From Escherichia phage vB_EcoM_DE16, in the sequence record OP595145.1: DNA of 64,000 nucleotides. One strand, given 5' to 3'. The notes under the pieces are model-generated. The model made no database searches. It was given only the letters and a program-made list of their open reading frames with translations, and was not told the DNA's origin. The translations under genes and the position numbers were made by a program. Below, one piece after another: positions 1-64,000 of this stretch; positions within the stretch are counted from its first letter, which is position 1, and each line of letters opens with the position of its first letter.

Positions 1-2
1 TA

Positions 3-422
3 TTGTCTCATTTTATTGAGCGAGATGTAGATATTGTTGTAGAAGCTATAAACTCTCAACTGATCCCTCAAACACTACGACTAAACAATATCTTCCTTTC
101 TGATGAAGATATGCCTAAGTTTGTCAGTGGTGAAATGGGTGATCCTGATATTGAAGTAAATGCTAAAGCTATTCAGCAGTTGGTAGCCTCTGGTGCAATA
201 CCTTTAACCCCAGAAGTTATTAACGAGTTCCTTGAAAAAATTGGTTTTGAATATCGCATCCCTGACGATATTGTTGCCAATAAAGAGAAATTCTTTGAAT
301 TCATGGATAACTATATGCCTGACAAAACTTCACGATCAGGAGATGGTTTAGCTACAGCGGGAACTGGAACGTCTGATACTGTTTCTGCTTTAGATCCTTC
401 AGCACAAAACCTGTCGAATTAA
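3..422 (+). CDS. head morphogenesis protein, C-terminal fragment (possibly portal); ORF open at window start
   Basis: ORF runs from window edge to stop at 420-422; sits immediately upstream of the scaffold/decoration/major capsid block; no diagnostic motif recognised. Confidence 0.3.
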   Translation: MSHFIERDVDIVVEAINSQLIPQTLRLNNIFLSDEDMPKFVSGEMGDPDIEVNAKAIQQLVASGAIPLTPEVINEFLEKIGFEYRIPDDIVANKEKFFEFMDNYMPDKTSRSGDGLATAGTGTSDTVSALDPSAQNLSN

Positions 423-450
423 AAATATTTAATATTTTTTAATTTTTCTA

Positions 451-479
451 TTGACAAAACAACAAATATCCTGTAGACT
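451..479 (+). promoter_or_regulatory. sigma70-like promoter, TTGACA-N17-TAGACT
   Basis: Consensus -35 hexamer, 17-nt spacer, TAnnnT -10, about 35 nt upstream of the 516 ORF; coordinates approximate. Confidence 0.4.
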
Positions 480-515
480 AAGATTTATGGGATATCTGTT
501 TTTAAGAGGTTTCAA

Positions 516-995
516 ATGGAACTCAATAAAGATACACTGTGGGAACTCTTCAAAACCTTCGCTGGTTTTAAAGAGAATTCTGAATCCCAACAAGATTCTA
601 TACCATCTCAAAAACCTGAAACTTTAGTCAAACAAAATAAATTTGACGAAGAAAAGATGCAGGTTATTGAGGTCTTGTATTGTCCACCTGAAGAAGACGA
701 TCTCCACGGAGAGCGCATGTCTGATTTGGAAATCAGGAAGATGGTTGACAACTTCAATGAGAATATTACCAACATTAGTGGTAATCTTGGTCACATGAAG
801 AACACCGATAAGTTTTCTCCAATTAAAGCTTGGGTAAATGAAGTCGATTGTTACATTGGTGACGAACTCGTTGTGGAAGGAACTCCCCTCGTTAAAATCC
901 AATTCAACGACCCTGAATTATATCAAGCTCGTAAAGACGGCGTTCTTAAAGGTTTGAGTATAGGCGCAATGGGCGTTAAAGTCAAGAAGGACTAA
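516..995 (+). CDS. head assembly protein (possible prohead protease or scaffold-associated)
   Basis: 159 aa; RBS GAGG before ATG; position between putative portal fragment and scaffold-like gene; function inferred from gene order only. Confidence 0.4.
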   Translation: MELNKDTLWELFKTFAGFKENSESQQDSIPSQKPETLVKQNKFDEEKMQVIEVLYCPPEEDDLHGERMSDLEIRKMVDNFNENITNISGNLGHMKNTDKFSPIKAWVNEVDCYIGDELVVEGTPLVKIQFNDPELYQARKDGVLKGLSIGAMGVKVKKD

Positions 996-997
996 TC

Positions 998-2113
998 GTG
1001 GCAAATACATATTTAACTAACGTAGACTTTTCAGGAAAAGCTACGGAAGAGTCACTAGGTGCTCATATTGCTTACACTTTTGATTTTCAAGGTGGAGCGG
1101 CATCTGGTTACAATACCCCCCTTTTATTTAAGTCAGACGGATCTCCAGACATAACTTTTGAAAAGTTAGAAGCTCTCACTAAAATGGGAGAAGATGTTAC
1201 AGAGTTACGTAAAAGCTATATTCAACAAGTGATGGATCGCATTTCTGAAAAAGTGCGTGAAAAATTTGAAGCTGGTTGGGATTGGGTTTACGTTATTGAT
1301 GCTGACTTCGATGCGAACGTTGCAATTTTCTGTTCAGATAACGGTATGTTCTCTGTTGGCTTTAAAGTTGACGGACTGAATGTTGAAGTTGAAGAGGTTG
1401 CTAAACCTGTTGTTCGTGTTACTGATTATCAAGTTGTTGATGGTGATGTAATGATCTCCATTGATTTCTTTGAGGACGTTTTAGACGATGCTTTGAGTAA
1501 TCTCGTTAAGAGTTCCTTGAAACAAAGTCAAGTTAAAGATTATTTAGTGAAAGCTCACGCTAAAGCTAATACAAACTCTGTGGATGCAGAGGCTAACCCC
1601 GCAGGTGATAAATCTGCAAACACAACTGGAATCAATAAAGGAGAAACCCCTTTGGAAAATATCAACAAAGAAGAATTCCTGAAATCTGCTGAATTCCAAG
1701 AACTGATGAAAGCACAGATTGCTGAAGCTGTAGAAAAAGCAGCCGCAGATGCACGTGCAGCCGCAGAACTTGAAGCACAGGAAAAAATCGCTAAGGCAGA
1801 ACAGGAAGCAGAAGAACTTCGTAAAGCTGAACAAGCTCGTATCGAAGAAGAATATACAACTGTTGTTAAATCCTATTCTTTCGTAGAAGAAGACAAAGTT
1901 GAAGCTCTCGTTAAATATCTGGTAGACAATAAAGATATCGCTGAAACTATCGTCAAAGCATTCGAAAAAGCACGTGCAGAAGTGGACGCAGTTAAGAAAG
2001 AATTTGGAACAGAACGTGGTGTTGACGTGATCAATACTCAACCTGTAGCTAAATCTTCTTCTGAACTGATTAGTCAGAAAGCTGCTGAACTTAAAAAAGC
2101 CCAGAAACAATAA
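998..2113 (+). CDS. scaffolding protein (putative)
   Basis: 371 aa, GTG start; C-terminal half is A/E/K-rich predicted coiled coil (AEAVEKAAADARAAAELEAQEKIAKAEQEAEELRKAEQ); located before decoration and capsid genes. Confidence 0.5.
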   Translation: MANTYLTNVDFSGKATEESLGAHIAYTFDFQGGAASGYNTPLLFKSDGSPDITFEKLEALTKMGEDVTELRKSYIQQVMDRISEKVREKFEAGWDWVYVIDADFDANVAIFCSDNGMFSVGFKVDGLNVEVEEVAKPVVRVTDYQVVDGDVMISIDFFEDVLDDALSNLVKSSLKQSQVKDYLVKAHAKANTNSVDAEANPAGDKSANTTGINKGETPLENINKEEFLKSAEFQELMKAQIAEAVEKAAADARAAAELEAQEKIAKAEQEAEELRKAEQARIEEEYTTVVKSYSFVEEDKVEALVKYLVDNKDIAETIVKAFEKARAEVDAVKKEFGTERGVDVINTQPVAKSSSELISQKAAELKKAQKQ

Positions 2114-2132
2114 TCTTAGGAGATTAAATTAA

Positions 2133-2531
2133 ATGGCTAAAGGAATTACTTTATCTAACTCTCGCCAGGAATTCGGACACCTGGTTCTGGGTGGAGTGTT
2201 TAGCTCTGACCTTGGACACTGTGTACGTGAAGTTAACCTGGTTAAAACAGCAACCATGAAAATTGGTTCTATCCTGAAAGCTGACAACACTGAAGCTGCT
2301 AAAGCTGAAGCTGCCGATGCTGCTAAAGTTCTGATTTGGACTGATGCTCTGTTCGGTATTGACGATGTAGCAGTAGGTGACACTTTCACCGCAGTTGTTG
2401 GCGTACGTGATCTTACTCTGAACCGCTTTGCAGTATACTACAAAGATGGCTCCCTGGTAGATGACGCTGGCGTAGCAGCACTGGAAACACATGATCTGAA
2501 ACTGACCGAAAAAGTCGTTTTCACTTCTTAA
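2133..2531 (+). CDS. head decoration protein (lambda gpD-like position)
   Basis: 132 aa; strong RBS AGGAGATTAA; directly precedes the major capsid gene as D precedes E in lambda. Confidence 0.45.
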   Translation: MAKGITLSNSRQEFGHLVLGGVFSSDLGHCVREVNLVKTATMKIGSILKADNTEAAKAEAADAAKVLIWTDALFGIDDVAVGDTFTAVVGVRDLTLNRFAVYYKDGSLVDDAGVAALETHDLKLTEKVVFTS

Positions 2532-2552
2532 TTTTAATAGGAGATTAATATA

Positions 2553-3554
2553 ATGCCAGCAGTAATTTTAGATCAGGTTGTAGATTTCAGCCCTATGATC
2601 GAACTTCAGGATTCCCCTGATACACTGATTGCCAGCCTGAATCTGTTCAGTGTTGACTATCATTCAACTACCGCTATTGAAATCGGTAAAGAAAAAGCTG
2701 AAGATGCTCTGATCTCCGCTCGTGAGCGTGGTGGTGAGCGTAACTTCCTGACCATGAAAAATCCAGAACTGAAAGCGTTCCGCATTCCGTTCTTCCCTCT
2801 GGATAAAAACATCAAAGCTCAAGATATCCAATCTTTCCGTAGCTTTGCAATGGCAGGAATCAATGACTCTCTGCGCACAGACGCTGAAGTTGTTAACCGC
2901 TATATGTCCCAGATTCTGCGTGACGTAGCAAAAACCAAAGAGAAAATCTTTGCAGAAGCAGTTATGGGTCGTGCCTATAACGGCGTAGGTGGTGCAGCTA
3001 ACTCTGCATACAACTGGTATACCGAATGGGGTGCTACCCAGAAATCTGTTGCTGTAGACTTTGCTTCTACCACTGTTTCTCCAGCAGCCACTATCGAACA
3101 AGAAGCTCGTGCTTACATCATCGATACTAAACAAGATGGCTCTACCGCTACCCGTATCGTAGCTCTGTGTTCTCGTGAGTTTTTCGCATCTCTGGTTAAC
3201 TCTCCATTTGTTCGCCAGGCATATCAGTATTTCCAGGGAACTCCTAACCTTCTGCGTGACCGCCTTAGCGGTAACATGGATGTTCAGGTGTTCGAATGGA
3301 ACGGTGTAACTTACATTGAAGATATCCACGGTAACATCCCTGCTGGTGAAGCATATGTTCTGCCTATGGGTATCGAAGGTATGTTCCAGGCGCACTACGC
3401 TCCTGCGGATACTCCAGAACTGGCTAACACCCAGGCTCGTGAACTGTATACCTTCATGATCAGCCAGCACCGCACTATTCAGCTTCAGTCTGAATTCTCG
3501 CTGCTCGCAGTTAACACCCGTCCAGAACTGGTAGTTAAACTGACTACGGCTTAA
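2553..3554 (+). CDS. major capsid protein (lambda gpE-like family)
   Basis: 333 aa; strong RBS AGGAGATTAA; followed by a hairpin terminator; size and order (scaffold, decoration, capsid) match the lambda E-type head module; family assigned by recognition, not by search. Confidence 0.75.
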   Translation: MPAVILDQVVDFSPMIELQDSPDTLIASLNLFSVDYHSTTAIEIGKEKAEDALISARERGGERNFLTMKNPELKAFRIPFFPLDKNIKAQDIQSFRSFAMAGINDSLRTDAEVVNRYMSQILRDVAKTKEKIFAEAVMGRAYNGVGGAANSAYNWYTEWGATQKSVAVDFASTTVSPAATIEQEARAYIIDTKQDGSTATRIVALCSREFFASLVNSPFVRQAYQYFQGTPNLLRDRLSGNMDVQVFEWNGVTYIEDIHGNIPAGEAYVLPMGIEGMFQAHYAPADTPELANTQARELYTFMISQHRTIQLQSEFSLLAVNTRPELVVKLTTA

Positions 3555-3574
3555 TAGAACTCTGTTAAGATTAG

Positions 3575-3606
3575 AGGCTCGTCCGTGATGGGCGAGCCTT
3601 TTCTGT
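3575..3606 (+). terminator. rho-independent terminator after capsid gene
   Basis: Stem AGGCTCG/CGAGCCT with 11-nt loop followed by TTTTCTGTTTT. Confidence 0.55.
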
Positions 3607-3639
3607 TTTACAATAAGAGTTTACAACGAGGAGATTGAT

Positions 3640-3984
3640 ATGTCAAACCCAGAATTGAAACGTTACTTTAGTTATCACGAAATGATTCGTGATTTCGAAT
3701 CGCTTTCACCACTGATCGATGCTGATAAAACATTAGTATCTGCGCCACCAATGTCTTTCTATCTGAAAGATGGTCGTATTGCATTAGGTGGAAACTTCAT
3801 TCACTTCCTCACGCGTTTGAGAGAAGAAACAGGTATTCTTGTGCATCCTTTTGCAAGTGAAGAACACATGGGTTACTATCTTGTAAGTTACGAAGACTAT
3901 GCACCTGTAAAAATCAAAGAAGAAGTTTTAAAAGTAGAAGCGGTAGACACTCCAGCTAAAAAACGTTCCCTTCGTAAAAAATAA
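3640..3984 (+). CDS. hypothetical protein (head completion / head-tail joining region)
   Basis: 114 aa; RBS GAGGAG; lysine-rich C-terminus; position after capsid gene. Confidence 0.45.
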   Translation: MSNPELKRYFSYHEMIRDFESLSPLIDADKTLVSAPPMSFYLKDGRIALGGNFIHFLTRLREETGILVHPFASEEHMGYYLVSYEDYAPVKIKEEVLKVEAVDTPAKKRSLRKK

Positions 3985-3993
3985 GGTGGGCTT

Positions 3994-4542
3994 ATGCTGA
4001 ATGCGGTAGAGTTGGCACCACTGATCCGAATTCTTGTTTATAACCCTTCTCAAGAAGTATTGCCAGATGCAATGCTGATTCAGATCATCCAAACTTGGAT
4101 TGATATTATAGGGAATGAAGATAAGGATAAGTGTGCAGTATTGTGGAACAGCTTGATTTCTGTTTTAGAGTATCTATGGAACAACGATGTTCTTAACAAC
4201 AATACTCAAACAGGAGGAGCTATGTCCCGCAGAGAAAAGATGGGTGAAGTCGAAGTTGAAGTTAAATTTAACAACGGTCAAGTAACTTATAAGTCTCCGT
4301 GGGAAGATATCTATCATAACTATTTAAATGGTCTTATGGTCATTCCTGGGTGCACGGCAGGACGAGGAGCAACCAGTAAAGTTCTTATTGGCGGTGTGGA
4401 TGCTCGTGAGATTGATCGAGTAAACAGCGATCCTAACTCTGTGAATGGTCTTGGTAATGTTGCAAGTGTTGATCGTAATACACGTAACGTTAATTATTTG
4501 CGAAATTACGGACCTGTTTCTTTTTATCGTAGGGACAAATAA
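3994..4542 (+). CDS. hypothetical protein (head-tail connector region)
   Basis: 182 aa ORF tightly packed between neighbours. Confidence 0.45.
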   Translation: MLNAVELAPLIRILVYNPSQEVLPDAMLIQIIQTWIDIIGNEDKDKCAVLWNSLISVLEYLWNNDVLNNNTQTGGAMSRREKMGEVEVEVKFNNGQVTYKSPWEDIYHNYLNGLMVIPGCTAGRGATSKVLIGGVDAREIDRVNSDPNSVNGLGNVASVDRNTRNVNYLRNYGPVSFYRRDK

Positions 4543-5030
4543 TGGAAAGTGAGATCTTACCAGGTGACGATACAGATTGGGAAACCATTATCAAAAAGAT
4601 GATGGACCTTGAACAAGTTCAAATCGAAGCTGGTTTTTTAACAAACAAAAGGCATCCTGAATCAGATCTCACTATTCCTGCAATAGCAGCTATTCAACAA
4701 TATGGTAATGAAACAAATAACATACCTGCTCGTCCTTTTATAACAGATGGTGCTGTTATCTCACAGAACAATATCGCTAAAAAGATGAAGCAGGTTTTTG
4801 CAAATTACCTAATGAACAATGTTGGGTTGGCTGTTTTTGAGCCTATAGCGAGAGCCTCTAGAGAAGGAATAGCTCAAGCGATTGCAATGCAACGTTATCG
4901 TCCTTTATCTCCTGTGACAATTAAGATACGACAAGATAAAGGCAACTATTCTAATCATATCTTAATAGATACGGCACACATGATAAATGCAATCGAAACA
5001 AAAATCACAAAAAGCAAGTCTAAAAAATAA
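4542..5030 (+). CDS. hypothetical protein (possible head closure / neck protein)
   Basis: 162 aa; start overlaps upstream stop (ATGA). Confidence 0.4.
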   Translation: MESEILPGDDTDWETIIKKMMDLEQVQIEAGFLTNKRHPESDLTIPAIAAIQQYGNETNNIPARPFITDGAVISQNNIAKKMKQVFANYLMNNVGLAVFEPIARASREGIAQAIAMQRYRPLSPVTIKIRQDKGNYSNHILIDTAHMINAIETKITKSKSKK

Positions 5031-5031
5031 C

Positions 5032-5060
5032 TTGCATAAACTTTGTTTTTGATGTATACT
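5032..5060 (+). promoter_or_regulatory. sigma70-like promoter, TTGCAT-N17-TATACT
   Basis: Near-consensus hexamers with 17-nt spacer, followed by RBS AAGGAG and a GTG start at 5076. Confidence 0.45.
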
Positions 5061-5075
5061 AAAAAGGAGATACAA

Positions 5076-5492
5076 GTGTTACTAGATCAATTTACTCTCC
5101 TTGATCTAACTGAATACCAAGGTCGTAGACGAGTCTACAAAGAGGCCGTTGGTTCAGTTATTGCTAACTTAGAAAGTAGTGTAGAATATGAACCATTTAC
5201 TATTGAAGCGGCAAGCTTACAACCGATATCTGGTAAAACACTGAATGCACTACCCGAAGGTTACAGATCTAAGGCTCAATATAGTTTCTGGACTAAAACA
5301 GAAATGAAGGGGTTACAACAAGGAACAGAACAGTTATCAGATCAAATATTGATAGATGGTAAATGGTATTCTGTTTATTCCCTTAAAGATTGGACCAGAA
5401 CATCTTTCTTAGTCCATCATCACTGTGTTGCGATATTAGACGATCAAAACAACTCCTGGTCTTATGGAACAGAAGGAGGAAACTTTGGCTAA
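5076..5492 (+). CDS. hypothetical protein (neck / tail completion region)
   Basis: Track ORF begins at 5043; GTG at 5076 is preferred because AAGGAG lies 7 nt upstream and the promoter -10 overlaps 5055-5060. Confidence 0.45.
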   Translation: MLLDQFTLLDLTEYQGRRRVYKEAVGSVIANLESSVEYEPFTIEAASLQPISGKTLNALPEGYRSKAQYSFWTKTEMKGLQQGTEQLSDQILIDGKWYSVYSLKDWTRTSFLVHHHCVAILDDQNNSWSYGTEGGNFG

Positions 5493-6123
5493 TATTTACC
5501 AACAAATAGAAGCATACGAAAATGCCATCTACTTAAATATAGGTGGCTTCCTTCAAGAATTAGTGGGGTTGCCAGTCTATGTTATGGATAAGCCATTCAT
5601 TAAACCGGATACTCCTTACCTAGCACTACGTATTATCACTTCCAGCGATTCTGGAGGTTGGTCTTACCGAAGCTCTATTCAAAATGATATGTATTCCTAC
5701 GAGATGGATAATACCTACGAGATTGAACTTGTAGCCTATCGTGGAAGACCTACCACTTTGATGAGCTATGTTCTGGCTGCTCTCCGTGGTGCAGAGGAAT
5801 TAAAATACAAACATCTCTATTCTAAAGGTCTTGGTTTTTTAGGAGCCTCCAATATAGCTCAAGCCAATACAATTGTAGACGGAGATAAGACTGAATTAAG
5901 AGCGCGTATGGTTATGACGTTCAACACTCGTATGAGTATTGAAGATATTGCTACTACACCAATAGAAGCAATCAACATGCACATCCGTTCATTCAGAGAT
6001 AGTTACAATGATCCTATCCCTTTAGATTTAATTCTAAACAGGGTTTATGCAATTACTTTGGTTCCAGGCGAATACTCGTCAGTTAATCAAAATGGATCAT
6101 TATTTAACAACCCTACCGAATAA
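5464..6123 (+). CDS. hypothetical protein (possible tail terminator / sheath initiator)
   Basis: 219 aa; alternative TTG start at 5485 is preceded by GGAGG; overlaps upstream gene end. Confidence 0.4.
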   Translation: MEQKEETLANIYQQIEAYENAIYLNIGGFLQELVGLPVYVMDKPFIKPDTPYLALRIITSSDSGGWSYRSSIQNDMYSYEMDNTYEIELVAYRGRPTTLMSYVLAALRGAEELKYKHLYSKGLGFLGASNIAQANTIVDGDKTELRARMVMTFNTRMSIEDIATTPIEAINMHIRSFRDSYNDPIPLDLILNRVYAITLVPGEYSSVNQNGSLFNNPTE

Positions 6124-6157
6124 ACTCATTGGAATTAAGTTTCTAACAGGAGCATAA

Positions 6158-7531
6158 ATGGCAACTTTTCGTGAAAAGGTAGCAACCGTAACTTTACTGT
6201 ATGGTGCTACATCAATTCGTGAAACCCAGTTCGATATTCCCCTGATCCTTACAGGTCAGAATGTAACTGGCGAAGCGATTCAATATTACTCTTCTTCCGA
6301 TGCACTTTTGGAAGCAGGTTATGGATTAAATGATCCAGCGTATATTATGGCAGTCAAACTGTTTAACGGTTTGTTCCCACCAGATCAAGTCATGGTTGGT
6401 AAGCGTGAAGTTACAAACTTTACTCTAACTCCAATCGTAGAAGATAGTGCAACTTACACAATTACCATCAAAAATGGTACCAAGAAAAAAGAATTTAAAT
6501 TCATTGCTGATGACACTGCAACTGCACAAGAGATTGTAGTTGGTCTGACTGAAATGATCAATGCAGATCTTGTTTATGGCCCACTGTTTACAGTAGCTAA
6601 CAACGGCGCTGCAATGACTTTCACTCCAGTAGAAGGTAAGTTTGGTTCTATTGACAGCACAGGTTTCACTCAAGAAACTGTCTATGCTAATGCTATTACG
6701 GAAGATATCGCTGCTCTGCATGATATTGATAGTAGCTGGTTCTGGACCCTTTCAGATTCCCATGAAACAGAAGATGTTCTAGCTTTGGCTGCATGGGTAG
6801 AAGAGAATGATAAAGTTTACTTCTTCTCTAGCTCTGAACCTGGAATTAAAACGAAAGCAGAAGATAACGTTCTGGAACGACTGAATGACCTCGGCTATAA
6901 TAACACTTGCTTTGCTTTGTGGATGACCGATGCAGATTCTGTATTCCCAGAAGCAGCAGTTGTTGGTGCAATCTGTTCTCGTCAACCTGGTTTAACTACT
7001 CTTCACGGTAAAACACTGGTAGGTGTAGAGATCGAGAAACTGGATCAGACTTCGGAAAACAATATTGTTCAACAGAACGGTAACATCTATCGTAAAGAGC
7101 ATGGAACTCTGTTCTATCGTGATGGATTGATGGTTAGCGGTTTCTTTGTTGACTATGTTGTTCATGCTTTGTGGTTTAAAGCTCGCACAGAAGAATCACT
7201 GTTTACACTGTTTAAACAACAGTCTATGCTGGGTGGTGGTGTTCGTGCTACTTCAAACGGTCTGGCTTTGATTCGACAAGCTGTTCTGGCTAACCCGATC
7301 CAAGTAGGTATCCTCAACGGTTCCATCGCTAATGAAGTTGTTACTTCTGAAGAGACTGGTTTGCGTGTCGATCTGAAACCTATTGTTTATATTCCTTCTC
7401 GTGCCGATATGACCGATGCGCAAATCAATGCTCGTCTGGTTGATGGGATGAAGATTGAATATGTTTACGCTGGCTTCTTCCATTACGTTAAAGTTCAGGT
7501 CAACGTCCTGACTAACCGTACTGCAAACTAA
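6158..7531 (+). CDS. tail sheath protein
   Basis: 457 aa; RBS AGGAG; immediately precedes a 159-aa tube-like gene; size and order typical of contractile tails. Confidence 0.65.
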   Translation: MATFREKVATVTLLYGATSIRETQFDIPLILTGQNVTGEAIQYYSSSDALLEAGYGLNDPAYIMAVKLFNGLFPPDQVMVGKREVTNFTLTPIVEDSATYTITIKNGTKKKEFKFIADDTATAQEIVVGLTEMINADLVYGPLFTVANNGAAMTFTPVEGKFGSIDSTGFTQETVYANAITEDIAALHDIDSSWFWTLSDSHETEDVLALAAWVEENDKVYFFSSSEPGIKTKAEDNVLERLNDLGYNNTCFALWMTDADSVFPEAAVVGAICSRQPGLTTLHGKTLVGVEIEKLDQTSENNIVQQNGNIYRKEHGTLFYRDGLMVSGFFVDYVVHALWFKARTEESLFTLFKQQSMLGGGVRATSNGLALIRQAVLANPIQVGILNGSIANEVVTSEETGLRVDLKPIVYIPSRADMTDAQINARLVDGMKIEYVYAGFFHYVKVQVNVLTNRTAN

Positions 7532-7533
7532 TA

Positions 7534-7560
7534 CGGCGGGGGTTAAGCCCCCGTTATCAA
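7534..7560 (+). terminator. hairpin terminator after sheath gene
   Basis: GC stem CGGGGG/CCCCCG with short loop then TTATCAAAAT; T-tract is weak. Confidence 0.4.
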
Positions 7561-7577
7561 AATAAAGAGGATCTATA

Positions 7578-8057
7578 ATGGATAAAATGCTTACTGGCGT
7601 AATGGCCTACGACCCATCTCAAGTTATCCTTTCATTAGGTGGTTGGGAACCGTGGGGTTTTGCGGCTGATACTAAAATCGTTATTGCTAAATCTAACGAT
7701 ATTATCAACCCTTATTCAGGGACTGATGGTGACGTTTCACTAGCTTTGAGTCGTAACCGTTTGGGAACACTCACAATGTCTTTGCAACGCACATCTCCAG
7801 CTAACGAAGTACTTGCAACATATGCACAAACAATGTATTCTACTCGTCAAGTAGCATTCAGTGTTTACTTGGAAGACCCACGTGGCTATTACATTAGCAC
7901 GATTGGATGGATTCAAAGTCAGCCTGAAGATACTATTGGCGAAATGATTACAGAGAACCAATGGGTTATTGGTCTTAAAGATGCAAGCCTTCTGCGTAAT
8001 GAAGTTGGTGTAGGTTTGAGCACCCTTAACTCAATCTCTGCTCTGACAATTCAATAA
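7578..8057 (+). CDS. tail tube protein
   Basis: 159 aa; follows sheath; followed by a strong terminator. Confidence 0.6.
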   Translation: MDKMLTGVMAYDPSQVILSLGGWEPWGFAADTKIVIAKSNDIINPYSGTDGDVSLALSRNRLGTLTMSLQRTSPANEVLATYAQTMYSTRQVAFSVYLEDPRGYYISTIGWIQSQPEDTIGEMITENQWVIGLKDASLLRNEVGVGLSTLNSISALTIQ

Positions 8058-8063
8058 TAAATA

Positions 8064-8085
8064 AAGGGCAGAAATGCCCTTTTTA
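8064..8085 (+). terminator. rho-independent terminator after tube gene
   Basis: AAGGGCA-GAAA-TGCCCTT followed by TTTT. Confidence 0.65.
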
Positions 8086-8102
8086 TCATTAGAGAGGAAA
8101 AT

Positions 8103-8585
8103 ATGTCACAAGAACAAGATAACACAATTCAAAAATATGCTCGACCAGAAGAAGTAGTTGAGATTCCGTTAGATGGAAACAGATCTGTTACTTTCCGTAT
8201 TATGAAGTGGAGTCCATCTAAAGTGTTTGACAGGATTCCAGAATTGGGTAGTGTTCTGGTTGTTCCTATGACTATGTATAGCACAGCAACAATGTCCGCA
8301 GACGAAGACCTTGAGTCACGTATTGCTATGGCACTGATCCAACTTTTTGCAGGTTTGGAAGAAAAGAATTTAACTGTCTTTTTGCGTAAAATTTTAGATG
8401 AGGTTTATACTCAAGACGGTTATAACGTTGCAGAAAATTTTGATGAATTATTTATGGCTCACCCAGAACTAGTGTTAGATCTTACTGCTAAAGTTCTGGA
8501 GGTAAACTACGGCCCTTTTTTCAAACGAGGTTTCGGAAAACTGTTCACACAGCTTCAGGCGATGACGAGTTTAGCAGCAAATTAA
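8103..8585 (+). CDS. tail assembly chaperone (gpG/gpE-like)
   Basis: 160 aa between tube and tape measure genes; contains slippery heptamer T_TTT_TTC at 8516-8522. Confidence 0.55.
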   Translation: MSQEQDNTIQKYARPEEVVEIPLDGNRSVTFRIMKWSPSKVFDRIPELGSVLVVPMTMYSTATMSADEDLESRIAMALIQLFAGLEEKNLTVFLRKILDEVYTQDGYNVAENFDELFMAHPELVLDLTAKVLEVNYGPFFKRGFGKLFTQLQAMTSLAAN

Positions 8586-8851
8586 CACCTGCGATTGAAC
8601 ATGCTATCGACACAGCAACGAAAACCCTTACTTTGAAGTGGTATGAGGTTATTCTTTGCAAAGTCGTTAAAGATACCTCGGAAACACTGAAAACATTGGA
8701 TAACTACGGTGTAGATTATCTTTTAAAACTATATGAGTATTTAACATACGAAGAGTATGTTGAAGCCATGTATGTTAAAGACACTTCAATAAAGAGAAAA
8801 CATCAAAACCAGACAAATAAAATGTCAGATTTGTTTAAGAAACTTGTTTAA
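8103..8851 (+). CDS. tail assembly chaperone, predicted -1 frameshift-extended form (GT/E' analogue)
   Basis: The -1 frame is open from 8492 to the stop at 8849-8851; slip at 8516-8522 would fuse about 139 aa of frame 0 to about 110 aa of the -1 frame. Confidence 0.45.
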
Positions 8852-8871
8852 TCCAACACGAGGAACATACT

Positions 8872-10860
8872 TTGTTAGAAATTAACGCCTCCAAAATTAG
8901 TAACGTGGTTACGTTTAAGGTGGACAAGAACAGTCTCAAGGAAGCAAAAGATGCCGTGTTGAGTGTTCAGAAGTTTGCAAATAAAATGCAACCCACTATG
9001 AACATGACCAAGTTTAGACAACAAATGAAAGAGATTGAGCGTGAACTTAAGAAAGCTCAAACTCAAAGTCAAAAACCTATGCGAGCACCTACTCCCGCTG
9101 GAGCGGGTGCTCCTGTAGGCGGATCTGGCAGACCTAGAACTCCTAAAACCCCGCAAGGAAGAGAAGAAGAAAAAGCTCGTAAAGCGGCTGAACGCGAAGC
9201 TAAAGCAGCAGCACGTAGGGAAGACTTAGGTAATCTTCGTTTGCAGAACTTTAACTACCGAGCAAGAGCATTCAGTAAAGCTAGTCCTGGTGCTATGCAA
9301 GAAGCTAGAGACGTTATGGGTAAAGCTGTAGAGCAATACAAAAAGGGTGAAATAACTCTTCAACGTATGAACCAAGCTCTTGCTCACCAGTTGGATGCTT
9401 TACGCAGATCTCATCGTGAAAAGAATGCTGAAATAGAAGACGAGGTTCGCGGTCGTCGCCGTATTCGTAGAGAGCTAGAAGCAGAAGCTAAAATGCGTAT
9501 ACGTATGCGAAATCGTGAACTTAGAGATATAGAACGCAACCGTAAGCGGGAATTAGCTCAACAAAAACGTGATCGTGATCGTAGATATGGACAATTAAAA
9601 GAAGGTGCAGCAGGTCTTAATCCACGCATGATTGCATCCTCTTTGATTGGTGCTGGGCTGTTTGCAGGTGGTTCTGTAGTTGGTAACACGTTGATGAATA
9701 CTAACGAAAGAATTAAACTTGTAAGCCGTGGTGCTGAAAACGTTCAGACAAACGCCAACGCTATTTTGGCAATGACAGCTTGGGGTGAACAGAACGGTGT
9801 AGACTCTGCAAATATTATTAAATCAATAGATAATATTAAAGACGTTCGTGAACGTCTTGGTAATACAGTTTTAGCTGCAAAGTGGAATGAGAAAGAAGGG
9901 AAGTGGAAAGGCGGTGATAATGGCATAACTGACATTATGAACCTGTTTGGATGGAATCCAGAACAGCTTAAACCTTTACAGAACGATCCTTTAGCTTTTA
10001 TTCAGGCTACTGTTAATGAAGGTGAGCGTCGAGGTATGAACTCTGCTCAAATAGGGCGACTTCTTGAAAACCTTGGTGATGACCTTATGCACTACCAACG
10101 CATGTTTAGTAAAAACGGCGAAGGGTATAATGAAGTATTGAAAATGCTTCAAAGAACAGGTGCAACATTAACTCAAGAACAAATAGATGCTTCTAAGGAG
10201 TTTACTCGTTTTGCTGCAACAGTTCAGCTTGTAGGTCAAGGTATGCAGAACCATTTCTTAGAGGGTTTTGTGAAAGCCTTACCTAAAGATGATTCTTGGT
10301 TGGATAACGTTAAAGTGCTAGATCAGTTCGCCAAAGATTTAGGTGAAGAACTTGGTAAAACAACAGTTCAACTTGGTGGTTTTGCTAAAGAATTAGGAGA
10401 TGGTTTCGGATCTTTTACCAATTGGCTTAAAGAAACATTCCCAGATACCTTCGGAGACAACACAGATCCTAATAAATCTTTGGCACAAAAAGCATACGAG
10501 GCAACGCAAAGTGGAGACAGCAATCCTGTAGCAGATTGGTTGTACAATTTAACAGGTATTGATACACAAGATATTGGTCGTATGTGGAGAGGAGAACAAA
10601 CAAGGACACGTGCTTTTGGATTTGGTAATCCTCTTGAAGATTTACGTGAATCAGCCTATACACCTAACGTAAGTTTGGCTCGTAATCAACCTGTTGTTGA
10701 GAATACGGTAGCAATACCAAGTGATCTTATCAAAGTTACGATCAGTCCTTCTTCCGAGTTTGGAAATATTCTTGATGCAAGAATTCAAAATAGCGGAAAT
10801 AGCATTTTCCAACGTTTGTCTCTTTCAACTCTAAGTGGACAATCTAACACTGGTGGTTAA
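8872..10860 (+). CDS. tail tape measure protein
   Basis: 662 aa, TTG start after RBS; long charged R/E/K helical region (RRIRRELEAEAKMRIRMRNRELRDIERNRKRE) and a glycine-rich hydrophobic segment; position after chaperone. Confidence 0.65.
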   Translation: MLEINASKISNVVTFKVDKNSLKEAKDAVLSVQKFANKMQPTMNMTKFRQQMKEIERELKKAQTQSQKPMRAPTPAGAGAPVGGSGRPRTPKTPQGREEEKARKAAEREAKAAARREDLGNLRLQNFNYRARAFSKASPGAMQEARDVMGKAVEQYKKGEITLQRMNQALAHQLDALRRSHREKNAEIEDEVRGRRRIRRELEAEAKMRIRMRNRELRDIERNRKRELAQQKRDRDRRYGQLKEGAAGLNPRMIASSLIGAGLFAGGSVVGNTLMNTNERIKLVSRGAENVQTNANAILAMTAWGEQNGVDSANIIKSIDNIKDVRERLGNTVLAAKWNEKEGKWKGGDNGITDIMNLFGWNPEQLKPLQNDPLAFIQATVNEGERRGMNSAQIGRLLENLGDDLMHYQRMFSKNGEGYNEVLKMLQRTGATLTQEQIDASKEFTRFAATVQLVGQGMQNHFLEGFVKALPKDDSWLDNVKVLDQFAKDLGEELGKTTVQLGGFAKELGDGFGSFTNWLKETFPDTFGDNTDPNKSLAQKAYEATQSGDSNPVADWLYNLTGIDTQDIGRMWRGEQTRTRAFGFGNPLEDLRESAYTPNVSLARNQPVVENTVAIPSDLIKVTISPSSEFGNILDARIQNSGNSIFQRLSLSTLSGQSNTGG

Positions 10861-10864
10861 TAAA

Positions 10865-10890
10865 ATACCTCGCTTCGGCGGGGTTTTTTC
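10865..10890 (+). terminator. rho-independent terminator after tape measure gene
   Basis: CCTCGC-TTCG-GCGGGG stem-loop followed by TTTTTT. Confidence 0.6.
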
Positions 10891-10897
10891 GTTTCCC

Positions 10898-10927
10898 TTG
10901 ACACGAAGTTTCTATATGTGTTACAAT
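10898..10927 (+). promoter_or_regulatory. sigma70-like promoter, TTGACA-N18-TACAAT
   Basis: Consensus -35 directly after the terminator, 18-nt spacer, upstream of the 10987 ORF. Confidence 0.35.
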
Positions 10928-10986
10928 AATCAATATGGGAAGATCTTGCATCTTCCTTTTGGCATTATCATTACTACGAGGTTATC

Positions 10987-11688
10987 ATGGCAGCAATGAC
11001 TCCACAACAGTCGGTGAGAGCCGTCTATAAGGCAGAACAGGAAATCAACTCTACCGAGAATAAAAATACCTCGGCATCTACTGTAAAGGGTGATAATGGT
11101 TTCTGCATTTTAGCAAGTGTTTATAATAGTTCAAGTGATCAATACATTCAAAACTTTAAAGCAATTACTTTCGATTCAGTCCCTGAAATAGGTGTAACTC
11201 GTGAGGCAGATGTTACAAGTTTTCCAGTAGAATCAGGATCGGATGTAAGTGACCACGTTCAAATAAAAAACAACAGATTTAAACTTTCAGGTATAATTAC
11301 CGAAACACCAATTCGGCTTATGCGAGATCAATTATACAGTGCAGGTGTAAATGGTGCTAGGATTTCTCAAGCAATAGAGTATCTAGATCAAATATTTGAG
11401 TCAAGACAACCAATAGTTCTTTTGACAGAACACAGAACTTTTGAAAATGTTATTCTCAAAGGTTATTCGTATGATTATAAATCTGAATTTGCTATGCAAT
11501 TTGATTTAGAGTTTGAACAAATCCGTCTCGTTTCTAAGGCCACTACTAACGCTATTGCTGTAAAAACAGCACCAAATAAGTCAACTGGTGGTGATGTGAA
11601 AGGTCAAGTTGCTTCGAATGGTCCTAAGTCAGATATTACAGTAAGAACTGCTGAAGCTACTAATACCCCAACAAACAACGGAGGTTAA
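10987..11688 (+). CDS. hypothetical tail/baseplate protein
   Basis: 233 aa ORF with RBS; first gene after tape measure. Confidence 0.4.
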   Translation: MAAMTPQQSVRAVYKAEQEINSTENKNTSASTVKGDNGFCILASVYNSSSDQYIQNFKAITFDSVPEIGVTREADVTSFPVESGSDVSDHVQIKNNRFKLSGIITETPIRLMRDQLYSAGVNGARISQAIEYLDQIFESRQPIVLLTEHRTFENVILKGYSYDYKSEFAMQFDLEFEQIRLVSKATTNAIAVKTAPNKSTGGDVKGQVASNGPKSDITVRTAEATNTPTNNGG

Positions 11689-11690
11689 TA

Positions 11691-12104
11691 GTGACAACTT
11701 ATTCTAAAACAACAAGGTCTACAAGTAATACAGGCTACAGTGCAGTTTATCTGGAGGACCATTCTACTTATTTTGCATGGTATCTGAAAACTGAAGAGTA
11801 TCCTGATCAAACATATACAGTTACATTGGATGGAGTTGATTATGACATTCGTTTAAGGTGGAACACTAGGGACGAGTCTTGGCAATGTCAAATAGGATTA
11901 TCTGGAGATGATCCAAGTATAAGTTTCAAAGTTACAAACGGTTTAGATCTTCTTAAACCTTATAAATATCTTGAAAGTGTGCCAGATGGTCAATTGTATA
12001 TAGTAGATACAGTTAAGATTAATGGTCGTCCTGGGTATACAACTACAGGTCGAGATAAACGTTTTGTATTGGTTTATATTGATAACAAACCTAATCAGGC
12101 GTAA
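11691..12104 (+). CDS. hypothetical tail/baseplate protein
   Basis: 137 aa, GTG start directly after upstream stop. Confidence 0.4.
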   Translation: MTTYSKTTRSTSNTGYSAVYLEDHSTYFAWYLKTEEYPDQTYTVTLDGVDYDIRLRWNTRDESWQCQIGLSGDDPSISFKVTNGLDLLKPYKYLESVPDGQLYIVDTVKINGRPGYTTTGRDKRFVLVYIDNKPNQA

Positions 12105-12113
12105 GGAGATAAT

Positions 12114-13124
12114 ATGGCAGAAAGAGAGTATACAAAAGCTCCTGCCCCTAATTTAAACAGGGCATACAAATTATTAATTGGTTCTGCCACAAACACAATA
12201 CAGAAGAGAACTAAGAACTCGGCATTTAAATCTACAGTAGATTTGGATACCAAGTTAGGGACAACAGAAAAATCCTCTTCTAATTTGTATTTGTTGCAAG
12301 ACCATCAAATAACCTTCAGTATTAAGAAAGATAATAACAAAGATCCTAACCAAGCAGAGATTGTAGTTTATAACCTTTCGGATGATACTGTTAACTATAT
12401 AAACCGTGGTATCCGAAATAACTTGGCTGTTGCTTTAGCGGTAGGATACGCAGGTGAAGAGTTGGTTATGATCTTCAAAGGAACTATCCAGTGGGTTAGT
12501 GATACTTTTGACTCGGTAGACAGGAAAACCACTTTACACTGTTTGGATGGTGGTATTAACATTGCAGAAGCAAGAACAAGCCGCAGTTATCCAAAAGGAA
12601 CTAAAATCAAACGTGTTGTGACAGATTTGGTAAAGGATTTAGGAACTACAGAAGGTAATATACACGTAGATAATGATCAAACCTTATCTTCAGCAACAGC
12701 TATGTGCGGAAACACTTCACATTACCTAGAACATATTTGTAAGAGTATTGATCACAATGTGTCAATACAAGATGGATCTGTTTACGTTACTCCTCGTTCA
12801 CAAATGTCTAGTGCACGTAGCGCCTACATTAGTCCTGAAACTGGTCTGATAGGAAGTCCAGAACCATTCCACAACGATATAAAACCTACTAAAAAAGTTA
12901 CCAAGTCCTCTAAGAAGGCAAAGAAACCTACAGACGGTGTTAAATTCAAATGCCAAATGAATGGTGCAATATTACCAGAAAAAACAATCTGGTTAAAAAG
13001 CCGAGATTATGATGGTCCATTTAAAGTAGTTTCTGTTTCTCACAACGGAGATAAAGAAGGTAAAGAGTGGGTTACTGAAGTGGAATGTGTATCCGTGTCT
13101 GAAATAATGACTAAGGAGAAATAA
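12114..13124 (+). CDS. baseplate hub-like protein (putative)
   Basis: 336 aa; RBS AAGGAGA; precedes the spike gene; assignment by position only. Confidence 0.3.
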   Translation: MAEREYTKAPAPNLNRAYKLLIGSATNTIQKRTKNSAFKSTVDLDTKLGTTEKSSSNLYLLQDHQITFSIKKDNNKDPNQAEIVVYNLSDDTVNYINRGIRNNLAVALAVGYAGEELVMIFKGTIQWVSDTFDSVDRKTTLHCLDGGINIAEARTSRSYPKGTKIKRVVTDLVKDLGTTEGNIHVDNDQTLSSATAMCGNTSHYLEHICKSIDHNVSIQDGSVYVTPRSQMSSARSAYISPETGLIGSPEPFHNDIKPTKKVTKSSKKAKKPTDGVKFKCQMNGAILPEKTIWLKSRDYDGPFKVVSVSHNGDKEGKEWVTEVECVSVSEIMTKEK

Positions 13125-13858
13125 TGGATGCATTGAATTTTGTCACAGCAATGCGTGGCTTAATGACAGAACAATTAGCAGAAGTCCATACAGCCTTGCC
13201 AGTCCGTGTGACTGGCGTTAATTATGGTGCTAAAACTGTCACCTTAGAATCTATTGTTAAAAACACACGATCTAGTGAAGATGAAATAGATTATCCTACT
13301 TTTGAAGATGTTCCTTTTATGGTTAATGGTGGTGGGACAGGAAGAATCTCATTCCCTATTAAAGCTGGCGATTTAGGAACTGTTATATTTTCTGAAAGAG
13401 ATCCTTCTAATGCACTGCAAACTAGTGGGGAAACCTCTTCATCATCCACTTTTATGCAGCCTTGTGGATTATACCCTATTTGTTTTATTCCTAAAATAGC
13501 TACAGGAACAGATTCAACAGAAGCTGTAGATTCTGAAAAGGTAGTTATTTCTAATAACAAAAACACATACGCTTCTTTCGATCCTACAGGCAATATTTCA
13601 ATATGGAATAGTCAAGGGATGAAAATAGATATTACTACCTCCGGTATTACTATTACAGATGGCACAGGGACTTTGGATCTAAAAGGTGGTAATTTAACTT
13701 TCAAAGGCGGCGTAGCAGATATCAATGGTCTTAAAATAGATCAGAACGGTTTGATGACAGATGGTAATGGCATCGGATTCCATACTCACACGCACACGGT
13801 TCGTAACATTCAGAGCGGTAGCTCAAGTGCCGAGTCCTTAAAACCAACAGGAGCCTAA
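13124..13858 (+). CDS. baseplate central spike protein (P2 gpV / gp5-like)
   Basis: 244 aa; C-terminal GIGFHTHTHTVRN His-x-His motif typical of metal-binding spike tips; precedes a gp25-like gene. Confidence 0.55.
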   Translation: MDALNFVTAMRGLMTEQLAEVHTALPVRVTGVNYGAKTVTLESIVKNTRSSEDEIDYPTFEDVPFMVNGGGTGRISFPIKAGDLGTVIFSERDPSNALQTSGETSSSSTFMQPCGLYPICFIPKIATGTDSTEAVDSEKVVISNNKNTYASFDPTGNISIWNSQGMKIDITTSGITITDGTGTLDLKGGNLTFKGGVADINGLKIDQNGLMTDGNGIGFHTHTHTVRNIQSGSSSAESLKPTGA

Positions 13859-13859
13859 C

Positions 13860-14486
13860 ATGGGAATCCCTTTTGACTTAAAACTTGGACCAAACAACGA
13901 CCTCATCATGGATGATGGGGATTTGGTCCTCACTACAACCAGAACAGAAATTGCAGCACAAACTCTTGGGATAACTCTGAACACGTATCGTGGGGAGTGG
14001 TTTTTAAATACTAACTTCGGTGTTCCTTACTTACAAGAGATTATTGGTGTTGCTAGAAAGAAAGATATTGTAGACAGAATATTTTTAGCAGAGATTGCCA
14101 AAAACGTTTACATAGATACAATAAACAGTTATAAATCTGCTTATGACATGGACCAACGTTATTATTCAATGACAGTTATGGTCACAGTTGGAGCAGATAC
14201 AGTAACATCTATATTCAATACTCAACCTTCTGAAGAGTTTATTTACCCTGAAGCTGGTGAAGACAATGCAGCGATCATTTGTGAAGCTTACAGTATTGTT
14301 GAGAATTCGAATAGACTTTATCGCTTTATCAACTTTGTTGGTTTGCCACGTGATACCTACTCTACTTGGTGGAATGAATGGTCTACAGAGTCAGCAGTGG
14401 AAAGAATCATGGTTAACGAAAAAGGTGATGCATTAGCTACAAACAATAATTTCGGTATAACAGCTATGACAGGAGTAGAAGAGTAA
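13860..14486 (+). CDS. baseplate protein, gp25/gpW-like N-terminal domain
   Basis: 208 aa; N-terminal TYRGEWFLNTNFGVPY resembles the GPW/gp25 signature; follows spike gene. Confidence 0.45.
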   Translation: MGIPFDLKLGPNNDLIMDDGDLVLTTTRTEIAAQTLGITLNTYRGEWFLNTNFGVPYLQEIIGVARKKDIVDRIFLAEIAKNVYIDTINSYKSAYDMDQRYYSMTVMVTVGADTVTSIFNTQPSEEFIYPEAGEDNAAIICEAYSIVENSNRLYRFINFVGLPRDTYSTWWNEWSTESAVERIMVNEKGDALATNNNFGITAMTGVEE

Positions 14487-14959
14487 TGGCAGATTTAACT
14501 ACGATCAAAATTTCTGATCTTACACAAACAACCTCTGTGTCTGATACAGATTTCTTTGTAACAGATCAGGCTGGAATAACAAAGAAAACTTCTTTGAAAG
14601 TGCTGTTGAGTGGTGCAGGGGTAACTAGAAACCGTCTGAATGCACGGGGAACAGTAACTAGCACCTTGGCATTAGATATTAGTTCGGCAGAATATTTTTC
14701 AGCAACTTTATCTTCTGCAACGTGCACAATTAGTTTTACTAATATTCCAGTAGCAACAAATGCAGTTTTAAACTTTACTTTAGCTTTGCGTCAAGGAAGT
14801 GGTGCAAATAAAGTCGTATGGCCTTCTTCTGTAAAATGGAGTTTTGGTCGTTCCCCAGTTTTGAGTTATCGTCAAGGTGCAACAGACACTTTTGAGTTTA
14901 TCAGTTATGATAATGGTGCAACTTGGACAGGTAGCTTAGTTTTAGCAGGAGTTATTTAA
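14486..14959 (+). CDS. hypothetical tail-associated protein
   Basis: 157 aa; ATGA overlap with upstream gene. Confidence 0.4.
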   Translation: MADLTTIKISDLTQTTSVSDTDFFVTDQAGITKKTSLKVLLSGAGVTRNRLNARGTVTSTLALDISSAEYFSATLSSATCTISFTNIPVATNAVLNFTLALRQGSGANKVVWPSSVKWSFGRSPVLSYRQGATDTFEFISYDNGATWTGSLVLAGVI

Positions 14960-17835
14960 TGTCAAGAGTTAAGCACAATATTGACAACACGTTTCAGTTG
15001 ATTGAAGGGTTGGTTCAGTTTTTGGAAAGAAATACTGGGCTTACCATAGATCCTACGGTTCAGCATTACATTATCAACCCACAAAACGTATTGGCGAACA
15101 ACAGACACTTTATTAACTGGACAGCGCAGGAAGGGCAACCAAACGGTGACGCTACTACCGAAGGTCAATCTGTGCTTATCACTGGTTTTGCCTATGCATA
15201 TTTGGCTACAGGGGATAAAAAATATCTTGAATCTGCCGAGAAGTACTGGCAAGCCTATATAGATCACTTCTTCGGGGGCCAACCTATTCCTGATCCTCCG
15301 GCTAAGTATCGTCCCAACTGGATCATCAATGGTAAAGAACCACGTTTAGCACATTACCCTCTCACAGATGATGGGTATCCTACGCACGGTGGGTTCAAAG
15401 GTAGCATGATGACTTGGATTAACGGAAGGACTGTTATTCCTAAAGGTGCACCGCATTGGGGGGAATACTTAGATAAAGCTTGGTTTGCTTTCAATGGCAA
15501 TCTTGGTTGGAACTCCGTTAACGCAACAGTTTATGCAACTAACCCAGATGGTTCAACTAACTGGAAAGAATATGGAGATCAGTGGGACGTTGAATGGATT
15601 ATAGATCGTCTAGGACGTAAAGTTGATTGGGATGGTAACATTTTATCTACAGGTCACAGCTTCGCAGAATATGGAACAGTGCAACTTAAAAATGCTTCTG
15701 TGAACGGTGATTATAAATTCAACTACGCTACATGCAACCCTGTAGAACACGGTGGATATCTGCTTAAGCGTAATGAGATGTGGCATAACCGTCCTGTAAA
15801 CGTTCCGGTAGAGTTAGGTTATCAAGATAATGCTTCCGATGCTGAAACGTGGTGGTGTGATGCAAACTACTTGATGTATCAGATCACAGGAGAGAGAAAA
15901 TACTGGCTTTGCTGGCAATCTTCTTTATTGTTGTGTCAAGACTACTCAAACATCGATATGTTTGATAAATTCTTCCGTAGATCTACGACAGCAATAATTC
16001 CTTTTACAGATGGTATCTCGTATGATTACTCATACCCATCTACAGCAATACCTAAATATTCTCGTGATGAATTAGGATACACAGTAATTCGCCAAGATGT
16101 TTCAGCACAAACAACTCTAGAACAACAGGCAGTTTGGTTCAGAGTGGATCAGAATTCAAAACTGCGTATTGAGTTTCAAGGTGTAGATGATGCAGGGGAA
16201 GGTGTTCTTTTCCGTCCAGAGCTAGAATTAAGCAAAACTAAGAGTGAAACAGACACAGTGACATATCGTTGTGGCTTACCTCTTGGTGCAGCTAATATGA
16301 CTAAGATGGATATACCTTTATCCAGTTTTATGCGCACCGAACCTCCTGGAGGTGGTGTATATATTATTGCTGAACCCAGAATTATTGTTGACTGGGGAAG
16401 CAATACTGTGATACAATATAAATATGCAACTGGTATTGCTGGGACAAATAGTGATCAGATAGTTTCTGCTAATATGGATTCAGATGGTGGTTTTACTGTT
16501 GGGTTTTGGTTAACACCAACTAAAACAGCCAATTTAAAATCTATTACATATCGTTCATACGCAGATGATTTTAACATCACTATTACGGATTCCGCAGGTT
16601 GGAGATGGTGGGCCATGTTAGAAAAAACAAATTCTGCATGGGTTACTAAAGCTTTAAGTCCTGCTGATTTCAAATTAAGCACTTGGCAACCCAATCATAA
16701 CGACACAGAGACAAAACCTTCGTCAATAAACCTGACTGCTGTTGATCAGATCAACATTGCATTGGATTCTGAACCTGCAAATGGCTTGACAGGGGCAATC
16801 GATTTTTATTGTGTTAACGATATCCCATCTTTGTATTCTTCAGCCGCTGGTGATGATTACACAATGTATTTCAGGGTTACAGTTTCATCTGAAAATCCTT
16901 ATACAGCAAAACTTGGAGATTGTACAATACTGGACTATAAACTTGACAGTTTGAATTATACTCCAGGAATCATTCCATTTTCCAATATTAGTGATCCTAA
17001 CACAGCATTATATGACGGTTGGCGTGGTATTCCTTACCCAGGCTATCAATACCCATCCTTATATTGTTTTAAAGGGAGAGATATTGACTGGGTTCGTATG
17101 AACAACAGTATAGACTTTTTATATGATTCACAAATGTGGTTTTATAATAAGTTTGCCCCTGTGATGCCTGGGCCAATGGCACAAGCTTATGTTTGGGATC
17201 GTTGGGATGCTCATAAATACGGAAACAAGAATGAGTTCACAATGTATCATTGGAACGATAAAGCTTGGGATGGTTATGAAGCACGAGCATTCTTCTGTGC
17301 GTGTCATACAGTATACGAACTGAAGCAACGAGGAGCAGAAGTTCCTGCAAAACTTTTAACAGTTTGTAAAAACTGGATCAATTATCTGAAGTGGTTCCAA
17401 GATAACAACGAAGGAAGAACACCAACAATATTTTATCCCAACGGAGAAGTGGCTGCGCCTGTAGATGACTTTACAAGTCACATGTCTGCGCTCTTTATGG
17501 CGGGATGTGCTATAATGGGGATGGCTGGATATGATTCAGAAATTCCTAACATTAAAATAGTAGCAGATCGCTGTTTTGAACTTATTCAGGAAAATTATAT
17601 TGTTCTTGGTCCTAATCACGTTATGAATGGTTGTTGGAGTGCTGCCCCTAGACCAGACAGTGATAACGGAGTCTTCTTTGGCTTCCACGCCGGAGAGTTG
17701 TTACGTGGTTTTGGGTTGTATGCCTTATACAAAAAACTTAATCCCCAAAATGCATTACCTGTTTTGGATTCGAGCAATATTCCTGCACTTACTGTTTTGA
17801 CAATGGCAAACATTAGTGTGGACGTTACCGAGTAA
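14959..17835 (+). CDS. large tail-associated protein, possible carbohydrate-active (W/Y-rich) domain
   Basis: 958 aa; aromatic-rich composition suggestive of a glycan-binding or hydrolase fold; no catalytic motif identified. Confidence 0.35.
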   Translation: MSRVKHNIDNTFQLIEGLVQFLERNTGLTIDPTVQHYIINPQNVLANNRHFINWTAQEGQPNGDATTEGQSVLITGFAYAYLATGDKKYLESAEKYWQAYIDHFFGGQPIPDPPAKYRPNWIINGKEPRLAHYPLTDDGYPTHGGFKGSMMTWINGRTVIPKGAPHWGEYLDKAWFAFNGNLGWNSVNATVYATNPDGSTNWKEYGDQWDVEWIIDRLGRKVDWDGNILSTGHSFAEYGTVQLKNASVNGDYKFNYATCNPVEHGGYLLKRNEMWHNRPVNVPVELGYQDNASDAETWWCDANYLMYQITGERKYWLCWQSSLLLCQDYSNIDMFDKFFRRSTTAIIPFTDGISYDYSYPSTAIPKYSRDELGYTVIRQDVSAQTTLEQQAVWFRVDQNSKLRIEFQGVDDAGEGVLFRPELELSKTKSETDTVTYRCGLPLGAANMTKMDIPLSSFMRTEPPGGGVYIIAEPRIIVDWGSNTVIQYKYATGIAGTNSDQIVSANMDSDGGFTVGFWLTPTKTANLKSITYRSYADDFNITITDSAGWRWWAMLEKTNSAWVTKALSPADFKLSTWQPNHNDTETKPSSINLTAVDQINIALDSEPANGLTGAIDFYCVNDIPSLYSSAAGDDYTMYFRVTVSSENPYTAKLGDCTILDYKLDSLNYTPGIIPFSNISDPNTALYDGWRGIPYPGYQYPSLYCFKGRDIDWVRMNNSIDFLYDSQMWFYNKFAPVMPGPMAQAYVWDRWDAHKYGNKNEFTMYHWNDKAWDGYEARAFFCACHTVYELKQRGAEVPAKLLTVCKNWINYLKWFQDNNEGRTPTIFYPNGEVAAPVDDFTSHMSALFMAGCAIMGMAGYDSEIPNIKIVADRCFELIQENYIVLGPNHVMNGCWSAAPRPDSDNGVFFGFHAGELLRGFGLYALYKKLNPQNALPVLDSSNIPALTVLTMANISVDVTE

Positions 17836-17843
17836 GGGGTAAA

Positions 17844-19997
17844 ATGAAACAAGCTATATTTACTGTCACGCGAGACAAGAGAGTAAATGCGAGTTCATTT
17901 AACTACACGACTGTTGATGGAACAGCAGTCGCTGGTAGAGATTATATTGCAAAATCGGGAACACTTGTGTTCCCTGATGATGCTGATTCTGCTACTATTG
18001 TGGTTGAAGTATTTGAACGACCAAAGAACTCAATAGATCTTAACTTCTCCCTCCAAGTTTCAGGGATTAGTCAAAATAATATGATGGTTGAAACAACCAT
18101 CAATTGTATTATAACTACTATCCAAGAAAATACCACTCCAATAACTTGGACTACAAAAGACGTTAAAATGTTCTCTCCTATGTATTGGACAATAGATTCT
18201 CAAGCAACGGAAAGTTGTTCTATTGTATCTCATGGAGACTCTTTTACTGCAAGATTTGTAAACAGAACAACAGCAGGTTTGGCAGGGGTTATCTGGAGCA
18301 CAGTTGACAAATATGACCATAAAGGTGTTGGGTATTTACCCCACACAGATTTAAGTTCAGAGAAACTTTGGTTTAAAATGGAAATTAGTCAAAACATGCC
18401 AGGTTTTAAAGAAGAACCTTTGGTGCCGACTTTGACTGTAACTCTCCTGGATAAAAGTGTTCATTATGTCAGTTTAGGATTCTATGCTTCAGATATTTCA
18501 GAAGATGGTAAAACAGCCACAATCAAGCTAGATTTTGGTAATATCTTTTCTGGCCCTAATAATGATATTCCTTTGGATATGAGTGCCGTAGACAATATTT
18601 TCTTCTCTTTGATTACAGCAAGGTATGAAGAAATAGAGGAGATTGTACCTATTGACAGTCAAGAGGCTTGGTTTACTTTCACTCTTCTTGAACCTACTTC
18701 TGGTTATAGTATGATGAAAGTCAGCAACCTTGTCCAGCCTGAACATGATATTCGCATGTGCACATCTTATGATGATATGTATAACCTGACTCCAGAGAGA
18801 GTTATTTATAATACATATGCACTAGGTTATCGTGGAATGATTAACCATTACAACGGAATGTCTCACTATTATGAGTTCTCATGGAACGGAACATCTTGGG
18901 CTTTAAATAGATCTGTTTTCCTGAATCCGGCTACAGAAGCTTGGCTTAACAGTTTCCATTCTATAGCTAATGAAAATGGCTACACAATAATGAACTCTTT
19001 GAGTTTTGAGTTGATGAGCACAGTTTGTCCTGTAGAATGGGTTCAACATGATTGGAACGATGCTCTTGCAGCAACAGGTTATAAGCCGCCTAGCTATGTG
19101 TTATCTCCAACAATTGATGAAGGTATGGAATATTTGCAAAATGTTATTAACAAAATAGCATCTATTTCTCAAGCTAACAATATTCCAATCGTTATTCAAA
19201 TTGGTGAACCTTGGTGGTGGTATAATACAGCAAGTAAAATGCCTTGTATATATGATTACACTACCAAACTGGCATTCAATACTGAAACAGGCTTATTTGC
19301 ACAAGATGCAGGAACTATAGATAATTATAAAACAGGAACACCATTTGACGAATACTATGCATTTTTGTCTCGTAAACTAGGGTTAAGAGTTACAAAGTTT
19401 GCAACAGACACCAGAGCAACTTATCCAGGAGCTAAAGTAACATTGCTTCCGTTCTTACCATCAATTATCGGCAACGGTTTGATGGAGAAAGTTAACTTTC
19501 CGTCTGATTACTACATTCCTGAAGCTTTTGATTTTTATTGTTCAGAGTGTTACGACTGGCTTCTGGAAGGTAAAATGATGAAAGCATTTGATGCAATTAC
19601 CATACCACATGAAAAATTAGGTTTTGAATATTCTGATATTCACTATCTTGCAGGTTTTGTTCCAGATGCTACTCTTGCACCTTTGTATGGCTTTGATCCT
19701 GAATCAAACTACCGCACGTATCTTTGGAAAATGATTATAGGTAATATAGTGTTGAACGCCAATAAGTTCAATGGACTTACACAATATATATGGGCCTATC
19801 CTCAAATAATGCACGATTCTATCACGGTAGTTAATTCTCAATCCCAAGTTTTCTATATGGGTAACGTGCCTTTGAACGCTTATTTACAGGATATCACTCT
19901 TAAACAGGTAAATGTTGAGATTGCCACCATAAGTGGAATTACATTAGCCACTAAATCTGGAGAAGATTTAGTAACAACACAAAAATTTTATATATAG
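17844..19997 (+). CDS. tail-associated protein with N-terminal Calx-beta domain
   Basis: 717 aa; N-terminus FNYTTVDGTAVAGRDYIAKSGTLVFPDDADSATIVVEV matches the Calx-beta signature. Confidence 0.55.
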   Translation: MKQAIFTVTRDKRVNASSFNYTTVDGTAVAGRDYIAKSGTLVFPDDADSATIVVEVFERPKNSIDLNFSLQVSGISQNNMMVETTINCIITTIQENTTPITWTTKDVKMFSPMYWTIDSQATESCSIVSHGDSFTARFVNRTTAGLAGVIWSTVDKYDHKGVGYLPHTDLSSEKLWFKMEISQNMPGFKEEPLVPTLTVTLLDKSVHYVSLGFYASDISEDGKTATIKLDFGNIFSGPNNDIPLDMSAVDNIFFSLITARYEEIEEIVPIDSQEAWFTFTLLEPTSGYSMMKVSNLVQPEHDIRMCTSYDDMYNLTPERVIYNTYALGYRGMINHYNGMSHYYEFSWNGTSWALNRSVFLNPATEAWLNSFHSIANENGYTIMNSLSFELMSTVCPVEWVQHDWNDALAATGYKPPSYVLSPTIDEGMEYLQNVINKIASISQANNIPIVIQIGEPWWWYNTASKMPCIYDYTTKLAFNTETGLFAQDAGTIDNYKTGTPFDEYYAFLSRKLGLRVTKFATDTRATYPGAKVTLLPFLPSIIGNGLMEKVNFPSDYYIPEAFDFYCSECYDWLLEGKMMKAFDAITIPHEKLGFEYSDIHYLAGFVPDATLAPLYGFDPESNYRTYLWKMIIGNIVLNANKFNGLTQYIWAYPQIMHDSITVVNSQSQVFYMGNVPLNAYLQDITLKQVNVEIATISGITLATKSGEDLVTTQKFYI

Positions 19998-20005
19998 GAG
20001 TAAAA

Positions 20006-21946
20006 ATGTCAACTACAATTACTAATTTACCCGAAACATCAAAAGTTAATGATTCTGATTACCTGGTTTTAGACCAACCTGATAAGACTGTTAAAAGCAC
20101 AGTTTCCAACTTTCTTACTGACACTGGGGTGGTTTTAGCCACCCAGTTGAAAGATACAGATGGAGCAGATTTAATACAATCCTCAAATGGTAATACTGTT
20201 CAGGAAGAGTTGAATAACAATCTTCTTAATGATCGTGAACAGTGGCGTCGTAGTCTTGCTGAGGCTGGCTTAACGCTTGTTGATGGTAGTTTTGAAGACG
20301 GTGCTACAGCAAATAGTAAAACTGATGCCGTTTGGTATAGGACAGGAGGTCAGTGTTATGTGTGGGATGGTGTCGGGGTTAAAAATGTACCTGCTAAATC
20401 AACTCCAACATCAACTGGCGGGGAAGGGGTTGATAAGTGGCTTAATGTTAGTAATGTTACACTTAGGAGTGGGATAGTAGCCTCTATAAATCCAGTAGAT
20501 AATCTAAGCGCACTTAAATCGTCCCTTGCATCAAAGAAGATAACCACATTAACTGAGGCTGTAACCACTACGGATGTAATTATTGTTCCTTCCTACAGTG
20601 AGTTAAGAGGCATTGGTCATAATATAGGAATCATTGCACAACAACCGAAGCCGCAAAAAGTAATATCAAAATCTGGAAATAAAAAATATGATTTTGTTAA
20701 TACAAATAAACCACTTCAGTCGAGAGATGCAATATTAGCTATAGATCCTGCGTGGATTGACGGAGTATACCCCCAACATACAATAATCGATGGGGTATCC
20801 TTACTTGGTGATCCATCCAGTAAAAATGATGTCGGGCTATTTATTTTTCAGGGTGGAAATTTCACCATCAGGAACATGCAGATAGCGAACTGCCTAGACG
20901 GGATTCTTAGCAGTGGCTGCTGGATTAGTCGCTTTGAGAACGTGAGTGCGCTTGGTGGCAGTCTGGCTTTTAATGGTGGCACAAGCCATGTATTAATTGG
21001 GTGCGCTGCCTGGGCTACCGCTGAGAATGACGGAGCATTTTATTTTAATGACGTAACATACAGCAGCATGGTTGGATGCACATCTGACCACTCGGAAGCT
21101 CCAGCTAACTTCTTCAGAGATGGCGTGCAGATGACCATGGTTAACTGCGGAAGCGAGTTCGCTACCTCACCGGGAGGTGGTGTTGGTAGCATGATTGCGT
21201 CAGCAGGTGCGGGCAATAAAATCACGGTACTTGGATATAAAGGGGTTCCAAAGGCTGGGCAGACTGACCCGCTAATTAGTATTTCAGAAAACAGTACGAT
21301 GCACATTATCAATTGGTACAGCAATGAGCCAGACTATCCGAATAGTTTAGACGTCAGTGTAAATGGTGACGGAAGCACTATTATTGTTGAAGATAGTATA
21401 TTCTCTGGAGGCCGAACCCTGCCGGTTGTACAGTTCAGGGGCAACCAACCGAACAGTAAAGTTATTGTTAAGAGCGGCGGTAATGAATATGTATATACCT
21501 CACCTCTGGGGGGTGGTATTGTAAGTTCACCAGAACGTAAGTACAGAGGTACAACGTATACACCGAAGCTACTGGTTAATGGCGCGAATGTTGCCGAGCT
21601 AACATATTCCACTGCTATAGGTAGTGCAGTAAAGAATGGTAATCAACTAACAGTAAACTTTAATTTAGTTATATCAGCCGCTCCTTCATCCCCATCTCAG
21701 GGTACTATTACACTGGATTTACTTTCTACTGAGACGGGGTACGTTCCTGAATATGAATCGTGTGGTGTGCTAGTAGTTTCTAATGGTGTGGGTTTCAGTG
21801 GGGTGGCATGCGTAGTGTCGCCCAATGAGACTATGGTTTATTTAAAAAGCAGTGATGGGGTAAATATGCAACTACAGCATATAAAGGCAGGAACGCAAAT
21901 CAGAGGAGCGGTGACATTTAAAGTAAAAAGATCTGGTTGGTCATGA
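20006..21946 (+). CDS. tailspike / tail fiber with parallel beta-helix-like region (possible depolymerase)
   Basis: 646 aa; RBS AGGAG; central region rich in G/N/S/T/V with repetitive short beta-strand pattern. Confidence 0.45.
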   Translation: MSTTITNLPETSKVNDSDYLVLDQPDKTVKSTVSNFLTDTGVVLATQLKDTDGADLIQSSNGNTVQEELNNNLLNDREQWRRSLAEAGLTLVDGSFEDGATANSKTDAVWYRTGGQCYVWDGVGVKNVPAKSTPTSTGGEGVDKWLNVSNVTLRSGIVASINPVDNLSALKSSLASKKITTLTEAVTTTDVIIVPSYSELRGIGHNIGIIAQQPKPQKVISKSGNKKYDFVNTNKPLQSRDAILAIDPAWIDGVYPQHTIIDGVSLLGDPSSKNDVGLFIFQGGNFTIRNMQIANCLDGILSSGCWISRFENVSALGGSLAFNGGTSHVLIGCAAWATAENDGAFYFNDVTYSSMVGCTSDHSEAPANFFRDGVQMTMVNCGSEFATSPGGGVGSMIASAGAGNKITVLGYKGVPKAGQTDPLISISENSTMHIINWYSNEPDYPNSLDVSVNGDGSTIIVEDSIFSGGRTLPVVQFRGNQPNSKVIVKSGGNEYVYTSPLGGGIVSSPERKYRGTTYTPKLLVNGANVAELTYSTAIGSAVKNGNQLTVNFNLVISAAPSSPSQGTITLDLLSTETGYVPEYESCGVLVVSNGVGFSGVACVVSPNETMVYLKSSDGVNMQLQHIKAGTQIRGAVTFKVKRSGWS

Positions 21947-22112
21947 TTATATGCTAACAGGATGCTGAAGATATGGGAGTGAGTTTTCCCTTTCTTAATC
22001 TGAACTGTATATGGCATCAGTGGCGTGGATGCCCATGGATGGCACCACGCTAACTGGTGTTAATAATCTTGATTTGACTTTCTACTATTAATAGAAAAAC
22101 AAAGAGGTTTAT

Positions 22113-22421
22113 ATGAACGAAATGTTCTCACAAGGTGGTAAAGGTTCAACCGGAATCTTAACCAATAAACAAGCAGTAGCCCGTCACTTTGGAGTTAAAC
22201 AATCTGAGGTTGTTTACTTCTCAGTTGGTGTGGATTTGGGTGGGTATAAGGTTATCTATGATAAGGAGACGCAAAGGGCGTATTCCCTACCTGCTGATAT
22301 TGCCCCAGGTACTACTGCCATTAGTCTTAGTGCTGCTGTACTTGTGCATTCAGCGGGTTCTGTAGACCTTGGGGAATTAGCTGTATCTTGTGATTTAAAA
22401 AGTAATGAGAACGCACCATGA
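22113..22421 (+). CDS. small tail-fiber-associated protein, homologous to an internal module of the 26745 tailspike
   Basis: 102 aa; residues 17-92 align with the segment of the 1017-aa protein encoded around 27420-27660. Confidence 0.45.
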   Translation: MNEMFSQGGKGSTGILTNKQAVARHFGVKQSEVVYFSVGVDLGGYKVIYDKETQRAYSLPADIAPGTTAISLSAAVLVHSAGSVDLGELAVSCDLKSNENAP

Positions 22422-22660
22422 GAAAGTTTTTAATCGGAATGTTTTGTACTTATCCAAACAACAAAATCAGTTCTACTAAAGTGTGGAACGCACTGGGAAT
22501 GCTAACCATGACAGGCATGTTTATCTTTTTAGGAATAGAAAAAGAAATTCCTGAATGGATGGGTTGGGCTTTTGTTTTCATGATAACCCCTTCTCGCCTC
22601 ATGAAAAATCTTATTGATTTACGTTGGGGCAGATCACAATCTACCAAAGAGGATGACTAA
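22418..22660 (+). CDS. small membrane protein (2 predicted TM helices; holin-like topology)
   Basis: 80 aa; hydrophobic segments VWNALGMLTMTGMFIFLGI and WMGWAFVFMITP; charged C-terminus. Confidence 0.3.
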   Translation: MRKFLIGMFCTYPNNKISSTKVWNALGMLTMTGMFIFLGIEKEIPEWMGWAFVFMITPSRLMKNLIDLRWGRSQSTKEDD

Positions 22661-24147
22661 TGGACGAATATGGTTTGACAGATGCGGGATTTGTAATCCC
22701 GACTTTTGACGATGTTCTAAACAATTATATGACAGCAGTAAAAAACACATTTGGTGCAGATGCAGCCACTTCGGAAGATACTGTGATCGGACAACTGTTT
22801 AGAATAATTGCATACACAGATTACACATTGTGGGAAGGTATGCAAGGTGTTTATAATACTCAAACACTGGATGGTGCAGAAGGTATTTATCTTGACGAAA
22901 TCTTTTCTAAGCGCGGTTTCTATCGAGCAGGGGCAGCAGCAAGTACAGGTTATGCCTATGTTAAGAGTAATAACAAAGCAGCTTGGACTTATGAGTTAGG
23001 CACGGATATTTACTTCAACTCTGATAGTGATATGAACTACTATGTTAGCACACCAACTATGTTGAATGCTAAGATTGCAGCTTATCAAATCTCTCGTGCT
23101 AATGCAACTGCTACAGGTGTTCCAAATATTACTTTTTATGCACAAAGTGCGGTGGATGGAGGACTAAACAGTAAAACACTTGCACCTGGTTCTTCTACAT
23201 TTATAACCGATCTTGAAACTTTTATCAAGGCGAATTTAACAGAAGCTGATCGTAGTCTTGTATTTTCTGATTCAGGTAACTTATCAATTGGTTTTACTTC
23301 TTTAACCAGTGATACTCCAGTGGGGCTGGTAACTCCTATTAAATTTTATGCTAGTGTTCCGGTTGGAACCAAGTGGAGTGAGATTCCGGTAGTTGCAGCA
23401 GAGAAAGGATACAATCCTGTTGGTGTGGAGTCTATTACAGGGATATCTTCTACCTTTACAGGTTATCTTGATAGTGGTAACTTCTATTCATTTTCCCCTG
23501 GTCGAGATGTTGAGACAGACGCAGAATTCCGCTCTCGTTTCAATGACAACGTTGACGAAGCTAACGCAGGGACACGAGCAGCTATTGTGAAAGCTCTGCT
23601 ACTTACAGATGGTGTTACTAAGGTGAAGATTTATGATAACCCTACATTACATGATCAAGAACATGCTCCAGCTATGACTTTCCAGACTATAGTTTATGGT
23701 GGCAGTGCAGAAGAAATTGCAAATGTTATCTATAAAACCAAACCAATCAACACTTTGACACACGGAACAACTAACATAACAGTTACAACAGAAGATGGAG
23801 GACAAGAAATTATCCGCTTCTCTCCTGGTACTTCTGCTATGTATTCCGTAAAACTTGTTTATCAAACTGTCAACGGAACAACTTTAAGTGGAACAGAAAA
23901 ACAAAACATCGTAGAAGCTTTACAAAACCTGCAAGCTTACTTTGAGTTAGGTTCTTCAGTAACGAACGATCAAATCAAAGGTGTTATTTATGCAGCACTT
24001 GCTTTTGGACGCTTGACTTCTCTTCGTGTTTATGTTAAACTTAATACTGAGGATGACAGTAAATATACAGAGAATAATATAGTTCCTGCTTATAATGTTG
24101 TCCCTTCTTTTGACCTTGATAACATTTCTTACGAGTATGGAGTGTAA
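22660..24147 (+). CDS. baseplate wedge protein (gpJ / gp6-like)
   Basis: 495 aa; N-terminal region follows the Baseplate_J pattern (TLDGAEGIYLDEIFSKRGFYRAGAAASTGYAYV); precedes gpI-like and fiber genes as in P2. Confidence 0.55.
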   Translation: MDEYGLTDAGFVIPTFDDVLNNYMTAVKNTFGADAATSEDTVIGQLFRIIAYTDYTLWEGMQGVYNTQTLDGAEGIYLDEIFSKRGFYRAGAAASTGYAYVKSNNKAAWTYELGTDIYFNSDSDMNYYVSTPTMLNAKIAAYQISRANATATGVPNITFYAQSAVDGGLNSKTLAPGSSTFITDLETFIKANLTEADRSLVFSDSGNLSIGFTSLTSDTPVGLVTPIKFYASVPVGTKWSEIPVVAAEKGYNPVGVESITGISSTFTGYLDSGNFYSFSPGRDVETDAEFRSRFNDNVDEANAGTRAAIVKALLLTDGVTKVKIYDNPTLHDQEHAPAMTFQTIVYGGSAEEIANVIYKTKPINTLTHGTTNITVTTEDGGQEIIRFSPGTSAMYSVKLVYQTVNGTTLSGTEKQNIVEALQNLQAYFELGSSVTNDQIKGVIYAALAFGRLTSLRVYVKLNTEDDSKYTENNIVPAYNVVPSFDLDNISYEYGV

Positions 24148-24149
24148 AA

Positions 24150-24779
24150 ATGGCAGTGAGTGTTGACCATGTAACAACTTGGGCCAGTATCAATGAAGAT
24201 GTTAAAAACCTTCTGATTGAAGATTTTAAATCTTCTCCTAACATTGTCAAGCTCCTCTACATCGTATCCAGTGAAAAGCAAAAGATAGATCAGGCAATGA
24301 TCTATCTTGCTAAACACCGCTTGATCTCTACAGCTACAGGCAAATACCTAGATATTCTAGGGGAAGAAATGGGGATCGAACGTAATGGCTCTGATGATGA
24401 AGAGTATAGAACAATATTAAAAATCAGGGCTTACCGCGTAGCCTCATCGGGGACTCGTGGTGACATAATTGATATCTTCGCCCGTTTCACAGGAACAGAG
24501 CGTGAAACGCTTAATACTTACGTAGGTTTGAATAAAACCTTTGATGTGTTTTTCTACAACCTGTGTCTTCAATCTGATCAAGCTTTAGAGCAGTTGCTAA
24601 GTGTTTTCCCTATTATTAGTAGCTACCGTCTTGGAGCAAAAGCAGGATCAGCTTTTGGTTTTAGTTCTTATTATGCTACCAAACCGCCTCATGGTATTGG
24701 TGGTTTAGGTTCCCTGTACATGGAATCTACTGGGGATGAAACAGGACGCATGTGTACGCTTCTCAAGCAAATAGATTAA
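24150..24779 (+). CDS. baseplate/tail protein (P2 gpI-like position)
   Basis: 209 aa between J-like and tail fiber genes. Confidence 0.35.
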   Translation: MAVSVDHVTTWASINEDVKNLLIEDFKSSPNIVKLLYIVSSEKQKIDQAMIYLAKHRLISTATGKYLDILGEEMGIERNGSDDEEYRTILKIRAYRVASSGTRGDIIDIFARFTGTERETLNTYVGLNKTFDVFFYNLCLQSDQALEQLLSVFPIISSYRLGAKAGSAFGFSSYYATKPPHGIGGLGSLYMESTGDETGRMCTLLKQID

Positions 24780-24788
24780 GGAGTTTAA

Positions 24789-25850
24789 ATGGCGAAGCCA
24801 ATATATTATCCTGACTGGGCTACACAAACTGTAACGCTCCCAGGAACTTTAAACACAAACAAAATTAGACCTAAAGAAACCATCCGCACAGTTGGTATGG
24901 ATTATGGTCAAATCATGACTTGCGAAGAAATGAACTGGATTCTTAATAATATCGGTTTATGGATTCGCTATTTGGTGGATGATTTTCTTCCAACTTTACC
25001 TAATACCTACTTGCCTTTAGTGGGAACTAAGATTACAATGGCAGGTGATGCTACTGGTGAGGCCACTTGGAACGGTAACAAAGAAGTTACTTTATCTATC
25101 CAAGTTCAAGATAACAGTCATAATCACTTGTCAGCAAACATTACAGATGCTACTAGTTCAACAGTAACACCAAACGTGTTGGTAAAACGTGATGCGGGTG
25201 GTGCTATTTATGGTGGTGATGTTTATGTTAACGGTACTTCCACAACAGATCCTGCAACACTGTTCTTCAAAAACTTTGCAGGACAAACAAATGGTGAGAT
25301 TTCTGCCGAGTATCAAAGCGGAGGTCAGCTTTACATCTATCGTAGAAATCCTAACACAGGTAGTGTATTGGCAGGTGTTCGTTTATATGATGCAGGTTAT
25401 GTTCTAATAGATAATCCAAGATCGAACAGTGGACAAGATACTTCTAACGGAAATGCTTTAGTTCGTTTAGATTATCTGAACTCTCGTTTGACTTCCCTTC
25501 AGAACACATTGCAGACGAATATTAACACTGTTCAAAACAACTTGAATAATGTTAACAACAACCTCTCTTCTCGTATAAACAATGTAGAAAGTAATCATCA
25601 AAGTCAGATTACAAATAACTACAACTATGCTAACGGAACCTTTGTAAGAGATATTCGTTATACTAGCCAAGGTGTGTATTATCCGCCAGGGAACGAGGTT
25701 TCTTGGACTTATATCTGTTCTTCTGGTTATGTTCTTTCTGGTATTATCGTACAGGAAACAGGACGTAGCTCTGCGGATAACATCGGTGGGGTTTACTTCA
25801 AACGCCTCCAGCGCAACGTTAACGGAAACTGGTACGATATTGGAGGCTAA
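24789..25850 (+). CDS. tail fiber protein
   Basis: 353 aa; N/Q/S/T-rich repeat region (NTLQTNINTVQNNLNNVNNNLSSRINNVESN) typical of fiber shafts; followed by an assembly chaperone-like gene. Confidence 0.55.
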   Translation: MAKPIYYPDWATQTVTLPGTLNTNKIRPKETIRTVGMDYGQIMTCEEMNWILNNIGLWIRYLVDDFLPTLPNTYLPLVGTKITMAGDATGEATWNGNKEVTLSIQVQDNSHNHLSANITDATSSTVTPNVLVKRDAGGAIYGGDVYVNGTSTTDPATLFFKNFAGQTNGEISAEYQSGGQLYIYRRNPNTGSVLAGVRLYDAGYVLIDNPRSNSGQDTSNGNALVRLDYLNSRLTSLQNTLQTNINTVQNNLNNVNNNLSSRINNVESNHQSQITNNYNYANGTFVRDIRYTSQGVYYPPGNEVSWTYICSSGYVLSGIIVQETGRSSADNIGGVYFKRLQRNVNGNWYDIGG

Positions 25851-26396
25851 ATGATATTTACAAACTTTAAAAAATATATTCCTGAAGACCCTGAACTAAA
25901 AGAATTGGTAGAAGCAGAGAACATTCTTTTTCTTCGTTGCGATCAAGGTTACGACTGGTATGATTTACGTAGCACAGAATTCAATAACGATAAAATGAAA
26001 GTCGTTTTTGATGATCAAAATCGTATTGTGTTTTGGAATACTGATCCTACACTACTTTGCCCTGAAGATCTTTCTATAGCACAAGTAGACTTTAATATAG
26101 ATACTTTTGAGGATATTAGGAACAAGGTTCTGGATTTAGAAACCTTAACTCTTAAGGATAAAGAGTATTCCCGTGAAGAGTTGATGACACAAGCTAGTGC
26201 AAAAATTCGCTCTTTACAAGAAACAGCGGTAGCACTTATAACACCTTTACAGTATGCTAAAGATTTAGAAATGGCTACTGAAGACGAATTAGCTTATCTT
26301 AAAAATCTTCAAGTTTATGTAGTTAAACTAAATCGTGTTCCGCTTCAAAAAGACTATCCTTACGCTATAGATTGGCCTACATTACCGACAGAATAA
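25851..26396 (+). CDS. tail fiber assembly chaperone (Tfa / gpG-like)
   Basis: 181 aa immediately downstream of the fiber gene with ATGA overlap. Confidence 0.45.
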   Translation: MIFTNFKKYIPEDPELKELVEAENILFLRCDQGYDWYDLRSTEFNNDKMKVVFDDQNRIVFWNTDPTLLCPEDLSIAQVDFNIDTFEDIRNKVLDLETLTLKDKEYSREELMTQASAKIRSLQETAVALITPLQYAKDLEMATEDELAYLKNLQVYVVKLNRVPLQKDYPYAIDWPTLPTE

Positions 26397-26405
26397 GGGA
26401 TCACT

Positions 26406-26741
26406 ATGGAATTTCAAGAAGCATGGGGACTTGCAAAGGATGCAATAATCCCTTTAATCGGAGTCATCTGGTTCTTTTTCAAACAAAAAATGGATAAATT
26501 CGGCTCTGATCTTGAGGAAATGGAGGAGAAAAGTCGAGAGCTAGAGAAGAAGTTGGTCTTTGTTGAATCAACTTATGCAACTAAAGCCGAACTTACCCAG
26601 ATGCTAAATCAAATTAACTCTACATTAATGGCAAATAATAACACCCTTGAGCAAAAAATTGAAAAGATTATGGACCTCAAGAATGCGACTATCCAAATGA
26701 TGCTAGATGACATAGTTAAACGTACACAGAATAAGGGGTAA
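26406..26741 (+). CDS. small protein with N-terminal TM helix and coiled coil
   Basis: 111 aa; hydrophobic AIIPLIGVIWFFF then heptad-like helical region. Confidence 0.35.
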   Translation: MEFQEAWGLAKDAIIPLIGVIWFFFKQKMDKFGSDLEEMEEKSRELEKKLVFVESTYATKAELTQMLNQINSTLMANNNTLEQKIEKIMDLKNATIQMMLDDIVKRTQNKG

Positions 26742-26744
26742 TTA

Positions 26745-29700
26745 ATGGCAACATTCCCAACATATCCAGCAACGTCTCTCGAACAGGGCGTAGACCTGGT
26801 TATTTTCTCATCTAACCAACTCCATGATGTTATTAATGGAAGTGCTACAGAGAGTATTGAAACAGAATCAGGGTTGATACCAACCCTGAGAAAAGCCCTT
26901 GTTGACAACTTTTTCTTTAAAAGCCCATTGGATTGGGCGCAAGGCACAAACGAAACAGTTTTTAACCAACTTCGTTATTTCCAGAATGGAGTATTGAGCG
27001 GTTATTACTATGCCCCTAACGCTACATTGGTTAACCCAATCCCTATGCAAGGGACTCCAGTAGGAGATAACAACTGGGTATTGTGGGGACTGAAAACAGA
27101 ACAATTAGCAACAGAAGTCACCCCGTGGGTATACTCTGGTGCAACGGGTTATGAAACAGTAATTAGTCCTCCTTACATCTTTGATAGTGCTATTGTTACG
27201 ATCAATGGTGTTATTCAGGTTCTGGGGGAAGCTTTCCGTATAGAAGATAGTAAGATCATCTTATCTGAACCTTTGGGACACGATCCTGCAACAGGACTAC
27301 CAAACAAGCTTTTTGCTTATATTGGTAAAATCGTAGCTTCAGCAGATACAGATCCTAATCTAGAGAACCGTCTTGTTAGTTTAGAAACAAAAACGGAAGA
27401 ACTAACAGAAAGCATGGATAAAGTCCCTCTGCAAACTATTGCTCGTAAATATGGTTTGTTAGATGATGAGGTGGCTTACGCAACAGCAGGTCAATCGTTA
27501 ACAGGGATTAAAGCTCTGTATGATCCAGTAGCACAGTCTTCCTACACATTACCTCCTAACATCACAGGAACTTTAACATCCTTGTCTGTTTCTGGAGTAA
27601 TGACTTATTCTGGGGGGTCTGTAGATCTTTCTGCACTAGCTGTTGAACGTGGACAGTTTGTTCATTTGCCTACAAGCTTTGGTAATAACGTAACTCTGAC
27701 AGCTAAAAATCAGACGATTGGACGTGGTGCTGGTCGTTATCGTTGGGCTGGAAGTTTACCAAAAAGTATTTTGGCTTCTGATACATTGGAGACAAGCGGT
27801 GGATTAGGTCCAAATGCATGGGTTCTGACCAATACAGAAGGACTGTTAACCCCTCGTGGTGGAACATACAACGATTTATTCGATGTTGTCTACTTGTCAG
27901 AATTTGCTAACAACACAACAACATATACCACACCAGAAGCAGCTTTCCAAGCGGCACTGTTAGCAGCAAAAGCTTCGAAAAGCAAGATTCTCGATGCTTA
28001 CGGTTGCGATATGACTTTCACGACAAGCTCTTTTGATATTCAAGGTATCACTTTGCGTGGGGGTGTGTTCCGTGGTCAACGCGACTATCGTGTGCAAAAT
28101 GCTACAGTAGAAGGCACAACTTTCCGTAACTCTCGTGTTATGTATTGGGGTGGTGCTGTGCGCATGTTCGATTGTTTGTGGGACGGTGCTCCTCGCGCAG
28201 GTCAAGTTGGTAGCTTGGTATTCCAAGGCAACCCAATATCAGGTACTTTTGAAATTGATAATTGTACTTTTAAAAACGGGTTATACGGCATCCTTCAACA
28301 AGGAACAGGGGAACCAGTAACACGTGGTGTCTTCCGTAACCTTACCTTCATGGACATGCAAGGTGATGCAATAGAACTGAACGTCATCAATAAACATTAT
28401 GACGATGGTTGTGTGATTGAGAATATTTACCTGTCTAATATCGATGGAACTAATGCTCCTATTCCTCTGTCCAACTGGGGTATCGGTATTGGTGTAGCTG
28501 GTAAAGGACCATATGGTTACGGAATCCCTGATGATCAATATTGTAAGAATATTACAATTCGTAACGTTTTTGCAAAACGTTGCCGTCAGATTGTCCACGT
28601 AGAAGTTGGTCGTAATATCTCTATCGAAAACATTCATGGCGATCCAGACCAGACTGTATCTGTTGGGACAGGTTTGGCAACTGGCGCAGTTGTAATGTAT
28701 GGAAGTAAAGATTTTACGATTGATGGTGTTTATGGAGAGCCTAAAACAGACGGTAGCACACTTGCAAGTAATATCCGTATGATTTATTTGGAGTGGGGAA
28801 CTAACGCAGTTCTGGACGAAGAGGGTAATCCGGTAGTTCCGGCACAGGGCAGACCTTCAAATCCATGCTTTAACTATTCTGTTCGTAACATTCACACCAA
28901 AACTGGGCGTGTTTTTGCGGGAGTTTCCGCTGGGCCAGGTTATGAAAACAGAGTTAGCTTTGAAAATATTCGTTGCGCTGCATTGCAGTTGTTCGGTATA
29001 GCTTCTTGGCTTTCAATGTCTAACATCACCTGTAATATCTTCGATTGTGTTGGTCAACCTGAATCTGGTCCAGGGACATTTTATGATGGATTCTTCCGTA
29101 GAGAAAAATCTGTTCTTGAAATGGTTAACGTAAACTGTTACCCAGATGGCAAGACGATGGTTACTGGTCGTCCACAGTGGAGCCGTTGCCGTTACTCGGA
29201 TATTCATCGTGTCAACTGTAATGTTGAAGCTAATATGTATACCAATATCGCAGGTGGTATTGGAGCTATTGTAGGGACAACGGGCAAAGTTTATTACTTA
29301 GAGCCTAATCCTAGTCGAAACATTGATGGAATGCATTTCCCAACAGGGAAAGAGTTTGACAAAGGGGATATGATAGTCAAGGCGGATAATACGTTCTTCC
29401 TTGTAACAACAAGTGGGGCATATATTCCAGATATCCCAGCTTTCGGTATTCGAGCTACACAGGCAGGAGATACCTTCCTGACACAGAACTTGACTCCTAA
29501 CGGGACAGCAACAAATGCTTCTTGGTTGTATCATTACCCTCTGTCAGCAGGGACACGTATCCGTATTCCTGGTGCTGGTGTAGGTGGAGCAGATTTGGAC
29601 ACAGTTATTACTCGTGCACCTTATCAAGATAATGATACGTGGACTAACCCAGTTAAAATAGACATTGCAGATCCAATTGTAACGCCTACAAGTGCTGGAG

Positions 29701-29798
29701 TTAGAATTAAAACCATACCTAATGATTCCAGTAATGTTTCTGTAGGTAATACTGCGGTTATTCGCCCAACGCCAGTAGTAGATGTGCCAACAACCTAA
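26745..29798 (+). CDS. large tailspike with beta-helix-like domain (possible polysaccharide depolymerase)
   Basis: 1017 aa; central region shows beta-helix-like repeats (NITIRNVFAKRCRQIVHVEVGRNISIENIHG); contains the module shared with the 22113 ORF. Confidence 0.5.
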   Translation: MATFPTYPATSLEQGVDLVIFSSNQLHDVINGSATESIETESGLIPTLRKALVDNFFFKSPLDWAQGTNETVFNQLRYFQNGVLSGYYYAPNATLVNPIPMQGTPVGDNNWVLWGLKTEQLATEVTPWVYSGATGYETVISPPYIFDSAIVTINGVIQVLGEAFRIEDSKIILSEPLGHDPATGLPNKLFAYIGKIVASADTDPNLENRLVSLETKTEELTESMDKVPLQTIARKYGLLDDEVAYATAGQSLTGIKALYDPVAQSSYTLPPNITGTLTSLSVSGVMTYSGGSVDLSALAVERGQFVHLPTSFGNNVTLTAKNQTIGRGAGRYRWAGSLPKSILASDTLETSGGLGPNAWVLTNTEGLLTPRGGTYNDLFDVVYLSEFANNTTTYTTPEAAFQAALLAAKASKSKILDAYGCDMTFTTSSFDIQGITLRGGVFRGQRDYRVQNATVEGTTFRNSRVMYWGGAVRMFDCLWDGAPRAGQVGSLVFQGNPISGTFEIDNCTFKNGLYGILQQGTGEPVTRGVFRNLTFMDMQGDAIELNVINKHYDDGCVIENIYLSNIDGTNAPIPLSNWGIGIGVAGKGPYGYGIPDDQYCKNITIRNVFAKRCRQIVHVEVGRNISIENIHGDPDQTVSVGTGLATGAVVMYGSKDFTIDGVYGEPKTDGSTLASNIRMIYLEWGTNAVLDEEGNPVVPAQGRPSNPCFNYSVRNIHTKTGRVFAGVSAGPGYENRVSFENIRCAALQLFGIASWLSMSNITCNIFDCVGQPESGPGTFYDGFFRREKSVLEMVNVNCYPDGKTMVTGRPQWSRCRYSDIHRVNCNVEANMYTNIAGGIGAIVGTTGKVYYLEPNPSRNIDGMHFPTGKEFDKGDMIVKADNTFFLVTTSGAYIPDIPAFGIRATQAGDTFLTQNLTPNGTATNASWLYHYPLSAGTRIRIPGAGVGGADLDTVITRAPYQDNDTWTNPVKIDIADPIVTPTSAGVRIKTIPNDSSNVSVGNTAVIRPTPVVDVPTT

Positions 29799-29804
29799 TG
29801 GAAT

Positions 29805-29825
29805 AGAGGGGGATTCCCCCTCTTC
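29805..29825 (+). terminator. hairpin terminator after tailspike gene
   Basis: AGAGGGGG-ATT-CCCCCTCT followed by TCTTCC. Confidence 0.45.
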
Positions 29826-29859
29826 TTCCAATAGAATGGTCTAATGATAGGAGAGATAA

Positions 29860-31884
29860 ATGAATTTAACAAGACCTAATAGTGCGATAGCCGATCTGGT
29901 AGAAGCTACTTATCGAAAACGTCGCAGCTTTGAGGCAGGTTTTACATTACGTAATTCCCGTGAAGTTTTGCTGTTAGCAGCAGAAGGGAATTATTACCAA
30001 TGGAAAGGAACTTTTCCTAAAGTTGTTCCAGCAAACTCTACGCCAGCCACCACAGGTGGTATTTCTTCCCTTGCATGGCAAAGTGTTGGGACCGCTGATG
30101 ATATAGCAATTATCAATGCCAAGTTTACAGCAATGCAGCAACAGATTGATGATCTGTCGGAAACAATACCTGAAGCTGGTAAATCGGCTTATCAGATCGC
30201 ACTTGATAATGGTTTTGTTGGAACAGAAGCACAATGGCTTGCTTCTTTGAAAGGGGATACTGGTGCTCAACTTAATATTAAAGGATCATTAGCAAGCACT
30301 AGTGAACTACCATCCACAGGTAACGTTGCAGGGGATGGTTATATCGTAGGTGATGTAATCTACGCTTGGGATGGTTCTGTTTGGAAACTTATTTCTTCTC
30401 TTGGGCCAGAAGGTAAATCAGCTTACGAGGTATGGTTGGCAGATGGTAATACAGGATCTGTTTATGATTTTCTTACCTCTATAAAAGGTGATAAAGGTGA
30501 TGTTGGTCCTACAGGGCCACAGGGAGCACCTGGTGTTAACGCCAACGGTTTTGATTATCGTGGGGATTTGCCTTCTACAAGTAACTTACCACAACCTAAC
30601 TCTGAAAACGTAAGCCAAGCTTATTCTATCAATGGTAATCTTTATGTCTCTAATGGGACAGCTTGGGTCAACATGGGTAATATTGTTGGTCCTCAAGGTC
30701 CACAAGGTGAGGCAGGTAAAGACGGTCTTGATGGAACAGATGGAGATGAAGGGAAATCTGCATATCAAAGTTGGCTGGATGCTGGTAATGAAGGGACAGA
30801 AGTAGATTTTATTGCCTCACTTAAAGGTCCAAAAGGAGACAAGGGTGATCAAGGAGAGCGAGGTCCACAAGGTGAACTAGGTCCACAAGGACCAGTGGGT
30901 GCAACAGGATCAGGTTTAGAGATTATCGGGGTTCTGAACAGTGAAGCTGAACTTCCTCCTACTGGAGAAGTAGGTGATGCATATAAAATTAATAATGATT
31001 TGTATGTTTGGATTCAAGATGCTACGGAATGGATGAATGTTGGCAGTCTTGGAGGAACATCAATTACAGCTAAAGGTCATGTTCCGAACAGTGAAGCTCT
31101 CCCTGTTTATAATAACTATGGTGATGCCTATTTAACTGAAGACACTAGTAATCTTTACATCTATACCTACGATCAAGACACCAATTCCGCATCTTTTGTT
31201 GACATGGGAAGTATTAAAGGCGACAAAGGTGAAAAAGGGGATAAAGGAGATAAGGGTGATCCTGGAACAAACGGAACCAACGGTACTGATGGGACCAACG
31301 GTAAGGACGGCGCACAGTGGTTTGTAGCAACAACTAATCCAGTTGCAGGAGACGGTGTTATCAATGATTACGCTTTCAACACTACCACTGGAGCAGTGTT
31401 TAAGAAAACAGATTCTTCTACATGGACACTTATAGGAACTCTTCCTAGTATACCAGAAGCACCTCAAGACGGCTTGACGTATGGTCGTTCTGATGGGAAC
31501 TGGATCGAAATATCAGGATCAGATCCTACAGAAGCTATAACACCAACTAAAGTTACAGCAGGTTTCATGGAACTTGAAACAACTACTGCCAACTCTGGAG
31601 CATCTTGGACTCCTTCTGGAACTTCCAATATGTATGTTGTTACAGTAACTGACGCTCTGACAGTTGGAGCATGGCCTGGTGTCACTGGCTCTACAAAGCC
31701 TAAAGCGTTTTCAGCAATGATTTATTTGATTCAAGATACAACGGGACACACGGTTACACTAGATGCGTCTTATGGAGCACTGAATGATACAGAAATAGCA
31801 ACTACTGCTAACGCAGTAACAATTTTGCAATTAACGTATCCTGGTGTGGGTGATATCGTGGACATGGTTGTTGTAACACGATAA
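29860..31884 (+). CDS. tail fiber protein with collagen-like Gly-X-Y repeats and phage tail-fibre repeats
   Basis: 674 aa; G-X-Y runs (KGDKGDQGERGPQGELGPQGPVGATG; KGDKGEKGDKGDKGDPGTNGTNGTDGTNGKDG) and three GKSAY...WL..GN.G...DF..S.KG repeats. Confidence 0.65.
   Translation: MNLTRPNSAIADLVEATYRKRRSFEAGFTLRNSREVLLLAAEGNYYQWKGTFPKVVPANSTPATTGGISSLAWQSVGTADDIAIINAKFTAMQQQIDDLSETIPEAGKSAYQIALDNGFVGTEAQWLASLKGDTGAQLNIKGSLASTSELPSTGNVAGDGYIVGDVIYAWDGSVWKLISSLGPEGKSAYEVWLADGNTGSVYDFLTSIKGDKGDVGPTGPQGAPGVNANGFDYRGDLPSTSNLPQPNSENVSQAYSINGNLYVSNGTAWVNMGNIVGPQGPQGEAGKDGLDGTDGDEGKSAYQSWLDAGNEGTEVDFIASLKGPKGDKGDQGERGPQGELGPQGPVGATGSGLEIIGVLNSEAELPPTGEVGDAYKINNDLYVWIQDATEWMNVGSLGGTSITAKGHVPNSEALPVYNNYGDAYLTEDTSNLYIYTYDQDTNSASFVDMGSIKGDKGEKGDKGDKGDPGTNGTNGTDGTNGKDGAQWFVATTNPVAGDGVINDYAFNTTTGAVFKKTDSSTWTLIGTLPSIPEAPQDGLTYGRSDGNWIEISGSDPTEAITPTKVTAGFMELETTTANSGASWTPSGTSNMYVVTVTDALTVGAWPGVTGSTKPKAFSAMIYLIQDTTGHTVTLDASYGALNDTEIATTANAVTILQLTYPGVGDIVDMVVVTR
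30470..31320 (+). repeat. coding collagen-like (G-X-Y)n segments inside the tail fiber gene
   Basis: Four separate Gly-X-Y blocks in the translated sequence; boundaries approximate. Confidence 0.6.
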
Positions 31885-31886
31885 CA

Positions 31887-31912
31887 GAAGCCCCGAAAGG
31901 GGCTTTCTTTTT
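31887..31912 (+). terminator. rho-independent terminator after collagen-like fiber gene
   Basis: AGCCCC-GAAA-GGGGCT followed by TTCTTTTT. Confidence 0.7.
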
Positions 31913-31925
31913 ATGGAGGGTTTAA

Positions 31926-34598
31926 ATGTTTCCAATTCCAATATTTACTATTATGACCAGCACTGGTGTCGTTCCTCTGCCAGCAGGTATTGTTAAAAAA
32001 GTAATTACTTTAGATTACCCAGATAACGCTGGTAATTCTAACAGCAGTTTAGCAATTTTGCTTAATGATGGTAGATTGTTTACTCAAGGCGCAAACCTCT
32101 TTGGTGAGATTGCAGATGGAACTCGTAGTGCACGATTCAATAATTTCCACTTAGCTTCTACTGTAGTAGCAGATGTGTTTACCGCAGATCGTTGTTTTGT
32201 TATTAAAACTAACAGTGGGGGATGGCAATATTCAGGATTGACAGCAGGGTTGGTAGGATCTATAGCAGCAGGTGGTACGGATGCATGTGTAACTACTTGG
32301 ACCAGCTTTCCATCTGTAATAACAGGGACTATTTCTTTAGCCAATCTTAAAGAGGTTAAAGGAGGGTATAACAATACTCTCTGGTTAATGAATAGTGGTG
32401 TTCTTTATGGATCGGGTCAAAACACAGTAGGCAGTTTAGGTGCAAGCACTACTAACGAAGTTTCTACTCCTCGTCAGATAACAAGCGCAGCAGTTGCTTT
32501 TGATGCAGGTTACAACCAATGCTCTTATGTCAACAATGTGGGAACCTTGCGTGTTTGTGGAGCTAGTAAAGGTTTAGCAGGTAATAATAACACAACAACC
32601 GCTTTTGTCAATGCCAAGATATCCACTACTGAAACAGTGTATGTCAAAGATTACATCAATACAGTTTCCCAGACAATAGTTGTAGGAGATACCTCCGGTG
32701 GTACGGGTACGGTAAACTACTTATATGTTAGGTCTAATACAGAAACAACCTACACTAAACTGGACACCTTTGCAGCAGGTTTCTCAACATGGAAGTTTCC
32801 ACCAAGCCGCCACTCTTTTTTCGTTGGGATCAATAATTCCTTGTGGGCTATTGGTAAGAACTACACTGCAAACTTAGGTTTGGGGTATGATTCTGCGAGC
32901 GGAGATCCGCTTCAAGTGGGAAAACCAGTTAAACCTGAAGGAGTGGGTTCCTGGGATATAAACAAGCTCACAAGCGTTCATACGCTGAATATGGATGTTA
33001 CTAACCAATTAGGTTATCAAGGAACCTTTTTCGTTTATAACGGGGATATGTATTATTCCGGTATTTGGAAAGATGGGAAAGCCTCGTATCTGTTCAATAG
33101 TGGTTTAAACTATAATAAATTCACACCAATAGCAAGCTCTGTGATTACAGGGGATGTGCTGGCAACTAGCTTAACTACAGATTCTTTAGGAATTTGTATT
33201 GTAGGTGGAACTAAACAGTTGACGCATTCTGTTAGCCCAGAAGGAGGTAAACTTTTCAATATTAAATACACTTCTTCTGCCCCTGCAAACATGACAATAT
33301 CATCTACTGGTTTAATGACTTTCCATGCAGAAGGTGGTTTTGATGCAGGTATGACAGCCTTAAACGCTGAAGGAACAACTTTATCAGATACCTCTGGAGG
33401 ATATGCTTCAACATTAAGTGTTTACACCCCTAGCTTATCTGCGATGGATGTAGGAACAACACAAACAATGGTAGCAGAAATAACGCCAACAGGGGCAGCA
33501 AGCTTACCTGGTATGGTTGTTGAGTATACAACTACAGATCCTAATGTTGCTACAGTAGATCCTACAACTGGTGTAATAACTGGTGTTGGTGATGGTGGTT
33601 GTAGAATTGGTTGCACAGCTACGTATCAAGGTGTTGTTACCGCTTCTGATAGTTCTTATTTAACGGTGAACGCTGTTGCGGGAAAGGAGTTAGCTCCATC
33701 TCCGAGTAGTAGTTTAACGGTTCTAAACGGATATTTCAACCACTCGGCAGATGGGGCAATCACGTTCCCAATTTTATCGGGTACTGTCACACCAGCTAAC
33801 TTTGTAGTTAAGGTGGATGACGTTGTAATACCTTCAAATAAAGTAATATTTAGAAATAAAGCTTTCTCTACAGTGGATAGTTATCCAGCAGGAGAATATA
33901 GACTGGCTATTGAATTTGCAAGTGCTTCAGTAGTGAATAGTGTTGATGTGTCTATGGAAGCAAATCCAGATCTTTTAGAATTATGGGGCGGCAACAGAAT
34001 TGGTTATTCTACAAGCCCAGCCTCACAATTCTTAAAAGGTTGTGCTAACTTAAGACGAATAACTTCTGATTGTTTTAGTAACACATCTTACACCGGAACA
34101 TCTATAAGTGGTATCTTCTCTGGCTGTACAAGTTTGACAGCTATCCCTGAAGGATTATTCAGTGATGCTTTATTTCCTTCAATGACAACAATGTCAAGCA
34201 CGTTTGAAGGTTGTACATCTTTAACATCTATTCCTTCAGATTTATTTAAGAATCTGTCAAAAGTTACAAGATATTCTTACACCTTTAAAGATTGCACCTC
34301 TCTTGCAGAAGTTCCAGCAGGAATGTTTGATAATATTCCAACGAAAGTGACCTCTTTAACAGCTACATTCCAAGGTTGTTTAGCACTTACAGATTTTAAT
34401 AAAATCTTTAATGACAATCCAGGGTTAACTGTTTGTGGTAAACGTGGATCATTATCTTCTTTCTTTAGTGGATGCACAAATCTTACAGGAACAGGAACAA
34501 CATTAACAAATACATTAGGCGGAGTAGCTAATAGTTACCTATTCAGGTATTGCACAAAACTTTCTGATTATAATAATATTCCTTCGGGTTATAAATAA
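31926..34598 (+). CDS. multidomain tail-associated protein: RCC1-like repeats + Big_2 Ig-like domain + BspA-type leucine-rich repeats
   Basis: 890 aa; RCC1-like stretches (NSLWAIGKNYTANLGLG, SGVLYGSGQNTVGSLG); Big_2-like TTTDPNVATVDPTTGVITGVGDGGCRIGCTATYQG; C-terminal repeats FSGCTSLTAIPEGLF / FEGCTSLTSIPSDLF / FKDCTSLAEVPAGMF. Confidence 0.55.
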   Translation: MFPIPIFTIMTSTGVVPLPAGIVKKVITLDYPDNAGNSNSSLAILLNDGRLFTQGANLFGEIADGTRSARFNNFHLASTVVADVFTADRCFVIKTNSGGWQYSGLTAGLVGSIAAGGTDACVTTWTSFPSVITGTISLANLKEVKGGYNNTLWLMNSGVLYGSGQNTVGSLGASTTNEVSTPRQITSAAVAFDAGYNQCSYVNNVGTLRVCGASKGLAGNNNTTTAFVNAKISTTETVYVKDYINTVSQTIVVGDTSGGTGTVNYLYVRSNTETTYTKLDTFAAGFSTWKFPPSRHSFFVGINNSLWAIGKNYTANLGLGYDSASGDPLQVGKPVKPEGVGSWDINKLTSVHTLNMDVTNQLGYQGTFFVYNGDMYYSGIWKDGKASYLFNSGLNYNKFTPIASSVITGDVLATSLTTDSLGICIVGGTKQLTHSVSPEGGKLFNIKYTSSAPANMTISSTGLMTFHAEGGFDAGMTALNAEGTTLSDTSGGYASTLSVYTPSLSAMDVGTTQTMVAEITPTGAASLPGMVVEYTTTDPNVATVDPTTGVITGVGDGGCRIGCTATYQGVVTASDSSYLTVNAVAGKELAPSPSSSLTVLNGYFNHSADGAITFPILSGTVTPANFVVKVDDVVIPSNKVIFRNKAFSTVDSYPAGEYRLAIEFASASVVNSVDVSMEANPDLLELWGGNRIGYSTSPASQFLKGCANLRRITSDCFSNTSYTGTSISGIFSGCTSLTAIPEGLFSDALFPSMTTMSSTFEGCTSLTSIPSDLFKNLSKVTRYSYTFKDCTSLAEVPAGMFDNIPTKVTSLTATFQGCLALTDFNKIFNDNPGLTVCGKRGSLSSFFSGCTNLTGTGTTLTNTLGGVANSYLFRYCTKLSDYNNIPSGYK

Positions 34599-34599
34599 G

Positions 34600-34628
34600 A
34601 AAAGGAGCCATTTGGCTCCTTTCTTTTA
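34600..34628. terminator. bidirectional terminator at convergence of plus and minus transcription units
   Basis: GGAGCC-ATTT-GGCTCC hairpin flanked by A-run on one side and T-run on the other, between the stops of the 31926 (+) and 34663 (-) genes. Confidence 0.6.
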
Positions 34629-34662
34629 TTCAGCATTCAACCTCACACACTTGAAACAAACC

Positions 34663-35595
34663 TTAGAAGCAATGCAGGAAGTTTCGACCATATTGCAGTC
34701 CAATAGGAGCAAATGGAATATCATCGTCGAAGTCCATTGGAGGTTCTTCTTGATTACTTGGAGTTGGTTCTGGTTGTGGTTCAGGCTTCTTAACTTCTTT
34801 CTTCTCTTCTTTCTTAGGTTGTTCTGCGGAACCACGAATGGCAGCAGCAACTTTATCAGACAGAGCCAGAACTTTACGAGCAGAGTCAATCAGATCTTCT
34901 ACAGATACAGTCTTAATGGTATGGTCTTTACAAGCATTGAGAATAGCGTGACCAACAGATGCCCCAAGATCATAATCATTAATATCAACGCCACGAGATT
35001 CAGCAATTTCCGATTTCAGCGTGACAGTTGCAGATTGAACAACCCCAGCGATATCGAAAGCATCACCTTTAACACCATTACGAATCAGTTCCAGTGCACC
35101 ATTTACTGCGTGACCAGTTTCCAGACCTACAGTATCACGTTTTTTATAGGACTGCTTAGGAGCAGCATCGTTGGAACCTTTATTGCCAGAAGATTTGTTA
35201 GACTTCTGAACACCATCGGTAGACAATACTGTAATACGAGATTTTTTAGTATTGTAGTAAGTTTTACCGCCTTTATTATCAACGCGATCAATATCAATAC
35301 TTACTTCTACACCTTTTTCAATAGTGATCCAATTATCACCTTCTTTGACTTGCAGGTTTTCATAACCTTCTTTCAGTTCAATGTCACCAAGAGAAATCCA
35401 AACACCTTTCTCATCTGGTTTAGCACCTTTCTCTTTCAGAACAAGAGAAGCTCGGTGAGTTGAAACAATCGTTTTTCCTTCCCAATGAAAAGTTTTAGGT
35501 TCAGCGAATTTATCCAGTTTAACGTAGTCTACGATACCAGTTGCATAAGTTACGGTTTTGCCTTTACGATCAGTTTCAGTATTAATTACGGACAT
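34663..35595 (-). CDS. single-stranded DNA-binding protein-like, carrying an E. coli SSB-type acidic tip motif
   Basis: 310 aa; RBS GAGGAG; acidic/proline-rich tail with PPMDFDDDIPF followed by 15 more residues; N-terminal beta-rich region. Confidence 0.45.
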   Translation of the reverse strand: MSVINTETDRKGKTVTYATGIVDYVKLDKFAEPKTFHWEGKTIVSTHRASLVLKEKGAKPDEKGVWISLGDIELKEGYENLQVKEGDNWITIEKGVEVSIDIDRVDNKGGKTYYNTKKSRITVLSTDGVQKSNKSSGNKGSNDAAPKQSYKKRDTVGLETGHAVNGALELIRNGVKGDAFDIAGVVQSATVTLKSEIAESRGVDINDYDLGASVGHAILNACKDHTIKTVSVEDLIDSARKVLALSDKVAAAIRGSAEQPKKEEKKEVKKPEPQPEPTPSNQEEPPMDFDDDIPFAPIGLQYGRNFLHCF

Positions 35596-35611
35596 TATTA
35601 TCTCCTCTACA

Positions 35612-36004
35612 TTACATTAATTTTGCACAGAAAGAACGGAGTCTTTCCATATCATCTTGCTCTAACAGGTATTTACCTTTACCTATTCCAACTCCAATTT
35701 CACCATTAGGAAAATGAACTATTTGCACTGGGAAACCTCCGAGTTTAATTGTGGCAGCTTTGCCTTCTTCGTCTATAACGTTTCGGATTGTATCTTGCAG
35801 TGAAATGAATTCTTTGTTTGTAACGGTGGTTTCAATTATTTCAGATGTTTCAACACGAGCAGTTAGCTTCTTGTTTCCACCTTGAATAACCAAAATTTGA
35901 AAATAAAAAGAGTTGTCAAGACCTACAACATTTTTCTCAACTAGTGTCAAACTGGTATAGTTTCCATAAACAGTTTCAACAGCTATCTTAGAACGTTCAG
36001 TCAT
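35612..36004 (-). CDS. hypothetical protein
   Basis: 130 aa ORF in the minus-strand operon. Confidence 0.4.
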   Translation of the reverse strand: MTERSKIAVETVYGNYTSLTLVEKNVVGLDNSFYFQILVIQGGNKKLTARVETSEIIETTVTNKEFISLQDTIRNVIDEEGKAATIKLGGFPVQIVHFPNGEIGVGIGKGKYLLEQDDMERLRSFCAKLM

Positions 36005-36049
36005 TGAATGCTATCCTATCATAAAATGTTTAATATTGTCAAGCTTTAA

Positions 36050-36643
36050 TTACCAAGGAATATCATCTTCTTCCAATCTGGTATCTACTTGAGGTGGACG
36101 TGGAACCTTAACCTCTTTCACAAAACGAAGATATGGGAAACGTGTAGCAATTTTAATAACATGTTTGGCATCTTCTCTAACATCTTTGTGCAAGAAGCAG
36201 ATCCCTGTTTCCAAGGTTGTTTCAAAATCTTCAGAATAATAACAATCCTTCCCATCAAATGCAGCCTGGCAGATGGACAGATCGAACTCATTTAGAAAGG
36301 TTGTCATTACGCTTGTTTCCATAATCATAAGGTTGCAAAGCTGACCATCACGTTCAAACTCAAAAACGTGTTTAAGACCAGTAACACCTTCATAATTGTC
36401 AGAAGCCTCTTTGTTTCCTAGTTTACGAATATTGGTTCCCATTAAAGCAGATGCAATTAATCCTTGTATTTGTTCTTCAGTCCGATGTGCAGGAAGGGAT
36501 GTATAGAAATCCAGATCACGTCCAGCAATATCAAGAATACGCCAATCACGAACAGCACCGCCAGCCAAGACAGAATTAGGATCAGCGATCTTTAATACGG
36601 TAAGAATCTCTTTGGCAATATTGATTTGTTTTGATTTAGTCAT
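36050..36643 (-). CDS. minimal Pol-beta-superfamily nucleotidyltransferase (CCA-adding / poly(A) polymerase head-like)
   Basis: 197 aa; GGAVRD followed by DLD (LAGGAVRDWRILDIAGRDLDFYT); C-terminus ends EEDDIPW. Confidence 0.5.
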   Translation of the reverse strand: MTKSKQINIAKEILTVLKIADPNSVLAGGAVRDWRILDIAGRDLDFYTSLPAHRTEEQIQGLIASALMGTNIRKLGNKEASDNYEGVTGLKHVFEFERDGQLCNLMIMETSVMTTFLNEFDLSICQAAFDGKDCYYSEDFETTLETGICFLHKDVREDAKHVIKIATRFPYLRFVKEVKVPRPPQVDTRLEEDDIPW

Positions 36644-36854
36644 TGATACGCTCCACAGTTACTTTTACAACATCGTCCATATTAATCTCATCCCCCAAGA
36701 CCTCAATAACACCTTCCTCATAAAGTCGAGCACATTCTTCCCACACTTCAGCTTCCGTCATTCCACCTGCAATCTTATTTGCAAGACCTTTAATAACATC
36801 TTCATTTTGTTCATCAATAAGAATTGAAACATTAAAGCTCACTAATTTACGCAT
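36636..36854 (-). CDS. hypothetical small acidic protein
   Basis: 72 aa ORF with RBS GGAGAA. Confidence 0.4.
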   Translation of the reverse strand: MRKLVSFNVSILIDEQNEDVIKGLANKIAGGMTEAEVWEECARLYEEGVIEVLGDEINMDDVVKVTVERIND

Positions 36855-36864
36855 TGTTTTCTCC

Positions 36865-37032
36865 TTATACTTCTAAACGGAAAGTTTCTTTAGATACAAA
36901 ATCGTATCCACCTTTTTCAAGCCAGTCATTGTAAACCTCATCAGCTTGAGACTCTATCATAAAATACCGAGTGGTAACTTCGTCTCCGACAATACGCACA
37001 ATTTTATAGCAAATCATGATACCATTTCCCAT
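36865..37032 (-). CDS. hypothetical small protein (55 aa, below ORF-track cutoff)
   Basis: ATG overlaps the upstream stop (TAATG) and is preceded by GGAGGAAG; found by manual translation. Confidence 0.3.
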   Translation of the reverse strand: MGNGIMICYKIVRIVGDEVTTRYFMIESQADEVYNDWLEKGGYDFVSKETFRLEV

Positions 37033-37223
37033 TAATCTTCCTCCAGATCAATTTCATTATAACAATGTATACAGAAACCATCATTGTGCATATGTTGTTC
37101 ATAAGACATATCTTTACCACAAGACCAACAACGGATATCCCCATCGTCCCATTCACGTTCTTCTTCGCCTTCAAATTCATCTGGTAGGTAAGGCATACCA
37201 AAATAATCTAAATCGTAACTCAT
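37032..37223 (-). CDS. small zinc-ribbon protein
   Basis: Start re-assigned to internal ATG (MSYDL) preceded by AGGAGA; paired CxxC motifs (CWSCG ... CIHCY). Confidence 0.45.
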   Translation of the reverse strand: MSYDLDYFGMPYLPDEFEGEEEREWDDGDIRCWSCGKDMSYEQHMHNDGFCIHCYNEIDLEED

Positions 37224-37272
37224 ATCTTCTCCTATAAAGGGGCAGAAGCCCCTTATAAAACAATACGTTAGA

Positions 37273-39870
37273 TCAATGACAGGATGCCCAGGAATTACCC
37301 ACATCATATCCGGCAGTAAGCTGAACATTAAGATTGTAAAATTCTCCAGCCTTAGTAACAGCTAAGGCAGCAAGTTCACCTGCCCGACTATAGGCTGTAA
37401 ACCATCCACCTTTGGGAGATTCATGAATGTTAGCCCAAATTTGCCCTGTCTCTTTTTCCTTATTATGCTTCCATTCTTCGACTTTAGCAAGGCATTCTTT
37501 ATCAATTTTCTTTTGTTCTTCAGGATCGTCTACTTTCTTCCAACCTAATGATTCAGGTGAAAACCATTTGAATTCTACAAGGTTACGAGAAACTTCAAGC
37601 TGGGCTTCATCGTGGTATGCAATCATTTGTTGCACGAAGTCTTTATTCTTCCAATCATCTTTAAAGAAGTCAACACTTAGTCCTTCTTCTTCGATCATGT
37701 CGTCATAAATAACCATTGCACGTTTAGCACAGATAACCCCACCACTTTGGAACAGAGAGTTAAGAATCGCGTGAGCAGAACGAGTAGGAACCTTACGACC
37801 GTCAATACCCAAAACATATTGTTTACCAGTCTTAACCCAGAAATCGTTTAAACGTTCTTTAAGACGCGCCAATGGGAATGCAGCTTCCCAGAAAGCATCG
37901 AACACCAATTGACCTGTAAACTTATCGCTACCAATTGTTTTAGCAACCTTGTCGGCTTGTGCACCATAGGTAATACCATACTTAACAGATTTAGCAGGAC
38001 TACGTTCAAATTTACGTCCAATAGTTTCAGTGATACGTTTTGCCATCATTGTGTGAACATCATTAGGTTTCTCTAACAACAGGGCGTTACAATACTCGTG
38101 TGGCTCCGGCTCGTACCGCCAACAGTAGTGTGATTCAATTTTTGCTTCCAAAGAGTCGAAGTCGTAGCCGATCTGGAAGTATTTAGGAACCTCCACACCA
38201 AACAAGTTACGCATCTCCCATCCAAACAAAGATGTGACACGAGGAATATTAGCTACAGACCTATGCTTCATACGCGAGGTTGCAGCATCACATGTAGCGG
38301 CTGGGGTAGGAATACGCCCATCCGCCCTTACTGCGGCTAAGAAACCTTTATCGTATTCTTGATCTTCTTCATCTTCTTCCCAATCAGCACCGCCACCTAA
38401 AATAGAGTTCCTACGATGTTTATACGTTAAGTATTCTACAATCTGTGTAGCATAAGGGAATTTCTCACCCAAAGCTTGCAGGTTAGGACAGATTTCTTTT
38501 TCCTGACCTTTGGTAAAGCATGGGTTAGTCAATACTTTAAGACCGCGACCTTTACCTTTTGCTATACGCTCTTGAATCTTCCTTTCCAAAGTTTCCGGTG
38601 TGCACTCCAGATGATCACAACGATCCTGACAAAAATTAGAAGATAGAGTTTGCTCAACGTAAGCTCGAATACCTTTCTGAAGTTCTTCCTCGCTCTTTTT
38701 AATCTTGGTGCCAGATTTAAGAGTCAAGTCTTTATCTTTATATTCAGACGGTACCCAACCTAATCCTACAAGCCAGTTTTTAATATGGGTAGTATCGTTC
38801 AATGTTGCAGGGATGTTAGGATCACACAAAGGCTCATCTGCTGCAACTGGCAGTTTCCACTCTTTCCCCAACATCACTAACCACCAATCTCCATCCCTCT
38901 CTTCCAAATGACCATCATGTTTCTTAGCAAAATTGATCATATGGTTAGTTGGCTCTAAGTTCTTTTTAATTTGCAACTTAGGTGGAATAAAAGCCTTAAG
39001 ATAACCTTTTGTTGCTGGTTTAGGTGGCAAAATAGGCTCAACGAGTAAACGAAGACGCTCCATTTCTGCATCCAAAAAAGCAAGGTTCTCTTCTGCTTGC
39101 TTCATGTTAAAAGCAAACCCACGGTGTTCCTGGCGTGTAATAATGTCTGCTACACGTTGTTCAAGTTCAAATGGACCTTCCCATTTATCATAATCACCCC
39201 ATTCTTCCATAAGGTAATTATATACGCTCGTATTGGCTTTGTTGTCATAGATACAGTAATAAAGCATATCAGCAGCAAAAGTCTTAAATCGATCTTCTTC
39301 TGGAATCTCTTTACGGAAATCTATTTTTACATCACCCCCTGCCTTTCGAGAAAGTGCTGCCAAACTATGTCCTGATTTGCCTTCAATCTTTCGATCTGGG
39401 TTTAACACTTTACTCAAAATCAAGGAGTCAATAAGTTTTACCTTATTTTTGCCCCACGTATTATATTTAACACTGTAATCTAAGCCATAAAACAGTTTTG
39501 TAGCCAACCAGTCATAGTTGATACCGTTGTGAGCCACAGCCATTTCAACCAGATATTCAGGCTTATCTTTAAAATAACCTTCATGATTAATAAAGTCTGG
39601 GAAATCTTTTAGTTGAAAATGTGTGTAATCTTGCGCCACATACTCTTTAAGAACATATGTGTATTTACCATCTGACTCTTCATAAGGACGCCCATCAAAG
39701 ATGTATTTAGGGCCATCGTGGAAAGCTACTATTTCTCCTGTTTCATGGTTCTCTAAGACAATACAGTGCATTTGAAATGTGTCTTTGAGACGATAAGGAC
39801 TAGCTAAATAATCGATAGTGTCATTATTCAACAATCCGTTTGCTTCAATATCCCATGTAAACTTACTCAC
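37273..39870 (-). CDS. DNA polymerase, family A, with 3'-5' exonuclease domain
   Basis: 865 aa; exonuclease motif DIEANGL; motif B-like KSVKYGITYGAQ; motif C YHDE; GTG start after AAGGAGG. Confidence 0.85.
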   Translation of the reverse strand: MSKFTWDIEANGLLNNDTIDYLASPYRLKDTFQMHCIVLENHETGEIVAFHDGPKYIFDGRPYEESDGKYTYVLKEYVAQDYTHFQLKDFPDFINHEGYFKDKPEYLVEMAVAHNGINYDWLATKLFYGLDYSVKYNTWGKNKVKLIDSLILSKVLNPDRKIEGKSGHSLAALSRKAGGDVKIDFRKEIPEEDRFKTFAADMLYYCIYDNKANTSVYNYLMEEWGDYDKWEGPFELEQRVADIITRQEHRGFAFNMKQAEENLAFLDAEMERLRLLVEPILPPKPATKGYLKAFIPPKLQIKKNLEPTNHMINFAKKHDGHLEERDGDWWLVMLGKEWKLPVAADEPLCDPNIPATLNDTTHIKNWLVGLGWVPSEYKDKDLTLKSGTKIKKSEEELQKGIRAYVEQTLSSNFCQDRCDHLECTPETLERKIQERIAKGKGRGLKVLTNPCFTKGQEKEICPNLQALGEKFPYATQIVEYLTYKHRRNSILGGGADWEEDEEDQEYDKGFLAAVRADGRIPTPAATCDAATSRMKHRSVANIPRVTSLFGWEMRNLFGVEVPKYFQIGYDFDSLEAKIESHYCWRYEPEPHEYCNALLLEKPNDVHTMMAKRITETIGRKFERSPAKSVKYGITYGAQADKVAKTIGSDKFTGQLVFDAFWEAAFPLARLKERLNDFWVKTGKQYVLGIDGRKVPTRSAHAILNSLFQSGGVICAKRAMVIYDDMIEEEGLSVDFFKDDWKNKDFVQQMIAYHDEAQLEVSRNLVEFKWFSPESLGWKKVDDPEEQKKIDKECLAKVEEWKHNKEKETGQIWANIHESPKGGWFTAYSRAGELAALAVTKAGEFYNLNVQLTAGYDVGNSWASCH

Positions 39871-40664
39871 TATTCCTCCTTTCTAATGTTCTCCAGAACC
39901 CACTGAAGTTCTTTTAAACTTAAACTTCTTACTCCCGCAGTTTTACTAGCTTCAGCTTTAAGTAACGGGTAAGCCTCAATGATACGCGTTTTAAGATCAG
40001 AAGTCAAGGCTTTTAAAAAATAGGTAGATGCTTCAGATAAAGAATCTTCTTCTGATAACACTTTACCTGCACTTGCTCCCGCTCTCCTAACGGCTATATC
40101 GTAGTCTTTACTGTTACCTAATACGAATAGTCGATTCTCTCCTAAAACAACGGGAGAACGCTTCTCGTTGCGTTTAATCCATATCTGGAATACACAAGGA
40201 ACATCCCAAGGTTCTCCATGAAGAATAAAAGATCCTTTTGGACATTCTTCTTCGTAAAGAAGATGCATATGGGGATTTAGTTTGTGTGCAAAAAAGATTT
40301 TTTGAAATGTGCGAGGCAAGATAAAACAAATACCACCTTCGTTATCCAGCATTTCAGCACAATGGTTAAAGAATTTAATGGCAAGACTAGCATTTTTTCC
40401 AAATGGAGGATTACCGACAAAAGCAGTTACACTACCAACAGACTCAACAGATTGAGCTAAAAAATCTGCCTCAATACAATCTTCAAACTTAGGGTCAATA
40501 TCAAAAGAAGTTATGTTTTTAAAACAAGAAGAGAAAGCTCCTTCTCCCGCAGATGGTTCTACGTAGTTAGCTTCCTCTCCAAAAATTTCTTTGATCTTAT
40601 CACATAAGAACCCCGCATAAGCGGGGTTAGTGTAATATTGATCAAGTGTGTTCAACTTGCTCAA
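39870..40664 (-). CDS. DNA N6-adenine methyltransferase (putative)
   Basis: 264 aa; AdoMet motif I EPSAGEGAF and catalytic motif IV NPPF; stop overlaps polymerase start (TAGTG). Confidence 0.65.
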   Translation of the reverse strand: MSKLNTLDQYYTNPAYAGFLCDKIKEIFGEEANYVEPSAGEGAFSSCFKNITSFDIDPKFEDCIEADFLAQSVESVGSVTAFVGNPPFGKNASLAIKFFNHCAEMLDNEGGICFILPRTFQKIFFAHKLNPHMHLLYEEECPKGSFILHGEPWDVPCVFQIWIKRNEKRSPVVLGENRLFVLGNSKDYDIAVRRAGASAGKVLSEEDSLSEASTYFLKALTSDLKTRIIEAYPLLKAEASKTAGVRSLSLKELQWVLENIRKEE

Positions 40665-40673
40665 TAGTCCTCC

Positions 40674-41105
40674 TTAGTTGTTAGCGAACTCAATAGTGAG
40701 GTCCACTTTACCATCATCAGAAATAACCATGTTTTTGGTATTTTTAAAGATGATATCTACTTTACCTTCACTTACACGACAGAATGCAACACCATCTGCA
40801 ACTTTATCAATATAATATTTGTAAGAAAGAATACCCACTTTACTACGACCAGCACCTTTTGTGAAAGAAGGGCTTACATCGAAACGGAAACCTTTAGAAG
40901 AAACAACACGGTAAGAACGTCCAGTTGGGATATGTTCAATAACAGAGACATTGTTCTCAACAACTTTTACAGCAAACTCTTCAGGATGATCCTCAACAAT
41001 CATGTGCGGAATGGCAAATGCCAACGCTTGTTTGTGTTTAATAACACCAGCACCCAGAGCACCAGCAGCTTTAACTTTTGCATTCAGATCGATTGTCATA
41101 CGCAT
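40674..41105 (-). CDS. hypothetical protein
   Basis: 143 aa; RBS GGAGA; sits behind a near-consensus promoter. Confidence 0.45.
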   Translation of the reverse strand: MRMTIDLNAKVKAAGALGAGVIKHKQALAFAIPHMIVEDHPEEFAVKVVENNVSVIEHIPTGRSYRVVSSKGFRFDVSPSFTKGAGRSKVGILSYKYYIDKVADGVAFCRVSEGKVDIIFKNTKNMVISDDGKVDLTIEFANN

Positions 41106-41138
41106 TTTTACTTCTCCTCTTGTTTGGTTGATGAGACA

Positions 41139-41167
41139 AGTATAAGTCCCTTCCGCAAAGTTGTCAA
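41139..41167 (-). promoter_or_regulatory. sigma70-like promoter, TTGACA-N17-TATACT
   Basis: Perfect -35, 17-nt spacer, TATACT -10, about 30 nt upstream of the 41105 start codon. Confidence 0.5.
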
Positions 41168-41171
41168 CAGG

Positions 41172-41195
41172 TATTTTTAATAAAAGGGCCGAAGC
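41172..41195 (-). terminator. hairpin terminator after primase-helicase gene
   Basis: GGGC-TTCG-GCCC stem-loop followed by TTTTATT on the minus strand. Confidence 0.5.
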
Positions 41196-41197
41196 CC

Positions 41198-42976
41198 TTA
41201 ATAGTTGCTATCCGTAGGCAAATTAGCAGGATTGTTGAAATACTGCTCTTTGTCATGCAGAGTTGCAGTTCTAATGTCATAGTAAAACTGCCCTGCTGGA
41301 CCAGTCTCTGAGAACTCACGGTTTTTTAGGATAAAGCAATGAGTCGTATTTCGTTCTACAGGGTCTTCAGCGGCTTTATCTCGTTCCAAAGCCAAGGTAA
41401 TACCAGCACCTTTAGCCAAGAAACTACTACCCATTGCATCGTCCTCTGTTAAGTGTTCATTGCCACCATTAGCCGATTTCTTAACGTGTGAGATGACAAT
41501 AATAGTTATAGCATACTCTTTCATGATGCGCTTCAACCATGTTGCTAACTCTTCCTGGGCTTGAACATCCATACCAGAAAGCAAATCAGAATAAGGGTCG
41601 ATAACAAGAATTGTTACTCCAAAATAGATGATCATCTCCAAAACTTTTTCTTTGATAGACTCCACATCTGCTCCACGATCATCACACACATAAAAACGTG
41701 GTGATCCATCTTCTCTTTCGTAAAAATCTAGGATTTTTTCTTTATTCTCTTCCAAGATTTGAAATTTCTCTTCCGGTGTTTTCCTATGTAGAGGAATGTG
41801 CAGGAAAGAGGACAACAGGTTACGAGAATATTTCTTATAGGTTGCTTCCAATGACAGAATACCGAGGGTATGTTCTGGGTGTGCAACAATAATATGTTTG
41901 GTGATCTCGTTCACCATCAAAGTTTTACCGATACTGGTCTTTGCCAGGATGACTGTAATCTCTTCCTCTACTAAACCACCACCCAGCATATTTGCAGCAA
42001 CACGCATAAAAGGAGGCAAGGTAATCATCTTGGATTCCAAACATTCTAATGCAGCTTCATACAAGACATTAGAAGCATAAACACCTGCTGGGGTGTATAG
42101 ACGAGCACTCCAAAAAGCTTTTACGAAATCCTTTGCACGACCTTCTTCCAGATACTGATTGGCATCCTTAAGATCCATCTGCATACGGTAGACTTTGTTA
42201 CGAGGCAGCACCTTAACAATATTTTCAAATGCCTCATTACCCGCTTTGTCATTATCCATGCAAACAATAATCTTCTTAAATTTTTCAAAGAAAGGATATT
42301 GTGCCTGAACTTGTTTATACATACTGGTTTCACCAGTTGTGCCACTTACTACTGCTGGAAGCTCATATTTGTTGTCCAAGTTTTCAGACAGCATTTGATA
42401 AGCTGCCAGAGCATCGTGTTCACCACCTGTAATTACCACAGTATGAGAACGATCTGCAAAACGAATTTGTCCAAAAAGATCTACATCTTTACCTACTTGA
42501 CCAATAGGTTTACTGAAATCTTTAGGATGAATACGACGCTTAAAACCAACCAATTCTTTACCGATGGTAGTCGGATATAAACAACTTTCTACTACCATCT
42601 GATCCCCTTCCTGACGGTATTCATAACGAACACCATAGAAAGATGAAACTTTTTCTTTAATGCCTCGATAACCACGTGGGTTGGTTGATGTTTCTTGAAC
42701 AATTTTACGATGAATCTGTTTATTAAATTCCGAACCCACAATCTCCTCCTCTTCTTCTAAAACTTCACCATTTTCTCGTAACCATTCTACGCTAGGAATA
42801 GTGTATTCACACGCAAAGCACTTAGCACCTTTATGCTCTCCATTAGAATCTAATCCATAAACCATCAGGTTATTACGAGAGCGATCCTTGCCATTTTTCA
42901 TGCAGCGCGGACAACCTGTATGCCCTTCCTTGCTAAGATCAACATCAAATCCATATTTAGTTATAATGTGCGACAC
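41198..42976 (-). CDS. DNA primase-helicase (zinc finger + TOPRIM + DnaB/gp4-like helicase)
   Basis: 592 aa; N-terminal CPRCMKNG...CFACEY zinc ribbon; TOPRIM acidic motifs (GGEHDA; CMDNDKAG); Walker A ILAKTSIGKT; Walker B LVIDPYSD. Confidence 0.8.
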   Translation of the reverse strand: MSHIITKYGFDVDLSKEGHTGCPRCMKNGKDRSRNNLMVYGLDSNGEHKGAKCFACEYTIPSVEWLRENGEVLEEEEEIVGSEFNKQIHRKIVQETSTNPRGYRGIKEKVSSFYGVRYEYRQEGDQMVVESCLYPTTIGKELVGFKRRIHPKDFSKPIGQVGKDVDLFGQIRFADRSHTVVITGGEHDALAAYQMLSENLDNKYELPAVVSGTTGETSMYKQVQAQYPFFEKFKKIIVCMDNDKAGNEAFENIVKVLPRNKVYRMQMDLKDANQYLEEGRAKDFVKAFWSARLYTPAGVYASNVLYEAALECLESKMITLPPFMRVAANMLGGGLVEEEITVILAKTSIGKTLMVNEITKHIIVAHPEHTLGILSLEATYKKYSRNLLSSFLHIPLHRKTPEEKFQILEENKEKILDFYEREDGSPRFYVCDDRGADVESIKEKVLEMIIYFGVTILVIDPYSDLLSGMDVQAQEELATWLKRIMKEYAITIIVISHVKKSANGGNEHLTEDDAMGSSFLAKGAGITLALERDKAAEDPVERNTTHCFILKNREFSETGPAGQFYYDIRTATLHDKEQYFNNPANLPTDSNY

Positions 42977-42988
42977 TTTGTTCTCCTG

Positions 42989-43267
42989 TTAAAATGGTTC
43001 GTTAGTCTCCATCATATATTCTGCTTCTAGTTCTTCCATGTGCTTTCTAAATTGGAAAGCAATTTCTGCTACAGTTACATTTAAATCTTTTTCAAAAACT
43101 TCTGTAGAGCCTTCGTAAAAACGAATACCGTCAATTAAAAGCCCTCCGTGGTAATCCCAATCACTTTCACGAGAAAGCGGGTTAGGCTCTTCATAATAGT
43201 AATCCACCTCCACGACTAAGGCTTTCCCGTTACGAGTGGTGTATTCAAAATCAAAAGTGTTAATCAT
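42989..43267 (-). CDS. hypothetical protein
   Basis: 92 aa ORF. Confidence 0.4.
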   Translation of the reverse strand: MINTFDFEYTTRNGKALVVEVDYYYEEPNPLSRESDWDYHGGLLIDGIRFYEGSTEVFEKDLNVTVAEIAFQFRKHMEELEAEYMMETNEPF

Positions 43268-44211
43268 TATAGCTCCTCAAATAAAAGTCTACGACGCTCA
43301 TTCAACACATCAATGTGATAATGAGTCCTGACATACTTAGCTAATGCTAATCCTTTCTCCATGCAAACATCGGGAGCACTTAATAAGTATTCCGTAATAT
43401 CTTTCCACTCGGAAGGTGTTTCAGCAAAGAATAACAGATCTTTAAACTCTTGTGTATGATAATTCTCACGAGGAGAACAAATCAAAGGTAAACCCTTAGC
43501 ACCTGCCTCAAGAATTTTAAGATTGCTTTTTGCATTATTAAACACGTTATCAATCAATGGCGCAAGACTGACTTGATGACCATCGTAAGATTCCATGTAG
43601 TTGGCATATGGTCTTACACCTTCATAAACACAAGTTGGTGCTACATTTTCTCTGATTACAGACCATTCACGACTACTTAAAACTTCAGAATCCCTACGAA
43701 AACCACATATTGTAAGATCTTTACCAAAATCGGGCAAGATAGCCAAATCTTGTTTATGTGTTTCACTTCCAGCCCAGACTAATGGAGTTTTGGAGTAGCG
43801 ATCACGGGTCAACACAAATTGACCTTCATCGTAAGGAAGTCCATTAGGGATTATGTGCACATTATCATTGTATTGTGAAAGTTCAACTTGCAAGGCAGGT
43901 GTCGTAGTTGTAACAAGGTCACTGTGCTCTAAAAACCATTTTAAATGTTCACGAATACCTGATTCAAAAATACCTTCTAACATGTGTCCTTTTGGAATAA
44001 CTAAAGAGTCATCCAAATCCATAACCATTTTAAAGCCTAGGTTTTTAAGGGCTAAAAAGCCCTCTTTACCTTTTGTTGGCACTCCGTTAAAAACGAAAAC
44101 GTTGTGTTTAGGTTGTGAAGAGAACTGCCTTGAGTAAGGCAGCACTACCCTATGGAAATCGCAGACACTATAATTGATTCCGTTACGATTGTCAAGAATT
44201 ATTTGTCCCAT
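43267..44211 (-). CDS. glycosyltransferase-like protein (GT-B fold type), paralogue 1
   Basis: 314 aa; paralogous to the 44219 gene; C-terminal NAKSNLKILEAGAKGLPLICS resembles the GT-B donor-binding region. Confidence 0.4.
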   Translation of the reverse strand: MGQIILDNRNGINYSVCDFHRVVLPYSRQFSSQPKHNVFVFNGVPTKGKEGFLALKNLGFKMVMDLDDSLVIPKGHMLEGIFESGIREHLKWFLEHSDLVTTTTPALQVELSQYNDNVHIIPNGLPYDEGQFVLTRDRYSKTPLVWAGSETHKQDLAILPDFGKDLTICGFRRDSEVLSSREWSVIRENVAPTCVYEGVRPYANYMESYDGHQVSLAPLIDNVFNNAKSNLKILEAGAKGLPLICSPRENYHTQEFKDLLFFAETPSEWKDITEYLLSAPDVCMEKGLALAKYVRTHYHIDVLNERRRLLFEEL

Positions 44212-44218
44212 ACTTCAC

Positions 44219-45166
44219 CTACAAACTTTCAATAACCTGGCGTCGCAATTCGTTTGCATCTGCCAGATTATAATGTGTTCGAACATGTTCAGCCAAGAAC
44301 AAGCCACGATCTTCCCGATAGTTTGGATTGCGAAGAAGCTTAACAATTTCGTAATGCCATTCTGCTTTATTCTCTGCGTAAGCAACAGCACGAGCATCTA
44401 CAGGGTTAAAATAAGGTAACACCTTAGAACAAACAATCGGAATACCTTTTGCCCCAGCTTCCAGGATTTTGAGATTACTTTTGCAATTATTAAAATCATT
44501 ATCTACCAAAGGAGCTATAGCAATAGCATGACTTTCGTAAACACTCATGTAATTATCTAAATCTTTTACAGCAGCTTTATATTTAGCGTTTGGTAAATTT
44601 CTGCGAATCTTAATCCACTCTTGTCCCGTGATGCTCTGTGATGCTTCATATCCCGCAATAGTAAGAAGTTCATCATCGAAAGTATTAGAGACTAGTCGTA
44701 AGTCGGGTTCGTGACTAGCACCGCCAGCCCATACAACAGGGGTACCGGATGAACGATCATTTGACAAAGTGAATTGTCCACTATCAAAAGGAAGTGCATT
44801 TCGGATCACAACAACATTCCTATTTAAGTGACGGATCTTATATGCCAAGTATTCCGTAGTCACAATAACCACATCAGCAAGCTTAACCATAGCCACAATA
44901 GCATGAGTGTTTGACTCGTATAAACTTGCCAAATAATGCTCTGGATTAAGTTGGTAAAAATCATCTAAGTCTACAACAATCTTAACACCTTGACGTTTCA
45001 AAGATAAAACGTATTCTGCACCTTTAGAGTGGATACGGTTAAACACAACAACATCTTTCTTAGGTTGAATATTACTGTTGTTAAATGGTATAACAATACG
45101 ATGATAGTCACAACCGCTGTGAGGTTTTGCATCAATTTTTAGTTTAGACCATTTTTTATTTGACAT
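44219..45166 (-). CDS. glycosyltransferase-like protein (GT-B fold type), paralogue 2
   Basis: 315 aa; shares HRxVxP N-terminal and CKSNLKILEAGAKGIPIVCS C-terminal motifs with the 43267 gene. Confidence 0.4.
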   Translation of the reverse strand: MSNKKWSKLKIDAKPHSGCDYHRIVIPFNNSNIQPKKDVVVFNRIHSKGAEYVLSLKRQGVKIVVDLDDFYQLNPEHYLASLYESNTHAIVAMVKLADVVIVTTEYLAYKIRHLNRNVVVIRNALPFDSGQFTLSNDRSSGTPVVWAGGASHEPDLRLVSNTFDDELLTIAGYEASQSITGQEWIKIRRNLPNAKYKAAVKDLDNYMSVYESHAIAIAPLVDNDFNNCKSNLKILEAGAKGIPIVCSKVLPYFNPVDARAVAYAENKAEWHYEIVKLLRNPNYREDRGLFLAEHVRTHYNLADANELRRQVIESL

Positions 45167-45839
45167 GTGCTAGTGCCTCCTCATAGGAAATTCGGATTTT
45201 CCCATTTTTAATATCCTCTAAAGATGCTTTATATTCTTCCCAGTTAATCCCAATAGCAGCTTCTTTCTCTTCTTTTGTCAGGTTAGCAAAAGGCATAGGA
45301 TTGTTTCCAAAAACATCGTCTGGGTGGATATAAGCCATGATACGAAGTGGACAAGGTGTTGCCTGAATACCATGATTCAAACCAGCAGCTTGCAAACGGT
45401 GTCCCCATTCAGCATCTTCAAAACCATAACCGTGAGTGTAAGGACGGAAATAACCCATCTTCTCAACAACGGCACGAGAATACATTGCAAATTGACACAT
45501 TGCAAGTTCCCAGAGAATAACTTCTCCTTTGCTTCCAACAACTTTATCTTTGAAATACTCCGGCATACCAAAGAAATCCCATCCTCCAGAAACAGCCTGA
45601 TCTACAAAGTATGTTTCCCATCCTTCCATGACTGGGTAGCAATCATCGTCAAAAATAAACCAATAATCATAACCTTCTTCATAAAACTGGTGCATAAGTT
45701 CATTCCTGGCATAAGCTACACCTTTACGATCTGGATCGTTGAATACTCGAAAATCTGCACGTGGATCTGTTACAAGGTAGTCTTTAAGTGGACGGACACC
45801 TACAGTGATAACACCCACTCCGATTTTAATATTTTCCAT
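45156..45839 (-). CDS. glycosyltransferase-like protein (GT-A fold, DxD type)
   Basis: 227 aa; N-terminal beta-strand IGVGVITVG and FIFDDDC DxD-like motif. Confidence 0.4.
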   Translation of the reverse strand: MENIKIGVGVITVGVRPLKDYLVTDPRADFRVFNDPDRKGVAYARNELMHQFYEEGYDYWFIFDDDCYPVMEGWETYFVDQAVSGGWDFFGMPEYFKDKVVGSKGEVILWELAMCQFAMYSRAVVEKMGYFRPYTHGYGFEDAEWGHRLQAAGLNHGIQATPCPLRIMAYIHPDDVFGNNPMPFANLTKEEKEAAIGINWEEYKASLEDIKNGKIRISYEEALAHVK

Positions 45840-45847
45840 TATCTCTC

Positions 45848-46411
45848 CTAAATAGTTTTACTGTGATCGTGACAGTGTAATAAATGATGTATAGACCGTT
45901 GAGGATTTGTTTGACCTAATCTGTAAATGTGGAACAGATACATTCCCCGCATCAATCCTAACCTTTTTCCTTTTTCGTGTAAAGTGCGAGAGAAAATTAA
46001 GTCAAATTGAATAGATTTTTCTTCGAAAGGAATTTCATTCCATAGTGATTTCCTAAAAAGCAAAAAGAAACCTGCCAGAGGTGTTCCGAAAGGAACTTCT
46101 TCAACACTCACTTTATGATATTCTCTTGCAATCTTAGCATATTCTATATGGTTTAGAATATCTGGATCATCGTTAATTTGGTTAGAGAAAAGCTGATAAC
46201 CACTGCCTAACCTGTTACAAGTTGCACCTATTACATCAAAAGGCGGGTTTGACATAACAAGCTCTTCAAGCATAGATGGTTGATCAGGTAGGAGGAACAT
46301 TGTATCGGTATCTCTTAAACACACCCAACTATCATCTGGAAGAACGGCAATGGCTTCATTGATAGCCTTGCCGATATTTCCTGTCAGATAGGGAGTAATA
46401 TAATAAATCAT
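45848..46411 (-). CDS. hypothetical protein, possible small GT-A-like transferase
   Basis: 187 aa; RDTDTMF DxD-like motif; weak. Confidence 0.3.
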   Translation of the reverse strand: MIYYITPYLTGNIGKAINEAIAVLPDDSWVCLRDTDTMFLLPDQPSMLEELVMSNPPFDVIGATCNRLGSGYQLFSNQINDDPDILNHIEYAKIAREYHKVSVEEVPFGTPLAGFFLLFRKSLWNEIPFEEKSIQFDLIFSRTLHEKGKRLGLMRGMYLFHIYRLGQTNPQRSIHHLLHCHDHSKTI

Positions 46412-46427
46412 TCTCCCCTCCGTTATA

Positions 46428-46619
46428 TTAACTGTCGGCTACAATCCCACGTTTAATCATTTCTTGTTGAATCTGGATCACACGATCTCGTGCTTCCATA
46501 TATTCTTTAAAAGATTCTTGAAGATGGTCACGAGCTACGTCTCGTAGCTTAATCAGTTTGTCGTTTGTCACTTCTTGAAGAGAGATTTCGCCAGTTTCAT
46601 TGGTCCCAAGCGTTTTCAT
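46428..46619 (-). CDS. hypothetical small helical protein
   Basis: 63 aa ORF. Confidence 0.35.
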   Translation of the reverse strand: MKTLGTNETGEISLQEVTNDKLIKLRDVARDHLQESFKEYMEARDRVIQIQQEMIKRGIVADS

Positions 46620-46827
46620 TTACAACCTCCTTAATAGCTACTGCACAGTTCTTACAAATACATTGACCTTTGTTCTTAGAAATTTCAATGTAAGGTTCAT
46701 TTTCGTTTTCTCCGCGTCGTGAGTCGTATATTACTGTATTGAAGCAGACAACGCAAATGTTTTTAATAACGACATATTTTTGCACTTTCTGTTTAGTGCG
46801 AAAATTGACTTCAATGACTTCTCCCAT
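46597..46827 (-). CDS. small zinc-finger protein
   Basis: Start re-assigned to ATG (MGEVIE) preceded by GGGGAG; CVVC ... CICKNC motifs. Confidence 0.4.
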   Translation of the reverse strand: MGEVIEVNFRTKQKVQKYVVIKNICVVCFNTVIYDSRRGENENEPYIEISKNKGQCICKNCAVAIKEVVNENAWDQ

Positions 46828-47111
46828 CAGTGAATCTCCCCTAAAATGTTGTTTTGAGACATTACTGCGGAGCATTCTACAGCATCATGAGTCCTTGCAA
46901 AACGCTCCCACAACACAGCATCTACTTTAAGAACCATACAAGGATAAATACTGTCGTTGATCATGTCAATGCTATATTTATCTACATCCTTTTCATCTTC
47001 CATAAACAAAGTAGCGTATGCTTCTAAATGCTTACGGGTGTAGTATACATCCTCCTCGGTAAGACCGACAACCAGGTAACTTGCTACAACAACAGTATTA
47101 TCTTCTTGCAT
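46827..47111 (-). CDS. hypothetical protein
   Basis: Start re-assigned to ATG (MQEDN) preceded by AAGGGGAG; 94 aa. Confidence 0.4.
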   Translation of the reverse strand: MQEDNTVVVASYLVVGLTEEDVYYTRKHLEAYATLFMEDEKDVDKYSIDMINDSIYPCMVLKVDAVLWERFARTHDAVECSAVMSQNNILGEIH

Positions 47112-47112
47112 T

Positions 47113-47634
47113 TTAACTCCCCTTTGGTAGATAGAAACCATGCACTTTATCTCGATAAACAAGACGCATATCACGTTCCCAGTGTGTCCTTATATTCCGT
47201 TTCTTGAAGTATAGAGCACCTTTAGTAACATCTAAAACAGACCGCAATTCAGGAAAATGTTTCTCTAAATAAAGTAAACGCTCCGCTATTGCTTTTGCTT
47301 CCTGCCATTTATCTTTTTCTGTTACGTTAAAAGTTTTCGCATATGAGAATTGCCCTTTCTGGAACAAAACTCCTCTGACTGTGTTAGGGAAGTAGGTATC
47401 ATTTCTTCTGTTGATTACCACATTCCCAACGGCATTCATTCCTTTTTTACCCAGACCGCGACCTTCTGCGTAAATTGCACAAGCTAATAGAATTTTATCA
47501 TTATATTGCTTTGTACATTTGTGAACTACTTTAGCGGTTTTTACGTTTGCAGCTTCGGCTTTCGCCACAACAGGTGTAAATGTAAAAGCAGTTAAGGATA
47601 GTAACGCAACTGTTACAAAGTTTTTTATCAGCAA
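47113..47634 (-). CDS. secreted cell wall hydrolase, SleB / Hydrolase_2 family (possible endolysin)
   Basis: 173 aa; N-terminal signal peptide (LLSLTAFTFTPVVAKAEA); motifs YAEGRG, NVVINRR, FQKGQFS; TTG start after GGAGG. Confidence 0.6.
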   Translation of the reverse strand: MLIKNFVTVALLSLTAFTFTPVVAKAEAANVKTAKVVHKCTKQYNDKILLACAIYAEGRGLGKKGMNAVGNVVINRRNDTYFPNTVRGVLFQKGQFSYAKTFNVTEKDKWQEAKAIAERLLYLEKHFPELRSVLDVTKGALYFKKRNIRTHWERDMRLVYRDKVHGFYLPKGS

Positions 47635-47666
47635 ATTTTGCCTCCTTTTTAAGTTAACGAATTTCT

Positions 47667-47695
47667 AGTATAACACGATAGAGGCTTTATTGCAA
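47667..47695 (-). promoter_or_regulatory. sigma70-like promoter, TTGCAA-N17-TATACT, preceded by a GC hairpin
   Basis: Hexamers with 17-nt spacer upstream of the SleB-like gene; hairpin GAGGGGGA-TTTC-TCCCCCTC just upstream. Confidence 0.45.
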
Positions 47696-47733
47696 GAGGG
47701 GGATTTCTCCCCCTCAAAATCATTTGTTAATTA

Positions 47734-48336
47734 TTATGGACATTCATACCATTCTTTTTTACCACCGAAGGCCATCACCACATCACAAATATCCAGACCA
47801 GCTTTACCTACACCATATGCTTTCAGCTTCCATTCTCCATCTTCACGAACCAAGGAAGCCACGTGGCAGATTGTGTTGCCAGCTACTTCAGGAGCCAGGA
47901 AGTCAAAATCCAGAATTTCCACATTGCGCTCGGAGTCGAAGATTTTAAGCATACCTTCAGAAGCATGACCAAAACGTTTCAGACCTGTATCATCATCAAT
48001 GGTCAGAACAAAGGCAATCTCTTGTGCATCAGGAGAGATTTTAGCCAGAGTAATATCAATCTGCTCCATGCTGCCAGTTCCATCACGAACATCATCACCA
48101 GCGAAGGTAGAACGTTCAGGATCAAACTTGTTAGCATAGCAAACCAGATGACGTGCAGACAGCATTTCAGGATTGCCAGCGGCATTGTGACGACAAACCA
48201 GTGCACTTACATCCAGGTCCAGTTTAGAATCAGATTTCCAAGAGAATTCCAGGCGCAGTTCTTTCAGAGCCGGAGCAACTTTCTTCAGGGAAATTTTTTC
48301 GCTAGAGCCTTTTTTCAGGGAAATTTTATCAGTCAT
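47734..48336 (-). CDS. terD: TerD-domain protein
   Basis: 200 aa; tandem KISLKK strands at the N-terminus, LDLDVSAL motif, acidic GDDVRDGTG loop; closely follows the E. coli TerD N-terminal pattern. Confidence 0.7.
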   Translation of the reverse strand: MTDKISLKKGSSEKISLKKVAPALKELRLEFSWKSDSKLDLDVSALVCRHNAAGNPEMLSARHLVCYANKFDPERSTFAGDDVRDGTGSMEQIDITLAKISPDAQEIAFVLTIDDDTGLKRFGHASEGMLKIFDSERNVEILDFDFLAPEVAGNTICHVASLVREDGEWKLKAYGVGKAGLDICDVVMAFGGKKEWYECP

Positions 48337-48351
48337 CTTTTGTCTCCTCTA

Positions 48352-48621
48352 TTATTTAAGTGTAATACCAGTTACAGTCAATTCTACTTCCAAAAGCTTA
48401 GATGTGTTTTGGATTGATACTAATTGTGCATGATGGTTTAGTTCTACAGCAGAATAATCATTCTCCCCATCATCTACTTTTAAATAAACAATAACTTCAC
48501 TAAGGTCTAAACCATTTTCGTCAAATGCAGTTTCATAGACGAAAGTATCTCCTACATCCAAATCTTTAATGGTAAGGCATCGTTTATTTACTTTTTGCTC
48601 ATCAATTTCGAAGTTTAACAC
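48352..48621 (-). CDS. small TerD-adjacent protein, paralogue A
   Basis: 89 aa; paralogous to the 49643 gene (shared DLxxGxTF and GLD motifs and ITLK end). Confidence 0.45.
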   Translation of the reverse strand: MLNFEIDEQKVNKRCLTIKDLDVGDTFVYETAFDENGLDLSEVIVYLKVDDGENDYSAVELNHHAQLVSIQNTSKLLEVELTVTGITLK

Positions 48622-48850
48622 TTCTTCCTCCTAATGTTATCTCCGGTTTGTATATACGAAGAATTATAGCATTTTCATTTTCTTTGTCAACCCATTCTTC
48701 ATAATCGGGCCATACATGAATCTCTACTCTATTCGCAATATCTTCCATCCGCACAGTCCCAATGAAATACTCTTTGAGACTGCGCATAATGAAAGCTTCT
48801 CTCTCGCGCCAATAATTTTCTACGACTTGAGAGGCAAGCTCGTCGATCAT
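48602..48850 (-). CDS. hypothetical protein
   Basis: 82 aa ORF between the vWA and paralogue A genes. Confidence 0.35.
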   Translation of the reverse strand: MIDELASQVVENYWREREAFIMRSLKEYFIGTVRMEDIANRVEIHVWPDYEEWVDKENENAIILRIYKPEITLGGRSVKLRN

Positions 48851-49641
48851 TTTTTAGCACCTACTTTAACAACCCACTCTCCGAACTCTTCAGATAAGAG
48901 TTTGTCATAAAGCTCTGAATCTGTCAAGTCTAAATCTTTAATGCCAATAAAACCAACATTATCATAAGCATTTGCCAGTTCTTTCAGGAAGCCAAACTTC
49001 TCATTACCAACGCCAACCATGAACCAATAGATAGGCTTATTCTTATTTTCTTCAATAAGACGACGAACAGCACTAGGATCACCATTCTCACCATCTGTCT
49101 GGAAGAATACAACACCAGGGGTAACGTCAGCACCTGGTTCAGATACAGCTACAACCTTTTCACGCTCTACAGACACTGTTTCAGTTTTACCAAGCAGACG
49201 ATTAAAGAAGCCTTTCTTTGGAGCCTCCTCTTGTACCACTTGTTTAGTGGTAATATATTTGGTAACAGTGCCAAAATACTCATCGTAGATATCTGCCATT
49301 ACAGGGGCGTAATTTGTTCCACCTCCGATACGAACATTACGCATACATTTACCAACATAGTCATCGTAAACGTCTGCTGTTGCTGGAGTAAGCTCTTGAG
49401 AACTCGTATTGAAGGCCCACATGTCAATTTGTTCATTATCGTCGAACAGCATACCAAAAGGAAGCAGTTTACCTACAAAATCACTCACTACCCCACGAGC
49501 ATATAGACTATGCATACTACCAGAAATATCTAGAGCACATGCTACACGAAGAACAATCTTACCTTCATTCAGGTTCTTATTCTTTTTCAGAGAGAAAGCA
49601 AGGTTTTCTTGACGTTTTTTCAGGCTGATTTTCTCGGACAT
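48847..49641 (-). CDS. vWA-domain protein with TerD-like N-terminal strand (TerF-C-like / TerY-like)
   Basis: 264 aa; N-terminal KISLKK ... FSLKK; MIDAS motif DISGSM, downstream GGGTNYAPV. Confidence 0.6.
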   Translation of the reverse strand: MSEKISLKKRQENLAFSLKKNKNLNEGKIVLRVACALDISGSMHSLYARGVVSDFVGKLLPFGMLFDDNEQIDMWAFNTSSQELTPATADVYDDYVGKCMRNVRIGGGTNYAPVMADIYDEYFGTVTKYITTKQVVQEEAPKKGFFNRLLGKTETVSVEREKVVAVSEPGADVTPGVVFFQTDGENGDPSAVRRLIEENKNKPIYWFMVGVGNEKFGFLKELANAYDNVGFIGIKDLDLTDSELYDKLLSEEFGEWVVKVGAKK

Positions 49642-49642
49642 A

Positions 49643-49921
49643 TTATTTCTCCTTCTTAAGTGTAATGTTGGTAACTTCTAAATCTACTTCCACCATATTT
49701 GTATCTGGTGGGATACAATGAGTATAGCCTCGTTGTGCTAGTGATCCATTAATACAAATCGCACTGTTTGTGGAATTTTTAATGAACACCAAGTTACGGT
49801 AGGTATCCAACCCTGCGTCTTCATAGGCATCATAATACATGAATGTGGCCCCTATGCCAAGATCTTCGAAAGCAATAGGCAAATCCTGACACTTTTCTTC
49901 TTGAATATTGAATCTAAACAC
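49643..49921 (-). CDS. small vWA-adjacent protein, paralogue B
   Basis: Start re-assigned to GTG preceded by GAGGAGG; 92 aa; aligns with paralogue A over its full length. Confidence 0.45.
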   Translation of the reverse strand: MFRFNIQEEKCQDLPIAFEDLGIGATFMYYDAYEDAGLDTYRNLVFIKNSTNSAICINGSLAQRGYTHCIPPDTNMVEVDLEVTNITLKKEK

Positions 49922-50477
49922 GCATACCTCCTCTACCAATTTTGAAGCCCAAATCGTAAGCTTCCTTAGTGATCTTTTGTAACTCACTTATAGGAAGTGT
50001 TACAAGAGGATCATCTTCTTCAATTTCCATCTTGTCATCTTCTGTTTCAATGAGAGTATTATGCACTTTGTGATAAGGGTTGTCAACACGTTTAAACTTA
50101 TTCTTTTCTGTGCTGAAAAAACAATCTGGATCTTCTTCACCATCACCCCAACCTTGGTTAGGATCTCCGTCAGATTGTTCTGTAGGGATTTCACCTGTAA
50201 AGTACTCTTCCAGCACCATAGCAATACCGTCCCTTGGATTTGAGGAATGCATTAAATCACAAACCTTACCCCAATCCATAGCCCATTCGAACCGTTCACG
50301 AACGCCATTTTCATCCTCCTTTCCAGAGAAAACACAACCATAACTATCATAGTTGCCATACATCTCTTCAATAACAACACCATCCTTCAAAAGAAAGAGA
50401 TAACAAGGTGATCCGTCGAAAGAAGTAGAAAGGGCAGCTTTGCCAGATTCCTTACACAAAAAACTAAAACAACCCAT
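49914..50477 (-). CDS. hypothetical acidic protein
   Basis: 187 aa ORF. Confidence 0.4.
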   Translation of the reverse strand: MGCFSFLCKESGKAALSTSFDGSPCYLFLLKDGVVIEEMYGNYDSYGCVFSGKEDENGVRERFEWAMDWGKVCDLMHSSNPRDGIAMVLEEYFTGEIPTEQSDGDPNQGWGDGEEDPDCFFSTEKNKFKRVDNPYHKVHNTLIETEDDKMEIEEDDPLVTLPISELQKITKEAYDLGFKIGRGGMRV

Positions 50478-50680
50478 TACAAACCCTCCTTCAGATTATC
50501 AAGAGCTACAGTGGTTTCACAAAAGTCTCCATACGTTTTATGATGTTCCAGAAAAGCTTCGGGTCCACCCCAATCATTATCTTGTGTATTCCAGCCATCA
50601 ATAAAAGCATCTTCAATGATTGTGATCAGTTCTTGTCGGGTTAACTGGATAATATCAGGATCGTTATCGTAGTTAAACAT
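50477..50680 (-). CDS. hypothetical small protein
   Basis: 67 aa ORF. Confidence 0.35.
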   Translation of the reverse strand: MFNYDNDPDIIQLTRQELITIIEDAFIDGWNTQDNDWGGPEAFLEHHKTYGDFCETTVALDNLKEGL

Positions 50681-50846
50681 CTTCTTCCTCCTCTAAAATA
50701 TGAAACCCGTAATTACAATAGTCCTGAAATGTTTCGTGTGCAAGATCTTCTATATCCTCTTGAGACATATCATCTTCAATTTCGATATCCACAACCTCAT
50801 TGCATCCACACCAAGCAGTTTCAATATTCACTCGTAATATTTTCAT
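50673..50846 (-). CDS. hypothetical small acidic protein (57 aa, below ORF-track cutoff)
   Basis: ATG preceded by GGAGGAGGA, overlapping upstream stop (TAATG); found by manual translation. Confidence 0.3.
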   Translation of the reverse strand: MKILRVNIETAWCGCNEVVDIEIEDDMSQEDIEDLAHETFQDYCNYGFHILEEEEDV

Positions 50847-51043
50847 TATTCCTCCTCCTCGTTGAAGTCGATATCTGCAAGTAGTTGGAATTTACGGAAG
50901 TTACGACAACCTTCATAAATATAACAATCACGACAAACTGCTAGAACACTTGGGGGATATATGCCTCCCATCGGTGCGAATCGTTTTTCGTCATCATAAC
51001 GGACACCAATGTCTTCATCAATTATATAGATACGGATTCTCAT
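50846..51043 (-). CDS. hypothetical small cysteine-containing protein
   Basis: 65 aa; start overlaps TelA-like stop. Confidence 0.35.
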   Translation of the reverse strand: MRIRIYIIDEDIGVRYDDEKRFAPMGGIYPPSVLAVCRDCYIYEGCRNFRKFQLLADIDFNEEEE

Positions 51044-52152
51044 TTACCAAGCCCTCGTTTCACAGCAGCTACCATCCCGTCTTCCAGAGATTGAACTTCA
51101 TTAATATAATCAACACGAGCAGCACGGGCTTCCGTATTGATGCGGTTAGTTTCTTCCAACATCTTAACCAAGTTTTCCTGATCGTGACGCAGAGTTTCAA
51201 TATCCAACACTTGACGGTTAGCCAGTGCTGCTGCTTCGATCTGATTCTGTGTGGCAAGATCGCTACCCAGTTTAATTGCCAGGTTAAATTCGTCAAGAAC
51301 GTTATTCTGCGTCTCTGCTGCTTTCATTTGACGTAAGCTCTCGATATACATGGAGAAGTTAGCAGAGTAAGCAGGAATAACATTATTTACTATGTTACGC
51401 GCAGATCGCATTAAGCTTGCAGAAACTTTTTGCATACCTTGTACACGCGGTCCCATTTGGACACACAGTAGGCGCAATGCTTTTAAATCTGCAATACGAA
51501 TCTCCAGAAGATCCAAAGTATCTCGGATCACTTGTCGCTGTTCTACTGCATCTTCTGGAAGAGCAGCCAAAGCTTGTTCTTCTTTTTCATAGGTTGCTGT
51601 TAGAAGCTGCATATCTCGGTTCAAACTTGCAGCATATTGTCCAATAGCTTGATGTAGCTTTTCAAGATATACCAAGGAATCTTCTTCTTTGCGAATATCC
51701 ATTTGAAGGTTCTTTACCAACTCTTCAATACGGTTATTAACATTATCAAACTCCCCAAACAGGTCTTCTTTCATACCCATAACTTTTTTAATGAGTTTAG
51801 TAATACCCTTGCTTTGTTTAATAGAGTTTGGATCAAGTTGTTTTGCCTGTTTAATCAAAGCTGTGAGTCGTTCACTCATCTGATCACCTTGATTACTACG
51901 TTGATGTTTTAATACCTCGGCATTCAAGGAACGCAAGGTTGTTCCTGCCTCTGCCCCGATTTCTTCGATTTCTTGCCTGGTCATAGAAGGCAAAGCTGGT
52001 ACTTCTTGCGGTGCGGCTGGTGCATAAACAGGACTGGCATCTAACACGCTTGGAGCGAATACAGATTTACTGGCATCTGTTGTTGCAGCAAATACGCTCA
52101 TTTCAGGCTTCTTCTGACCACCAGTAGCTGCTTTTAAAAATGGACTTGTCAT
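51040..52152 (-). CDS. TelA-like (toxic anion resistance) protein, putative
   Basis: 370 aa, all-helical with A/P/S-rich N-terminus; assignment rests on size, helical character and Ter gene context, no sharp motif. Confidence 0.4.
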   Translation of the reverse strand: MTSPFLKAATGGQKKPEMSVFAATTDASKSVFAPSVLDASPVYAPAAPQEVPALPSMTRQEIEEIGAEAGTTLRSLNAEVLKHQRSNQGDQMSERLTALIKQAKQLDPNSIKQSKGITKLIKKVMGMKEDLFGEFDNVNNRIEELVKNLQMDIRKEEDSLVYLEKLHQAIGQYAASLNRDMQLLTATYEKEEQALAALPEDAVEQRQVIRDTLDLLEIRIADLKALRLLCVQMGPRVQGMQKVSASLMRSARNIVNNVIPAYSANFSMYIESLRQMKAAETQNNVLDEFNLAIKLGSDLATQNQIEAAALANRQVLDIETLRHDQENLVKMLEETNRINTEARAARVDYINEVQSLEDGMVAAVKRGLGK

Positions 52153-52739
52153 TCTTCATTCTCCTCTTCTGCATCTCTTATATATGGTGAAACACCGTAC
52201 TCTTTAGCTACTTTAACCCAATCGTCCCATTTATACAACCATAATTTTCCTTCTGTCCCTTCTTTATCTGATTTCAACCACATATTAGGTTGCTTACCTG
52301 GGTACATGCGATTAGGTTTACGATTATAACCTCTAACACATCTTGTCGCAAACCTATCTACCAGAACAAGAACATATTTATATTCGTGGTTCAACGGCTC
52401 TTTGGAAGTGGCTTTAGGATTAGCCCCTAATTCTGCTGCCAGTTTTTGCCAATGAGCACCGTGCCTACTAAACTTACCCATACAACCATCAATAGCATGA
52501 GCAATTTCGTGCTTCATTGTATCTACGATCATATCTCTTGTGGAGTTCTTATGCAAGTGCCAATTTACAACAACAATTTTATCTCGGTAGTTGCACCAAC
52601 CGAAAGAGTTATTCACTTTGTTTCTAACACAAGCTTTATATCCTGCTTCACGTAACATGTTGTAGTAAACAGGAAAATCTTCTTTTATTTCCTGCATCAC
52701 TTCCCACCACAAGAGTTGCAAGTCTCTCTCGGTATGCAT
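52149..52739 (-). CDS. SprT-like zinc metallopeptidase domain protein
   Basis: 196 aa; HEIAH (HExxH) motif. Confidence 0.4.
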   Translation of the reverse strand: MHTERDLQLLWWEVMQEIKEDFPVYYNMLREAGYKACVRNKVNNSFGWCNYRDKIVVVNWHLHKNSTRDMIVDTMKHEIAHAIDGCMGKFSRHGAHWQKLAAELGANPKATSKEPLNHEYKYVLVLVDRFATRCVRGYNRKPNRMYPGKQPNMWLKSDKEGTEGKLWLYKWDDWVKVAKEYGVSPYIRDAEEENEE

Positions 52740-52742
52740 AAC

Positions 52743-53336
52743 TTACACCTTAAAAGCGAAATGTGTGGTCGTGGCTTCAAAATCAGGGCCAGATAAACTT
52801 GCACTGAAATCTGAAATATTTGTAATTAAAAAGCTTTTATGCATACCTAACACAGCCACGCTTTCAATATCTTCTACTAACATTTCAATCATGTTAGAAA
52901 CATGGCTGAACGTATAGTTTTGTTTTTTGATGGTGTAGAAAGAAAGACTCCCACCTGCTGTATAAGATACCTCTTCAAAATCTTTAATCGTATATTGTGT
53001 GCCATCAGTAAAGAAAATGGTAGCTTTATTAGTAGCACGTTTCTTGTTTTTTGGTCCTTTTTTACGTTTACTGCGAGTAGGCAAACCATTTGGAAATACC
53101 GTAGCTACAAATTCTTCAGGAGAAACCTCCTTACCGAAATCATAACCGTAAGAAACAGCGTCTATAAACTCGTCGTCTTCATTTTTAAAATAATGAAAAT
53201 AGGGCCAATTTGAGAGATTATCGAGCATCTTGTGCTCATCCACAGCAGAGAACGTATCCCTCAAAGCACGTGTGATTTGCAAAGCATTAGGCAAACTTTT
53301 AACACCTGTAATGGAAGTACGAATAGAAATTGTCAT
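52743..53336 (-). CDS. hypothetical protein
   Basis: 197 aa; basic KRKKGPKNKKR patch. Confidence 0.4.
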   Translation of the reverse strand: MTISIRTSITGVKSLPNALQITRALRDTFSAVDEHKMLDNLSNWPYFHYFKNEDDEFIDAVSYGYDFGKEVSPEEFVATVFPNGLPTRSKRKKGPKNKKRATNKATIFFTDGTQYTIKDFEEVSYTAGGSLSFYTIKKQNYTFSHVSNMIEMLVEDIESVAVLGMHKSFLITNISDFSASLSGPDFEATTTHFAFKV

Positions 53337-53350
53337 TGTTTTTCTCCTTA

Positions 53351-53788
53351 TTAACGTCGCTTGCTACGAGATGAACTCTTTTTACTTAAAGGGCTATTGT
53401 AAGATTTACGAGTTGTATAGCTACTATTTGTTTTAAAAGTTTGTCTCGGCTTTTCATAAGTTTTTATCTCTTGTTTAGGCTTACCATAAAAATTAGTTTT
53501 CGGTTTAGGTGTATTATAATGCTTATTAATAATCGTTCTGTTATCGTTATAATCTCCACTGCTACGATTACTACCGCCACTCATCATATGCCCTAACAAC
53601 ATACCTGTAGCAAACTCACCAACACCGCTACTACTAGAACCGCCACCATTGTTGATAATAGTTGTATCTCCGTCAGATCCTTGTTGAGCGTATTGTTGAG
53701 GAGGTTGTTGGTATTGTGCAGGATTTGTTTCATCCTCGCAAGCTGTTAAAAAGATACAACCAATTAAAATCAGGGCTAGTTTTTTCAT
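53351..53788 (-). CDS. lipoprotein (signal peptidase II substrate), low-complexity
   Basis: Start re-assigned to ATG (MKKLALILIGCIFLTAC) after GAGGAAAG; lipobox LTAC; Q/G/S-rich mature region. Confidence 0.5.
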   Translation of the reverse strand: MKKLALILIGCIFLTACEDETNPAQYQQPPQQYAQQGSDGDTTIINNGGGSSSSGVGEFATGMLLGHMMSGGSNRSSGDYNDNRTIINKHYNTPKPKTNFYGKPKQEIKTYEKPRQTFKTNSSYTTRKSYNSPLSKKSSSRSKRR

Positions 53789-53877
53789 ATTTGCTTTCCT
53801 CGTTTTGGCTATTAATACATCTGTGTTTGAAATCTCCAGAGAAGCAATAAAGTTGCTCTCCATCTCGGTATAAACTC

Positions 53878-53906
53878 ACTTTACTGCCGTTGATTATGCT
53901 TGTCAA
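53878..53906 (-). promoter_or_regulatory. sigma70-like promoter, TTGACA-N17-TAAAGT
   Basis: Consensus -35 with 17-nt spacer upstream of the lipoprotein gene. Confidence 0.35.
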
Positions 53907-53971
53907 TACAAAAATTACAACAAACAACCCTATTGCAAAACAGATATTTTCAAACACAACCAACAAGTATT

Positions 53972-54322
53972 TCATTTTAAAAATACCTCATCATCAGTTT
54001 CATTATCCCAGAAGAACAAATCCCAACCACTTGGATCATTCCATTTGGCTGCTGGAGAAGTCCATATTTGCTCAATATCAATATTCAAAACTTCACCGTT
54101 TCGTTTTGAAACAGCTTTAGTTAATTCCCAACGGGATACAGGCTCCACTTCCCCTGAACCACTCCCACAACAAGCTACAACATTAGGAGGCAAATTAATT
54201 GGATCTTTGGTCACAATCATAACGCTTACCCCAGGGTAAACTTTTGAAAGATAATCTGAAATATAATCCACATCACCAGATAAATCCCAAACAAGTTCTT
54301 GAATTTCATCAAAATTATTCAT
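53972..54322 (-). CDS. hypothetical protein
   Basis: 116 aa; RBS GGAGG. Confidence 0.4.
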   Translation of the reverse strand: MNNFDEIQELVWDLSGDVDYISDYLSKVYPGVSVMIVTKDPINLPPNVVACCGSGSGEVEPVSRWELTKAVSKRNGEVLNIDIEQIWTSPAAKWNDPSGWDLFFWDNETDDEVFLK

Positions 54323-54364
54323 AAGTCTCTCCTATAAAATAGCCTCCCGAAGGAGGCTCATCTA

Positions 54365-55339
54365 TTAAACAGCAGCTTCTTCTTTTTCAGGGAAGATAAA
54401 GCTTGCAATAACACCAAGAGCTAATGTGCCTAGAACAATCATCAGACTTACGTTAGGGGAAATATCATGCGGGAGGAATGACCACTTGGCATGAAGTGTT
54501 TCACCGAACGGGTGATACATAAGTTTAGCACCAACAAACACCAGAACCACAGCAACAGCTTTCTCTAAGTGAACCAGATATTTCACAGCTACACTTAACA
54601 CAAAGAAAAGTGCACGTAAACCAAGAACAGCCATCAGCATTGCAGAATAAACTAGCAGAGGTTCTTGTGTCACCCCGATCACAGCCGGAACTGAATCAAA
54701 AGAGAAGACAATATCTGTAAGCTCAATAACAAACACACAAAGAAGAGCAGGAGTTGCATATTTAATACCATTCTTAATGGTAATGAACTTTTCACCATCT
54801 AGTGCATTGTGCACAGGCAGAACTTTACCTACTAAACGAACAGCCCAATGCTTAGAGTAATCAATATCCTCTTCTTCGTCACCACCTTTGATGATAGCCA
54901 CGGCAGACCAAGCTACAATCAAACCGAACAACACTTGGACCGACCAATGAAGGTTAAACAAAGCGGTCCCTGCTGCAACAAAAATACCTCGGAAGACAAT
55001 GGCTCCTGCAATCCCCCAAAGTAAAATCTTATGTTGGAGATGTGTGCTCTTAATTCCAAAGCTTGCAAAAATTGCCATGAACACCATCAGGTTATCTACA
55101 GAAAGACTCTTTTCCAACACATAACCACTTAGGAAAAGCGCGGCAAACTCTTTACCATGTTCTACCCAAATGAATGCGTAATATCCTAAAGCTAAAGCAA
55201 TCCAAAAAACAGACCAAAGCAAAGCAGATTTAATTCCAATTTCTTTATTCTCTTTATGACCAAAGAAATCGATACCAATAGACAATGCCAAAATACCAAC
55301 TAAAACAACTACATCAATAATTGGGAAACCGAGTTGCAT
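54365..55339 (-). CDS. terC: TerC-family integral membrane protein
   Basis: 324 aa, multiple TM helices; conserved YVLEKSLSVDN and FSFDSVPAV motifs. Confidence 0.7.
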   Translation of the reverse strand: MQLGFPIIDVVVLVGILALSIGIDFFGHKENKEIGIKSALLWSVFWIALALGYYAFIWVEHGKEFAALFLSGYVLEKSLSVDNLMVFMAIFASFGIKSTHLQHKILLWGIAGAIVFRGIFVAAGTALFNLHWSVQVLFGLIVAWSAVAIIKGGDEEEDIDYSKHWAVRLVGKVLPVHNALDGEKFITIKNGIKYATPALLCVFVIELTDIVFSFDSVPAVIGVTQEPLLVYSAMLMAVLGLRALFFVLSVAVKYLVHLEKAVAVVLVFVGAKLMYHPFGETLHAKWSFLPHDISPNVSLMIVLGTLALGVIASFIFPEKEEAAV

Positions 55340-55386
55340 TCTTTTCTCCTCTCTTTGCGGGGAACTATTCCCCGCTTCATGTGATA

Positions 55387-55414
55387 TATCTTACTCTTTT
55401 TAAGAACTATGTCA
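55387..55414 (-). promoter_or_regulatory. sigma70-like promoter, TTGACA-N16-TAAGAT, upstream of terC
   Basis: Hexamers with 16-nt spacer; followed by a 5'-UTR hairpin GCGGGGA/TCCCCGC and RBS GAGGAG. Confidence 0.4.
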
Positions 55415-55418
55415 ACAC

Positions 55419-55640
55419 TTATTTTGTTGAATGAGAGGAAAAGATTCCTCGTAATACCGCCAGAATAAACGAAACACAAACCACGGTCCAGAAGGTTACT
55501 GGGACAGTGATATCTGCATGACCCATAACTTCAGCAACATAGTTGTAAGCCAGCAACAGTAACCAAGCTGGAATCAAACTAAGCATAAAAGCAATAACAA
55601 AAAAGCTTACCACTGCAACAATACCTGCAAAAACACCCAT
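55419..55640 (-). CDS. small membrane protein (2 TM)
   Basis: 73 aa, two hydrophobic helices. Confidence 0.4.
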   Translation of the reverse strand: MGVFAGIVAVVSFFVIAFMLSLIPAWLLLLAYNYVAEVMGHADITVPVTFWTVVCVSFILAVLRGIFSSHSTK

Positions 55641-55652
55641 ACTAATCTCCTC

Positions 55653-56126
55653 TTAAAGTTTATAAATAGTCACATCGTGACCTGTTTTTACTAAAGTTTC
55701 TTCAATCATCACTTGGATGATAGCCCAATTACCTCCGGCATGTCCCGCTCCAATCATAGGTAAACCGATCTTACATTTTTGGTCACGGAGAAGCAAATCA
55801 TTAGCCATAGCTATTAGTGCATCGTATAGGGCATCATAGTCCAACTGACGACCTTTAGCATTATATCCGTAACGGTATTGCCCGTATAGATTATATACCA
55901 AAGGGTCTGATTGTTCGTCTGGCACCCCTAAACTAAAAGAACCTAACTTACTTTGATCACCAGCCATTGTGTCTAAATCTGCCGCATATGCATAAGGGAA
56001 TGCTCGTTTAATTTGCGGAGCAATTCCTGCCCCCATATTACACATACAATTGCAACAATGAGCAATAACAGTTACTTCACCTGCTTTAGCGGCATCAATA
56101 AGATTACCTGTTTTCATTTTAAGCAT
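55653..56126 (-). CDS. macro domain protein (ADP-ribose binding / hydrolase-like)
   Basis: 157 aa; N-terminal NLIDAAKAGEVTVIAHCCNCMCNMGAGIA and later LPMIGAGHAGGN follow the macro-domain glycine-rich pattern. Confidence 0.5.
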   Translation of the reverse strand: MLKMKTGNLIDAAKAGEVTVIAHCCNCMCNMGAGIAPQIKRAFPYAYAADLDTMAGDQSKLGSFSLGVPDEQSDPLVYNLYGQYRYGYNAKGRQLDYDALYDALIAMANDLLLRDQKCKIGLPMIGAGHAGGNWAIIQVMIEETLVKTGHDVTIYKL

Positions 56127-56138
56127 TTTAGCTCCTTA

Positions 56139-56966
56139 TTACAGAATGTGTTGTTTTGTGTAACGATCCAAGAATTCAAAGTTTTCAGCATACTTTGAAA
56201 TTCGGTTGTAACCTTCTCCCAAACATCCGAAGAAAAGTTGCTCTACATAGTAGTGTGGCAATTGGCTAAGAATGATTTTGAAGTCTTCGTGATTTTGGCC
56301 CATAAGATACTTAATAGGACGAACAAGACACTGTGCATCACGTTCTTCATTAATCATTTTAACAAACGCTTCTGGTGTATTAATATAATTAAAATTCAGT
56401 TTAGCTTCGGTATCTGCTTGATTACCTTCATATTTTGCAAAATACAAGAAGTAAACATCATTTTTAACTTGATTTTCATCAAGGATCTCAATCAGTTTGT
56501 CTTCATGAGTTCCAGTGATATTTACATCATCAATAAACACAAGCTTCTTATCACCCCAGAATTCTTTGTTGCAGTAGAATGTATCCCCATCGATAAGTTT
56601 CTTACGACTAGCTTTATCCAAGAAACCATAATCGTTGATATAGCTAACTTTACGATGAATAATATCCAGTTCTGCTGAACGACCTTGATCATATTGTGAT
56701 TGCAACATATTAAAGTAATTAATAAAATGATCTGTCATCATTGTTGCAGCATTATGCACATGGTTGTAAGGAGAAGGAATGATAACAAATTGTTCCCCAA
56801 TATGTTTCATTGCCACTTGAGCAAAAAACTGAAGTGCCAATTCTTTACCCATACGACGCGCAGCCTGGTTACTACCAAATTTCAATTTTGAATAATCTTG
56901 GATATCAAAAGTAGCAGTTTCCAGGTCATCAAATTTATTTGCAAAAATTTGAGTTTGATTACGCAT
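56139..56966 (-). CDS. phosphoribosyltransferase-like protein
   Basis: 275 aa; PRPP-binding-like loop KLVFIDDVNITGTH. Confidence 0.45.
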   Translation of the reverse strand: MRNQTQIFANKFDDLETATFDIQDYSKLKFGSNQAARRMGKELALQFFAQVAMKHIGEQFVIIPSPYNHVHNAATMMTDHFINYFNMLQSQYDQGRSAELDIIHRKVSYINDYGFLDKASRKKLIDGDTFYCNKEFWGDKKLVFIDDVNITGTHEDKLIEILDENQVKNDVYFLYFAKYEGNQADTEAKLNFNYINTPEAFVKMINEERDAQCLVRPIKYLMGQNHEDFKIILSQLPHYYVEQLFFGCLGEGYNRISKYAENFEFLDRYTKQHIL

Positions 56967-57636
56967 TTACAATTTCTCCTCTTTTAAGTTTCTCTAGTAA
57001 GTCGTTAGGGTTCTTAATATGACAGAAGTTAATCCCTATGTCAACACATTTACCATCAAATTCTTCGCTGTCCCCAACATGTAAAATCTCTTCAGCCTTC
57101 AAAGGAATGCTTGAATATGTGGCGGTCCTAACAAAGAATCTAGGATCTGGTTTACACAACAGATGTTCGTCTGAAAAATGCATAAATTCAAAACAATTCC
57201 AACTGTCGAACATACAAGCACGACGCAAAATATCCCCAGATATAAAATTAGTATTGCTTTTAATACTAAGATCATATTTACCAGACAAGTATAGCAAACA
57301 AACTGGCAAATCTAAAGCAATATGTGGAGGAAATTTAAGAAACCATTGCTCACACTCAAAACGCATTTGTGCAGATTCTACAGGGGTTAAACCTATCTTT
57401 CTTCCCAACATATTCCATGCATATGCTACACCTTCTGCACACCCATTTAGTGCAGCATTATCCATAATTTCTTTGGCATCTTTATATGCTTCTTTTGCCG
57501 CACGTTCAGACATTCTACCATATGTAGCAATAGTGTGCGTACGTGCATCTGCATAGTTTTGATTGGCAGAAATAAGAGTATTCCATACATCAAAAGAGAT
57601 ATGTTTTATTGTCATACTAGGCCCACCATGCATCAA
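56959..57636 (-). CDS. HAD-superfamily hydrolase-like protein
   Basis: 225 aa; motif I-like ISFDVWNTL and motif IV-like HVGDSEEFD. Confidence 0.4.
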   Translation of the reverse strand: MMHGGPSMTIKHISFDVWNTLISANQNYADARTHTIATYGRMSERAAKEAYKDAKEIMDNAALNGCAEGVAYAWNMLGRKIGLTPVESAQMRFECEQWFLKFPPHIALDLPVCLLYLSGKYDLSIKSNTNFISGDILRRACMFDSWNCFEFMHFSDEHLLCKPDPRFFVRTATYSSIPLKAEEILHVGDSEEFDGKCVDIGINFCHIKNPNDLLEKLKRGEIVNA

Positions 57637-58222
57637 GATTTAAGTTACTGTCTACCACAACTTGTTCTATGTGGTAGCCTTTTATCTGTATGCCACTGTT
57701 CAAGAGCATATCATATGCTTCATTGAAACGCAACTTATCTTCTGCGGAATATAAGCGAGCATTATAAAATCGGTAATCAATTTCTTCAGCATTAGAAGAA
57801 ATACGGAAGAAGTTTGTTTCTACTTCGGGATCACTTGCTGAAGTCTTAATGTGAACTTCTCCATAATTTTCTTTACTTAGATCCATGAAAAGAACACAGG
57901 CAACATGTTTAAACATTCGTTCCAGTTTGTAACGAACAACATTGAAACCTGCATTCTCAAGTTTTTCTACACACTGCAACATTAAAGTAGTGTCGAGATC
58001 GCTTTGATACTTTGTTAACATACGATCACGTTGAGACTTTGTATCCCGATGTAAATCAATTGTTGTGCATTTTGCACCAATAATCTTAGCTGCTTTCATC
58101 AACTCTTCAGAACTAACGTTAGATAAAGTAAGATGAAAATGGGCTTTCCACACTTTTTTAGCAGGGACACCAAAAGATTTATCCCCACTATTCGGCATGT
58201 TGACTACTACACTATGTTGCAT
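57617..58222 (-). CDS. hypothetical protein
   Basis: 201 aa ORF. Confidence 0.4.
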   Translation of the reverse strand: MQHSVVVNMPNSGDKSFGVPAKKVWKAHFHLTLSNVSSEELMKAAKIIGAKCTTIDLHRDTKSQRDRMLTKYQSDLDTTLMLQCVEKLENAGFNVVRYKLERMFKHVACVLFMDLSKENYGEVHIKTSASDPEVETNFFRISSNAEEIDYRFYNARLYSAEDKLRFNEAYDMLLNSGIQIKGYHIEQVVVDSNLNLDAWWA

Positions 58223-58237
58223 TACTTATCTCCTCAC

Positions 58238-58429
58238 TTAAAATGGAAGTCTTTGAAGTTCATCTCCTCCGATATCAAGTAATTTAGCAACATCTCGATC
58301 AGAAAGCAACTCTTTTCTTTGTAAAATATCCACAAGGGTTGCAAGAATGTCCTTAACGTCCCGATCACTGTTCTTCAAAAGTTCTCCTGCCGTCCCTACT
58401 TTATCTCCTACAGCAAAATATGTAACCAT
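58238..58429 (-). CDS. hypothetical small protein
   Basis: Start re-assigned to ATG (MVTYF) after TAGGAGG; 63 aa. Confidence 0.35.
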   Translation of the reverse strand: MVTYFAVGDKVGTAGELLKNSDRDVKDILATLVDILQRKELLSDRDVAKLLDIGGDELQRLPF

Positions 58430-58442
58430 GAAACCTCCTAAG

Positions 58443-58913
58443 TTAATCTGATTGCCAACCACTTGCCGTTTTGGTCCATAATCTTTGATTATCTGACCCT
58501 CTGAAAGGTTTTGTAGTTGGATTGTTTATTTCATACTTTCCGTCTACAATAATGTCAACAAGATTTTTAATATATAAAGGCACTTCCTCAAAAGTATATC
58601 CTGTATACACCATTATATCTTTGCTTGACCCATAAACGTCTCTAACCTTTTCTATAAGGCTTTTAACATTGTAAATATTCTGCGGATCTAATGGTTCTCC
58701 TCCTAAAATTGTTAAACCTTTTACAAACGGTCTTGACAAATCTTTTAAAACTTGCTCTACATTTTCGTGAGTAAATGGTTTCCCGTAAGAATAAGACCAG
58801 GCTTTCTGGTTAAAACAGCCACGACAACCGTGGCTACAACCACTAACCCAGAGGGAGCACCTAACTCCCTCACCATTAATAAGATCTACAGGTTCATATC
58901 CTGCAAAATTCAA
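58443..58913 (-). CDS. nrdG: anaerobic ribonucleotide reductase activating protein (radical SAM)
   Basis: 156 aa; CSHGCRGC CxxxCxxC cluster; directly downstream of nrdD with overlapping stop/start. Confidence 0.8.
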   Translation of the reverse strand: MNFAGYEPVDLINGEGVRCSLWVSGCSHGCRGCFNQKAWSYSYGKPFTHENVEQVLKDLSRPFVKGLTILGGEPLDPQNIYNVKSLIEKVRDVYGSSKDIMVYTGYTFEEVPLYIKNLVDIIVDGKYEINNPTTKPFRGSDNQRLWTKTASGWQSD

Positions 58914-60724
58914 AGATGTTTCTCCCTTTGCAAAACTTCCTGCATTTTACCTTTGTTATAAGGCCGTGAATTAGGGGCAGAAAGATACCCTGATACACGT
59001 CTAACTACAGAAATAGTTTCTTCTTCATGGTTGCCACAATCAGGGCACTCAAACCCTTTAGCCGTTGCCTTAAATTCTCCATGAAAACCACACTTAAAGC
59101 ATTGATCCACGGGCTGATTAATACCAAAATAGTGAATATGTTCATAAGCGTAGTCTACTAAAGTCTCCAAAGCTTCTAAGTTATTCTTTAAGTTTGGTGT
59201 TTCGACATAACTTATGTTACCACCATTGCTAATCTGTGCAAAACCTGCTTCATAATCCCATTTTTCAAAAGGATTTGTTACCAACCATACAGGTTGATGA
59301 AAAGAGTTGGTAAGATAGTCTCTTTCTACCAAACCTGGGTATTTTTCATTTAAAGCTGTTGCAAACTTATAGCACAAGGATTCTGCTGGAGTTCCATAGA
59401 GACTAAACGCCAGTTTAGATCGTTCTTTAAACACAGCACACACATCTTTCATATGTTGCAGAATGTTTTTACCAAGTTCCTTTTTATCTTTTTCTTCTGG
59501 ATAAAGGATTTCCAAAGCTTCAGCAAGACCTACATAACCAATACTAATAGAAGCATAACCATCTTCAAACAAAACACCAATTTCATCGTTGGCATTTAAA
59601 CGCGCTAAAGCCCCTTCCATGAAAAGAATAGGGTTTTCAGATGCTTTGGTATGTCTAATACGGTTTACACGTAGCATGTGAGCATCATAGGCTATCTCCA
59701 TATGCTTATTAAGAAGATCGGTGAAAGATTCTCCTTTGCTTCTCGCTTCCGCAGCAATCAGAGGCAAGTTGATAGAAACTACTCCAAGGTTGAATCGTCC
59801 ATCATATTTTTCTCCTTGTTCTGTGGCATAGTACGACAAAAAGGAACGACAGCCCATACTCGTAACGGTACCATCTGCTGATCCCGTAACTTCTTTGTTC
59901 AAAGGAACAGAAATAAAATCTGGATAAATACGATCAGCACAACATGCCAAAGCTTGTTGCTTAAGGTCATAGTTAGGATCACTAGGTTTCATGTTAACAC
60001 CTTCTTGTAAAAAGAAAATAACTTTAGGGAATACAGGCGTTACATGATCTTTGCCTAGACCATTACTATGCACTTTAAGATAGTTAGCTGTGATCATTCT
60101 GCCAAAAACAGAGGTATCCAGACCCATACTGATTGTAATAAAAGGAGATTGTCCATTTACACTCATTAAAGTATTAACCTGATACAAGAGAGTTTGCATA
60201 GCATCATATACATCTTGTTCAGTCATTTCTAGGGCTTCTTTCCTTGCATAACAACCGTAGCGACGTTTGGTTATCTCCATGTTTTTAAGGAAACTAGCTT
60301 CAACATAAGGACTAAGACCTTTATCAATGTGCGCACACGTCTGACCGCCATACTGACTGGAGGCAACAGCTTGGATGATTTGAGTTAGCACTGTAGTAGC
60401 TACTCCAATAGATTTTGGTTTTTCTATCTGTGCAGCACCGATCTTAAAACCATTCTCTAACATATCTTGATAATTAACAAGACAACAGTTTGTAAGAGGA
60501 GAGAGTAGATAATCCAAGTCGTGAATATGTCCAAAACCTTCTGTATGCCATTCTGACAAGTTTTTTGGCAGTATCTGTGTCATTGCCATATGTTTGCTTA
60601 AAATCCCCGCCAAGAGATCCCTGTGCGTGTTAACGAGGTGGGAAGGTTTGTTTGCATTCTCTCTAGTGTATGTTTCTGAAGTGCGATCTAAAAAAGAAAA
60701 AACATCTTGGTACAAATCTTTCAT
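58910..60724 (-). CDS. nrdD: anaerobic ribonucleoside-triphosphate reductase
   Basis: 604 aa; C-terminal CxxC...CPDCG zinc ribbon and glycyl radical motif RRVSGY. Confidence 0.85.
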   Translation of the reverse strand: MKDLYQDVFSFLDRTSETYTRENANKPSHLVNTHRDLLAGILSKHMAMTQILPKNLSEWHTEGFGHIHDLDYLLSPLTNCCLVNYQDMLENGFKIGAAQIEKPKSIGVATTVLTQIIQAVASSQYGGQTCAHIDKGLSPYVEASFLKNMEITKRRYGCYARKEALEMTEQDVYDAMQTLLYQVNTLMSVNGQSPFITISMGLDTSVFGRMITANYLKVHSNGLGKDHVTPVFPKVIFFLQEGVNMKPSDPNYDLKQQALACCADRIYPDFISVPLNKEVTGSADGTVTSMGCRSFLSYYATEQGEKYDGRFNLGVVSINLPLIAAEARSKGESFTDLLNKHMEIAYDAHMLRVNRIRHTKASENPILFMEGALARLNANDEIGVLFEDGYASISIGYVGLAEALEILYPEEKDKKELGKNILQHMKDVCAVFKERSKLAFSLYGTPAESLCYKFATALNEKYPGLVERDYLTNSFHQPVWLVTNPFEKWDYEAGFAQISNGGNISYVETPNLKNNLEALETLVDYAYEHIHYFGINQPVDQCFKCGFHGEFKATAKGFECPDCGNHEEETISVVRRVSGYLSAPNSRPYNKGKMQEVLQREKHL

Positions 60725-60792
60725 TATTAATCCTTATTTTGTGAGTAGAACTATTATTCTACCTCTTTCAACCGAAAAAAGCTTTGAGGGAA

Positions 60793-60820
60793 ATCAAAAA
60801 AGGCGCAAAGTGCGCCTTTA
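60793..60820 (-). terminator. rho-independent terminator between the 60825 gene and nrdD
   Basis: GGCGCA/TGCGCC hairpin followed on the minus strand by TTTTTT. Confidence 0.6.
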
Positions 60821-60824
60821 AGTT

Positions 60825-62174
60825 TTATCGTTTGGAGAGGAATTGTCTTCCCATGATCTTACCATTCTTTACAGCGGTCCCATCATGTCCATTATAATCC
60901 CAAGTTCCGTCGATATTACGCAAGAAACTATCACGAACAGTGTAGGCTTTACCGTTCTCTACTTTACTTTCTTCCACAATGATCGCCATAACAAGCTTAT
61001 TTTCAATTTCGGTAGTAACCGATTCTTTGATACCCTCTGTAACTTCACGATCATATTGGATATAAACTCGCTCCTCAGTCACTTGCACGTCTACCACATT
61101 TTTAAATGTGTAGGTCTGTTGTGTAGTGTAGAGGACACGAACGACACTCTTCTTACCTACTGGCGGCTTCTGACGACGTTTGCGGTAACGTGGAGACGGG
61201 TTAAGTTTAATATAGCCTACAATGTCTGATCCATCTCCAGAGTGGCTCCAATAAAGTGTCTCTGCCAACAAACCTTTTCCTTGGTCCCCATTTCGAAAAA
61301 GAACATCAACAGGACCATCACAAGGGCGTTTACCTCCGATGTGGGCTTGGTATTTTGCTGTTCTTGGGAGAACAAAATATTCTTCAATCTGCCATTCACT
61401 ATCGTATTTCTCCCACTCAAAGTGGTTGGCTTTGCATACTTCTAAAACACCATTTTTGTAACGGACTTGAACAAAGTCCTCACAAGGTTGAATACCTGTA
61501 TTAGGAATATAGGTAGGCTCTGTGTCTTCTGGTTCAAAAGTCTCTTTTTGTTGTTCCACATCTTCCACTTTTCTTACATGCTTAGTATAAAACATATCTT
61601 TAAACTCCTGTGCTTCAACCTCAACTGCAAATTCATGTTCTCTGACAGCCGGAGGCACAAGGCTTCCACACTCAAGATGTAGAGCATCCAGACCTGCCAT
61701 TTTATCGTAAAAGATAACTTTTCGATACTTCTTACCGTCTTCTGGAATAGCAGGGTCTACTCGTTTAAGACGGGAAGCATCGCTTTTAGTCCAAAAACTC
61801 TTCCCTGTTGTATTATTGAAAGTAGTAATCATTTCTCCAATTTCTTCTTCAGAAAGGTTACTAGTGTCTGTGTAAACATCTTCAATTTTTAGCATTTTAG
61901 TTTTCTTAAAAATTAAATCTAGCATTGCATCTCCTGTAAAACGTAGTTCATTATCTCCTACTGTCGGCTCTCCAGTAAATTCATCGGTCCCGACTGTGTG
62001 ACAGATGTATGGAAAATTTGTGCAACCGTGTAAAAGAGCATATTGTCCTGTAAGTTTAGGATCTGTCTCTTTAGTCCAACCATATGCAATCTCAATAGCT
62101 TTGCAAAGCTTATCGAACAAGCCCCGATTGTTTGCCGCTGTTACCAAATCTTGCTTATGTGCATATACATTCAT
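60825..62174 (-). CDS. hypothetical protein
   Basis: 449 aa ORF; no motif recognised. Confidence 0.45.
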   Translation of the reverse strand: MNVYAHKQDLVTAANNRGLFDKLCKAIEIAYGWTKETDPKLTGQYALLHGCTNFPYICHTVGTDEFTGEPTVGDNELRFTGDAMLDLIFKKTKMLKIEDVYTDTSNLSEEEIGEMITTFNNTTGKSFWTKSDASRLKRVDPAIPEDGKKYRKVIFYDKMAGLDALHLECGSLVPPAVREHEFAVEVEAQEFKDMFYTKHVRKVEDVEQQKETFEPEDTEPTYIPNTGIQPCEDFVQVRYKNGVLEVCKANHFEWEKYDSEWQIEEYFVLPRTAKYQAHIGGKRPCDGPVDVLFRNGDQGKGLLAETLYWSHSGDGSDIVGYIKLNPSPRYRKRRQKPPVGKKSVVRVLYTTQQTYTFKNVVDVQVTEERVYIQYDREVTEGIKESVTTEIENKLVMAIIVEESKVENGKAYTVRDSFLRNIDGTWDYNGHDGTAVKNGKIMGRQFLSKR

Positions 62175-62725
62175 AATAACCCTCCTCGTTTTATTGCAAT
62201 AGATGCCCTAGGCTCTGCGATACCAGTGGCGTATAAATATGGATGACCTTGTGGAGAAGTTCTCATCCCAAACGAACCTAATTCTAACCCATACATATCT
62301 TCCACGTCAAGACCAATATCTGTCTCTATGATTTGAGTTTGAACTTTGTAATACGTCCAAAAGAAATAGCGCATAGTTTCGGCATATTCTTTGACGGACG
62401 CTCCTGGATAAAACTCAATAATTTCCAACTTTAAGAAAATGTTAAAATGAGCATCATCCAATTCTTCTTCTGTTCGGTAGCAAGGTGTTAGAGCCATATA
62501 AGGATGATCTGTTGAAAATTCAAACCCATCTTTCTCCATCTGGAGGAAAGACTGCTCTGCACTGGCTACGTAGAACTTACCATTAGGATGCCCCAAGGGG
62601 CGATCCTCTTTACCTTCTGGTAATGTATATGCAAGGATATCCGCATCTACAAGATAAGGGACTTCCAACATCTCCGCAAATCGCCCGTAGTAATCAATAG
62701 CTTGAGCAATAACAGCTACGTTCAT
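62171..62725 (-). CDS. hypothetical protein
   Basis: 184 aa ORF; ATGA overlap with downstream gene. Confidence 0.4.
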   Translation of the reverse strand: MNVAVIAQAIDYYGRFAEMLEVPYLVDADILAYTLPEGKEDRPLGHPNGKFYVASAEQSFLQMEKDGFEFSTDHPYMALTPCYRTEEELDDAHFNIFLKLEIIEFYPGASVKEYAETMRYFFWTYYKVQTQIIETDIGLDVEDMYGLELGSFGMRTSPQGHPYLYATGIAEPRASIAIKRGGLL

Positions 62726-62973
62726 GATCTTCCTCCTGTGCGGAAAGCGCGTTTAGTAATGTTGGACATAATGATTAAATCTTGTAAAGTCATATCTGGG
62801 AACTGTTGTTCTAAAACTCCCTCAACAGCACCTATAATATCTGACAATTCAACAAGTTGCATTATTTTGCAATCCTGTTCAACAGCATCAAAAAGTTCTT
62901 CTACTTCCTCTTTAATCTTTTCTATGCTGCCATAAGGTTGTTTCTTAATGTCTGTTATGTGATACCCCGCCAT
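62722..62973 (-). CDS. small acidic helical protein (possible MazG-like NTP pyrophosphohydrolase domain)
   Basis: 83 aa; EEVEELFDAVEQD and ELSDIIGAVEG acidic helices; weak. Confidence 0.25.
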   Translation of the reverse strand: MAGYHITDIKKQPYGSIEKIKEEVEELFDAVEQDCKIMQLVELSDIIGAVEGVLEQQFPDMTLQDLIIMSNITKRAFRTGGRS

Positions 62974-64000
62974 TTAACGATCCTCTCTGATTTGATTAAT
63001 CTTACGAGCAAGGGCAGCTATAAGCTTATCTTCTTCGGATACAGGAGCCGTGCTCTTACCTAAACGATGCATGTCTAGAATCTCTTGAACAGTCCGGTTC
63101 CATTGTAGACATTTAATACAACGTGTATGTGCAACATACAGAAGATTTCGTTCTGATTCTTCAAGACCTACCCACTCACCCTTCTTATCATAATTAGAAG
63201 GGAAGTCATTTGCAACAATAACCTGATCCCATTCCAAACCTTTTGATTTGTGGGCTGTAGTTAAAGTAACTTTAGCCGTTGGAGAGTTACGGTGCATACG
63301 TAAAGTGTATGCAATATTATTAGCTTTACCAGAAACAACAATGTTTAAAAGTCGTTTTGCATCAGGATCTGATTCTGCACACTCTACAAATTCTTCCCAA
63401 GAAGTGTAAGGTAGAACTGTCTCATGCTTAACTTTGTCCAAATCACCTCTACGTAAAGCATTAACACTATCAACCATAGAAATGAAATCTTTGGTATCTA
63501 CGTTAATAATAATCTCTTCTCCGTTAGCGATTCGGTCCATAGCTTCGAGCAACAGGGTCAAATTCTTACGGAAAATAATGGTGTAAGGTTTACTATAATC
63601 TACCACATCAGAATGAAAACTTCCAGTGACAGTATCATAACCTTTCCCTACCAGCGGATGCTTCAGAGGTGAGCGATCAGAAAGGATCGCATTAGCAATG
63701 TCCGCAACTTTAGGACCAAAGCGAAAACAAGCTGTCAGAGGCAACTCAACCCCATATGTAGCCGTTTGCTTCATCATGTTCTGGCTTCCACGGAACTGAT
63801 AAATACTCTGAAACTCATCACCCACAACAACAATACGTTTAGCCGATTTAGCATTGCGAAGGATAGACAGGAATGCAGGGTTAACATCCTGGAATTCATC
63901 TCCAAAAATAATATCGTATCCTAAATCTTCTTTACTCAATTCAAAGAGTTTCACATAGGTGTCATGAGTCATAATGGTTTCTGATTTAGGATCAATACGC
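62974..64000 (-). CDS. UvrD/Rep-like superfamily 1 helicase, C-terminal part (N-terminus beyond window end)
   Basis: Motif II DEFQD, motif III VVVGDEFQSIYQFRG, motif VI TAHKSKGLEWD; reading frame stays open to position 64000. Confidence 0.65.
   Translation of the reverse strand, partial: RIDPKSETIMTHDTYVKLFELSKEDLGYDIIFGDEFQDVNPAFLSILRNAKSAKRIVVVGDEFQSIYQFRGSQNMMKQTATYGVELPLTACFRFGPKVADIANAILSDRSPLKHPLVGKGYDTVTGSFHSDVVDYSKPYTIIFRKNLTLLLEAMDRIANGEEIIINVDTKDFISMVDSVNALRRGDLDKVKHETVLPYTSWEEFVECAESDPDAKRLLNIVVSGKANNIAYTLRMHRNSPTAKVTLTTAHKSKGLEWDQVIVANDFPSNYDKKGEWVGLEESERNLLYVAHTRCIKCLQWNRTVQEILDMHRLGKSTAPVSEEDKLIAALARKINQIREDR

Follow-up and report, generated by a model that had tools for sequence, protein, structure and literature searches.

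The phi92 gp142 protein is a published binder of the N4 glycan receptor (NGR) and, together with rV5 gp34, bears the label 'lateral tail fiber with sugar deacetylase domain'. Genetic proof of dependence on the NGR synthesis genes nfrA, nfrB and wecB exists for the Vequintavirinae and phi92-like phages, and NGR use has been published for Vequintavirus and Justusliebigvirus, but not for Phapecoctavirus. The GMSHY motif has been put forward as a marker of NGR binding (bioRxiv 10.64898/2026.04.02.716166). In the podovirus N4, the receptor-binding protein is gp65, and the tail is sheathed by gp64-gp65 heterodimers, the 'non-contractile tail sheath' (PDB 9LC0, 9YF4). A 2026 cryo-EM study of phi92 neither places nor mentions gp141 or gp142, and the fibre I arm and fibre II in its entirety still lack an assigned protein. 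The Calx-beta fold, for its part, is known from CBD1 and CBD2 of NCX1, from Drosophila CALX and from integrin beta-4 (PDB 3FQ4), where it serves as a structural or interaction module and lies, unsplit and with all seven strands, inside a large cytoplasmic tail. Within the literature covered, outside which the 2012 phi92 paper falls, no discussion was found of a Calx-beta domain in phage tails, in Phapecoctavirus receptor-binding proteins or in phi92 gp142.

The window analyzed here, a 64,000-nt stretch of Escherichia phage vB_EcoM_DE16 (OP595145.1), belongs to a phAPEC8-like myovirus and contains a gene for a 717-aa protein whose DNA is 97-98.5% identical to Phapecoctavirus genomes (Table 1). 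The initial annotation had described this reading frame, which is present as given and starts with ATG, and an in-frame stop at 17814-17816 precludes any upstream extension. It had also called the product tail-associated, which agrees with the flanking baseplate and tail-fibre genes and with orthology to phi92 gp142. A 719-aa protein of the same length as phi92 gp142 shares 77% overall identity with the 717-aa protein, the N-terminal domain is 71.6% identical to that of phi92 gp142, synteny with phi92 is conserved, and a metagenomic relative was found with identical gene order. Like phi92 gp142 and rV5 gp34, the protein combines a Calx-beta domain with NCTSP_N and a TIM barrel bearing GMSHY, a motif in which G338 and S340 do not vary across 34 homologs. 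On sequence grounds, orthology and the motif together, it is the phAPEC8-group version of phi92 gp142/rV5 gp34, the Phapecoctavirus allele, and we use the phi92 names gp141 and gp142 for the upstream protein and for this one.

Table 1. Coordinates of the features of the gp141-gp142 locus (window positions; residues are those of the encoded protein).
Feature	Positions	Strand	Basis or remark
Gene upstream of gp142, encoding the 958-aa tail protein orthologous to phi92 gp141 (proposed docking partner)	14959..17835	+	phrog_2871 tail protein
gp141 C-terminal extension (29-30 residues), PQNALPVLDSSNIPALTVLTMANISVDVTE, proposed strand-A donor	17743..17832	+	
8-nt spacer past the gp141 stop codon, with a GGGG Shine-Dalgarno-like run ahead of the ATG	17836..17843	+	Direct reading
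gp142 gene, encoding the 717-aa tail protein orthologous to phi92 gp142 and rV5 gp34	17844..19997	+	ORF, ATG start
Calx-beta domain without strand A, residues 1-95	17844..18128	+	Pfam match residues 4-82, nt 17853-18089
E-F loop, residues 57-68 (FERPKNSIDLNF)	18012..18047	+	Aligned to NCX1 CBD1 cluster IDDDIFEEDENF
NCTSP_N beta-sandwich domain, residues 107-292	18162..18719	+	Pfam PF23844, E 3.6e-16; matches N4 gp65 N-terminal region
TIM barrel, N4 gp64/gp65 type, glycoside-hydrolase-like, residues 299-658	18738..19817	+	
GMSHY motif, residues 338-342	18855..18869	+	Read in the sequence; published marker of NGR binding
C-terminal 24 residues without confident structure, residues 694-717	19923..19994	+	pLDDT <50

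The NCTSP_N and TIM-barrel modules are homologous to those of N4 gp64/gp65, with PF23844 and PF23845 both scoring above cut-off and a structure similar to N4 gp64. This glycan-recognition body makes up most of the protein and is tied to published receptor genetics; it had been overlooked in the initial annotation. Unlike N4, the phage in the window has its own contractile sheath, encoded at 6158-7531, and the name 'non-contractile tail sheath' is therefore a misnomer for the 717-aa protein, which lacks the feature that gave the family its name (a sheath around a non-contractile podovirus tail) although that feature is no criterion of homology. The N-terminal domain appears not to be part of this shared architecture: in the PDB search no Calx-beta match was obtained in N4 gp64/gp65, whose alignments fall in other parts of the query, and the domain aligned only to NCX/CALX and integrin chains. 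The barrel may resemble the (beta/alpha)8 glycoside hydrolases of the PgaB C-terminal (GH153) type, with D310/D311, E389 and E455 as candidate functional residues, and could act as a hydrolase, as a deacetylase or by binding alone. At the other end, 688-aa relatives cover just 95% of the 717-aa query, and the C-terminal 24 residues may be missing from them.

The N-terminus is a genuine Calx-beta fold, with a match far beyond chance, as the initial annotation had proposed from the string DGTAVAGRDYIAKSGTLVFPDDADSATIVVEV (residues 25-56, nt 17916-18011). The profile search and structure prediction that it had suggested as checks both bear this out. Pfam PF03160, whose curated cut-off is 27 bits, matches the N-terminal region at 42.4 bits (E 8.1e-11), a score that rises to 47.5 bits when the first 100 residues are scanned by themselves. 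A phmmer search with residues 1-105 against 1.84 billion representatives retrieved 12,821 proteins at E<=0.001; among the 150 matches listed, all are long proteins aligned over 7 to 42 separate stretches each, typically at 30-40% identity. Their pattern identifies them as tandem Calx-beta repeats, supporting membership in the family. These giant repeat proteins swamped the search for other architectures with an N-terminal copy, and were reused for the strand-A profile described below. Among PDB entries, phmmer picked out the Ca2+-binding domains of NCX1 and CALX, as well as the Calx-beta domain of integrin beta-4. An AlphaFold2 (AF2) model of the isolated residues 1-105 was of low confidence (pLDDT 65) and served the fold search alone; its best 32 Foldseek matches in the PDB are all Calx-beta domains (TM 0.54-0.63, 25-29% identity). 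The full-length AF2 model has a pLDDT of 91.3 and a pTM of 0.88, with block-mean pLDDT of 83-93 over residues 1-90, and places six strands in the N-terminal domain (3-9, 17-25, 38-43, 49-56, 66-73 and 85-90). The domain call was already listed in precomputed Pfam tables, and the GenBank record of a 97.5%-identical phage names the gene 'Calx-beta domain protein'.

The domain shares fold, sequence family and the DGTA.AG.DY signature with NCX1 CBD1/CBD2 and Drosophila CALX, but differs from them in its extracellular, viral context, in the replacement of most of the acidic Ca2+ cluster and in the absence of strand A. The PF03160 match, which starts at residue 4, covers profile positions 24-104 of 119, and because it begins only at position 24, strand A lies outside the polypeptide. 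The six strands of the AF2 model accordingly fall short of the complete seven-strand (A to G) domain in a single chain. This truncation is general among the phage copies, all of which start at profile positions 24-39 (mostly 24-25), a few residues past Met1.

The initial annotation had further suggested that the domain could bind Ca2+ in the manner of the exchanger domains, making adsorption or particle attachment calcium-dependent. The homology is true, the closest solved relatives are Ca2+-binding CBD1 domains, the DGTA motif is retained (D25), and E58 aligns with NCX1 D446. Against this, in an alignment made with HMMER and MAFFT, with NCX1 numbering anchored on the E454K variant, residues D446, D447, D448, E451 and E454 of CBD1 correspond to E58, R59, P60, S63 and L66, leaving E58 as the sole acidic residue at a coordinating position; four of the five acidic positions are replaced, and a comparison of seven phage Calx-beta domains shows no column of the cluster in which an acidic residue is conserved. 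The acidic E-F cluster of the calcium-binding subclass (NCX/CALX CBD1 type) is hence not present, and there is no clear counterpart of the C-terminal DDD of CBD1. The A-B loop, which contributes another Ca2+ ligand in CBD1, is missing from the 717-aa chain. Furthermore, Calx-beta folds without Ca2+ binding exist, integrin beta-4 (PDB 3FQ4, 3H6A) being one. A calcium-dependent function is thus very improbable, and the 'calcium' connotation of the domain name is misleading for this protein.

The other function that had been proposed, docking to the particle, gains comparative support, on the one hand, from the distribution of the domain. At least four phage tail proteins that are unrelated to one another have the truncated Calx-beta module at their very N-terminus: it lies ahead of the NCTSP TIM barrel in the 717-aa protein and ahead of GH48 in proteins of Erwinia podoviruses and myoviruses, it begins the 960-aa tail protein of PEp14 and SopranoGao, and a tblastn match from residue 1 would put it at the start of the 1170-aa protein of phage Skulduggery. 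It also exists as a stand-alone 117-aa gene, for which 49 synonymous against 19 nonsynonymous codon differences between two phages indicate purifying selection. On the other hand, support comes from an upstream protein tail that resembles strand A and tracks the gene. The C-terminal 300 aa of gp141 have relatives in 536 phage records, whereas the C-terminal extension is found in 122, directly ahead of a Calx-beta gene wherever checked; a Calx-beta domain of the gp142 type (>=60% identity) likewise occurs in 122 records. Between the window and phi92, the extension differs by 14 synonymous and 6 nonsynonymous codon changes and, judged by these codons, is under purifying selection. There is no homolog of gp141 in the PDB, and no phage Calx-beta domain either. 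Read-through or frameshifting into a gp141-gp142 fusion was discarded, given the Shine-Dalgarno-like run ahead of the ATG and a frame relation that varies by lineage: the genes are in different frames and 8 nt apart in the window, overlap by 1 nt in rV5 and lie in frame 12 nt apart in 18-1-2.

Presence, absence and relocation of the tail agree with those of the Calx-beta gene across several phage lineages. The gene follows gp35 in the Vequintavirinae and gp141 in the Stephanstirmvirinae, and strand-A-like tails end gp141 in the window and phi92, gp35 in 18-1-2 and rV5, and the gp35 fusion of Henunavirus. In rV5-like phages, the tail is thus carried by the wedge protein gp35, which there directly precedes the Calx-beta gene, and two metagenomic lineages also have upstream tails (...PTLTVLTASDVTVDVTKE and ...PTLVKVSVLDTTVNFS). 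The extension is absent from the gp141 homologs of Seunavirus and Vequintavirus, which have no Calx-beta gene downstream; Certrevirus gp35, which is followed by no such gene, has no tail, and neither has Stephanstirmvirinae gp146. No adjacent donor strand was found in the proteins neighbouring the GH48-type and PEp14-type Calx-beta genes; the only candidates there, strands that open Ig-like domains belonging to the GH5 protein itself, were rejected.

The resemblance of the tails to strand A was scored with a 13-position profile (consensus PTLSISDVTVTEG) for which 790 Calx-beta repeats of bacteria were the only input, using as null 14,603 14-mers from 38 proteins of the window. The gp141 extension scores 6.8 bits, equalled by just 9 of the 14,603, and with the exception of rV5 the tails reach 6.6 to 12.4 bits, values attained by 0 to 11 null 14-mers (0-0.08%). 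Seven of the eight phage tails scored hence resemble a canonical strand A far above chance; the rV5 tail is weak, at 2.6 bits, a score that 5% of the null 14-mers attain, and homologs without a tail score at most 2.0 bits. Other comparisons are less marked. Joined to the domain and scored on a full-length Calx-beta profile, the gp141 tail gives a modest 80.7 against a null of 77.4 +/- 1.35, ranking 189 of 14,375 (top 1.3%), and chimeras of the C-terminal 20 residues of upstream proteins with the N-terminal domain gain just 0.3 to 6 Pfam bits, a supportive direction in which a control C-terminus (gp145) also gains 3.6 bits. As expected for a split domain, then, an acceptor without its edge strand co-occurs with a partner ending in a matching strand, the rV5 tail (2.6 bits) excepted. 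AF2, for its part, models the six-stranded domain confidently in its full-length context without strand A, which indicates that the strand may be dispensable.

In the model that we favour, gp142 would be a baseplate-attached receptor-binding protein, whose N4 gp64/gp65-homologous body of NCTSP_N and TIM barrel recognizes NGR in relatives and whose N-terminal Calx-beta domain, made of strands B to G only, would act as a calcium-independent docking module. The missing strand A would be encoded at the C-terminal end of gp141 (...LTVLTMANISVDVTE), and this tail would slot into gp142 where its beta-sandwich has an open edge, generating a two-polypeptide Calx-beta domain that hooks the glycan-binding module onto gp141. 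We infer strand complementation as a physical event, and the position of gp142 in the virion, from the comparative evidence, and place the probability that a calcium-independent Calx-beta domain docks the NGR-type body of gp142 onto gp141 through a donated strand A at roughly 0.55; plug-and-socket docking to the baseplate is the more likely role, rather than that of a calcium sensor. The tail of gp141 could also contact gp142 by another mode. More tentatively, the model may extend to a Calx-beta domain split over adjacent genes, to which the anchor protein would contribute strand A from its last ~15 residues and the receptor-binding protein strands B-G from its first ~90. With a short socket-filling tail that travels with the gene, the whole receptor-binding cassette could move from one baseplate protein to another, and this portable plug and socket would have been re-hung on gp35 (rV5-like phages), gp141 (phi92- and phAPEC8-like phages) and a gp35-GH5 fusion (Erwinia phages), placing gp142 on gp141 in the phi92-type baseplate. 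In podoviruses and myoviruses alike, other enzymes (GH48) may be borne by this domain without strand A.

Two further explanations dispense with a dedicated anchor. The domain could be an accessory carbohydrate-binding or spacer module, akin to a CBM, that helps hold NGR or another glycan, a reading in keeping with its fusion to glycan-acting domains (NCTSP TIM barrel, GH48), with the fact that in GH48 proteins Calx-beta and cargo travel together, the podovirus and myovirus versions being 56% identical over their whole length, and with a pTM of 0.88 for the full-length model, which suggests that the domain may pack rigidly on the body. It is nonetheless unlikely: without exception the domain occupies the very N-terminus, where phage receptor-binding proteins usually have their particle-binding domains; it also opens tail proteins in which no enzyme domain is recognizable and is conserved alone as the 117-aa gene; the published NGR determinant lies in the TIM barrel; and the co-relocating upstream tail is left unexplained. 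That tail would instead be a passenger of cassette recombination into new sites if the domain were a passive Ig-like spacer without a specific partner. Cassette-like movement is indeed evident in the different positions of the gene in the Vequintavirinae and Stephanstirmvirinae, and for some tails the profile support for strand A is no more than moderate; a mere passenger, however, would not be expected from a tail whose protein sequence is kept (NISVDVTE against NISVDATE) while the Calx-beta domains are just 35-38% identical, whose codon changes are mostly synonymous, and which in seven of eight phages is strand-A-like far above chance. We consider this reading slightly less probable still than that of a carbohydrate-binding module.

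In the literature searched, a Calx-beta arrangement split over two genes appears to be undescribed, and what is new at this locus is a misleading calcium name on a domain that looks like one half of a two-gene docking device. If correct, the strand-donation model would locate the NGR-binding protein in baseplates of the phi92/phAPEC8 type, with gp142 on gp141. It would likewise yield a rule for moving receptor-binding modules among broad-host-range therapeutic phages, in which the unit to be transferred is the gene plus the 15-30 codons that end the gene ahead of it, and would add the split Ig-like domain to the known modes of phage fibre attachment.

Both elements of the strand-donation model have counterparts in known systems. 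In chaperone-usher pili, one subunit donates the strand that the Ig-like sandwich of another lacks, and in the branched tailspikes of CBA120 and G7C a conserved N-terminal adaptor is what attaches the exchangeable receptor-binding proteins to a scaffold on the baseplate. The pilus donor is an N-terminal extension, whereas the donor proposed here is the C-terminal tail of gp141, and the two have no sequence relation. By analogy, the docking of gp142 on gp141 would combine the donor-strand complementation of pili with the exchangeable adaptors of branched tailspikes.

The initial annotation had placed a Calx-beta domain at the N-terminus of the 717-aa tail protein. This assignment is robust, being confirmed by Pfam, PDB sequence matches, Foldseek and an exhaustive search across 1.84 billion representatives, but the 717-aa polypeptide lacks strand A of the fold, and its reading frame cannot extend further upstream, being closed by a stop at 17814-17816. 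In the exhaustive search, residues 1-105 matched 12,821 proteins at E<=0.001, and among the matches listed all 150 are long proteins with 7 to 42 separate matched stretches, indicating tandem Calx-beta repeats. Among PDB sequences, the matches are to NCX1 and CALX, in their calcium-binding domains, and to integrin beta-4, in its Calx-beta domain, and the top 32 Foldseek matches of the isolated N-domain model are all Calx-beta structures. The full-length AF2 model is confident (pLDDT 91.3, pTM 0.88) and shows six strands in the N-domain.

Features of the 717-aa protein, upstream tails and related loci (window coordinates unless a residue range or locus is given; scores are best strand-A profile matches, with the number of null windows scoring at least as high)
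Feature	Location	Sequence or result
717-aa ORF	17844-19997 (+)	
Calx-beta (PF03160, Pfam)	residues 4-82	profile positions 24-104 of 119; E 8.1e-11; 42.4 bits vs cut-off 27
NCTSP_N (PF23844, Pfam)	residues 107-292	E 3.6e-16
TIM-barrel_NCTSP (PF23845, Pfam)	residues 299-658	E 1.1e-78
GMSHY motif	residues 338-342	
Window gp141 tail	C-terminus	PALTVLTMANISVDVTE; 6.8 bits; 9
phi92 gp141 tail	C-terminus	LTMNDISVDVTK; 8.9 bits; 1
Metagenomic gp141-like tail	C-terminus	PTLTVLTASDVTVDVTKE; 10.9 bits; 0
18-1-2 gp35 tail	C-terminus	IYVDNISVDATE; 6.6 bits; 11
Metagenomic gp35-like tail	C-terminus	PTLVKVSVLDTTVNFS; 7.5 bits; 2
rV5 gp35 tail	C-terminus	IYCESITVNATRQEG; 2.6 bits; 715
Henunavirus gp35-GH5 fusion		VSVEDITVDASE-IPPVGIIISISDAVLTE
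Henunavirus tail 1		9.9 bits; 0
Henunavirus tail 2		12.4 bits; 0
117-aa Calx-beta protein	C-terminus	VISISDAVLTTV; 12.2 bits; 0
ISISDAVLT, gp35/GH5 junction	L005:2022-2048	
ISISDAVLT, 117-aa protein C-terminus	L005:6298-6324	
gp145 C-terminus (control)	24109-24147	SFDLDNISYEYGV
371-aa head-region protein	998-2113	PVVRVTDYQVVDGD, residues ~131-150
Tape measure protein	8872-10860	AFIQATVNEGE, residues ~366-385
GH5-GH48 cassette, Erwinia phage pEp_SNUABM_01	L005:1323-6339	
GH5-GH48 cassette, Hena1	L007	
GH5-GH48 cassette, Kuerle	L003:4802-9418	
Contractile sheath	6158-7531	
Tail_spike_N (PF18668), 646 aa	20006-21946	occupies phi92 endosialidase gp143 slot
Tail_spike_N, 1017 aa	26745-29798	colanidase-like (phrog_6117)
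Tail_spike_N, 674 aa	29860-31884	collagen repeats

The tempting calcium story for this domain can be corrected. The segment FERPKNSIDLNF (residues 57-68) aligns with the NCX1 CBD1 loop IDDDIFEEDENF in both HMMER and MAFFT. With NCX1 numbering fixed by an aligned sequence that carries the E454K variant, residues D446, D447, D448, E451 and E454, which coordinate Ca2+ in CBD1 (structures 2DPK, 3GIN and 3US9), correspond to E58, R59, P60, S63 and L66 of the 717-aa protein. Across seven aligned Calx-beta domains from phages (those of the window, phi92, rV5 and 18-1-2, of two GH48 proteins and of one 117-aa protein), only T23, A28, G39 and F68 are invariant, and the calcium-site columns show no acidic conservation. 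Since the aligned ligands are non-acidic or unconserved in the phage domains, NCX-type Ca2+ binding is unlikely; a different, weaker site may be present.

The best-supported reading is that the domain would act as a calcium-independent docking module and pair with the tail at the C-terminus of the protein encoded upstream, this tail most likely completing the Calx-beta sandwich as strand A. In canonical bacterial repeats, strand A (consensus PTLSISDVTVTEG) lies some 10 residues ahead of strand B, and a similar C-terminal sequence is found on the protein immediately upstream of every gp142/gp34-type gene. In the Stephanstirmvirinae, the Calx-beta gene follows gp141 and the wedge protein gp146, homologous to gp35, lacks the tail; in Vequintavirus, the gene follows gp35 and the gp141 homolog ends 29 residues earlier. 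The Seunavirus gp141 homolog also ends early, with a different gene downstream of it, and no Calx-beta gene was found in Seunavirus, tblastn with the N-domain returning no Cronobacter record and no Seunavirus phage among the matches listed. Certrevirus gp35 lacks the tail, and the short-fibre gene lies directly downstream of it. The gp141 extension is present in 122 of the 536 phage records with a gp141-like C-terminal domain, and a gp142-type Calx-beta domain, at >=60% identity, likewise occurs in 122 records, the two sets being compared by count; extension and gene are directly adjacent in every record that could be compared.

Resemblance to strand A was scored with a 13-position profile built solely from 790 bacterial repeats, taking the best 14-mer of each tail against a null of 14,603 14-mers from 38 window proteins (see table); tail-less homologs reached at most 2.0 bits. 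Two weaker tests agree in direction: with the gp141 tail placed ahead of the N-domain, the full-domain profile score rose to 80.7 versus a null of 77.4 +/- 1.35 (rank 189 of 14,375), and the Pfam match gained 1 bit and began at profile position 14 in place of 24. The rV5 tail added 6 bits, with the alignment reaching position 11, and control tails did not extend it. The C-terminus of the wedge protein gp145, used as a control, raised the custom-profile score by 3.6 bits when joined to Calx-beta; it may be another tail that resembles strand A, though less strongly, or a chance match. The top-scoring windows also include segments of a head-region protein and of the tape measure protein, probably unrelated beta-strand motifs, which show the limits of such a short profile. 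The best match anywhere within the loci examined, ISISDAVLT, occurs twice in the Erwinia myovirus locus and is encoded by different codons, indicating conservation at the protein level and no recent DNA duplication. The co-occurrence of tail and domain, the truncation and the sequence resemblance are observed, and we infer that the gp141 tail would physically complement the gp142 domain; the PDB holds no solved structure with gp141 or a phage Calx-beta domain.

The phage domain begins a few residues from Met1, mostly at profile position 24-25 and once at 35, in several unrelated proteins. These include 805-aa and 806-aa GH48 enzymes in the N4-like podoviruses of Erwinia (Kuerle, for example) and in the Erwinia myovirus genus Henunavirus, respectively, ~960-aa tail proteins of PEp14 and SopranoGao, and, judged on tblastn alone, a 1170-aa protein of Pseudomonas phage Skulduggery matching from its first residue. 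The slot of rV5 gp34 is filled in Henunavirus by a 117-aa gene encoding Calx-beta alone, and its 49 synonymous versus 19 nonsynonymous codon differences between two phages indicate that it is maintained. Elsewhere, the NCTSP body is found alone, as in Acinetobacter prophages, or with different partners: some copies carry a C-terminal DUF2460 or chitobiase-type modules, and one is apparently flanked by stretches that match a baseplate-hub attachment domain (C-terminal stretch at residues 701-779). Such modularity and the N-terminal position of the Calx-beta domain fit a particle-attachment role. The Erwinia myoviruses and podoviruses also have in common a two-gene cassette, an Ig-like/GH5 cellulase (51% identity) followed by Calx-beta/GH48 (56%). 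The myovirus GH5 module forms an in-frame fusion with gp35, the baseplate wedge protein, which is 55% identical to its rV5 counterpart over 226 aa; the 117-aa gene comes next.

Three other roles for the domain are less well supported than docking. Genuine Ca2+ binding faces the degenerate ligand positions. A CBM-like accessory role is favoured to some extent by the GH48 proteins, whose Calx-beta domain moves together with the enzyme between podovirus and myovirus and whose genes have no adjacent donor strand in the loci searched. The domain could also be a passive spacer, the upstream tail having merely hitch-hiked; the changes between window and phi92 over the 30 tail codons, 14 synonymous and 6 nonsynonymous, speak against this.

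The window belongs to a phAPEC8-like myovirus (Phapecoctavirus, Stephanstirmvirinae), and 52 phage records match the 717-aa gene at 97-98.5% DNA identity. Around it lie genes for sheath, tape measure, hub, spike, wedge, short fibre and several tailspikes. Three proteins of the window carry Tail_spike_N, as in the branched tailspike complexes of CBA120 and G7C. GenBank entries for genes nearly identical to the 717-aa gene bear the labels 'non-contractile tail sheath', 'capsid and scaffold', 'capsid protein', 'tail assembly protein', 'putative tail fiber protein' or 'Calx-beta domain protein', the first being misleading, since a true contractile sheath is encoded elsewhere in the window. Genes 97-100% identical to those of E. 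coli rV5-, phi92- or phAPEC8-like phages also occur in ~20 'Campylobacter phage' records (MG0656xx), 'Acinetobacter phage vB_AbaM_ABPW7' and 'Klebsiella phage ZCKP1', whose host labels look doubtful.

The Calx-beta domain had been recorded in precomputed Pfam tables and in GenBank PV191315, which names the gene 'Calx-beta domain protein'. In the literature searched, the domain is undiscussed, and a domain split in this way, with a tail that relocates alongside the gene, appears to be undescribed; a 2026 cryo-EM study of phi92 mentions neither gp141 nor gp142 and leaves fibre II and the fibre I arm unassigned (PMC13450770). The NCTSP body is a known recognition module for the N4 glycan receptor (NGR). 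Dependence on NGR is common to Vequintavirinae, phi92-like phages and N4 (PMC8669472; PMC8594841), and in the myoviruses the protein responsible has been placed in the gp142 family, for which a conserved GMSHY motif is diagnostic (bioRxiv 10.64898/2026.04.02.716166). No report of NGR use by Phapecoctavirus was found in the literature searched; the 717-aa protein, as ortholog of phi92 gp142 and rV5 ORF34, would be expected to use it. Docking through the upstream tail is a concrete and cheaply testable prediction, bearing on the architecture and engineering of adsorption devices of the phi92/phAPEC8 type.

Follow-up and report, generated by a model that had tools for sequence, protein, structure and literature searches.

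A truncated tailspike gene, probably a recombination remnant, at the receptor-binding locus of Escherichia phage vB_EcoM_DE16

Introduction

Is the 102-codon open reading frame that follows a tailspike gene of Escherichia phage vB_EcoM_DE16 a separate component of the fibre apparatus, or is it what remains of a longer gene? This ORF, here called the stub, is found on the plus strand at 22113..22421 of the 64,000-nt stretch of DNA that we analysed (the window; record OP595145.1). A sequence-only reading of the same DNA had taken it for a free-standing copy of a module buried inside the 1017-aa tailspike encoded further downstream, and had suggested either that it serves as an adaptor or docking piece in a branched fibre assembly, or that it is a recombination remnant.

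Existing records describe the stub in different ways. GenBank entries label it "tailspike protein", "tail protein" or "hypothetical", and a limited literature search found no published analysis of the stub itself. The paper describing phage BME3 splits "the tail spike" between a 102-aa and a 552-aa CDS (PMC12210895), and thereby mistook the stub for one half of a two-CDS tail spike. A cryo-EM study of phage phi92 (2026), which assigns gp143, gp145, gp146 and gp147, includes no such component (PMC13450770).

Results

The stub borders an exchangeable tailspike cassette

The window spans the tail and baseplate module of a myophage that resembles phAPEC8 and phi92 (Stephanstirmvirinae). Genes for a non-contractile-sheath-like fibre (17844-19997) and a 646-aa tailspike (20006-21946) precede the stub, and those for an 80-aa membrane protein, a baseplate-J wedge protein, a short fibre and a colanidase (26745-29798) follow it, an order that agrees with gp142-gp150 of phi92 (Table 1). 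A megablast search with positions 20000-24200 returned about 220 phage records, the best being Phapecoctavirus genomes that matched at 95-98% over the ends of the query only. Within the 646-aa tailspike, the N-terminal ~55-140 residues are kept in relatives and the receptor-binding part is unique; a Tail_spike_N (D2) domain occupies residues 93-149. Since relatives lose similarity between ~20170-20420 and 22092, we take position 22092 as the right boundary of an exchangeable cassette.

Table 1. Features of the stub, its neighbours and the colanidase in the window
Feature	Coordinates	Strand	Basis
Exchangeable 646-aa tailspike upstream of the stub	20006..21946	+	Similarity to relatives covers 20000-20134..20456 only and resumes at 22092
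Leader and RBS TAGAAAAACAAAGAGGTTTAT, common to Kuttervirus/Gamaleyavirus tsp genes	22088..22112	+	DNA homology; left edge of the conserved block
102-aa ORF (stub), truncated tailspike gene, head subdomain D1 (TD1) only	22113..22421	+	ORF list, phmmer, PHROG, AF2
D1-homologous segment, codons 1-~93 (TSP1 residues 1-94)	22113..22393	+	Nucleotide identity to CBA120 and G7C
Junction and unrelated tail DLKSNENAP*	22394..22421	+	Alignment; comparison with 10C3_SA_NWU
80-aa membrane-protein gene, phi92 gp144 homologue (phrog_1322)	22418..22660	+	Overlapped by the stub
Colanidase tailspike, 1017 aa	26745..29798	+	
Colanidase gp10-like XD domain, residues ~126-179	27120..27281	+	hhalign, BLASTP
Colanidase internal D1, residues 229-300	27429..27644	+	Partner in the stub alignment (BLASTP, tblastn)
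Colanidase D2 (Pfam Tail_spike_N, PF18668), residues 302-361	27648..27827	+	E=2e-9; directly after D1

The intergenic sequence at 21947-22091 is unique to this phage, and a blastn search of the phage collection for a donor found no match for 21700-22091, a segment that includes the 3' end of the 646-aa spike gene. Two hairpins are predicted between 21947 and 22112, one terminator-like (21975-21990) and one long (~22014-22062), with an RNA-fold z of -4.5. IMG/VR held no exact match for the intergenic hairpin, and a promoter and terminator scan gave nothing above the shuffled expectation. This hairpin-rich region replaces a terminator motif that relatives carry directly 5' of the stub.

Two of the neighbouring genes have features of their own. 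The product of 17844-19997 is a 717-aa homologue of phi92 gp142 that combines Calx-beta with the N-terminal and TIM-barrel domains of a "non-contractile tail sheath protein" (Pfam E=1e-78), here in a contractile-tailed phage. The membrane-protein gene occurs with two 5' ends, encoding either 87-88 aa beginning M[AV]KEKNGFKKF (phi92, phAPEC8) or 80-81 aa beginning MRKFLIG (the window, 10C3), and its Shine-Dalgarno sequence reads AAGGAG in 10C3 and the P0022 contig and AATGAG in most stub-bearing genomes.

The stub encodes the D1 head subdomain of a foreign tailspike

The head of TSP1 from phage CBA120 consists of D1 (residues 12-96) and D2 (residues 97-154), followed by a neck and a beta-helix; on the axis of the trimer, a Zn ion is coordinated by three His25 residues (PMC3966878). 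A phmmer search of the PDB with the stub returned CBA120 TSP1 (4oj5; E=3e-49, stub residues 1-93 against TSP1 1-94), G7C gp63.1 (4qnl; E=1e-43, 86% amino acid identity), Shigella phage B2 Gp48 (9d84; E=3e-43) and TSP3 (6nw9; E=4e-32). Identity to CBA120 TSP1 was 93% over 93 aa, with residues 1-60 all identical, and D1 of B2 gp48 was ~85% identical to the stub. The stub also matched the N-termini of PHROG tailspike families; a Pfam search with the 102-aa ORF gave no match.

The predicted structure is of the same kind. In the AF2 model, pLDDT was 80-87 at residues 21-90 and below 50 at residues 1-16 and 96-102, and the model superposed on D1 of TSP1 at 1.4 A over 79 residues. At E<=0.001, Foldseek retrieved with this model only the heads of TSP1, gp63.1, Gp48, TSP3, TSP4 and TSP2 (rmsd 1.2-1.9 A). 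By its homology to TSP1 residues 12-96, and by an N-terminal helix followed by an antiparallel beta-sandwich in the predicted fold, the stub is a D1 (TD1) domain. The Zn ligand His25 and the entire N-terminal helix are conserved in it, and Arg, Lys or Asn takes the place of His25 in many stand-alone alleles.

The homology extends to the DNA and has sharp edges. It spans 22088 to 22388 against CBA120 orf210 (87.5% nucleotide identity) and 22092 to 22384 against G7C gp63.1 (80.7%), the left edge at 22092 being shared by most Stephanstirmvirinae. Tailspike homology thus begins 21-25 nt 5' of the stub's ATG and takes in a common leader, TAGAAAAACAAAGAGG, in which AAAGAGG, a strong Shine-Dalgarno sequence, lies 5 nt ahead of the start. 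On the right it stops at the codons for "..LAVSR", corresponding to residue ~94 of the 770-aa TSP1, which places the limit of the block at 22384-22393 in the window, approximately the D1/D2 boundary. Past D1 the stub continues for nine unrelated codons (DLKSNENAP), entering the leader of the gene that follows; the TGA stop of the stub overlaps the ATG of this downstream membrane-protein gene (ATGA). In the stub-free phage 10C3_SA_NWU, similarity to the window begins only at 22400 (AAGTAAGGAGAACGCACC-ATG), so the 18 nt directly 5' of that ATG are the native leader of the downstream gene. Read from these alignments, the 102-aa ORF is a tailspike gene that breaks off between D1 and D2, where the next gene adjoins it.

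Compared with CBA120 TSP1 (ORF210; 4OJ5), the stub is alike in its leader and RBS, in His25 and in its predicted helix and beta-sandwich; it differs in having no D2, neck, beta-helix or D4, in a one-residue deletion (SLS-AAV), in its nine unrelated C-terminal residues, and in lying in a Stephanstirmvirinae genome, whereas TSP1 belongs to the Ackermannviridae. Likewise, G7C gp63.1 and B2 gp48 (4QNL, 9D84) are full-length esterase tailspikes found in virions, whereas the stub, which ends at codon 102, has no receptor-binding part and is not a complete tailspike or depolymerase.

The colanidase carries an ordinary D1 that is a distant homologue of the stub

The similarity between the stub and the 1017-aa colanidase is real. 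BLASTP with composition-based statistics aligned residues 20-91 of the ORF with colanidase residues 230-300 (31/72 identical, 43%, one gap) at E=1e-15, so the alignment keeps its significance after composition correction. A tblastn match at nt 27432-27644 falls within the 27420-27660 interval named by the sequence-only reading, and the SLP, GSVDL and LAV motifs it had listed all lie within the alignment. Its description of the stub as a copy of the buried module did not hold up, given 43% identity to the colanidase D1 as compared with 93% to CBA120 TSP1 and 86% to gp63.1. Colanidase residues 226-366 match the D1-D2 heads of gp63.1, TSP3, TSP4 and TSP1, and on this evidence the internal module is an ordinary D1 of the tailspike superfamily, set ahead of D2 and the beta-helix. 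The two D1 domains of the window are thus homologues, the stub being far nearer to foreign tailspikes than to its genomic neighbour.

From N- to C-terminus the colanidase comprises a baseplate anchor, one XD domain, a coiled coil, D1, D2 and a beta-helix. The anchor (residues 11-124) matches 9cuy_g, and Pfam PF26208 is found on its homologues. Residues 126-179 matched XD2/XD3 of G7C gp66 and CBA120 TSP2 in hhalign (probability 97.4%, E=1e-11); the XD assignment rests on this profile-profile comparison, the AF2 model of residues 1-230 having a pLDDT below 50 at 117-230, too poor to confirm an XD fold. Within the window, tblastn detected no second XD, which leaves the colanidase XD as the sole candidate docking platform for a D1, and no D1 besides the stub and the colanidase interior. 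The window therefore has a host spike with an XD domain and lacks a D1-headed guest spike bearing its own receptor-binding domain. The XD-D1-D2-beta-helix architecture is common to CBA120 TSP2 and TSP4, G7C gp66 and the window's colanidase; the stub shares the D1 fold alone.

In phi92, gp150 (804 aa) has the same anchor and XD as the window's colanidase (79% identity over residues 1-199), and the Phapecoctavirus colanidase (1017 aa) corresponds to gp150 with a coiled coil, D1 and D2 inserted after residue 199. Because of this insertion, the D1-D2 head is, by sequence comparison, lineage-specific even inside the subfamily. D2 (Tail_spike_N) itself is found in three proteins of the window: the 646-aa spike (20285-20470), the colanidase (27648-27824) and a 674-aa collagen-like fibre (29926-30096), where it starts at about residue 23 with no D1 ahead of it.

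The stub combines a constant right end with an exchanged left part

The same truncation junction and tail occur in the Phapecoctavirus phages ZCKP1, Ro121c4YLVW, nieznany, ukendt and anhysbys and in the Justusliebigvirus phages BME3, PD211 and PaulScherrer. Between the window and BME3/PD211, dS was 0.014-0.028 in the stub, as compared with 2.35 in the membrane-protein gene and 1.4-1.5 in the baseplate-J gene, so recombination has recently carried the truncated allele from one genus to another. Among 5.8 billion proteins searched, at least 13 clusters share this tail and measure 101-103 aa, all ending in [SY][RC]DLKS[NK]ENA[PL].

Upstream of this constant end, at least five types of 5' part can be distinguished: TSP1-like, TSP3-like (P0022), MNKMFTQPTG (P0011, P0014, P0016), MNQDFTQPT (P0029) and that of ukendt. 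Several can be traced to full-length tailspike genes of other phages. In anhysbys and PaulScherrer, the first 17 codons and the upstream flank match spikes of Klebsiella phages and Gamaleyavirus at 90-94%; the P0022 contig matches Kuttervirus tsp3 from ~96 nt 5' of the ATG through codon 94 and contains Kuttervirus intergenic sequence; and the stub type of Ro121c4 and ZCKP1 matches Gamaleyavirus U1G from -173 to +153. In ZCKP1, a small annotated CDS 5' of the stub represents part of a homologue of G7C gp63 (91.6% nucleotide identity). In Gamaleyavirus gp63 lies downstream of gp63.1, and the ZCKP1 fragment is another foreign scrap at the locus. Taken together, these alignments indicate a stub anchored in the backbone at its right end, with a left part that has been replaced time and again by sequence from full-length tailspike genes that belong to unrelated phages.

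Conserved recombination motifs have been described flanking receptor-binding domains (Pas et al. 2023, PMC10408124). In relatives, as in G7C and CBA120, the 20-nt terminator motif (motif three) stands directly 5' of TAGAAAAAC, so that the stub directly follows it; in the window the motif is missing from this position. The motif-1/2 region lies in the D2 of the 646-aa spike, and compared with the 20-nt motif the stub contributes ~300 nt more of coding homology. Positions 20237-20370 of the window, within D2 of the 646-aa spike, are 79% identical to the D2 region of G7C gp66, and the counterpart of the stub is the beginning of gp63.1; the order spike D2, receptor-binding part, stub in the window is therefore collinear with gp66 D2, receptor-binding part, gp63.1 D1 in G7C.

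By approximate record counts, about 30 genomes of the phage collection have a near-complete stub and 42-54 have at least its last 120 nt, as compared with a backbone present in ~74 (Phapecoctavirus only) to ~130 (both genera) records. Among ~20 Stephanstirmvirinae loci inspected, in a search that was not exhaustive, none had a full-length D1-headed spike at this position. The record of vB_EcoM_01 has a run of N over the stub locus. Sequence near-identical to Phapecoctavirus or Kuttervirus also appears in records named Campylobacter phage B15, Pseudomonas phage PsgM04F, an Acinetobacter phage and an Enterococcus phage, and for this reason the host labels of these records look doubtful.

The stub is often absent or decayed, and its resident part appears weakly constrained

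The stub is absent from phi92, phAPEC8 and 10C3; in phi92, the endosialidase gene is followed by a terminator and then directly by gp144, and phAPEC8 is arranged likewise. Where the stub is present it is frequently decayed. In ECGD1 and alia, 22141-22297 has been lost in frame, which leaves 49 aa; ALITA, ESCO9, cardinal and EC.P2 retain 3' parts only (5' truncation); the stubs of P0023 and P0031 are frameshifted, and that of P0034 is a fusion. The shortest form observed is that of Serratia phage KKP_3264, in which a 22-codon start of another D1 allele (MESQLSQPKQVINVKVNKQGIA..) is joined directly to the shared GATTTAAAAGTAATGAG tail, with a 1-nt deletion. The separate adaptor proteins of split receptor-binding proteins (K1-5/SP6/K1E type) are small, genus-wide and required for linking spike and tail, and a gene absent or decayed in so many relatives is not one of them. 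The stub has instead the marks of a gene remnant, being truncated relative to full-length homologues, patchy in its presence and subject to independent further decay.

Whole-ORF dN/dS (0.15-0.35) was uninformative as a test of function, divergent alleles having been imported from functional full-length genes; because such imports confound dN/dS, we set it aside and counted variants in the resident 3' part. Across 14 copies of the common allele, 10 of the last 40 codons vary, nonsynonymously in 9 cases and synonymously in 1. Under neutrality, 74% of the variants would be expected to be nonsynonymous (P=0.23 for at least 9/10), and the same count has P=1e-5 under an omega of 0.1 and P<=2e-4 under any omega<=0.15; by comparison, omega is 0.01-0.11 in the flanking genes and ~0.14 for D1 in full-length genes. 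This points to relaxed constraint on the resident 3' part, in a small sample of 10 variant codons, all from the C-terminal strand and tail, perhaps the least constrained part of a functional D1.

Discussion

A probable gene remnant in a recombining tailspike cassette

We consider it probable that the stub is a gene remnant in the recombination-active flank of an exchangeable tailspike cassette, dispensable to the phage and no new fibre component. This is the sequence-only reading's second alternative, and the truncation, spread, mosaicism and decay described above all argue for it. The source would have been the first ~93 codons of a tailspike gene of the TSP1/gp63.1 class with its own RBS, which a deletion or illegitimate recombination may have cut at the D1/D2 boundary and fused to the leader of the membrane-protein gene. 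With its good Shine-Dalgarno sequence and intact frame, the stub is likely to be co-transcribed with the late tail genes and translated even now. The predicted product, a ~10.6-kDa D1 domain with a disordered nine-residue tail, would be unneeded for virion assembly.

Persistence of such a gene would follow from its location in the recombining right-hand flank of the cassette and from repeated overwriting there. To co-infecting Kuttervirus and Gamaleyavirus phages the stub would offer ~300 nt of homology (80-88% identity) to their tsp genes, beside the terminator motif proposed as a hotspot. Crossovers are located inside the stub, and in these alignments they show it to be a homology patch. By extension, it may also promote the import of whole receptor-binding parts. 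A search for imports of entire cassettes found partial signs only (the U1G-like flank, the gp63 fragment of ZCKP1 and the Kuttervirus intergenic sequence of the P0022 contig), and the traceable crossovers ended in the intergenic region. The stub could be either a selected "landing pad" or a passive scar.

Several observations count against a remnant. The ORF is intact with its native Shine-Dalgarno sequence in about 30 genomes and at least 13 clusters, always at 101-103 aa, a constancy that could reflect selection to keep the frame open; and the colanidase XD is the kind of surface onto which D1 docks in CBA120. The full-length ancestor that a remnant presupposes was absent from the ~20 loci inspected, and no donor was traced for the upstream receptor-binding part of the window. 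We also weighed functional explanations.

A free D1 as a possible cap or vestigial adaptor

The first supposes that the stub product is a functional stand-alone D1 that trimerises and docks on the colanidase XD as D1 of TSP1 docks on XD3 of TSP4, where its effect would be to stabilise or block a site of branching formerly occupied by a second tailspike. There is good precedent for the docking itself: TSP1 docks via D1 (TD1) on the gp10-like XD3 of TSP4 (PMC8825819), the TSP3 head binds the TSP2:TSP4 complex with XD3 of TSP2 as the proposed docking site (PMC8825819; PMC11414711), the gp63.1 head attaches to the XD domains of gp66 in G7C, and B2 gp48 forms a purified complex with gp49. The XD at colanidase residues 126-179, the conserved His25 and N-terminal helix, and the intact ORF with its good Shine-Dalgarno sequence fit this explanation, and to this extent the earlier suggestion of a docking piece has a basis.

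The distribution of the stub does not fit it. The gene is missing from most relatives, phi92 and phAPEC8 among them, although phi92 gp150 has the same anchor and XD; decayed versions are common, and the changes in the resident part are mostly nonsynonymous, as if it were unconstrained. Moreover, D1-D2-neck of TSP1 trimerises only with Zn, and no trimer of the TSP3 head could be obtained (PMC8825819), so a D1-only product would be a poor docking unit. In many stand-alone alleles, Arg, Lys or Asn replaces His25. We regard a cap as unlikely. A related case of truncation is the engineered and viable Kuttervirus S117-tsp4-tsp5, in which a truncated tsp4 keeps only its N-terminal assembly domains (PMC11414711), as the stub keeps D1; in that phage, however, the retained anchor and XD hold other spikes, whereas the D1 of the stub is the "guest" end and has no known dependant.

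A reading frame possibly kept for translational coupling

It is also conceivable, if improbable, that the reading frame of the stub matters rather than its protein, by feeding ribosomes to the overlapping start of the membrane-protein gene. The overlap of stop and ATG is found in all copies, and the membrane-protein gene has a weakened Shine-Dalgarno sequence here as compared with the stub-free 10C3 and the P0022 contig. The in-frame deletion forms (ECGD1, alia, P0027, P0032) retain both the start and the overlapping stop, and the frame is kept while the protein sequence looks unconstrained. However, derivatives with the same tail were found via protein homology, an ascertainment that favours in-frame forms; ESCO9, cardinal and KKP_3264 are viable despite having no upstream in-frame start or a frameshift; and GAG is left as a minimal Shine-Dalgarno sequence.

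A possible decoy for co-infecting phages, and the rejected duplication of the colanidase module

A free D1 might instead occupy XD3 on TSP4/gp66 of a co-infecting phage and so poison the assembly of its branched receptor-binding complex. The docking end of the stub, its first 60 residues, is 100% identical to CBA120 TSP1, several allele types match different foreign tailspike heads, and the recombination history implies co-infection. Such similarity is nevertheless what recombination would be expected to leave behind, the stub has a patchy distribution and is decaying, and D1 alone is unlikely to trimerise, which makes a decoy very improbable. We see just as little prospect that a free D1 works as a decoy or cap, be it on the phage's own colanidase XD or on TSP4/gp66 of co-infecting Kuttervirus or Gamaleyavirus. 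A decoy acting on co-infecting phages, if true, would amount to inter-phage interference through a stolen anchor domain, and would be more novel than action on the phage's own colanidase.

Finally, intragenomic duplication, in which the internal module of the colanidase was excised into a separate gene, would account for the significant similarity between the two but has next to no probability: it is ruled out by the hierarchy of identities, and it also runs against a nucleotide homology that takes in the RBS of foreign genes and against the presence of the stub in Justusliebigvirus, the colanidases of phi92 and of the stub-bearing P0029 contig being 804-aa proteins without D1-D2.

Implications

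On its own, the stub is of little consequence, being a gene fragment already present in GenBank records. Once correctly identified, it will not be mistaken for an additional receptor-binding protein in genome-based prediction of host range. With its fixed right end and left ends replaced many times, it cleanly marks, in natural genomes, the exchange of DNA at the receptor-binding locus among three unrelated groups, Stephanstirmvirinae, Ackermannviridae and Schitoviridae, and it shows crossover sites that are useful for tailspike swaps in phi92/phAPEC8-like therapeutic phages.

What the first reader, a model, noticed from the sequence alone, without database searches (positions are those of the whole stretch)
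31926..34598. RCC1-repeat + Big_2 + BspA-type LRR protein ending the tail fiber locus
The 890-aa protein combines RCC1-like propeller repeats, an Ig-like Big_2 domain and BspA-type leucine-rich repeats. This architecture is typical of bacterial and eukaryotic surface or adhesion proteins and is unusual for a phage structural operon; it may be a receptor-binding protein or a surface-exposed decoration.
Basis: seen in the sequence. Interest (0 to 1): 0.6.

Follow-up and report, generated by a model that had tools for sequence, protein, structure and literature searches.

The report
Modular phage tail adhesin, swappable tip
The last gene of this coliphage's tail-fibre cluster encodes a bead-on-a-string tail protein (propeller, two Ig domains, leucine-rich-repeat tip) whose tip is swapped between near-identical phages, so it is most likely an ordinary, uncharacterised host-recognition protein.

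Summary
The ORF is real (31926-34598, +, 890 aa). The window is a Phapecoctavirus (phAPEC8/ESCO5-like, about 98% nucleotide identity). The gene is ESCO5 gp226 'tail protein', PHROG 11922, and 'TfpM1' in a 2025 paper.

All three domain calls hold:
- A 7-bladed RCC1-like propeller: Pfam RCC1 above threshold; Foldseek UVR8/HERC2/RCC1, E 7e-14.
- Two Ig domains, with Big_2 above threshold.
- A seven-repeat 'F-x-G-C-x-x-L' solenoid. Its own LRR_5 and DUF285 scores are sub-threshold, but its sequence relatives are LRR_5/DUF285 surface proteins.

New findings:
- Residues 1-585 are conserved, but after the junction SSYLxVNA the tip is exchanged among at least four unrelated cassettes, or is absent.
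- One alternative cassette is homologous to solved tail-fibre and GTA head-spike tips.
- A conserved N-terminal peptide (MFPIPxF) is shared with the Justusliebigvirus counterpart, which lacks the propeller. The propeller therefore looks like an inserted module.
- rV5 gp27, which shares the peptide and the start of the propeller, was detected in virions by mass spectrometry.

Best reading: a virion-borne accessory adhesin or lateral tail-fibre component with an exchangeable receptor-binding tip. The architecture is not unusual for phages. The receptor, oligomeric state and attachment site are unknown. Modest interest.

The parts
31887..31906 (+). Terminator-like G+C-rich hairpin followed by a T-run, lying between the upstream 674-aa tail fibre gene (ends 31884) and this gene
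   Evidence: (8-bp stem, 5 G-C pairs, tail CTTTTTAT). Function not tested.
31915..31919 (+). Shine-Dalgarno-like GGAGG, 6 nt before the ATG
   Evidence: Read directly from the sequence.
31926..34598 (+). CDS of the 890-aa tail protein (ESCO5 gp226; PHROG 11922; 'TfpM1')
   Evidence: PMC12695924.
31926..31991 (+). Conserved N-terminal peptide (res 1-22, MFPIPIFTIMTSTGVVPLPAGI); proposed virion-attachment element (inferred)
   Evidence: M1, P3, P5, G14, P17 and G21 are invariant in 38 homologues. The same M-[FYL]-P-I-P start occurs in Justusliebigvirus bas62_0035, which lacks the propeller, and in rV5 gp27. Model confidence is low here (pLDDT 45-64).
31992..33140 (+). 7-bladed RCC1-like beta-propeller (res ~23-405)
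   Evidence: Pfam RCC1 and RCC1-like domain. AF2 model. Foldseek UVR8/HERC2/RCC1, E 7e-14 to 1e-8. BFVD phage RCC1 proteins.
33153..33425 (+). Ig-like domain 1 (res ~410-500)
   Evidence: Second Big_2 stretch. PHROG 215 'structural protein with Ig domain' matches res 402-584. Beta-sandwich in the model.
33426..33680 (+). Ig-like domain 2, Big_2 (res ~501-585)
   Evidence: PF02368, 35.3 bits against a gathering score of 22.8, res 505-565. 65% identical to the Big_2 tandem of Justusliebigvirus lateral tail fibre proteins.
33651..33677 (+). Conserved recombination junction SSYLTVNAV (res 576-584), after which homologues diverge into unrelated tips or end
   Evidence: P0008-10 are 100% identical to the window up to res ~510 and unrelated after res ~585. 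The short forms stop at this motif.
33693..33995 (+). Beta-sandwich domain of the type-A tip cassette (res ~590-690)
   Evidence: AF2 models (pLDDT 87-95). No family assignment. Only insignificant Foldseek similarity to phage tail and neck Ig-like domains.
34011..34595 (+). LRR_5/DUF285 (BspA/PARCEL)-like solenoid: seven F-x-G-C-x-x-L repeats starting at res 703, 731, 760, 787, 815, 847 and 873
34600..34623 (.). Bidirectional terminator-like hairpin at the convergence of the tail-fibre (+) and replication (-) modules

Best explanation
The gene encodes a virion-borne accessory host-adhesion protein, that is, a lateral tail-fibre or tail-decoration component of the multivalent adsorption apparatus of phAPEC8-like myoviruses. 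It is built as a string of autonomous beta-rich domains.

Proposed mechanism (inferred):
- A short conserved N-terminal peptide (MFPIPxF...PLPxG) docks the protein onto the baseplate or fibre network.
- The RCC1-type propeller and the two Ig domains form a conserved body and spacer. The propeller may itself bind a ligand.
- The C-terminal cassette is the exchangeable receptor-binding tip. In this window it is a beta-sandwich plus a BspA/DUF285-type leucine-rich-repeat solenoid. I expect it to bind a bacterial surface structure through the repeat face and so to contribute to host range.
- Recombination at the conserved junction SSYLxVNA swaps this tip for unrelated ones in sister phages.

Shown here: the domains, the mosaic structure, the synteny, the homology of an alternative tip to solved fibre tips, and detection of a distant relative in rV5 virions.

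Inferred: virion location of this particular protein, the role of the N-terminal peptide, the binding function of the LRR tip, and the nature of the receptor.
For: 1. Position. It is always the last gene of the + strand tail-fibre module. It lies after two proteins with Tail_spike_N branching domains, a short fibre and its chaperone. This holds in the window, ESCO5, metagenomic relatives, Justusliebigvirus and rV5.
2. Family. The full length matches PHROG 11922 'tail protein' at 1347 bits.
3. Mosaicism typical of receptor-binding proteins.
   - P0008-10 are 100% identical to the window through res ~510 and unrelated after res 585.
   - P0004-7 show the opposite pattern: 60-86% identity in the N-terminal part and 90-96% in the tip.
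   - At least four cassette types, plus a tipless form, follow the same SSYLxVNA junction.
   - In GenBank phages, 35 records carry the window's tip and about 39 carry the alternative tip at over 90% identity.
4. The alternative (type-B) tip is homologous to a solved 'tail fiber protein gp17' (9occ, E 2e-20) and to the RcGTA head-spike fibre (6tb9, E 3e-14). The same slot therefore carries a bona fide fibre tip in sister phages.
5. A third cassette is a canonical DUF285 domain (145.6 bits), related to the window's repeats (hhalign E 3e-5, probability 73%).
6. rV5 gp27 (1878 aa) shares the MxPIP start and ~40% identity over res 1-195. It was detected in rV5 particles by mass spectrometry, including a peptide from its propeller-like region (PMC3606486, supplementary file 5).
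7. The BASEL authors annotate the syntenic Justusliebigvirus protein as a lateral tail fibre protein.
8. The two phiWec groups differ in this cassette: phiWec179 carries type B and phiWec190 carries type A. They are reported to depend on different secondary host factors (PMC12695924). Other fibres also differ between the groups, so this is only a correlation.
Against: - There is no direct evidence that this protein is in phAPEC8-like virions. No Phapecoctavirus virion proteome was found in the searchable literature.
- rV5 gp27 had only 3.1% coverage, and the homology is limited to the N-terminal ~195 residues.
- The protein lacks the hallmarks of classical trimeric fibres: no coiled coil, no triple beta-helix, no Tail_spike_N domain.
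- The model is a monomer. The oligomeric state could not be tested.
- Tipless forms of ~570 aa exist with no downstream same-strand gene. The tip is therefore dispensable, and the conserved body must have a function of its own.
- Cryo-EM of related Vequintavirinae phages resolved only three of nine annotated fibres and did not place this protein (PMC12143355).
- The LRR tip has no significant solved structural neighbour, and its ligand is unknown.
Confidence: 0.6

Rival explanations
1. It is a non-essential virion decoration that adheres to the environment rather than to the bacterial receptor. In this reading it is a Hoc-like 'sticky' protein whose Ig and LRR domains bind mucus, other glycans or animal-host proteins, keeping particles where hosts live.
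For: - The bead-on-a-string model of propeller, Ig, Ig, sandwich and LRR looks monomeric and has no trimerisation motif.
- Big_2 domains are typical of phage decoration proteins (PHROG 215 is labelled 'head and packaging').
- The closest sequence relatives of the tip sit in bacterial surface proteins with Mfa-like fimbrillin, BACON and Listeria-Bacteroides repeat domains.
- Tipless variants exist.
- The type-B tip is also homologous to a GTA head spike.
Against: - The gene is embedded in the baseplate and tail-fibre module, not in the head module.
- Cassette exchange between 98-100% identical backbones is the pattern expected for host-range determinants.
- The type-B tip's best solved match is a tail fibre.
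- Nothing here distinguishes binding to bacteria from binding to other surfaces.
Confidence: 0.2
2. The conserved body is the functional part. The RCC1 propeller would be the ligand-binding or enzymatic module, for example binding or modifying a surface glycan. The C-terminal cassettes would be optional add-ons, giving a two-headed adhesin anchored through its centre or its N-terminal peptide.
For: - The propeller plus Ig tandem is conserved from Phapecoctavirus to Seunavirus-like Salmonella phages. It persists in ~570-aa forms with no tip and no downstream partner gene.
- Compared with the Justusliebigvirus counterpart, the propeller is an insertion between the N-terminal peptide and the Ig tandem. 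In that protein, other domains occupy the middle.
Against: - No catalytic family was detected in the propeller.
- RCC1-type propellers are generic protein or ligand-binding scaffolds, so the fold gives no functional clue.
- This reading is compatible with, rather than exclusive of, the best explanation.
Confidence: 0.12
3. It is not a virion component. It would be an intracellular or secreted phage protein (many phage RCC1 proteins are annotated 'DNA condensation protein') that merely happens to be encoded at the end of the structural module.
For: - Several phage RCC1-like proteins are annotated as regulators of chromosome condensation or DNA condensation proteins (PHROGs 4219, 16766 and 7220; BFVD hits).
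- A terminator-like hairpin separates the gene from the upstream fibre gene.
Against: - Those annotations are name transfers from eukaryotic RCC1, not tested functions.
- The synteny, the Ig domains, the fibre-tip cassette in sister alleles and the rV5 gp27 peptides found in virions all point to a structural protein.
Confidence: 0.05

Closest known systems
Justusliebigvirus (phi92-like) lateral tail fibre protein, e.g. JohannJBalmer bas62_0035 (942 aa)
   Same: - Syntenic last gene of the tail-fibre locus.
- Same N-terminal peptide (MYPIPLF...).
- Big_2 tandem 65% identical.
- Carries the type-B tip at 91% identity to Phapecoctavirus type-B alleles.
   Different: - It has no RCC1 propeller; the Ig tandem follows the N-terminal peptide directly.
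- About 440 aa of other domains (annotated 'glycosidase') lie between the Ig tandem and the tip.
- It has no LRR tip.
Escherichia phage rV5 gp27 (1878 aa, Big_2-containing structural protein; Vequintavirus)
   Same: - Same position at the end of the tail-fibre locus.
- MLPIP start and an RCC1-like N-terminal region ~40% identical over res 1-195.
- Contains Big_2.
- Detected in virions by MS.
   Different: It is twice as long, and the remainder is unrelated in sequence. No LRR tip was detected.
BspA-type (Pfam LRR_5) and DUF285/PARCEL-repeat bacterial surface proteins; solved examples 4fs7, 4gt6, TpLRR 6mlx
   Same: - 26-29 residue repeats with the F-x-G-C-x-x-L-t-x-I-P core.
- Relatives of the window's tip score above threshold for LRR_5 and DUF285.
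- A family profile hits 4fs7, 4gt6 and 6mlx.
   Different: - The window sequence is itself below the gathering score of both families.
- There are only seven repeats, the last three irregular.
- It is fused to a phage tail-protein body instead of bacterial fimbrillin-like, BACON or lipoprotein modules.
- Foldseek finds no significant solved neighbour.
RCC1-superfamily 7-bladed propellers (RCC1, UVR8, HERC2 RLD, RPGR)
   Same: Same fold: TM 0.64-0.71 normalised by target length, E down to 7e-14. RCC1 repeat motif of the G-x-N-x-x-G-x-L-G type at res 164-172.
   Different: Sequence identity is only 12-17%. No GEF or photoreceptor function is implied. Here the propeller is a module in a phage tail protein.
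Modular receptor-binding proteins with conserved N-terminal anchor and exchangeable C-terminal tip (general principle; e.g. the T7-type gp17 fibre represented by PDB 9occ)
   Same: Conserved N-terminal two-thirds, a sharp junction, and unrelated tips in near-identical phages. One alternative tip is homologous to the gp17 C-terminal region.
   Different: The body is a propeller plus Ig string rather than a trimeric coiled-coil or beta-helical shaft. Trimerisation is not evident.

Membership tests
RCC1 superfamily (Pfam RCC1 PF00415 / RCC1-like domain PF25390) | At least one RCC1 repeat scoring above the Pfam gathering score | tested here: met
   PF00415 scores 23.9 bits against a gathering score of 21.7, res 158-188. 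Homologue P0012 scores 29.7 bits.
RCC1 superfamily (Pfam RCC1 PF00415 / RCC1-like domain PF25390) | Whole-domain model PF25390 above its gathering score (150 bits) | tested here: not met
   42.1 bits, E 9e-11, partial match to profile positions 101-285. It is a divergent member.
RCC1 superfamily (Pfam RCC1 PF00415 / RCC1-like domain PF25390) | Seven-bladed beta-propeller fold superposable on RCC1-type structures | tested here: met
   In the AF2 model (pLDDT mostly 85-95 in res 23-330), Foldseek hits UVR8, HERC2, HERC1, RPGR and RCC1 with E 7e-14 to 1e-8 and TM up to 0.71. This rests on a predicted structure, not a solved one.
Big_2 bacterial Ig-like domain (PF02368) | Score above the Pfam gathering score, and an Ig-like beta-sandwich | tested here: met
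   35.3 bits against a gathering score of 22.8, two stretches. Two sandwiches in the model at res 410-585. LigA Ig-like hit (rank 46).
BspA-type LRR (Pfam LRR_5 PF13306) | Score above the Pfam gathering score (27.7 bits) | tested here: not met
   No hit at E<=1 with the full protein. 17.1 bits, E 0.0055, with the C-terminal 315 aa alone.
BspA-type LRR (Pfam LRR_5 PF13306) | Homology to proteins that are themselves LRR_5 members or solved LRR_5 structures | tested here: met
   12 of 20 members of the tip-family alignment hit LRR_5 (best 1.2e-19). The family profile hits 4fs7 (3.4e-13), 4gt6 (3.4e-12) and TpLRR 6mlx (2.9e-4). P0107 scores 55.1 bits for LRR_5.
DUF285 (PF03382) / PARCEL repeat (TIGR02167) | Score above the curated cut-off (25 bits / 30 bits) | tested here: not met
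   DUF285 scores 13.5-17.1 bits. TIGR02167 scores 17.4 bits.
DUF285 (PF03382) / PARCEL repeat (TIGR02167) | Profile-level homology to canonical DUF285 domains | tested here: inconclusive
   hhalign of the type-A tip against the canonical DUF285 tip of sister alleles gives probability 73% and E 3e-5 over 63 columns. 9 of 20 family members hit DUF285 (best 3.6e-39).
Leucine-rich-repeat fold | Curved solenoid of repeats superposable on solved LRR proteins | tested here: inconclusive
Phage receptor-binding / tail-fibre proteins | Encoded in the tail-fibre module and conserved in synteny among relatives | tested here: met
Phage receptor-binding / tail-fibre proteins | Conserved N-terminal part with an exchangeable C-terminal domain among close relatives | tested here: met
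Phage receptor-binding / tail-fibre proteins | Physical presence in the virion | not testable with these tools
   The evidence is indirect only: rV5 gp27 peptides in virion MS. No Phapecoctavirus proteome was found.
Phage receptor-binding / tail-fibre proteins | Binding to a host receptor, or an effect on host range | not testable with these tools
   There is only a confounded correlation in the phiWec phages.
Phage receptor-binding / tail-fibre proteins | Homotrimeric fibre or spike architecture | not tested
   No multimer prediction was available. The monomer model shows no coiled coil or triple beta-helix, and Pfam finds no Tail_spike_N domain, unlike the two upstream genes.

The most novel reading that the evidence does not exclude
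The protein would be a new class of non-trimeric, two-ended phage adhesin, with these features:
- A short conserved N-terminal peptide plugs it into the baseplate or fibre network.
- An RCC1 propeller, inserted relative to phi92-like phages, provides a second binding site.
- A BspA/DUF285-type leucine-rich-repeat tip, a fold otherwise used by Bacteroidota, Treponema and Listeria surface proteins, recognises a proteinaceous or glycan receptor on E. coli.

LRR solenoids would then be an unrecognised, widely exchanged type of phage receptor-binding tip. They are also seen in Klebsiella P2-like phages, in Erwinia jumbo phages and on ~100-kb metagenomic phage-like contigs.
Probability: 0.2. Interest if true: 0.55.

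Novelty: new member of a known kind. Interest (0 to 1): 0.33.

Why it matters
phAPEC8-like and phi92-like phages are being developed for therapy because of their broad host range. The literature states that it is unclear which genes make which fibres (BASEL paper; RBPseg cryo-EM placed only 3 of 9 annotated fibres).

This analysis supplies three things that can be used directly:
- a precise domain map of the protein;
- a defined recombination junction, SSYLxVNA;
- a catalogue of interchangeable tips: LRR-type, gp17/GTA-spike-type, canonical DUF285, other, and none.

Together they give a concrete handle for host-range engineering, and a testable candidate for the differing secondary host-factor requirements reported for the phiWec groups. 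They also flag BspA/DUF285-type LRR modules as a possible receptor-binding fold in phages.

The gene itself is already deposited many times and annotated as a tail protein. The gain is therefore incremental, not conceptual.

Tried and rejected
- Direct Pfam and NCBIfam assignment of the tip. LRR_5, DUF285 and PARCEL are all sub-threshold. The label therefore had to be established through relatives.
- Literature searches for RCC1 in phage receptor-binding proteins or in Phapecoctavirus returned nothing. The search for a Phapecoctavirus virion proteome found nothing usable. The PVP-SE1 and phi92 proteomic and structural papers are not held. This matters because PVP-SE1 gp40, a 36%-identical homologue, may have MS data I could not read.
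- The idea that the tipless ~570-aa forms have their tip encoded as a separate downstream gene was rejected. The next gene is on the opposite strand.
- The idea that the type-A and type-B tips are divergent versions of one domain was rejected (hhalign probability 0.1%).
- I looked for the MFPIP motif on other proteins in the window, as a hint of a shared docking mode. It occurs only on this gene.
- Per-position variability of the LRR repeats among 11 type-A sequences showed no clear hypervariable face.
- The phiTE cryo-EM paper, checked for a placement of homologous proteins, gave nothing relevant.
Full report
**1. The observation**

An uninterrupted ORF runs from 31926 to 34598 on the + strand (ATG start, 890 aa). 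A GGAGG lies 6 nt upstream. A G+C-rich hairpin with a T-run (31887-31906) precedes the gene. A bidirectional hairpin (34600-34623) follows it directly, and after that all genes are on the minus strand (SSB, nucleotidyltransferase, DNA polymerase and so on). GC skew changes sign at the same place. The gene does end the tail-fibre locus.

**2. What genome this is**

The gene is 95-99% identical in nucleotides to about 60 deposited Phapecoctavirus genomes (subfamily Stephanstirmvirinae), including 536P1, ESCO5, tuntematon and Mt1B1_P17. There it is annotated 'tail protein' or 'hypothetical protein'. In ESCO5 it is gp226.

It matches PHROG 11922 'tail protein' over its full length (1347 bits). [quoted passage not shown]

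The upstream genes are:
- a baseplate wedge subunit and a baseplate protein;
- a short tail fibre and its assembly chaperone;
- a small lipoprotein-like protein;
- a 1017-aa colanidase-like spike;
- a 674-aa collagen-containing fibre.

The last two carry the Tail_spike_N branching domain.

**3. Domains**

*RCC1 propeller.*
- Pfam gives RCC1 above its gathering score (23.9 against 21.7 bits).
- It also gives the RCC1-like domain at E 9e-11, though far below that model's whole-domain cut-off.
- An AlphaFold2 model built on 38 homologues has mean pLDDT 86.
- Its first ~400 residues match 7-bladed RCC1-type propellers in the PDB: UVR8, HERC2, HERC1, RPGR and RCC1 (E 7e-14 to 1e-8, TM up to 0.71 on the target).

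*Ig domains.* Big_2 is above threshold (35.3 against 22.8 bits). The model has two Ig-like sandwiches at ~410-500 and ~501-585.

*C-terminal third.*
- It folds confidently, both in the full model and in a separate model (pLDDT 89.9, pTM 0.87).
- It forms a beta-sandwich (~590-690) followed by a solenoid.
- The solenoid has seven repeats with the core F-x-G-C-x-x-L and a 26-32 residue period, at res 703-890.

*Assigning the solenoid.*
- Its own scores are sub-threshold: LRR_5 17.1 bits (gathering score 27.7), DUF285 13.5-17.1 (gathering score 25), PARCEL repeat TIGR02167 17.4 (cut-off 30).
- Foldseek finds no significant solved neighbour. The best hits are LRR proteins at E 0.07-0.15.
- An exhaustive HMMER search of 1.84 billion representatives finds 14,324 relatives (787 at E<=1e-30). 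Most are very large multi-repeat proteins.
- Sampled relatives combine Bacteroidota-type surface modules (Mfa-like fimbrillin, BACON, Listeria-Bacteroides repeat) with DUF285, LRR_5 and LRR_8 above threshold.
- In an alignment of the tip with 15 ~300-aa relatives, 12 of 20 members hit LRR_5 (best 1e-19) and 9 of 20 hit DUF285 (best 4e-39).
- The profile of that alignment hits the solved LRR_5 proteins 4fs7 and 4gt6 (E about 3e-13 and 3e-12) and Treponema TpLRR (3e-4).

**4. Mosaic structure: the main new result**

Among 38 homologues, residues 1-585 are conserved. After the motif SSYLxVNA (res 576-584) the sequences fall into unrelated classes:

| Type | C-terminal cassette |
|---|---|
| A | The window's sandwich plus LRR |
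| B | A ~305-aa domain with the motif GNGWYRV |
| C | A PKD-like segment plus a canonical DUF285 domain (145.6 bits) |
| D | An unassigned 250-aa domain |
| E | Nothing: the protein stops at the junction (~565-610 aa) |

- P0008-P0010 are 100% identical to the window up to about residue 510 and unrelated after 585.
- P0004-P0007 show the opposite pattern: 60-86% identity in the body and 90-96% in the tip. Body and tip therefore have separate histories.
- In deposited phage genomes, type A occurs in 35 records and type B in about 39 at over 90% identity.
- Type A and type B are not homologous (hhalign probability 0.1%). Type A and type C are weakly related (probability 73%, E 3e-5).
- Type B is homologous to a solved 'tail fiber protein gp17' (9occ, E 2e-20) and to the head-spike fibre of the Rhodobacter gene transfer agent (6tb9, E 3e-14).

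The slot occupied by the LRR module in this window is thus occupied by a recognised fibre tip in sister phages.

**5. The N-terminus and the propeller as an insertion**

M1, P3, P5, G14, P17 and G21 are invariant across the family.

The syntenic last gene of the tail-fibre locus in Justusliebigvirus is JohannJBalmer bas62_0035, annotated by the BASEL authors as a lateral tail fibre protein.
- It begins MYPIPLF...
- It continues directly into the Big_2 tandem (65% identical to the window's).
- About 440 aa of other domains follow, and then the type-B tip (91% identical to Phapecoctavirus type-B alleles).

Relative to that protein, the RCC1 propeller of the window (res ~16-412) is an inserted module.

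This also qualifies the published statement that TfpM1 is absent from Justusliebigvirus. A counterpart exists, but without the propeller.

rV5 gp27 (1878 aa, Big_2) is again the last gene of the fibre locus. It starts MLPIP and is ~40% identical over res 1-195. The rV5 virion proteome lists gp27 with 3 peptides (3.1% coverage). One of them is LCNDIGAQSANNSPRANFIHYRA, which maps to the N-terminal propeller-like region (PMC3606486, supplementary file 5).

I infer, but have not shown, that the short N-terminal peptide is the element that docks these proteins onto the particle.

**6. Is the architecture unusual for phages?**

No.
- BFVD hits include PVP-SE1 gp40 (36% identical, 604 aa), Cronobacter phage CR9, many jumbo-phage 'DNA condensation' or RCC1 proteins, and Pseudomonas phage tail fibres that combine a T7-type N-terminus with an RCC1 propeller.
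- Several PHROG families are RCC1-like.
- LRR_5/DUF285-like repeats similar to the window's tip occur in a 1008-aa tail protein next to the baseplate genes of Klebsiella P2-like phages. They also occur in an Erwinia jumbo phage and in ~300-aa proteins on ~93-107-kb contigs. One such contig was inspected and is phage-like, with holin, lysozyme and Collar-domain genes.

**7. Mechanism**

The best-supported reading is a virion-borne accessory adhesin or lateral fibre component. The conserved N-terminal two-thirds is the body, and the C-terminal cassette is the exchangeable receptor-binding tip.

Shown:
- the domains;
- the synteny;
- the mosaicism;
- the homology of an alternative tip to solved fibre tips;
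- a distant relative detected in virions.

Inferred:
- the presence of this particular protein in the particle;
- docking through the N-terminal peptide;
- binding through the LRR face.

Unknown:
- the receptor;
- the stoichiometry;
- the oligomeric state.

The model looks like a monomeric string of beads and lacks trimerisation motifs. Tipless forms with no downstream partner gene exist. The body must therefore have a role of its own, which keeps alive two alternatives:
- a propeller-centred two-headed adhesin;
- a Hoc-like environmental 'stickiness' role.

One literature correlation fits a host-recognition role. The phiWec179 group carries type B and the phiWec188/190 group carries type A, and the two groups are reported to depend on different secondary host factors, flagella versus YhaH. 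It is confounded, because other fibres also differ between the groups.

**8. Comparison with the known, and novelty**

The gene is already deposited many times and annotated as a tail protein. Modular receptor-binding proteins with swappable tips are a well-known kind.

As far as the searchable literature shows, three things have not been described:
- the specific domain map: anchor peptide, RCC1 propeller, two Ig domains, junction, and a BspA/DUF285-like LRR tip;
- the cassette catalogue;
- the propeller-as-insertion relationship to phi92-like phages.

I rate it a new member of a known kind, of modest interest.

**9. Limits**

- All structural statements rest on predicted models.
- The alignment behind the tip model has only 12 sequences.
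- The PVP-SE1 and phi92 papers, which might contain direct proteomic evidence for homologues, are not held.

Noticed in passing
window ~38122-38126 (within the DNA polymerase ORF 37273..39870, minus strand); L001 18149-18878: ESCO5 carries a ~730-nt in-frame insertion in its family-A DNA polymerase gene (1110 aa annotated). The window lacks it: its ORF is 865 aa, like the 859-861 aa polymerases of relatives. Pfam finds no domain in the inserted segment, so an intein or a homing-endonuclease-type insertion is possible but not shown.
   Followed up: partly
window 26745-29798 and 29860-31884 (+): The two large genes upstream of the finding both carry the Tail_spike_N domain (PF18668, the CBA120 TSP1 / G7C gp66-type branching domain). 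The first is colanidase-like (PHROG 6117) and the second has collagen repeats. This suggests a branched spike complex like that of Ackermannviridae. The RCC1 protein lacks this domain.
   Followed up: partly
window 31887-31906 and 34600-34623: The gene is bracketed by two strong terminator-like hairpins. The upstream one, between the 674-aa fibre gene and this gene, could lower read-through and hence stoichiometry, or could mark a cassette boundary. This was not tested.
   Followed up: no
L005 5093-7921 (Escherichia phage JohannJBalmer bas62_0035): PMC12695924 states that TfpM1 is absent from Justusliebigvirus. However, the syntenic protein shares the N-terminal peptide, the Big_2 tandem (65% identity) and the type-B tip (91% identity). 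Only the RCC1 propeller is missing.
   Followed up: yes
P0011 (573 aa, 60-kb metagenome contig): This is a natural variant of the type-A protein in which both Ig domains are precisely deleted: the sequence joins ...ATSLT directly to VNAVAGKELAP.... It also starts within the propeller. The deletion appears to lie between short SLT repeats, which shows that the Ig spacer is dispensable in at least one assembled genome, or that the assembly is faulty.
   Followed up: no
L007 6001-6909 and proteins P0189-P0247: About 300-aa stand-alone LRR_5/DUF285-like proteins, 33-43% identical to the window's tip, are encoded on metagenomic contigs. Several of these contigs are 93-107 kb long. The one inspected looks like a phage (holin, lysozyme, Collar domain, HNH, Tad2-like).
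   Followed up: partly
L006 3547-6573 (Klebsiella phage ST16-OXA48phi5.4, Peduoviridae): A 1008-aa 'tail protein' lies directly after the baseplate assembly genes of P2-like Klebsiella prophages. It contains 7-8 matches to the window's LRR repeats (32% identity), another case of this repeat type in a phage tail.
   Followed up: partly
GenBank records listed: Several genomes 90-95% identical to this gene are labelled Campylobacter phage (B15, C9, C12, A142), Pseudomonas phage PsgM04F, or Acinetobacter phage. These host labels look doubtful for what are coliphage-type genomes.
   Followed up: no
window 34612-35463 (+) versus 34663-35595 (-): A 283-aa TTG-start ORF on the + strand overlaps almost the whole minus-strand SSB-like gene (PHROG 4477 and SSB C-terminal matches). 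It is most likely a shadow ORF.
   Followed up: no
whole window: ARAGORN finds no tRNA or tmRNA genes in the 64-kb window.
   Followed up: yes
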